In this document: positions 1-20,000 of the stretch, piece by piece | Layout of the letters: every line of letters begins with the position of its first letter | How positions within the stretch are numbered: position 1 is the stretch's first letter | From: an uncultured virus (IMG/VR IMGVR_UViG_3300025423_000014) | Taxonomy: Duplodnaviria; Heunggongvirae; Uroviricota; Caudoviricetes | IMG/VR virus record: IMGVR_UViG_3300025423_000014 | Length of the DNA stretch: 20,000 nucleotides | Strand: one strand, 5' to 3' | Notes under the pieces: generated by a model | The model's database searches: none | The model's input: only the letters and a program-made list of their open reading frames with translations | What the model was told of the DNA's origin: nothing | Translations under genes and position numbers: made by a program

Positions 1-11
1 CGGAGCAGTCA

Positions 12-1400
12 ATGCTTGGATTTGCAACAGCTGTTTACCCAGGATTTAAGATTGGACCGCACCATAAAAAACTTGCCAGAATCTTTACAGATGTGATTGA
101 GGGCAAAAAGCGCAGAGTTATTATCAACATTGCGCCTCGTATGGGCAAGTCAGAATTCAGTTCTTATTTATTTCCAGCATATTTTTTAGGCAAGTTCCCA
201 GACAAGAAGATCATCATGGGAACGCACACAGCGGGACTCTCAGAAGATTTTGGACGCAGAGTTAGAAACTTAATTGAATCGGAAGAGTACCATGAAGTTT
301 TCCCTAATACAAACATATCAGACGATCAAAAAGCTGCTGGTAAATGGTCTACGTCAGCCGGTGGACAGTACTATGCCGCTGGAGTGGGCGGCGCTTTGGC
401 TGGGAGGGGTGCCGATCTTTTCGTCATTGACGACCCGCACTCGGAGCAAGATGTTAAGGCGAATTCACGATTAGCGTTTGATACTGCATGGTCTTGGTTT
501 CAGACGGGACCGCTACAGCGTTTGATGCCAGGCGGCGCTATTATTGTGATCATGACGCGTTGGTCGATGCTGGACTTAACCGGCAGACTTTTGGACTATC
601 AGATTAAAAACCCCGACTCACTACCTTGGGAGTTGGTTGAACTCCCCGCCATATTAAATGAAGGCACAGAAGACGAGAAGTCACTTTGGCCGGAGCAGTG
701 GAAACTAGAAGTTTTAAAAACAACCAAAGCCTCAATTGATCCTAGATTTTGGAACGCGCAATACATGCAACAGCCTACGATGGATACATCAGCCATTGTG
801 CCTAGGAAGTCTTGGAGAATTTGGGATAAAGAAGATCCACCACACTGTACATTTGTAATACAAACTTGGGATACGGCGTACGAAACAAAGACAAGCGCCG
901 ACTATTCTGCGTGTACAACATGGGGTATATTCTTCAATGAAGAAGATAAGATGAAGCCGCATATCATTTTATTGGATGCATTTAAGGATAGAATGGCGTT
1001 TCCGGATTTAAAAGTAACGGCGCTTAAACACTATAGACAATGGGAACCTGATTCGTTTATTGTTGAAAAGAAAGCTGCAGGTGCACCGCTGATCCAGGAA
1101 TTTAGGGCTATGGGTATTTTTGTTGAAGAAGACAATCCAAGCCGAGGCAATGACAAGATGGTCAGACTTAACGCGGTATCTACTTTGTTTGCATCAGGGG
1201 TTGTCTGGGCGCCAGACACACGCTGGGCTAGAGAAGTGATTGAAGAAATTGCTGTGTTCCCTGTTGGAGAACATGATGACTTTGTGGATACAACAACAAT
1301 GGCACTGTTAAGATTTAGAAGAGGCGGGTTTGTGCCGCTAGACAGTGATGAGAAAGAAGATCCTGTGTACTTCAGGCGCAGACAACACGCATACTATTAA
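12..1400 (+). CDS. terL: Terminase large subunit (probably 5'-truncated by the window edge)
   Basis: Walker A-like IAPRMGKS, Walker B LFVIDDPH, coupling motif IMTRW, RNase H-like nuclease acidic motifs QTWDTA and HDDFVD; sits directly upstream of the portal. The frame is open to the window start (gag cag tca before ATG12). Confidence 0.95.
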   Translation: MLGFATAVYPGFKIGPHHKKLARIFTDVIEGKKRRVIINIAPRMGKSEFSSYLFPAYFLGKFPDKKIIMGTHTAGLSEDFGRRVRNLIESEEYHEVFPNTNISDDQKAAGKWSTSAGGQYYAAGVGGALAGRGADLFVIDDPHSEQDVKANSRLAFDTAWSWFQTGPLQRLMPGGAIIVIMTRWSMLDLTGRLLDYQIKNPDSLPWELVELPAILNEGTEDEKSLWPEQWKLEVLKTTKASIDPRFWNAQYMQQPTMDTSAIVPRKSWRIWDKEDPPHCTFVIQTWDTAYETKTSADYSACTTWGIFFNEEDKMKPHIILLDAFKDRMAFPDLKVTALKHYRQWEPDSFIVEKKAAGAPLIQEFRAMGIFVEEDNPSRGNDKMVRLNAVSTLFASGVVWAPDTRWAREVIEEIAVFPVGEHDDFVDTTTMALLRFRRGGFVPLDSDEKEDPVYFRRRQHAYY

Positions 1401-1410
1401 AGGATAAATA

Positions 1411-3954
1411 ATGGCGACTAATATAGATAAAGCACTATATACGGACGGTGAAAATATAAGTTCAGACACCACAGATGGTGAAGGACAAGGTATAGAAATT
1501 GAGGTCGTTGACCCAGAAGAAGTAAATATCCACGCTGGAGACCTAGAAATTAGCATAGATAAGGGTGAAAATGAAGATTTTTACGCAAATTTGGTAGAAG
1601 AAATACCAGAAAATAAGCTTGCAACGCTTGCTGCAGATCTGTCTGAAGACATAGAAAACGATAAAAATTCCAGAAAAGACTGGGAAAAAGCCTATGTAAT
1701 GGGACTCAAGCTAATGGGTCTTCAGTACGAAGAGAGAACGGAGCCTTGGAACGGAGCATCGGGTGTCTTTCACCCCATGATCACAGAAGCCGTAGTGCGT
1801 TTCCAAAGTGAGAGTATCACCGAGATGTTTCCCGCCCAAGGTCCCGTTCGCACTAAGATTATTGGTAAAGAAACAACAGAGAAAAAAGAGTCTGCAATTC
1901 GTGTTGAAGATGACATGAACTATGAATTGACAGAAGTGATGACGGAATTTAGACCTGAGCATGAAAGAATGTTGTGGAGCCTACCCGCAACAGGGTCTGC
2001 GTTCAAAAAAGTCTATGACGATATAGGTTTGGGGCGCCAAACATCTGTATTTGTTCCAGCAGAAGACGTACTTTTACCATACGGCACAACAGATATGGAC
2101 ACGTGTTACAGAATTACACACGTAATGCGCAAAACAAAAAATGAAATTTTAAAATTACAAAAAGCAGGGTTCTATTTAGACTGTGATTTACCAGAACCCA
2201 CACAGCTTCGTGACGATATTCAAAAAGCCAAAGATAAAGAGACGGGATTTAGCGACTTAAACGATGATCGTTATGTAATATATGAAGTCCATGCGGATTT
2301 AGACATGCCTGGCTTTGAAGATGAAGACGGTATAGCTTTGCCTTACGTGGTAACGTTGATTAAAGGAAGTAATAATGTCTTGTCAATTCGGCGCAACTGG
2401 AAAGAAAACGACAAAAACAGACTCAAACGCCAACATTTCATCCATTACCAGTTCATCCCAGGCTTTGGCGCATACGGATTCGGATACTTCCACATCATTG
2501 GAGGCTATGCCAAGTCGGCGACAAGCATTATGCGTCAATTGGTCGACGCGGGAACTTTATCTAACCTGCCCGGAGGTCTTAAGTCCAGAGGACTTCGCGT
2601 TAAAGGTGATGATACACCCATTGCACCAGGAGAATTCAGGGACGTAGACATTGCATCAGGTCCTTTGCGTGACAATATTTTGCCACTCCCATACAAAGAG
2701 CCAAGCGCTGTTTTAGCTGGGTTACTTGACAAGATTATTGAGCAAGGCAAAGAGATGGCGGCAACAGCCGACATGAAGATTTCTGACATGTCCAGTCAGG
2801 CTCCTGTTGGAACTACTTTTGCAATCCTTGAGCGCCAGTTAAAAGTGATGTCTGCCGTACAGGCAAGGATGCATTTTGCATTTAAACAAGAATTAAAACT
2901 TCTTGCACAGTTAATTAAGCAAGATTCACCAGAAGACTATGAGTACGAACCCGAATACGGTTCACGATCTGCAAAACAGTCAGATTATGACAATGTTGAT
3001 ATTATTCCTGTAAGTGATCCCAATGCAGCAACATTATCACAACGTGTAGTTCAGTATCAGGCAGTGATTCAAATGGCGCAACAAGCGCCTGAAATATACG
3101 ACTTACCAGAACTGCACAGACGCATGTTAGAAGTTATGGGTGTTAAGGGTGCAGACAAACTTGTGCCTTTACCAGATGATCAAAAACCAAAAGACCCTGT
3201 ATCAGAAAACATGGCGCTACTGCGTAGCGAACCTGCAAAAGCGTTTTTCTACCAAGACCATCAGTCGCATATTCAAGTGCACATGGCGATGATGCAAGAC
3301 CCAAGTATTCAGCAATTGATTGGGCAAAATCCAAAAGCACCAATGATTCAAGCGGCGATCATGGCGCATATTGCAGAACACGTTGCATTTAAATACAGGC
3401 AAGATATTGAACAACGCCTTGGTATGCCAGTACCAGATACAGATGAGAAGATGGCGCCCCAAATCGAGCTTCAATTGTCAGGCATGATGGCACAAGCGGC
3501 ATCCCAAGTACTTCAACAAAGTCAACATCAAGCTGCCCAACAACAGGCTCAACAACAAGCACAAGACCCGCTTATTCAAATGCAACAGCAAGAACTGCAA
3601 ATTCGTCAACAAGAAGTGCAGATCAAAGCGCAAGAAGCCCAGGCTAGAGCACAAGAAGCACAGGCTAAATTGGCACTTGAAGACCGCAAAATACAGATAC
3701 AAGCGCTTGAAAAGACACATGAAATACAGGCTAGAGAGAAAGATAGCCGTATGAATATGCTCAGTAAAGCCGCAGATATTCATCAAAAAACCAGAGATCA
3801 AGGCATTGATATGGTCAAACATGCTGCTCAACACAAGCATGAATTAGAAATACAACGTCAAGGGCATGGAGTAGATCTTGCCACACATGTTTCCCAGCTT
3901 GAACATGAAAAACAACAAGCCGCTAAAACACCAAAGGAACAACTTAAAAAATGA
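1411..3954 (+). CDS. Portal protein with long Gln-rich C-terminal coiled coil (P22-like architecture)
   Basis: 847 aa directly after terL; RBS AAGGA; motifs SRKDWE, HPMITEAVVRFQ, GFGAYGFG typical of podovirus-type portals; acidic N-terminus, Q/A-rich helical C-terminus. Confidence 0.88.
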   Translation: MATNIDKALYTDGENISSDTTDGEGQGIEIEVVDPEEVNIHAGDLEISIDKGENEDFYANLVEEIPENKLATLAADLSEDIENDKNSRKDWEKAYVMGLKLMGLQYEERTEPWNGASGVFHPMITEAVVRFQSESITEMFPAQGPVRTKIIGKETTEKKESAIRVEDDMNYELTEVMTEFRPEHERMLWSLPATGSAFKKVYDDIGLGRQTSVFVPAEDVLLPYGTTDMDTCYRITHVMRKTKNEILKLQKAGFYLDCDLPEPTQLRDDIQKAKDKETGFSDLNDDRYVIYEVHADLDMPGFEDEDGIALPYVVTLIKGSNNVLSIRRNWKENDKNRLKRQHFIHYQFIPGFGAYGFGYFHIIGGYAKSATSIMRQLVDAGTLSNLPGGLKSRGLRVKGDDTPIAPGEFRDVDIASGPLRDNILPLPYKEPSAVLAGLLDKIIEQGKEMAATADMKISDMSSQAPVGTTFAILERQLKVMSAVQARMHFAFKQELKLLAQLIKQDSPEDYEYEPEYGSRSAKQSDYDNVDIIPVSDPNAATLSQRVVQYQAVIQMAQQAPEIYDLPELHRRMLEVMGVKGADKLVPLPDDQKPKDPVSENMALLRSEPAKAFFYQDHQSHIQVHMAMMQDPSIQQLIGQNPKAPMIQAAIMAHIAEHVAFKYRQDIEQRLGMPVPDTDEKMAPQIELQLSGMMAQAASQVLQQSQHQAAQQQAQQQAQDPLIQMQQQELQIRQQEVQIKAQEAQARAQEAQAKLALEDRKIQIQALEKTHEIQAREKDSRMNMLSKAADIHQKTRDQGIDMVKHAAQHKHELEIQRQGHGVDLATHVSQLEHEKQQAAKTPKEQLKK

Positions 3955-4145
3955 TAGCCAACTTCGCAGACGCGCTGCGCAAACAATTACGCAAACAAAT
4001 GAACGATTACGCAGACGACATGGCAACAGGTCAATGCGCATCTTTTGAACAATATCAAAAACTCTGTGGGGTGATTTCGGGTCTAGCCATCGCAGAGGGT
4101 TTATTACTTGACCTGCTAGAAAAGGTAGAAAAATCAGATGAGTGA
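3951..4145 (+). CDS. Small hypothetical protein between portal and GroES-like gene
   Basis: 64 aa, ATGA overlap with the portal stop, RBS AAGGA, helical pattern (EQYQKLCGVISGL). Confidence 0.75.
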   Translation: MIANFADALRKQLRKQMNDYADDMATGQCASFEQYQKLCGVISGLAIAEGLLLDLLEKVEKSDE

Positions 4146-4575
4146 ACTTGTACTTCCAGACTATTTAAAGCTCAAGCCCACGGTGGAAGTAATTGAACAA
4201 ATTACCAAACCACCAGAAAAAGACGAAGACAAGCCAACACTTTTGCCTAACCCATCCGGGTACAGGCTTTTGTGTAGCGTACCCCAGGTCTCTAAAAAGA
4301 TTGACGGTACTGAGCTAGATCTTGAGCGTCCTGACTTCTACGCCAAACAAGAAGAACACGCAACCACTGTGTTGTTTGTTTTAAAAGTTGGTCCAGATGC
4401 GTACGCAGACAAAACCAAATTCCCTAGTGGACCTTGGTGCAAGGAAGGTGACTTCATTATGGTTCGTACCTATGCAGGTACGCGTTTCAAAATTTACGGC
4501 AACGAATTCAGGTTCATCAATGATGATGAAGTAGACGGTGTTGTAGATGATCCCCGCGGAATAACCCGTGCTTAA
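4138..4575 (+). CDS. groES: GroES/Cpn10-like co-chaperonin
   Basis: Cpn10 motifs PSGYRLL, VLKVGPDAY, KEGDFIMV..YAGTRFKIYGNEFRFINDDEVDGVV; N-terminal extension of about 38 aa. Confidence 0.85.
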   Translation: MSELVLPDYLKLKPTVEVIEQITKPPEKDEDKPTLLPNPSGYRLLCSVPQVSKKIDGTELDLERPDFYAKQEEHATTVLFVLKVGPDAYADKTKFPSGPWCKEGDFIMVRTYAGTRFKIYGNEFRFINDDEVDGVVDDPRGITRA

Positions 4576-4586
4576 AAGGAAAAACA

Positions 4587-5543
4587 ATGGCAGAATTTAA
4601 AGGCGAAGATTTCAAATTCCCTGATGAAATCGAAACAGAAGAAAAGATAAAGGTAGAAAGTACACACGACGATGAAATAGATATTGAGATCGTCGACGAC
4701 ACACCTGAACGAGACAGAGGTCGCAGACCACTTGATCGTGAGGTAGAAGACCCAACTGATGATGAAATTAATCAGTACACAAAGGGTGCACAAGAAAGAA
4801 TTAAAGAACTCACACACGCAAGACACGACGAACGTAGAGCTAAAGAAGCAGCGCTTCGTGAACGCCAAGAACTTGATAAACTTGCACAGCGTTTGTTGGA
4901 AGAAAACAACAATTTAAAACGTTTTGTAAACTCAAGTAGTGAGCAAACAACACAGATGGCTAAGACTGCTGCAGAAGCAGAGCTTGACAAAGCCAGACGT
5001 GAGTATAAAGCGGCACAAGAAGCGTTCGATACAGACGCTATTATTGCTGCTCAAGAAGCATTGACTGAAGCCAAAATGAGAGTGGAGTCGGTAAAAAATT
5101 ATAGACCGGCCCCTTTACAAGTTGAAAAAGAAGATGTATATTCGCAACAACAAGTCCAACCTGTTCAACCAGACGAAAAAACCTTGCGCTGGCAAGCTAA
5201 AAACCAGTGGTTTGGGGCACAGGGATTTGAAGAAATTACCAGTTATGCACTAGGACTGCACCAAAAACTAGTCAACTCCGGGGTTGATCCTCGCTCAGAT
5301 CAGTATTACGAGACTATTGACTCTCGCATAAAAAAGACCTTTCCGGATGTTTTTGGAGAGGCAGCGGTATCGTCTGAGACTCCAAGTAAAAAAACACCAT
5401 CTGTAACTGCGCCAACAAGCAGGTCTTCCGGAACAAAGAAGATTCAACTTACAACCACGCAAATGGCGTTGGCAAAGAAATTCAAGATGGATCCTAAAGT
5501 GTATGCTGCAGAAGTTTTAAAATTGGAGAAACAAAATGGCTGA
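4587..5543 (+). CDS. Putative capsid scaffolding protein
   Basis: 318 aa; very acidic N-terminus, long coiled coil, short basic C-terminal helix (QMALAKKFKMDPKVYA); located upstream of the capsid gene; RBS AAGGA. Confidence 0.65.
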   Translation: MAEFKGEDFKFPDEIETEEKIKVESTHDDEIDIEIVDDTPERDRGRRPLDREVEDPTDDEINQYTKGAQERIKELTHARHDERRAKEAALRERQELDKLAQRLLEENNNLKRFVNSSSEQTTQMAKTAAEAELDKARREYKAAQEAFDTDAIIAAQEALTEAKMRVESVKNYRPAPLQVEKEDVYSQQQVQPVQPDEKTLRWQAKNQWFGAQGFEEITSYALGLHQKLVNSGVDPRSDQYYETIDSRIKKTFPDVFGEAAVSSETPSKKTPSVTAPTSRSSGTKKIQLTTTQMALAKKFKMDPKVYAAEVLKLEKQNG

Positions 5544-5988
5544 TAACCGTACCCCCCGTGATTTAACAACCCGTGACAAGAATGTTCGATATGTGTACAC
5601 ACCATCGAGCAAACTGCCTGACCCAACCCCCATTCCTGGAATGTCTTTCCGTTGGATTGCGACGCATGTTATGAGCATTGCCGACCCAACTAACGTGTCA
5701 AAAAAGCGCAGAGATGGCTGGGAACCAGTCAAGGCGGCGGATCATCCTGAGCTTATGCTTGAAGGTAACGCTAGTGGAAACGTAGAAATTGGTGGCTTGA
5801 TGCTTTGCAAAATGCCAACAGAACGCGTAGAAGCTATGGACGAATACTATCAAAGACAAAATAGAGCACAGATGGAGTCAGTTGATAATAATTTCTTGAA
5901 AAACCAAGACCCCCGTATGGCTACTTTGTTTTCTGAACGCCAGTCAACAAGTACCAGAGGTAGTGTTTTTGGTAACGGTTCTAAATAA
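5536..5988 (+). CDS. Hypothetical head-module protein
   Basis: 150 aa, RBS GGAG, overlaps the previous stop; globular-looking motifs FRWIA, RDGWEPV, IGGLMLCKMP. Confidence 0.75.
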   Translation: MADNRTPRDLTTRDKNVRYVYTPSSKLPDPTPIPGMSFRWIATHVMSIADPTNVSKKRRDGWEPVKAADHPELMLEGNASGNVEIGGLMLCKMPTERVEAMDEYYQRQNRAQMESVDNNFLKNQDPRMATLFSERQSTSTRGSVFGNGSK

Positions 5989-6003
5989 CTTAGGAGTTTT
6001 TAA

Positions 6004-6903
6004 ATGGCATATCCTATCGTTCCCGCAGCTTACGGCTTAAAGCCTGTAAGTCTGTCAGGTGGTAGAGTGTTTTCTGGTTCTACCAGACTCATTCCTATCG
6101 CTTCTGGCTATGGCTACAACTTGTTCGACGGTGACGTTGTTACAGCAAGTGGTGGTTCATTAGTTGTTACAACTCTCGGTGCAGCATCTTCAGCTGTTGC
6201 TGGTACTATCGGTGTTTTTGTTGGTGCTCAATACATCAACTCAATGAGCCAAACAGTACGTGCACAGTACTACCCTGCTAACACCGTCACTAACGCCGCT
6301 TATGGACCTAACAGTCTGCAAGGCTATGTTGTTGATGATCCTTTAGCTGTGTTCCAAGCCGCTGTATTGACACAGAGCACTTCTGTATCTAACACACCTG
6401 GCGCTACTATTGGTTATGTAAACCCATCTTTCATTGGGTCTAACATGTACTTGGTAACAAACGGTTCTAACGGTGGATCAGCTTCTGGTAACACAAACAC
6501 AGGTGACTCAGCAATGGGTTTAACTGGTGGTGCTATCACTTCTGGTACACAAGGTAATACTCGTATTACTTCAAGCGCACCTTTCCGTGTTGTTAACGTA
6601 GTTCCAGACACAGCAGTTACTGTTACAGCCACAAGCGGTACAGCAACTTCTTCTAGCGCAACATTGACAATTACTGCAGCTAATACAGCTATTAGCCCCG
6701 GTATGCAGGTGATCATTCCAGGCGTTACTGGCGCATTGGCAGGTAACTTTTTGACATTGACTAACATCAGTGGCACAACACTTACTTTGTCTGCTTCAGT
6801 TACAGTCCCAGCAGGATCAGCTATATCTTTTGTTGGTTATCCAGAAGTCCAAGTTCAGTGGAACTTTGGTTACCATGCGTACATGAACGCAACAGCAGCT
6901 TAA
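6004..6903 (+). CDS. Putative capsid-associated (decoration/cement) protein with inserted Ser/Thr-rich domain
   Basis: 299 aa, RBS AGGAG, immediately upstream of the major capsid gene, beta-rich composition, strongly biased codon use (ggt, gct, act, aac) suggesting high expression. Confidence 0.6.
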   Translation: MAYPIVPAAYGLKPVSLSGGRVFSGSTRLIPIASGYGYNLFDGDVVTASGGSLVVTTLGAASSAVAGTIGVFVGAQYINSMSQTVRAQYYPANTVTNAAYGPNSLQGYVVDDPLAVFQAAVLTQSTSVSNTPGATIGYVNPSFIGSNMYLVTNGSNGGSASGNTNTGDSAMGLTGGAITSGTQGNTRITSSAPFRVVNVVPDTAVTVTATSGTATSSSATLTITAANTAISPGMQVIIPGVTGALAGNFLTLTNISGTTLTLSASVTVPAGSAISFVGYPEVQVQWNFGYHAYMNATAA

Positions 6904-6918
6904 TTAAGGAGCATATAA

Positions 6919-7821
6919 ATGGCTATTTCACGCGCACAACTATTGAAAGAGTTGCTTCCTGGATTGAACGCTCTGTTCGGTTTAGAGTATGCAAGATACG
7001 GCGAAGAGCACAAAGAGATTTACGAAACAGAAACCTCTGAGCGTTCTTTTGAAGAAGAAACGAAACTTTCAGGTTTCTCTGCTGCACCAGTTAAAAACGA
7101 GGGCGCCGCTCTTGCTTATGACAATGCACAGGAAGCATGGACAGCTCGTTACAACCACGAAACAATTGCTCTTGGATTCTCAATCACTGAAGAAGCGATT
7201 GAAGATAACTTGTATGACTCTTTGTCAGCACGTTATACCAAGGCTCTTGCCCGCGCTATGGCGTACACAAAACAGGTTAAAGCCGCTTCTCCTTTAAACA
7301 ATGGATACAACGCATCTATTGTTGGTGGCGACAACCAACCTTTGTTCTCCACAGCACACCCCTTAGTTAACGGCGCAACAAACGCTAACACATTCACAAC
7401 TCCTGCTGATTTGAACGAGACTTCATTAGAAGCCGCCGTTATTCAAATCGCTGGTTGGACAGATGAGCGTGGTTTGTTGATCGCTGCTAGACCTAAGAAA
7501 CTCATTGTTCCACCATCATTAATGTTCGTTGCTACTCGCCTCTTAGAGACAGAGTTGCGCGTTGGTACAAACAACAACGACATTAACGCTATTAAGAACA
7601 ATGGAGCAATTCCTGAAGGCTACACCGTAAACCACTTCTTGACATCAACCAACACATGGTTCTTGACAACTGACGTGCCAAACGGAATGAAGCACTTTGA
7701 GCGTATTGCTTTACAAAATTCAATGGACGGGGACTTCGACACCGGCAACGTTCGCTACAAATCAAGAGAGCGTTACAGCTTCGGTTGGTCTGACCCTCTT
7801 GGAATGTTTAGTTCTTACTAA
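6919..7821 (+). CDS. Major capsid protein (HK97 fold, Mu gpT-like family)
   Basis: 300 aa, RBS AAGGAG; MAISRAQLLKELLPGLNALFG, ITEEAIEDNLY, PKKLIVPP and RERYSFGWSDP are characteristic of this phage capsid family; followed by a terminator. Confidence 0.9.
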   Translation: MAISRAQLLKELLPGLNALFGLEYARYGEEHKEIYETETSERSFEEETKLSGFSAAPVKNEGAALAYDNAQEAWTARYNHETIALGFSITEEAIEDNLYDSLSARYTKALARAMAYTKQVKAASPLNNGYNASIVGGDNQPLFSTAHPLVNGATNANTFTTPADLNETSLEAAVIQIAGWTDERGLLIAARPKKLIVPPSLMFVATRLLETELRVGTNNNDINAIKNNGAIPEGYTVNHFLTSTNTWFLTTDVPNGMKHFERIALQNSMDGDFDTGNVRYKSRERYSFGWSDPLGMFSSY

Positions 7822-7845
7822 TAGGATTGGGAGTTTCCCGGTCGG

Positions 7846-7876
7846 AGGGGTCCTCAAAAGGGACCCCTTTTTATTT
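7846..7876 (+). terminator. Rho-independent terminator after the major capsid gene
   Basis: AGGGGTCC-tcaaaag-GGACCCCT followed by TTTTATTT; a second hairpin (GATTGGGA-gtt-TCCCGGTC, 7825-7843, two G-U pairs) lies just upstream. Confidence 0.85.
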
Positions 7877-7877
7877 G

Positions 7878-7886
7878 TGCTACAAT
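7878..7886 (+). promoter_or_regulatory. Candidate extended -10 promoter for the HNH gene
   Basis: TGcTACAAT directly after the terminator T-run, 27 nt upstream of ATG7914; no clear -35. Confidence 0.45.
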
Positions 7887-7913
7887 TACCTGTGTCGTAA
7901 TAAAGGAGTTAAT

Positions 7914-8498
7914 ATGGACTATCCAACAACAAGAGAAGAAGCAAAGAAAACTGGTGCTAAGTATTACTTTACGGGGCAGCCTTGCAAACACGGGCATGTA
8001 GCATTGCGCAAAACAAAGGGTTCGTGCGTAGACTGTTTAAAGGTTGAATGGGCTAAAGGTAATGAAACTCGCGCAGAATACTTTAAGCAATACAACCAAT
8101 CCGATGCAGGACAAAAAGCCAAAAAAGATTATTATGAGCGTAATAAGGAACAAGTAATTGCTAGGGCGGCTGCAAGACCTGTGGAGCAACGCAAAATGCA
8201 CAGAGAAAAATATAAGGCGCAAAACCCAGAACTTTATAAAGCGTTTGTAAGTGTTCGTAGACGCAGACATAAAAACGCAACCCCCAAATGGATTACCCCA
8301 GAACAAAAGTTGGCTATGCGCAATTTATATCTTCAAGCGCAAGCATTAACAAAAGCTACAGGTGAACGCTATGTAGTTGACCATATTATTCCTTTAATTT
8401 CGCCAGAAGTGTGTGGGTTGCATGTGCCTTGGAACTTAAGAGTTATTACACAAGAAGAAAACCTAATAAAATCAAACAAAATACCTACACAAAATTAA
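7914..8498 (+). CDS. HNH endonuclease (free-standing, homing-type) with N-terminal Cys/His zinc-binding-like domain
   Basis: C-terminal VVDHIIPL...GLHVPWNLRVITQEENLIKSN HNH motif; N-terminal YFTGQPCKHGH..R....CVDC; start reassigned to ATG7914 because of RBS AAGGAG at 7903-7908. Confidence 0.88.
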   Translation: MDYPTTREEAKKTGAKYYFTGQPCKHGHVALRKTKGSCVDCLKVEWAKGNETRAEYFKQYNQSDAGQKAKKDYYERNKEQVIARAAARPVEQRKMHREKYKAQNPELYKAFVSVRRRRHKNATPKWITPEQKLAMRNLYLQAQALTKATGERYVVDHIIPLISPEVCGLHVPWNLRVITQEENLIKSNKIPTQN

Positions 8499-8510
8499 AC
8501 TTTTACTGTA

Positions 8511-8539
8511 TTGTAAGCGTCATAAATACTGGGTAACAT
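8511..8539 (+). promoter_or_regulatory. Candidate sigma70-type promoter for the acidic ORF and tRNA-like element
   Basis: TTGTAA (8511-8516), 17 nt spacer, TAACAT (8534-8539), intergenic. Confidence 0.5.
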
Positions 8540-8581
8540 GAGAATACAGCGCCGTGCTGTACTAATTTTTTGGAGATTTAA

Positions 8582-8878
8582 ATGTTGACAGTTATTATTA
8601 AAGGCGAGACTCTTGAAGATTTAGCACAAGCAATTGAAACAGCTTTAGAGCAAGTTGAAGCTTTTTTGATTGAGCAAGACGAAGAAGTATTTGAATACGA
8701 TGACGATGGTTATTTATATGATGCAGAAAACGATGAGTTATTCTGGTTAGATTTTGACACCGGAGTTGAGTATTACTACGACGAAGAGCAAGATGCTTGG
8801 TTTGAAACAGGCGATGTTATGGATGTTGTAGTAGAAGATGACTTTGTAGAAGACGAGCAAGAAGTAGATTTCGAGTAA
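8582..8878 (+). CDS. Extremely acidic small protein (candidate DNA mimic or nuclease inhibitor)
   Basis: 98 aa, RBS GGAG at 8572-8575; hand count 37 Asp/Glu, 1 Lys, 0 Arg, 0 His; aromatic-acidic quasi-repeats GYLYDAEND, LFWLDFDTG, EYYYDEEQD. Confidence 0.75.
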   Translation: MLTVIIKGETLEDLAQAIETALEQVEAFLIEQDEEVFEYDDDGYLYDAENDELFWLDFDTGVEYYYDEEQDAWFETGDVMDVVVEDDFVEDEQEVDFE

Positions 8879-8885
8879 TATTTTT

Positions 8886-8957
8886 TGCGGGATGATCTAA
8901 CATTTAGGATGCCTCATTGATAAAGGGGCCGTCGGAGTTTAAATCTCCGTCCCGCAA
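8886..8957 (+). tRNA. Degenerate tRNA-Ile(GAT)-like cloverleaf (atypical tRNA or pseudo-tRNA)
   Basis: Acceptor TGCGGGA/TCCCGCA (7 bp) plus discriminator A; D stem ATCT/GGAT; anticodon stem CCTCA/AGGGG with loop TTGATAA; variable region CCGT; T stem CGGAG/CTCCG with loop TTTAAAT. Lacks D-loop GG, C56 and an encoded CCA. Confidence 0.6.
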
Positions 8958-9314
8958 TTTCTTAGCTTTCTTTTCTTCACGTAACTCATAGTGGTGTATT
9001 CGGTGGCAATTTGCGCATAATACGATACATTTAGCTGCCTCCTCATACGCTTTTTTCCAAGACTTATTTCGCACAAATTCATGAACTGCCCCTAACTTAT
9101 TACTGGGGTCTATATGATGAAAATCCATAGCAGCAGGGTGTGCAAAGCCACATGCCGCACACTCTAGCCCAAGTCTATGTGCTTCCCAAATACGTTTATA
9201 TTCAATACGATTACTTTTCGTTCTTTGTTTAGTTAACTCTTTGTTGTTTTGATAGTGCTTAGATGACGCTTTTTTGTTAACTTCTTTACGTTTTTGTGGG
9301 TCTTTATATGGCAT
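8904..9314 (-). CDS. HNH endonuclease (zinc-binding CxxC type), antisense to the structural operon
   Basis: ECAACG...MDFHHID...KCIVLCANCHRIHH; basic N-terminus MPYKDPQKRKE. ATG at 9314 preferred over the ORF-track start at 9326. Confidence 0.85.
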   Translation of the reverse strand: MPYKDPQKRKEVNKKASSKHYQNNKELTKQRTKSNRIEYKRIWEAHRLGLECAACGFAHPAAMDFHHIDPSNKLGAVHEFVRNKSWKKAYEEAAKCIVLCANCHRIHHYELREEKKAKKLRDGDLNSDGPFINEAS

Positions 9315-9319
9315 AACGC

Positions 9320-9347
9320 TTGACACAAGTTAAAACCGTGCTATAGT
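9320..9347 (+). promoter_or_regulatory. Strong sigma70-type promoter for the downstream structural genes
   Basis: TTGACA (9320-9325), 16 nt spacer, TATAGT (9342-9347) with extended TG at 9339-9340. Confidence 0.75.
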
Positions 9348-9356
9348 ATCACACAT

Positions 9357-9427
9357 CTGGGATTCAAACCTTGTTGCCAGCCCACCCAGGGGTCACGATG
9401 CAACGATTAACAAGGTAACTTTTGCAT
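9357..9427 (+). ncRNA. Candidate structured leader RNA with double-pseudoknot topology (possibly related to the Mu-gpT-DE motif)
   Basis: Three perfect interleaved complementary pairs: CTGGG 9357-9361 with CCCAG 9385-9389; ACCTTGTT 9368-9375 with AACAAGGT 9409-9416; ATGCAA 9398-9403 with TTGCAT 9422-9427, ending at RBS AAGGA. Confidence 0.55.
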
Positions 9428-9441
9428 AAGGATTAAAAGTC

Positions 9442-10146
9442 ATGGCACGCACCACATTCGAAGGTCCAATTCTTTCAGGCGACGTTAGATTTGGACCCCT
9501 ACGTAACGTAGGATATTCACAATTAGTTCAGAACATTGATATCAATATTGGTAACTCAACTGTTGGTTCATCTACATACGGTGGAGCATCTGGACAGTTT
9601 GTAGCTTCTAACGGTGTTCCTAACATCAACGGAACAGTTTTTGTTCCATCAGCTACAGCAACACCAACAGCACAAACAATCCCTGCTGATACAGCTACTA
9701 ACATCTATCGCGGCGCGGTATTTTATTTACCAACAGGCGCTGATTTAGACGATATCTTTTTTGATATTCAAACAGCATTTTCTGTAACTGGCGGTACAGC
9801 TTCTCTGACTTCAGTTCAGTTCTTAGCAAGCAACAACTACACAGCTGCAGCCGGTACAGCCGCTTACTTCCAAACAGCCGCGATCACATCAAACGCTGTA
9901 GGTCGTCAATCACTAGCTACTTTTACAGGCACACAAATCAGTAATCAATCTGCAACTTCTACAGACATTTATCAAGGCGGCAATCAGCCTAACTTGTCTC
10001 AAGTTGTTGTAACAATTGCATTGGTTGGTACTGCGCTATTAACTGCAACTTCTATTGCAGGACAAGTAAACGTAACGCTACGCTATACACAGCCTGATAA
10101 CAACATTGGTACATTGACAACTTACCCCTACGGTAACTTTGACTAA
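9442..10146 (+). CDS. Putative virion structural protein (minor capsid/decoration-like)
   Basis: 234 aa, RBS AAGGA, N-terminus MARTTFEGPI, beta-rich Thr/Ser/Ala/Gly composition, first structural-type gene after the capsid gene and island. Confidence 0.6.
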   Translation: MARTTFEGPILSGDVRFGPLRNVGYSQLVQNIDINIGNSTVGSSTYGGASGQFVASNGVPNINGTVFVPSATATPTAQTIPADTATNIYRGAVFYLPTGADLDDIFFDIQTAFSVTGGTASLTSVQFLASNNYTAAAGTAAYFQTAAITSNAVGRQSLATFTGTQISNQSATSTDIYQGGNQPNLSQVVVTIALVGTALLTATSIAGQVNVTLRYTQPDNNIGTLTTYPYGNFD

Positions 10147-10155
10147 TTAATCCCC

Positions 10156-10178
10156 GGGGACTTCGGTCCCCATTTCTT
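10156..10178 (+). terminator. Hairpin terminator with cUUCGg tetraloop (imperfect U-tract, probably leaky)
   Basis: GGGGAC-TTCG-GTCCCC followed by ATTTCTT, intergenic. Confidence 0.7.
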
Positions 10179-10195
10179 GATTTAAGGAGATTAAT

Positions 10196-10984
10196 ATGGC
10201 ACAAAGCCCAAACGGTATACCAAGTACTAATAACCAAATCAATTCCATTACGCGTCAAGCGAAGGTGGAGCCTTTTGATTTACAGGTATCTCGCGGTCAA
10301 ATTTTTGGTCATCAAACACTAAGTTTGTTTGGTTATCAATCCGCGGTTGGAAATACAAAAATCCCAGTATGGGAAAACGCAACTACTTACACATACATTA
10401 CAACAGCCTCCACGCTTACGTTGGTAAGTTCTTCTGCATCAGATGACACTTTAGCAAGCATATTAATTAATGGTTTAGATGCTAACTTTAAACCAATTTC
10501 TGAAATAATAGCAATGAATGGGGTTACAGGTGTAACAACTGTTAACAGTTATTTTAGAGTTAATAGCATGATAATGGTTTCCCCTGGAACCGGTCAAAAC
10601 ACTAATGTAGGTACTATCACTTTAAAACAAGTTTCAAACATTGTTGCACAAATTAATGCAGGAATTGGTAAGACACAAAGTACCATTTATACAGTCCCTG
10701 CAGGCTATTCATTTTATTTGGATTTTGCGGAAGTAAACACTTCTAATAGCTATACATCATCCAACATTGTTACGTATTCTGTACAAGCAATTAATAACCT
10801 TAACAACGTAAAACTAAATGTTTTGCAACAACCGTTTGTATCTATTTATACAGCAAATAGAAGTTCTGATCCCTTTTTGTATGCAGAAAAAACTGATGTT
10901 CAGTGGCAATTGGTTACAAGCACGGCTACGACCATTGCGGCTGGAGTTATTATTGCCGGTAAGTTAATTTCTAACGGATCTTAA
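10196..10984 (+). CDS. Hypothetical protein, probably virion-associated, beta-rich
   Basis: 262 aa, RBS AAGGAG, Thr/Ser/Asn/Ile-rich. Confidence 0.7.
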   Translation: MAQSPNGIPSTNNQINSITRQAKVEPFDLQVSRGQIFGHQTLSLFGYQSAVGNTKIPVWENATTYTYITTASTLTLVSSSASDDTLASILINGLDANFKPISEIIAMNGVTGVTTVNSYFRVNSMIMVSPGTGQNTNVGTITLKQVSNIVAQINAGIGKTQSTIYTVPAGYSFYLDFAEVNTSNSYTSSNIVTYSVQAINNLNNVKLNVLQQPFVSIYTANRSSDPFLYAEKTDVQWQLVTSTATTIAAGVIIAGKLISNGS

Positions 10985-10985
10985 A

Positions 10986-11237
10986 ATGGCTAAGTCTCCA
11001 GCATGGCAACGCAAGGAAGGCAAGAATCCGAATGGGGGGCTGAACGCCAAGGGGCGAGCCTCCGCAAAGAAAGAAGGGCACAACCTGAAACCCCCAGCCC
11101 CACATCCAAAAACAGAAAAAGATGCGGCTCGACGTAAATCTTTTTGTGCAAGAATGAGTGGTATGCCCGGCGCAATGAAAGATGAAAAAGGAAAACCAAC
11201 GCGTAAAGCGCTGTCTTTAAAAGCATGGAATTGTTAA
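10986..11237 (+). CDS. Small basic phage protein (DUF6321-like)
   Basis: 83 aa, Lys/Arg-rich; AWQRKEGKNPNGGLNAKGRAS and RRKSFCARM...SLKAWNC resemble a widespread phage family. Family name from recall, not searched. Confidence 0.65.
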   Translation: MAKSPAWQRKEGKNPNGGLNAKGRASAKKEGHNLKPPAPHPKTEKDAARRKSFCARMSGMPGAMKDEKGKPTRKALSLKAWNC

Positions 11238-11279
11238 AAAAACACTGATAAGTACAAAGAAACAAGAGAAGAGGTTTAA

Positions 11280-11465
11280 ATGGTACAACATGCAGAAAAC
11301 GCAAAGAACGTAGTAGACGGCATAGCTATCGCTACCACCTTGGGAACATTGATGGAAGTATTACCTTCGGTTTCTGCGGCTTTATCAATTGTTTGGTTAA
11401 TTATTCGCATCTGGGAAACTGATACAGTTCAAGGTTGGATCAAAAAAAATGCCAAGCACGAGTAA
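11280..11465 (+). CDS. Small membrane protein, holin-like
   Basis: 61 aa, RBS GAGG, hydrophobic stretch VVDGIAIATTLGTLMEVLPSVSAALSIVWLIIRIW and basic C-terminus; no endolysin seen in the window. Confidence 0.5.
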   Translation: MVQHAENAKNVVDGIAIATTLGTLMEVLPSVSAALSIVWLIIRIWETDTVQGWIKKNAKHE

Positions 11466-11811
11466 AAAACAACACAATCTTATGGCAGCGGTGGCGCACA
11501 ACCCAGCGTTTGCTAAGAAGGTAGGGATCCCACAATCAGTGGGAAAAGACTTTAGCAACGCCGATAAAGGCAAAAAATTTTCAAAAGGTGGTGATATGAA
11601 GAAAATGTCAAAAGGTGGAGACACCAGCATGTCTAACTCTAGCAAAGAGAAAAAAGGCATGACTAAAGAAACTATGGGTAAAGTTCGCACTGGCGCTCCT
11701 AGCAGAGACGGTATTGCTGAACGCGGAAAAACAAAAGGAAGAATGATCAGTATGGGTGGAAACTCTATTGGTACTGGCGGTTTGTATAATGTTAAAGGAC
11801 CATCAAAATGA
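11449..11811 (+). CDS. Small Lys/Gly-rich hypothetical protein
   Basis: 120 aa, overlaps both neighbours; MPSTSKKQHNLMAAVAHNPAFAKKVGIPQSVG; tandem SKGGD repeat. Confidence 0.7.
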   Translation: MPSTSKKQHNLMAAVAHNPAFAKKVGIPQSVGKDFSNADKGKKFSKGGDMKKMSKGGDTSMSNSSKEKKGMTKETMGKVRTGAPSRDGIAERGKTKGRMISMGGNSIGTGGLYNVKGPSK

Positions 11812-12008
11812 AAAATGATTTTCCTCCAATGATGAACGAAGAGACACCTAAGCATGTTCATAACGTAGATCATACTGAAAAAATGTATGGCGGTGACGGA
11901 CATAAACAGCACCATGAGTTCTTTGGTCAACACGCTGCAGGACACAAAAAACACCACGAGCATGTTGAAGCTATGTGTGGTGGCGGAATGTCCGGTAGAA
12001 AAAAGTGA
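11808..12008 (+). CDS. Small His-rich hypothetical protein
   Basis: 66 aa, RBS AAGGA, ATGA overlap, 11 His. Confidence 0.65.
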   Translation: MKNDFPPMMNEETPKHVHNVDHTEKMYGGDGHKQHHEFFGQHAAGHKKHHEHVEAMCGGGMSGRKK

Positions 12009-12244
12009 TGCCTAGTCGTGGAATGGGGGACATTGCTCCCTCAAAAATGCCTAAACCTGTGACTAAAAAACGCAGGGATGACACTGACTTTCAAGAATTT
12101 AAGAAGGGCGGTAAGGTCGGGCTTTATGCAAACATTAATGCCAAACGTGCACGTGGTGAAAAAATGCGTAAGCCCGGTGATCCTGGGGCACCCACAAAAC
12201 AAGACTTTATTAATTCTGCAAAAACAGCAAAGGTTAAAAAATGA
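12005..12244 (+). CDS. Small basic hypothetical protein
   Basis: 79 aa, coupled overlaps at both ends; GLYANINAKR...KMRKPGDPGAPTKQDF...AKTAK. Confidence 0.7.
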   Translation: MMPSRGMGDIAPSKMPKPVTKKRRDDTDFQEFKKGGKVGLYANINAKRARGEKMRKPGDPGAPTKQDFINSAKTAKVKK

Positions 12245-12534
12245 GTATATTTGAAAAGTTTGAAAAGCAAGCAGGGACACTACTGCAAGAACTGAAAGAA
12301 CATATACTTCATCAAACCATGAAGGGTAACAAAGTCGATCCTACTTTCCAAGATTTTGTTACACACTTAGAAGCCCATGTTAATAATACAACTGTTGTTA
12401 CTCCCGCCCCTGTTGCTGTTGTTGAACCTGTTGAATCTACTCCAGCTCCTGTGGTATCTGATACAGTGGTTGTGGCGACGCCTGTAGTTGAGCCAGTTCA
12501 GCACACAGAAGACCCAGATCACGCGACTAACTAA
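12241..12534 (+). CDS. Hypothetical protein with Pro/Val/Thr/Glu low-complexity tail
   Basis: 97 aa, ATGA overlap; TPAPV and VVEPV each occur twice. Confidence 0.6.
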   Translation: MSIFEKFEKQAGTLLQELKEHILHQTMKGNKVDPTFQDFVTHLEAHVNNTTVVTPAPVAVVEPVESTPAPVVSDTVVVATPVVEPVQHTEDPDHATN

Positions 12535-12536
12535 AC

Positions 12537-13502
12537 ATGACCATCTCAACGCTTAATTCGCTGACTTCGGGTACAGCGAGTTTTAACCTTAACTTAACTG
12601 AGTTATGTGAGGAAGCGTATGAACGCGCCGGTTTTGAGATGCGTACTGGTTATGAACTACGTACGGCGCGAAGGTCTCTTAATTTGTTGTTTGCTGATTG
12701 GGCAAACCGTGGTATTAACATGTGGACGATGGAGCAAGGTACGATCACCCTTACTCCGGGTTTAAATACATATCCATTACCGCTTGACACAGTGGATCTT
12801 TTAGATCACGTTATACGCACAAACCCCAACAATACGTCCACTCAAGCGGACTTAACGATCACACGTATCAGCGTATCTACATACGCAACAATTCCAAATA
12901 AACTAACTCAAGCCAGACCTATACAGGTTTGGGTACAGAGATTAAACGGACAAACGTATTCAACTGGATATACCGTAGCAAGCGCAGTAGCGGCTACAGA
13001 CACTACAATTACACTATCATCTACAGCTAATATGGCTACTGCCGGGTATGTTAATTTAATATCTAGTGGCGTAACAGAAACCATTTACTACAATAACATA
13101 TCAGGGAATACCCTAGGTAATTGTTTTAGAGGGCAAAATAACACAACAGCCACCAGTTTTCCTGTTGGTGCAACAGTCAACGTACCTAATCTTCCAGCTA
13201 TTACTGTTTGGCCGACCCCTGATGCATCACAAACTTATCAATTTGTGTACTGGCGCATGCGTAGAACGCAGGATGCTTCACAGTATGGTAACAACGTCAT
13301 GGACGTTCCTTTTAGATTTATCCCTTGTATGGCGGCAGGTTTGGCGTACTATGTGGCTTTAAAAGTTCCAGATGGGCTACAAAGATTACCAATTTTAAAA
13401 CAACAGTATGATGAGTTTTGGGAGTTGGCTGCTTATGAAGACCACGAAAAGGCTTCTTTGCGCTTGGTACCAAGACAGATGTTTATAGGTGGTGTTATTT
13501 AA
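12537..13502 (+). CDS. Putative head-tail adaptor/neck protein with inserted Ser/Thr-rich domain
   Basis: 321 aa; helical N-terminus (EEAYERAG...TARRSLNLLFADWANRGINMW) and C-terminus (PFRFIPCMAAGLAYY...LKQQYDE) as in podovirus adaptor proteins. Confidence 0.6.
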   Translation: MTISTLNSLTSGTASFNLNLTELCEEAYERAGFEMRTGYELRTARRSLNLLFADWANRGINMWTMEQGTITLTPGLNTYPLPLDTVDLLDHVIRTNPNNTSTQADLTITRISVSTYATIPNKLTQARPIQVWVQRLNGQTYSTGYTVASAVAATDTTITLSSTANMATAGYVNLISSGVTETIYYNNISGNTLGNCFRGQNNTTATSFPVGATVNVPNLPAITVWPTPDASQTYQFVYWRMRRTQDASQYGNNVMDVPFRFIPCMAAGLAYYVALKVPDGLQRLPILKQQYDEFWELAAYEDHEKASLRLVPRQMFIGGVI

Positions 13503-13892
13503 ATGGGTAATCGGTTTTCATCCGGCAAGAACTCGATTGCCGAGTGTGATCGGTGCGGGTTTCAATTTAAGTTAAAAGAACTTAAAAAAGAAGTCATCAA
13601 GACAAAGACGTACGACTTGAAAGTCTGTCCCCAATGTTGGGACCCGGATCAACCGCAATTGCAACTCGGTATGTACCCAGTTGATGATCCACAAGGCGTA
13701 CAAGACCCAAGACCCGACACGACATATGTGGTTTCTGGTTTAGGTTCTGACGGATATAATGATGGAGGAAGCCGAATCATTCAATGGGGATGGAACCCTG
13801 TGGGCGGTTCAGAATTTTACGATTCAAGTCTTACGCCAAACAACTTGGCTTTGACCGTTTCAATTGGGCAAGTTACAATCGCAACGACATAA
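13503..13892 (+). CDS. Hypothetical protein with zinc-ribbon-like CxxC...CxxC
   Basis: 129 aa; CDRCG and VCPQCWD. Confidence 0.7.
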   Translation: MGNRFSSGKNSIAECDRCGFQFKLKELKKEVIKTKTYDLKVCPQCWDPDQPQLQLGMYPVDDPQGVQDPRPDTTYVVSGLGSDGYNDGGSRIIQWGWNPVGGSEFYDSSLTPNNLALTVSIGQVTIATT

Positions 13893-13901
13893 GGAGTTAT
13901 T

Positions 13902-14102
13902 ATGGCTAAGAAAGAAATGGATAAAGATTTGGCTCAAGATAAAGCCATGATCAAAAAAGCTTTTAAAGAGCACGACAAACAAGAGCATCCTGGTAAGCAC
14001 ACTAAAATCACACTTAAAAAAGGTGGTGTAACTGGCGCCAGTATGAGATCAATGGGTCGTAATCTGGCACGTGCACGTAACCAGAAACCTGGGAGCAAGT
14101 AA
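13902..14102 (+). CDS. Small basic hypothetical protein
   Basis: 66 aa, RBS AAGGAG, LKKGG motif. Confidence 0.7.
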   Translation: MAKKEMDKDLAQDKAMIKKAFKEHDKQEHPGKHTKITLKKGGVTGASMRSMGRNLARARNQKPGSK

Positions 14103-14362
14103 TGGCTAAATTCAGTATGAAAAAGGGTGGCAAAGAAATAGGTCCTGCATCTACTTACGCAGCTCCCCATACTTCTGGCGGTAAAACGCTTGAAGAAAAA
14201 GACATCGGTTACTCTGTTGAAATGCCAACACGTAAGAACTGGACACCTTTAAATGGTGGAGTTTCTATTGGGCACAACGACATGGTTGAGTCTACTGGTA
14301 TTGAAACACGTGGTAACGGCGCAGCTACCAAAGGTAGAATTGCTAGAGGACCAATGGCGTGA
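14102..14362 (+). CDS. Small hypothetical protein
   Basis: 86 aa, TAATG overlap; MKKGG near the N-terminus, C-terminal GIETRGNGAATKGRIARGPMA. Confidence 0.7.
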   Translation: MAKFSMKKGGKEIGPASTYAAPHTSGGKTLEEKDIGYSVEMPTRKNWTPLNGGVSIGHNDMVESTGIETRGNGAATKGRIARGPMA

Positions 14363-15354
14363 CATATACAGAATTAGTCACAAGTATCCAAAGTTATACG
14401 GAAAATCAATTTCCGACTGTATATCTTGCTGATGGAACGAGTGAGTCTACAACAACTCAAATTAATCGTTTCATCGAGCAGGCTGAACAACGCATATACA
14501 ATAACATCCAGTTCCCTAGTCTTCGCGCTAACGTGACAGGAACATTGACTGCGGGTAATCAGTATTTATCTTGCCCAAATGATTTTTTATCTGTGTATTC
14601 AATAGCGGTTTATCCTGCAACAGGAACCAATGCAAATACATTCACATACTTAATTAACAAAGATGTGAACTTTATTCGTGAAGCGTTCCCAAGCACAACT
14701 TCCGCTTACTATGCACAACCCCAGTATTACGCGCTTTTTGGTCCTCAGTACAACAATATTGCAGAGCTAAGTTTTATTCTAGGACCAACGCCAGATCAAA
14801 ACTACGCAGTAGAACTGCACTATTATTACTACCCACCCACAATTATTCAAGGCAGTATTACAGCAATTACACTAACAACTGCTGGATCAACATACACCAA
14901 CGGTACATACTATGACGTTCCTTTAAGCTACAACGCATCACAGCCAACAAATGCGGGCGGTTCTATTAATGGTAACTCAGGTCTTGCTACAATTGTAGTA
15001 TCTGGTAACGTTGTTACTTCTGTAACAGTAACAAGTGGCGGAGCGTTTTATAGTGTTGGAGATATATTGACGGTCTCCCCAACATACATTGGTTCAAGTG
15101 GTTCTGGATTTACAGCAACTGTGTCTAGTGTTGGAAACTCAACAGGCGTTACTTGGCTTGGGGACAACTATGATGCGGTTTTGTTATATGCTTGTTTGGT
15201 AGAAGCGTATACCTACATGAAAGGCGAAGCCGATCTTGTAACTCTGTATAACACAAAGTACGTGGAAGCACTTGCAGAAGCTAAACGTCTTGGTGATGCA
15301 CTTGAAAGACAAGACGCATATCGTTCAGGACAATACAGACAGGCGGTGACCTAA
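14359..15354 (+). CDS. Putative tail adaptor/tubular protein with inserted Gly/Ser/Thr-rich module
   Basis: 331 aa, GTGA overlap start; MTYTELVTSIQSY...FIEQAEQRIY, GPTPDQNYAVELHYYY, WLGDNYDAVLLYACLVEA typical of podovirus adaptor-like proteins. Confidence 0.6.
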   Translation: MTYTELVTSIQSYTENQFPTVYLADGTSESTTTQINRFIEQAEQRIYNNIQFPSLRANVTGTLTAGNQYLSCPNDFLSVYSIAVYPATGTNANTFTYLINKDVNFIREAFPSTTSAYYAQPQYYALFGPQYNNIAELSFILGPTPDQNYAVELHYYYYPPTIIQGSITAITLTTAGSTYTNGTYYDVPLSYNASQPTNAGGSINGNSGLATIVVSGNVVTSVTVTSGGAFYSVGDILTVSPTYIGSSGSGFTATVSSVGNSTGVTWLGDNYDAVLLYACLVEAYTYMKGEADLVTLYNTKYVEALAEAKRLGDALERQDAYRSGQYRQAVT

Positions 15355-15782
15355 TGGCTTTTATAGGAAATTGGGCTTGTGATGTATTTAAAACCGGCAT
15401 GATGAACGGCGTGTATAACTTCACGTCTGGTAATTTTTACATTGCGCTGTACACCAATTCAGCTACGCTTAATCAAAACACAACGGCTTATACAAGCATA
15501 GGCGAGACAACTGGATCAGGCTACACAGCGGGTGGTCAATTATTGGTTGTTTCACAAACCCCAACTACAGGTAGTATAGGGGACACGGCGTATATTTCTT
15601 TTAATAATGCTGTATGGACAGGCGCAATTAGTGCACGAGGCGCGTTAATATATTTAAAAAATGGTACAACCAATCCTGCAGTTTGCGTTTTAGATTTTGG
15701 GGCAAGTAAGGCTTCTACTAGTTCGTTTACTGTACAATTTCCGGCTAGCACTAACACAGCTGCGATTATTCGCATTTCATAA
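15354..15782 (+). CDS. Putative tail structural protein
   Basis: 142 aa, TAATG overlap; FYIALYT, GYTAGG, ARGALIY, AVCVLDFG. Confidence 0.65.
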   Translation: MAFIGNWACDVFKTGMMNGVYNFTSGNFYIALYTNSATLNQNTTAYTSIGETTGSGYTAGGQLLVVSQTPTTGSIGDTAYISFNNAVWTGAISARGALIYLKNGTTNPAVCVLDFGASKASTSSFTVQFPASTNTAAIIRIS

Positions 15783-15791
15783 GGAACCATC

Positions 15792-16373
15792 ATGAGTAAT
15801 GAGATTTCAATCATAGGAGACGTAGTAGATGCTACGGTCACCAGAGGCGCGGGGCAGACAGAACTGTTTGGTCTGCAAGGCATATATAAAGCTGAGTGCT
15901 ATGACGCACAGGGCAATCTTAAGTGGTCTGACCATATTGAGAACCTAACCACAAACGTGGGTCGTCAGAACTTGCTGAACTTTTACTTTATTTCTCCCTC
16001 GGCTACAAATGCCATTTACATGGGACTAATGGGTACAGGCTCACCTTCTTATACAGATACACAAGCCAGTCATGCAAGCTGGTTGGAAGTCGGAGGCGCT
16101 AACGCTCCTACATATTCTGGCACAAGAAAGACACCAAGTTTTACAACACCTACCACAGCTAACCCCTCTGTTTTGGTAACTTCTGCTGCGGTTGTGTTTA
16201 GTATGACTGGATCAGGAACTGTTGCAGGTGCGTTCATTAACGTGGGCGGTTCATCTACAATTGATAACACAACAGGTATTTTATTCAGCGCAGGAGATTT
16301 TTCTGCGGGTTCTAAGACAGTATCGTCAGGCGACACAATAAATGTATCGTACTCGTTGTCAGCATCGGGTTAA
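15792..16373 (+). CDS. Putative tail structural protein
   Basis: 193 aa, RBS AAGGA; KWSDHIENLTTNVG, GILFSAGDF, KTVSSGDTINVSY. Confidence 0.65.
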   Translation: MSNEISIIGDVVDATVTRGAGQTELFGLQGIYKAECYDAQGNLKWSDHIENLTTNVGRQNLLNFYFISPSATNAIYMGLMGTGSPSYTDTQASHASWLEVGGANAPTYSGTRKTPSFTTPTTANPSVLVTSAAVVFSMTGSGTVAGAFINVGGSSTIDNTTGILFSAGDFSAGSKTVSSGDTINVSYSLSASG

Positions 16374-16376
16374 TAA

Positions 16377-18896
16377 ATGGCTCTAGTTCTGGCGGATCGT
16401 GTCCAGGAGACATCCACTACAAGTGGTACGGGTACGCTCACCCTAAATGGCGCGGTCAATGGATACCAATCTTTTGCCAACGGCGTTGGCAACGGGAACA
16501 CCTGTTACTATACGATTTACGACACAGTCGCTTATACATGGGAAGTTGGGATTGGTACTTATACTACGTCAGGCAGTACGTTAACGCGTACGACTGTTCT
16601 TTCTAATTCATCACAGACTACTTCGCTGATTAACTTTGCGGGTAACTTGATGAACGTGTGGGTGGACTATCCCGCAGAAAAAGCCATATATCAAGATGCA
16701 AGCGGAAATACCTATGTACCCAGTCTGGGAGGAACTACACCATCTACAGGTACGTTTACTACTATTACAGGACAGACTGCTAACTTAACTGGTACTGGGC
16801 AAAATTTAATTGCGTATTCACAATTTCAATCTGGTTGGGCTATATCAAATGGCACTATTTCATTAAATTCTGCAACTGACCCATTAGGCACAACGACTGC
16901 CGCCACATTAACAATGTCTGGCGCATCTAATTTAAGTTTTTATTCTTCAACTGCGGCACTTACAAATGGCACTTATTACACTTATTCTATTTATGCCAAG
17001 GCAGGAACATCTAATACACTTCAAATAACTCTTCAGTCTTCTTCATCAAATGTATATGGTGTAAGTGTTAATTTATCAACCCAAGTAATAACATTAGTTA
17101 CAGGTACTGGAACATCGACTATAACTTCTGTTGGGAATGGTTGGTATCGTATAGCTTTAACAGGATTAGTAAATGCAAACGGAACTGGTTATTTTCAAAC
17201 ATATATTGTCGGCAATGCTAGTACTATGTACTTGTGGGGTGCACAAGTAAATACAGGTTTAACTGCAAACACATATATTTCAACTACTGGAACAACTGTT
17301 TATGGTTATCCTAACTTAAGTCTTAATAGCAATATAGCTGTTTCAATGGACTCCTCTGGAAACCTAATCCTACAACCCGCAGGAACAGGAGCATTACAAG
17401 CACAACAGACTACATCTAGTGCTACAGGTGGTAATGCTAGGGGTGCTAATGCGGTGGATTGGCAGACGGCATCAAGAGATTTGGCAACAAGGGTAGCAAG
17501 CGGTACTTTAGCAGTTATTGGTGGTGGTCAATACAATACTGCAAGTGGCTCAGGATCTGTAGTTGGTGGCGGTCAAGGTAATTCTGGAACAAATAGTGGT
17601 TCGGTAGTCCTTGGAGGATATCAAAATAGCAATTCTGGAAATCAAGCATCACTTGTTGGAGGCTATAACAATACTGCTTCTGGTTCTTGGGGTGCTGTTT
17701 TAGGTGGTTATTTAAATACTGCCGCAGGATTTTTAAATTTTATTGGTGGTGGTTTTACTAATTCTGGAACATCTGGAAGTGCAGTAACAACACAAGCGAC
17801 TTCTACAATAACTTCTGGTTCTACTGCGGTTACATTAAGTAGTTCAAACGCATCCATTAAGGTTGGACAGGTAGTTACAGGAACTCCTGTAGCATCTTTT
17901 CCAGCAACCTATGTTGCCGCTATATCAGGAACATCACTTACTTTATCCCAAAACGCTACATCCTCAACAAACGCAACCCTATCTTTCTACACACCTCATG
18001 GAGTAGTAGTAGGAGGAGGAAATAACCAAGCAACAGGAGCGTATAGCTTTATTGGTGGTGGTGGTGATGCGGGTACTAGTGCCAATCAAAATATTGCTGC
18101 GGCAGATTGGTCTGTTGTTACAGGAGGTCAAAAAAACACAATTACTTCTGGTAATATAGGTTCTGTAATTAGTGGTGGATACTCTAATTCAATTACTAGT
18201 GGTACTTCTTCTAGTTATTATTATGCAAACACTATTGTTGGTGGATTTACAAATACAACATCAAACCAATGGAACACAGTTCTTGGAGGTGCAAATAATA
18301 ATGCAAGTGCTACTATAGGAGCAGTTACAGTTGGTGGTAGATATCATGTTGCAAATGGAAGTCTTTCAGTTGCAATGGTAGGAACCAATGCTTATACAAG
18401 GTTTATTACTGGTTATTTAGCAATAGGAGTTGGTAATGCGGTTAACAATGCAGGGCAAGTTCAAGCGGGAACTTTGGTTTTAACAAACTCAACCACAACT
18501 ACTGGTGCAGTTGTTTTAACATCTGATTTAAATTCTGCTAGTTCAACAAACCAAGTAGTATTATCAAACGGACCATCTGGAACAGTATCTGTATACACAT
18601 TTAGAGTATTAATATCAGCGCACAACTCAGCAAACACAACTGATATTGCGGGATGGGAAATCAAAGGTGTTATATCTAGGGGTAACGGAGTAGGAACAAC
18701 TGCATTAGTTGGAACACCAACAGTAACATTACTAGGAGCTACATCTGGTGCTATATCAGCAGGATGGGGAACATTATCAAACGTAGCGGCAGTAGCAGAT
18801 ACGACTAACGGAGCATTGCAGATACAAGTTACTGGTGTAGCATCTACTACGATCAGGTGGTCAGCCCGTGTTGAAACTAACGAATTGGCTTATTAA
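16377..18896 (+). CDS. Tail fibre / receptor-binding adhesin-like protein
   Basis: 839 aa; N-terminal anchor-like MALVLADRVQETSTT.GTGT...WEVGIGT, a carbohydrate-binding-like beta-sandwich (YTYSIYAK, GNGWYRI, LWGAQV), many ~14-aa (V/I)xGGxxNxAxG repeats; very few charged residues. Confidence 0.75.
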   Translation: MALVLADRVQETSTTSGTGTLTLNGAVNGYQSFANGVGNGNTCYYTIYDTVAYTWEVGIGTYTTSGSTLTRTTVLSNSSQTTSLINFAGNLMNVWVDYPAEKAIYQDASGNTYVPSLGGTTPSTGTFTTITGQTANLTGTGQNLIAYSQFQSGWAISNGTISLNSATDPLGTTTAATLTMSGASNLSFYSSTAALTNGTYYTYSIYAKAGTSNTLQITLQSSSSNVYGVSVNLSTQVITLVTGTGTSTITSVGNGWYRIALTGLVNANGTGYFQTYIVGNASTMYLWGAQVNTGLTANTYISTTGTTVYGYPNLSLNSNIAVSMDSSGNLILQPAGTGALQAQQTTSSATGGNARGANAVDWQTASRDLATRVASGTLAVIGGGQYNTASGSGSVVGGGQGNSGTNSGSVVLGGYQNSNSGNQASLVGGYNNTASGSWGAVLGGYLNTAAGFLNFIGGGFTNSGTSGSAVTTQATSTITSGSTAVTLSSSNASIKVGQVVTGTPVASFPATYVAAISGTSLTLSQNATSSTNATLSFYTPHGVVVGGGNNQATGAYSFIGGGGDAGTSANQNIAAADWSVVTGGQKNTITSGNIGSVISGGYSNSITSGTSSSYYYANTIVGGFTNTTSNQWNTVLGGANNNASATIGAVTVGGRYHVANGSLSVAMVGTNAYTRFITGYLAIGVGNAVNNAGQVQAGTLVLTNSTTTTGAVVLTSDLNSASSTNQVVLSNGPSGTVSVYTFRVLISAHNSANTTDIAGWEIKGVISRGNGVGTTALVGTPTVTLLGATSGAISAGWGTLSNVAAVADTTNGALQIQVTGVASTTIRWSARVETNELAY
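17385..17407 (+). repeat. 23-nt exact direct repeat shared by the two fibre genes (second copy 19538-19560)
   Basis: ACAGGAGCATTACAAGCACAACA in both; a second shared block AATTCTGGAACATCTG at 17760-17775 and 19919-19934. Confidence 0.85.
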
Positions 18897-18898
18897 TC

Positions 18899-20000
18899 AT
18901 GGCAATCAACGAAAACGCAGTCACAGACACACTAACACCTACTACAGGGACTTTAACTGTTGCGGGAACAGAGTCGGTTCAAAACATAAATATTACGGGT
19001 ACTGGTGAGAATTTATTTTTATATTCAAATACATTTAATAATAGTTATTGGAAACTTGCAACTGGTTTGGCAACTCCAACAAACACCATTACAGATCCAT
19101 TTGGTGGCTCAACTGCTTGGGCAATTCCTTATGTTTCAATATATCAATCTTTTCTTTCAACAATATTTTTAGTTTCTGGAGTAACTTATACAATAAGCTA
19201 TTGGCTTCAAGCCACAAGTGGAACAAGAACTTTTGTTCTTTTAGGCGCTTCTTCATCAACAAATTATGGAAATATTACCGCAACAACCACATGGACTAGA
19301 TATTCAACAACATTTACTATGGTGTCTACTGAGCCACTTTATATTTTACAAGATAGAAACGCTAGTGGATTTCAAACTTTAAATATTTATGGGGCACAAC
19401 TAGAAATTGGTTCAGTAGCAAACACCTACATTCCTACAACAACAACTGCAATATACGGAACACCTACATTAAACTTTAGCGGTGTATCTTCTATTGGTTT
19501 ACAAAATGATGGTTCTTTATATGTTTCTCCAGCGGGTACAGGAGCATTACAAGCACAACAAACAACCTCATCTATTACTGGTGGAAATGCAAGAGGAGCT
19601 AATGCAGTAGATTGGCAGACAACTAGAACTGCGGCAACTCAAGTTGCTTCAACTAGTGGTTCTGTTATTGGCGGTGGAGCAAATAATGGAACGGGCGGTG
19701 CAGGTGCAAATAGTGTTATTGGTGGAGGAGTAAACAACAATACAACAGGTGCATATCAAGGCGTGGTTGGGGGCGGTGGATATAATGTATTATCAAATTA
19801 TTATTCAGTAATTGCTGGTGGTTATGCAAATAATGTGGGTGGACAAAATTCAGTAATATCTGGTGGTTTATCAAATTCTGCTCAGGGTTATCACAACATT
19901 ATTGTTGGTGGTTATGCAAATTCTGGAACATCTGCATCGGCAGTAACAACCCAAGCAACAACAACAGTTACATCAGGTTCAACTGCGGTAACCTTATCTG
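18899..20000 (+). CDS. Second tail fibre/adhesin, paralogue of 16377-18896 (3'-truncated; not in the ORF track)
   Basis: ATG18899 lies 2 nt after the previous stop; hand translation MAINENAVTDTLTPTTG... stays open to the window end; shares PAGTGALQAQQTTSSxTGGNARGANAVDWQT and the GG-N repeats with the preceding gene. Confidence 0.85.
   Translation, partial: MAINENAVTDTLTPTTGTLTVAGTESVQNINITGTGENLFLYSNTFNNSYWKLATGLATPTNTITDPFGGSTAWAIPYVSIYQSFLSTIFLVSGVTYTISYWLQATSGTRTFVLLGASSSTNYGNITATTTWTRYSTTFTMVSTEPLYILQDRNASGFQTLNIYGAQLEIGSVANTYIPTTTTAIYGTPTLNFSGVSSIGLQNDGSLYVSPAGTGALQAQQTTSSITGGNARGANAVDWQTTRTAATQVASTSGSVIGGGANNGTGGAGANSVIGGGVNNNTTGAYQGVVGGGGYNVLSNYYSVIAGGYANNVGGQNSVISGGLSNSAQGYHNIIVGGYANSGTSASAVTTQATTTVTSGSTAVTLS

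What the first reader, a model, noticed from the sequence alone, without database searches (positions are those of the whole stretch)
8886..8957. Hidden degenerate tRNA-Ile(GAT)-like cloverleaf under the 3' end of an antisense HNH gene
Seen: 72 nt with canonical tRNA spacing: 7-bp acceptor stem, U8, 4-bp D stem, A14, A15 with U48, A21, 7-nt anticodon loop U-U-GAU-A-A, 4-nt variable region, 5-bp T stem with G53-C61 and U54/A58, discriminator A. The G-U pairs only work on the + strand. Departures: no G18G19 together with C56 changed to U (both partners of the D/T-loop elbow contact are altered), an A31-A39 mismatch and no encoded CCA. 54 nt of it also encode the last 17 codons and stop of the minus-strand HNH. 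Established: GAU anticodon, A37/A38 and A73 are Ile identity elements, and phage tRNAs can offset host anticodon nucleases. Inference: either a decaying tRNA gene or a non-canonical tRNA or tRNA decoy that standard scanners may miss.
Basis: partly seen in the sequence, partly recalled or inferred. Interest (0 to 1): 0.78.

Follow-up and report, generated by a model that had tools for sequence, protein, structure and literature searches.

The report
tRNA-shaped element replacing a phage terminator
A 72-base tRNA-like cloverleaf in an uncultured freshwater phage is real, and it sits exactly where related phages carry a simple transcription-stop hairpin, so it is probably a captured, somewhat damaged tRNA gene now serving as an RNA-end signal rather than a hidden working tRNA.

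Summary
Window 8886-8957 (+) matches the Rfam tRNA model end to end at 42.5 bits (cut-off 29). It is the only ARAGORN hit in the window at 90% threshold, called tRNA-Ile(GAU). Default ARAGORN and larger Infernal scans miss it.

- **Setting.** It lies in a mobile "acidic protein -> <- HNH" cassette, inserted in a hot spot between the major capsid gene and the next gene.
- **What it replaces.** All eight sister loci examined (seven, 32 plus L170) carry a GC hairpin plus U-tract at this position. That hairpin read antisense encodes the HNH tail "GAEAP" in six of them. Here the cloverleaf replaces the hairpin, and its acceptor stem abuts the same U-tract.
- **HNH overlap.** It is incidental. A 5-nt insertion in a sister lineage shifts the HNH frame over an unchanged cloverleaf.
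- **Copies.** The exact 72-mer occurs in nine further records in three diverged backgrounds, inside a ~196-nt identical block. No covariation test is therefore possible.
- **Not found.** No RNA data and no donor tRNA.

Best reading: a tRNA-derived element acting as terminator or processing signal (0.4). Rivals are a working non-canonical tRNA-Ile (0.25) and a neutral relic (0.3).

The parts
8886..8957 (+). tRNA-Ile(GAU)-like cloverleaf. Acceptor stem 8886-8892/8950-8956; D arm 8895-8910; anticodon arm 8912-8928 (GAT at 8919-8921); variable region 8929-8932; T arm 8933-8949; discriminator A at 8957.
   Evidence: RF00005 scores 42.5 bits, E = 5.2e-8, over the full model. It is the sole ARAGORN hit at -ps90. 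Exact copies occur in 9 other records.
8958..8980 (+). U-rich tract directly after the discriminator (TTTCTTAGCTTTCTTTTCTT). It is homologous to the U-tract that follows the terminator hairpin in sister cassettes. On the minus strand it encodes the lysine-rich HNH tail.
   Evidence: Alignment with L084 and the junction sequences. It has 5 T in the 8 bases that start 1 nt after the acceptor stem, read against the rule stated.
8582..8878 (+). Gene for a 98-aa very acidic protein, the upstream partner of the cassette. Its stop lies 7 nt before the cloverleaf.
   Evidence: ORF. Homologous acidic genes sit convergent with HNH in L008, L031, L040, L041, L047, L051 and L084. It has no PHROG or Pfam family.
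8904..9314 (-). HNH endonuclease gene. The likely start is the ATG of MPYKDPQK; the ORF as listed runs to 9326. Its last 17 codons and stop (8904-8957) read into the cloverleaf.
   Evidence: phrog_3106 at E = 5.2e-28 covering residues 3-125. No Pfam hit at E <= 0.01. The tail differs between lineages.
8843..9038 (.). Block that is about 100% identical among three lineages whose sequence outside it is 72-80% identical. It contains the cloverleaf, 43 nt to its left and 81 nt to its right.
   Evidence: Binned identity of L171, L172, L167 and L173 against the window.
8545..8561 (+). Small hairpin plus T-run in front of the acidic gene, conserved in sister cassettes. It is the probable left part of the cassette.
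7844..7870 (+). Strong terminator-like hairpin (11 pairs) right after the major capsid gene. It is the resident terminator of the insertion hot spot.
   Evidence: Equivalent hairpins follow the capsid gene in insertion-free relatives.
9320..9347 (+). Promoter-like site (TTGACA, 16 nt, TATAGT, with TG; 11 of 12 matches) for the downstream gene. It marks the right edge of the insertion hot spot.
   Evidence: It is conserved in relatives.

Best explanation
**Shown.**
- The 72 nt are a tRNA-derived cloverleaf of Ile(GAU) type.
- They sit inside a mobile two-gene cassette (acidic protein ->, <- HNH endonuclease). The cassette is inserted between the major-capsid terminator and the promoter of the next gene.
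- In all eight sister loci of this cassette examined, the few bases between the two convergent stop codons hold a GC-rich hairpin followed by a U-tract.
- In this lineage the hairpin has been swapped for the cloverleaf. The 7-8-bp GC-rich acceptor stem now stands 1 nt from the same U-tract.
- The overlap with the HNH reading frame is a by-product of that swap.

**Inferred.**
- The element is transcribed as the 3' end of the acidic-protein mRNA.
- There it does the job of the lost hairpin. It stops RNA polymerase and/or protects the RNA end, with acceptor stem plus U-tract acting as a forked terminator.
- Being tRNA-shaped, it may also offer an RNase P / 3'-trimming site that defines the mRNA end and releases a small tRNA-like RNA. 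This would resemble the t-elements of plant mitochondria.
- Decoding of Ile codons is possible but is not its main reason for being kept. The elbow nucleotides G18, G19 and C56 are lost, the anticodon stem is weakened (A31.A39), and the phage family otherwise lives without tRNAs.
For: **tRNA origin.**
- RF00005 scores 42.5 bits over the full model, on the + strand only.
- It is the only ARAGORN -ps90 hit in the window.

**Slot of a terminator.**
- The eight loci L008, L031, L040, L041, L047, L051, L084 and L170 represent five distinct cassette types. All eight have a GC hairpin plus T-run at the acidic/HNH junction.
- In six of the eight (all but L008 and L170), the HNH tail as translated contains GAEAP, which is the antisense reading of that hairpin. 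L170's tail was not translated here, but L170 aligns like L084 across this junction.
- Alignment with the closest hairpin-type cassette (L084, HNH 72% aa identity) shows the following. The stop codon, 5-6 nt, then the hairpin or the cloverleaf, then TTTCTT(G/A)GC, are collinear.
- No other + strand terminator-like site lies between 8958 and the next promoter at 9320.
- The cloverleaf persists as the minimum-energy fold within its flanks.

**Alternative alleles.**
- The L170/L084-type acidic gene occurs with the hairpin (L170, L084) and with the cloverleaf (L171, L172, L167).
- One read-set contig in run X17 bridges 8871 to 8967 with a hairpin-bearing 30-nt insert instead of the 95 nt present here.

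**Not a one-off.**
- The exact 72-mer is in G001, five viral contigs and three metagenome contigs.
- These fall into three backgrounds, diverged 20-28% on one side or the other of a shared block at 8843-9038.

**Overlap incidental.**
- The HNH tail is ...LRDGDLNSDGPFINEAS* here and in L173.
- It is ...LRNCGTEI* in L171 and L172, caused by a 5-nt insertion outside the cloverleaf, which itself is unchanged.

**Precedent for tRNA-like RNA-end signals.**
- Non-canonical cloverleaves downstream of ORFs direct RNase P/Z cleavage (PMC1920247, abstract and passages read).
Against: - No transcript data of any kind exist, so termination, processing and stability are all inferred.
- The terminator scan does not call the element, because its 'loop' is 57 nt rather than the 3-8 nt the scan requires. 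I found no described bacterial terminator with a cloverleaf loop; one literature search gave 2 papers, neither relevant.
- The U-tract is also HNH coding sequence, so its retention need not reflect termination.
- The identical block extends 43 and 81 nt beyond the cloverleaf. The identity therefore shows recent shared ancestry or recombination, not selection on the RNA.
- Nearly all universal tRNA features except the elbow are intact, which fits a working tRNA just as well.
- Lack of G18G19 and C56 does not preclude function, as tRNA-Pyl shows (PMC1851642).
- RNase P normally uses the T/D-loop elbow that is altered here. This point is recalled knowledge, not tested.
Confidence: 0.4

Rival explanations
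1. It is a working, non-canonical tRNA-Ile(GAU). It is cut out of the acidic-gene transcript, CCA-tailed, charged by the host IleRS and used for AUU/AUC codons. Alternatively it is kept as a spare that resists a host tRNA-cleaving defence.
For: - 20 of 21 stem pairs form.
- U8, A14, A15-U48, A21, U33, A37, A38, G53-C61, U54-A58, A57 and A73 are all in place.
- The damage is confined to the two interacting elbow partners (G18G19 and C56) and one pair (31-39).
- Working tRNAs without these elbow nucleotides exist (tRNA-Pyl, PMC1851642).
- 269 of 343 Ile codons in the window's 28 ORFs are AUU or AUC.
- A sister cassette (L041/L042) carries a real tRNA gene scoring 55.1 bits, so tRNAs do land in this hot spot.
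- Phage tRNAs that neutralise tRNA-cleaving defences are documented (PMC11464382 and PMC11555353; titles and abstract beginnings only).
Against: - It falls below ARAGORN's default threshold.
- The A31.A39 mismatch sits next to the anticodon loop.
- The E. coli IleRS identity pairs as I recall them (C4-G69, U12-A23, C29-G41; Nureki et al. 1994, not checked in any call) read G4-C69, C12-G23 and U29.G41 here.
- It is a single tRNA in a phage group whose near-complete genomes showed none (G003, G005, G006). That search is insensitive, because it missed this element in G002.
- There is no promoter of its own.
- The D-loop/T-loop complementarity (AUUUA/UAAAU) that might replace the elbow contact arises in 3089 of 20000 shuffles of the two loops.
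- No tRNA-Ile-directed defence was identified.
Confidence: 0.25
2. It is a dead tRNA gene or fragment of foreign DNA that landed at the hairpin, for example as filler during break repair at the nuclease cassette. It persists and spreads only by hitch-hiking with the HNH cassette, with no function of its own.
For: - Universal elbow nucleotides are lost and there is one stem mismatch.
- The element is restricted to one narrow clade. Only identical copies were found among 159 related loci, in viral contigs and among the metagenome hits.
- The identity block is wider than the element. That is expected for co-conversion around a homing-endonuclease gene. T4 SegB spreads its gene together with neighbouring tRNA genes (PMC2330249, abstract read).
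- The HNH frame runs freely over it.
Against: - A drifting relic should show stem damage, yet 20 of 21 pairs are intact.
- It removed a hairpin that is kept in all eight sister loci examined, across HNH divergence down to about 50% aa identity. Yet the allele is found in three backgrounds and in all 4 read sets laid.
- Small phage genomes seldom keep 72 nt of junk.
- The shared block in L173 does not include most of the HNH gene, so it did not simply travel with the nuclease gene.
Confidence: 0.3
3. It is a chance cloverleaf in the antisense strand of a coding region.
For: Relaxed ARAGORN settings give many false cloverleaves: 14 at 80% and 74 at 70% of threshold in this window.
Against: - The covariance-model E-value is 5.2e-8 in a search against all 4227 families.
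- Only 54 of the 72 nt are coding, and that coding tail is not conserved.
Confidence: 0.02

Closest known systems
Phage-encoded tRNA genes and tRNA pseudogenes (Rfam RF00005)
   Same: Full cloverleaf geometry, a score above the Rfam gathering cut-off, and an Ile(GAU) anticodon loop with U33, A37 and A38.
   Different: It lacks G18G19 and C56, has an A31.A39 mismatch, and has no CCA, no promoter and no separate terminator. It is the lone copy in its genome and lies inside a nuclease cassette in the structural module rather than in a tRNA cluster.
t-elements of plant mitochondria (tRNA-like cloverleaves at mRNA ends; PMC1920247)
   Same: A non-canonical cloverleaf placed directly after an ORF, where RNase P/Z cleavage would define the mRNA 3' end and release a small stable RNA.
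   Different: t-elements keep the GGTTCRANYCC T-arm motif, whereas this T loop is UUUAAAU. The system is bacterial or phage, and no ends have been mapped.
Rho-independent (intrinsic) terminators
   Same: A GC-rich stem followed at once by a U-tract, at the position where eight sister loci have a textbook hairpin terminator.
   Different: The 'loop' is a 57-nt three-armed structure. The consensus scan does not call it.
Free-standing homing endonucleases next to phage tRNA genes, e.g. T4 SegB (PMC2330249)
   Same: A nuclease gene abutting a tRNA-type sequence, with sharply bounded blocks of identity around it in otherwise diverged co-occurring phages. [quoted passage not shown]
   Different: The nuclease is HNH, not GIY-YIG. 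No tRNA cluster is present. The nuclease's target is unknown. In L173 the shared block excludes most of the nuclease gene.
tRNA-Pyl (PMC1851642)
   Same: A working tRNA that lacks G18G19 and T54-Psi55-C56 but keeps U54.A58 and a purine at 57, as here.
   Different: tRNA-Pyl has a dedicated synthetase, a 6-bp anticodon stem, a 5-nt D loop and a 3-nt variable loop. This element has standard stem lengths and would depend on a standard IleRS.

Membership tests
tRNA (RF00005) | Cloverleaf with 7/4/5/5-bp stems and a score at or above the gathering cut-off of 29 bits | tested here: met
   42.5 bits over model positions 1-71 of 71; only pair 31-39 is non-standard.
tRNA (RF00005) | Detected by a standard tRNA gene finder at default settings | tested here: not met
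   ARAGORN default finds 0 genes. It is found only at -ps90. tRNAscan-SE was not available.
tRNA (RF00005) | Elbow contacts G18-Psi55 and G19-C56 | tested here: not met
   The D loop is AACAUUUA and the T loop is UUUAAAU.
tRNA (RF00005) | Other universal positions: U8-A14, R15-Y48, A21, U33, R37, G53-C61, U54-A58 | tested here: met
   All are present.
tRNA (RF00005) | Expressed, end-processed, CCA-tailed and aminoacylated | not testable with these tools
   No RNA run is listed as a holder. CCA is not encoded.
tRNA (RF00005) | Stems maintained by compensatory change among homologues | tested here: inconclusive
   All 9 further copies are identical over the 72 nt, so there is no variation to test.
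tRNA-Ile(GAU) isoacceptor | Anticodon GAU with A37, A38 and discriminator A73 | tested here: met
   The loop reads UUGAUAA and position 8957 is A.
tRNA-Ile(GAU) isoacceptor | IleRS identity pairs C4-G69, U12-A23 and C29-G41 (E. coli set, recalled from Nureki et al. 1994 and not checked in a call) | tested here: not met
   The sequence has G4-C69, C12-G23 and U29.G41. The host and its IleRS are unknown, so the weight of this test is limited.
Intrinsic terminator | GC-rich stem followed within 0-2 nt by a U-rich tract | tested here: met
   The acceptor stem has 5 GC pairs of 7. TTTCTTAG starts 1 nt after it (rule as stated).
Intrinsic terminator | Simple hairpin with a short (3-8 nt) loop | tested here: not met
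   57 nt lie between the stem halves, and the scan does not list it.
Intrinsic terminator | Positional homology to a terminator in relatives | tested here: met
   All eight sister loci have a hairpin plus T-run at this junction.
Intrinsic terminator | RNA 3' ends at the U-tract | not testable with these tools
   No RNA data are available.
t-element-like processing signal | Transcript ends coincide with the cloverleaf ends; cleavage by RNase P/Z | not testable with these tools
   The analogy rests on position only (PMC1920247).
Homing-endonuclease-associated tRNA (SegB type) | The nuclease cleaves a tRNA-gene-related site and drives co-conversion of flanks | not tested
   Only a mosaic identity block (8843-9038) was seen. 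The cleavage site is unknown.
Anti-defence phage tRNA or decoy | Counteracts a tRNA-cleaving host nuclease | not testable with these tools
   The host is unknown and no such system is linked to tRNA-Ile in anything I retrieved (listings only).

The most novel reading that the evidence does not exclude
A phage has exchanged a hairpin terminator for a tRNA-shaped terminator. The acceptor stem plus U-tract stops RNA polymerase. Host tRNA-processing enzymes then trim the mRNA end and release an elbow-less tRNA-Ile mimic, which acts on its own as a decoy or spare for a tRNA-targeting defence, or as a regulator of the antisense HNH gene. The two alleles, hairpin and cloverleaf, are exchanged between co-occurring phages by recombination at the nuclease cassette.
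Probability: 0.1. Interest if true: 0.7.

Novelty: new variant of a known kind. Interest (0 to 1): 0.35.

Why it matters
- **Annotation pipelines can miss such elements.** Here is a clear tRNA-derived sequence that default ARAGORN and filtered Infernal runs drop once more than about 20 kb is searched. Surveys of phage tRNAs may therefore under-count degenerate or repurposed ones.
- **It offers a natural allele pair for experiment.** A hairpin and a cloverleaf occupy the same site in otherwise similar cassettes. A simple reporter experiment could ask whether a tRNA fold can substitute for an intrinsic terminator or act as a bacterial t-element.
- **It illustrates hot-spot dynamics.** A single intergenic hot spot in a widespread freshwater phage group collects nucleases, tRNAs and small acidic proteins.

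If the element turns out to be only a relic, the finding is ordinary.

Tried and rejected
**RNA evidence.** No RNA holder is listed among the 23 runs returned. All 4 runs laid were DNA contigs.

**Covariation.**
- A short-word blastn of the 72-mer against 159 related loci found only identical copies, in 9 loci that represent G001 and 4 viral contigs.
- A 20-mer of the T arm in viral contigs found 5 contigs, all with the exact element.
- A degenerate 33-mer in the HNH gene in metagenome contigs found 4 contigs. Three have the exact element and one (L170) has the hairpin.
- No variant copy was found, so R-scape-type testing is impossible.

**Population variants.**
- Among the 40 rows of differing letters shown for runs X17-X20, none lies in 8886-8957. 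A further 15 rows were not shown.
- With about 3% divergence this is not significant.

**Donor search.**
- blastn of the 72-mer against 50,697 phage records gave only six 18-nt matches at E = 7.
- The 1.1-kb region had no match at all.
- The T-arm 20-mer in 185,579 species genomes hit two Nostocales hairpin repeats that are not tRNAs.

**Cryptic tRNA-likes in sister cassettes.**
- An Rfam E-value scan of 10 loci (66.8 kb) found only the L041 tRNA.
- The same kind of scan missed the positive control in G002, as did the genome-search scans in G001 and G002. These negatives therefore carry little weight.
- Direct reading of the junctions is the better evidence.

**Other checks.**
- Own promoter for the element: none in the consensus scan.
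- D-loop/T-loop complementarity (AUUUA/UAAAU) as a replacement elbow: 3089 of 20000 loop shuffles do as well, so it was dropped as evidence.
- Relatives of the acidic protein by the search for related loci: only the 4 identical contigs.
- Pfam: no hit at E <= 0.01 for the acidic protein, the HNH protein, the downstream protein or the endonuclease-VII-like protein.
- Literature on cloverleaf-shaped terminators: one search returned 2 papers, neither relevant. I make no wider claim of absence.
- Earlier notes of this scan: none exist for this genome.
- A complex prediction for acidic protein plus HNH was considered and not run, because the report does not rest on their binding.

Full report
**1. 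The observation.**

Window 8886-8957 (+) reads as follows. The acceptor stem is UGCGGGA/UCCCGCA. U8 and G9 follow. The D stem is AUCU/GGAU with U13.G22, and the D loop is AACAUUUA. After G26, the anticodon stem is CCUCA/AGGGG with U29.G41 and A31.A39, and the loop is UUGAUAA. The variable region is CCGU. The T stem is CGGAG/CUCCG and the T loop is UUUAAAU. The discriminator is A, and UUU follows, so no CCA is encoded.

The Rfam tRNA model aligns to it end to end (model 1-71 of 71) at 42.5 bits against a gathering score of 29. The E-value is 5.2e-8 for a 281-nt search against all 4227 families, on the + strand only.

ARAGORN finds nothing at default. At 90% of its thresholds it reports this element and nothing else in 20 kb, as tRNA-Ile(gat) at 8885-8958. 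At that setting ARAGORN gave 15 other sub-threshold calls in 934,679 nt of related loci. The covariance model, not ARAGORN, therefore carries the significance.

The + strand folds at -26.4 kcal/mol (z = -3.17; 1 of 200 shuffles as good). The - strand folds at -20.8 kcal/mol (z = -2.02). The four-way junction remains the minimum-energy fold within 136 nt of context.

The minus-strand HNH ORF (8904-9326) ends with its stop inside the D loop, so 54 nt overlap.

A methodological warning follows. The element is lost by Infernal's filters when more sequence is searched. This happened in the whole-window gathering scan, in the 37.7-kb E-value scan of a sister contig that holds it, and in the genome search tRNA searches of G001 and G002.

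**2. Where it sits.**

The window is the structural module of a tailed phage. It encodes a large terminase, portal and major capsid protein (6919-7821), among others. It comes from freshwater metagenomes.

I collected 78 related loci through the gene downstream of the element (9442-10146, here called 'down'). In most relatives the capsid gene is followed by only about 150 nt. That stretch holds a terminator hairpin, a promoter and a conserved leader, and then 'down'.

The gap between terminator and promoter is an insertion hot spot. Different relatives carry different cargo there:
- an endonuclease-VII-like gene;
- a GNAT-like gene plus an HNH gene;
- a real tRNA-Met gene (L041/L042);
- a two-gene cassette made of a very acidic ~100-aa protein (+) and an HNH endonuclease (-), arranged convergently.

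The window has the endonuclease-VII-like gene, then the acidic/HNH cassette, with the cloverleaf between the two convergent genes.

**3. What the cloverleaf replaced.**

Eight sister loci of the cassette were examined: L008, L031, L040, L041, L047, L051, L084 and L170. In all eight, the stops of the two genes lie 0-20 nt apart. The junction is a GC-rich hairpin (mostly GGGGCTTCGGCCCC) followed by a T-run. The HNH tail as translated contains GAEAP in six of the eight (all but L008, whose hairpin differs, and L170, whose tail I did not translate; it aligns like L084 over the junction). GAEAP is simply the antisense reading of that hairpin.

The closest hairpin-type cassette is L084 (HNH 72% aa identity), which L170 matches. 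It aligns with the window on both sides. After the acidic gene's stop come 5-6 nt, then either the 14-nt hairpin or the 72-nt cloverleaf, then TTTCTT(G/A)GC and the conserved HNH coding sequence.

The cloverleaf thus occupies the terminator's slot. Its acceptor stem (5 GC pairs of 7; 8 pairs with the flanking U-A) stands 1 nt from the same U-rich tract. No other + strand terminator-like site lies between it and the promoter at 9320-9347.

One contig in run X17 bridges 8871 to 8967 with a 30-nt hairpin-bearing insert in place of the 95 nt present here. This agrees with the L084-type allele living in the same lakes, although only 23 nt match on one side.

**4. The HNH overlap is incidental.**

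PHROG profiles cover HNH residues 3-125 of 140, and relatives match up to about residue 120. The last 17 codons are the part inside the cloverleaf and have no counterpart in sister proteins.

In L171 and L172, two separate assemblies, a 5-nt insertion just outside the cloverleaf shifts the frame. The HNH protein there ends ...LRNCGTEI*, with its stop at cloverleaf positions 54-56. In the window and in L173 it ends ...LRDGDLNSDGPFINEAS*, with its stop at positions 19-21. The 72 nt are unchanged in all. Protein coding therefore does not explain the conservation of the element.

**5. Distribution and age.**

The exact 72-mer is present in G001, in five viral contigs and in three metagenome contigs. 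They fall into three backgrounds:
- **A**: the window type.
- **B** (L167, L171, L172): the acidic gene left of 8843 is only about 72% identical and resembles the L170 hairpin-type allele. Everything from 8843 to 9111 is identical apart from the 5-nt insertion.
- **C** (L173): identity is 161 of 162 from 8877 to 9038 and drops to about 80% beyond.

The block common to all three is 8843-9038.

So the hairpin and the cloverleaf are alternative alleles that recombine into different cassette backgrounds. But the identical block is wider than the element. It therefore shows recency or co-conversion, not selection on the RNA itself.

No diverged copy exists in what I could search, so stem covariation cannot be tested. 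No donor tRNA was found in phage records, viral contigs or species genomes. The phage has no other tRNA in the window or in the 37.7-kb sister contig by ARAGORN at default or 90% settings.

**6. How it most likely works.**

*Shown:* tRNA descent, position in the terminator slot, incidental overlap, and allele exchange.

*Inferred:* the hairpin is kept in every sister cassette examined, across HNH divergence down to about 50% aa identity. Its replacement keeps a GC stem directly before the U-tract. I therefore think the element is kept mainly as the 3'-end structure of the acidic-gene transcript. It would act as a forked terminator and/or a protective end. Its tRNA shape would probably also make it a substrate for RNase P and 3' trimming, as non-canonical cloverleaves (t-elements) are behind plant mitochondrial ORFs (PMC1920247, passages read). 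Confidence is 0.4.

*Working tRNA-Ile (0.25):*
- 20 of 21 pairs and nearly all universal positions are intact.
- tRNA-Pyl works without G18G19 and T-Psi-C while keeping U54.A58 and R57 (PMC1851642).
- 78% of Ile codons are AUU or AUC.
- Against this stand the A31.A39 mismatch and the absence of the E. coli IleRS identity pairs (recalled, not checked).
- Also against it are the lone-tRNA status and the weak statistical meaning of the D/T-loop complementarity.

*Neutral relic hitch-hiking with a homing cassette (0.3):*
- It fits the narrow distribution and the wide identity block.
- It resembles SegB-driven spread of neighbouring tRNA genes (PMC2330249, abstract).
- It does not explain the intact stems, or why loss of a conserved terminator is tolerated in three backgrounds.

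*Chance:* about 0.02.

**7. Comparison and novelty.**

It passes the structural tests for tRNA membership. It fails the elbow test and the default-scanner test. It passes two of three sequence tests for an intrinsic terminator and fails the simple-loop test. All functional tests are beyond these tools.

It is best filed as a new variant of a known kind: a phage tRNA-derived element, here in a terminator's place.

**8. Side finding.**

The leader of 'down' (about 9354-9441) is a strongly covarying, apparently pseudoknotted RNA shared by many freshwater phages and absent from Rfam. It may deserve its own follow-up.

Noticed in passing
window 9354-9441 (+), 5' leader of the gene at 9442-10146: A conserved structured leader starts just after the promoter (-10 at 9342-9347).
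- Four helices: 9357-9361/9385-9389, 9368-9375/9409-9416, 9381-9383/9390-9392, and 9398-9403/9422-9427. The last abuts the Shine-Dalgarno AAGGA at 9428-9432.
- In 37 distinct relatives, 99.4% of 814 cells pair and 17 of 22 pairs show changes on both sides. None of 500 shuffles reaches this, and slid controls pair at 33-45%.
- Helices 1 and 2, and 2 and 4, cross each other. This means either a double pseudoknot or alternative folds.
- RNAalifold alone finds helices 2 and 3.
- There is no Rfam match at E <= 5.
- Read-set depth jumps to about 300-1100 at 9381-9427, against about 10-40 nearby, so many phages share it.
- Note 4 in the notebook gives wrong window coordinates for helix 1. The ones here are correct.
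   Followed up: partly
L041:2995-3069 (+), same in L042: A real tRNA-Met(CAU) gene (55.1 bits) lies in the same hot spot of a 52%-GC relative. It has a C1.A72 mismatch, three G-C pairs at the foot of the anticodon stem and an encoded CCA, so it looks like an initiator. It has G instead of U at position 55. It sits within an insert of about 370 nt between the capsid terminator and the acidic-gene hairpin.
   Followed up: partly
window 8582-9326; L008, L031, L040, L041, L047, L051, L084: There is a recurrent convergent pair of a very acidic ~100-120-aa protein (motif ...Y.YD.E.N..YW.D...D.W...) and an HNH endonuclease sharing one terminator hairpin. The acidic protein has no PHROG or Pfam family. 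An untested idea is that it is an inhibitor or immunity partner of the nuclease, or a DNA mimic.
   Followed up: no
L031, L040, L041, L047, L051, L084 junctions: The terminator hairpin GGGGCTTCGGCCCC doubles as coding sequence. Read antisense, it gives the conserved HNH C-terminal motif GAEAP.
   Followed up: yes
window 7822-9441 and relatives L006-L079: The ~150-nt spacer between the capsid gene and the next gene is an insertion hot spot with varied cargo. The cargo includes an endonuclease-VII-like gene (window, L013-L015), a GNAT-like gene plus HNH on the minus strand (L028, L051, L071-L073, L076, L078), the acidic/HNH cassette, a tRNA, and longer unexamined inserts (L016, L020, L039, L045).
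   Followed up: partly
window 7827-8498 (+): The listed TTG start of the endonuclease-VII-like ORF overlaps the capsid gene's terminator hairpin (7844-7870). The real start is more likely the ATG at 7914 (MDYPTTREE...).
   Followed up: no
window 8545-8561 (+); L041, L031, L047: A small hairpin (C)AGCGCCGTGCT(G) plus T-run is conserved just upstream of the acidic gene in diverged cassettes. Its role is unknown: it may be the left border of the cassette or an attenuator.
   Followed up: no
L176:301-320, L177:301-320: The T-arm 20-mer also occurs in two Nostocales genomes (Tolypothrix, Nostoc). There it is the core of a longer hairpin next to TGAATTT-type tandem repeats. It is not a tRNA and is most likely coincidence.
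   Followed up: partly
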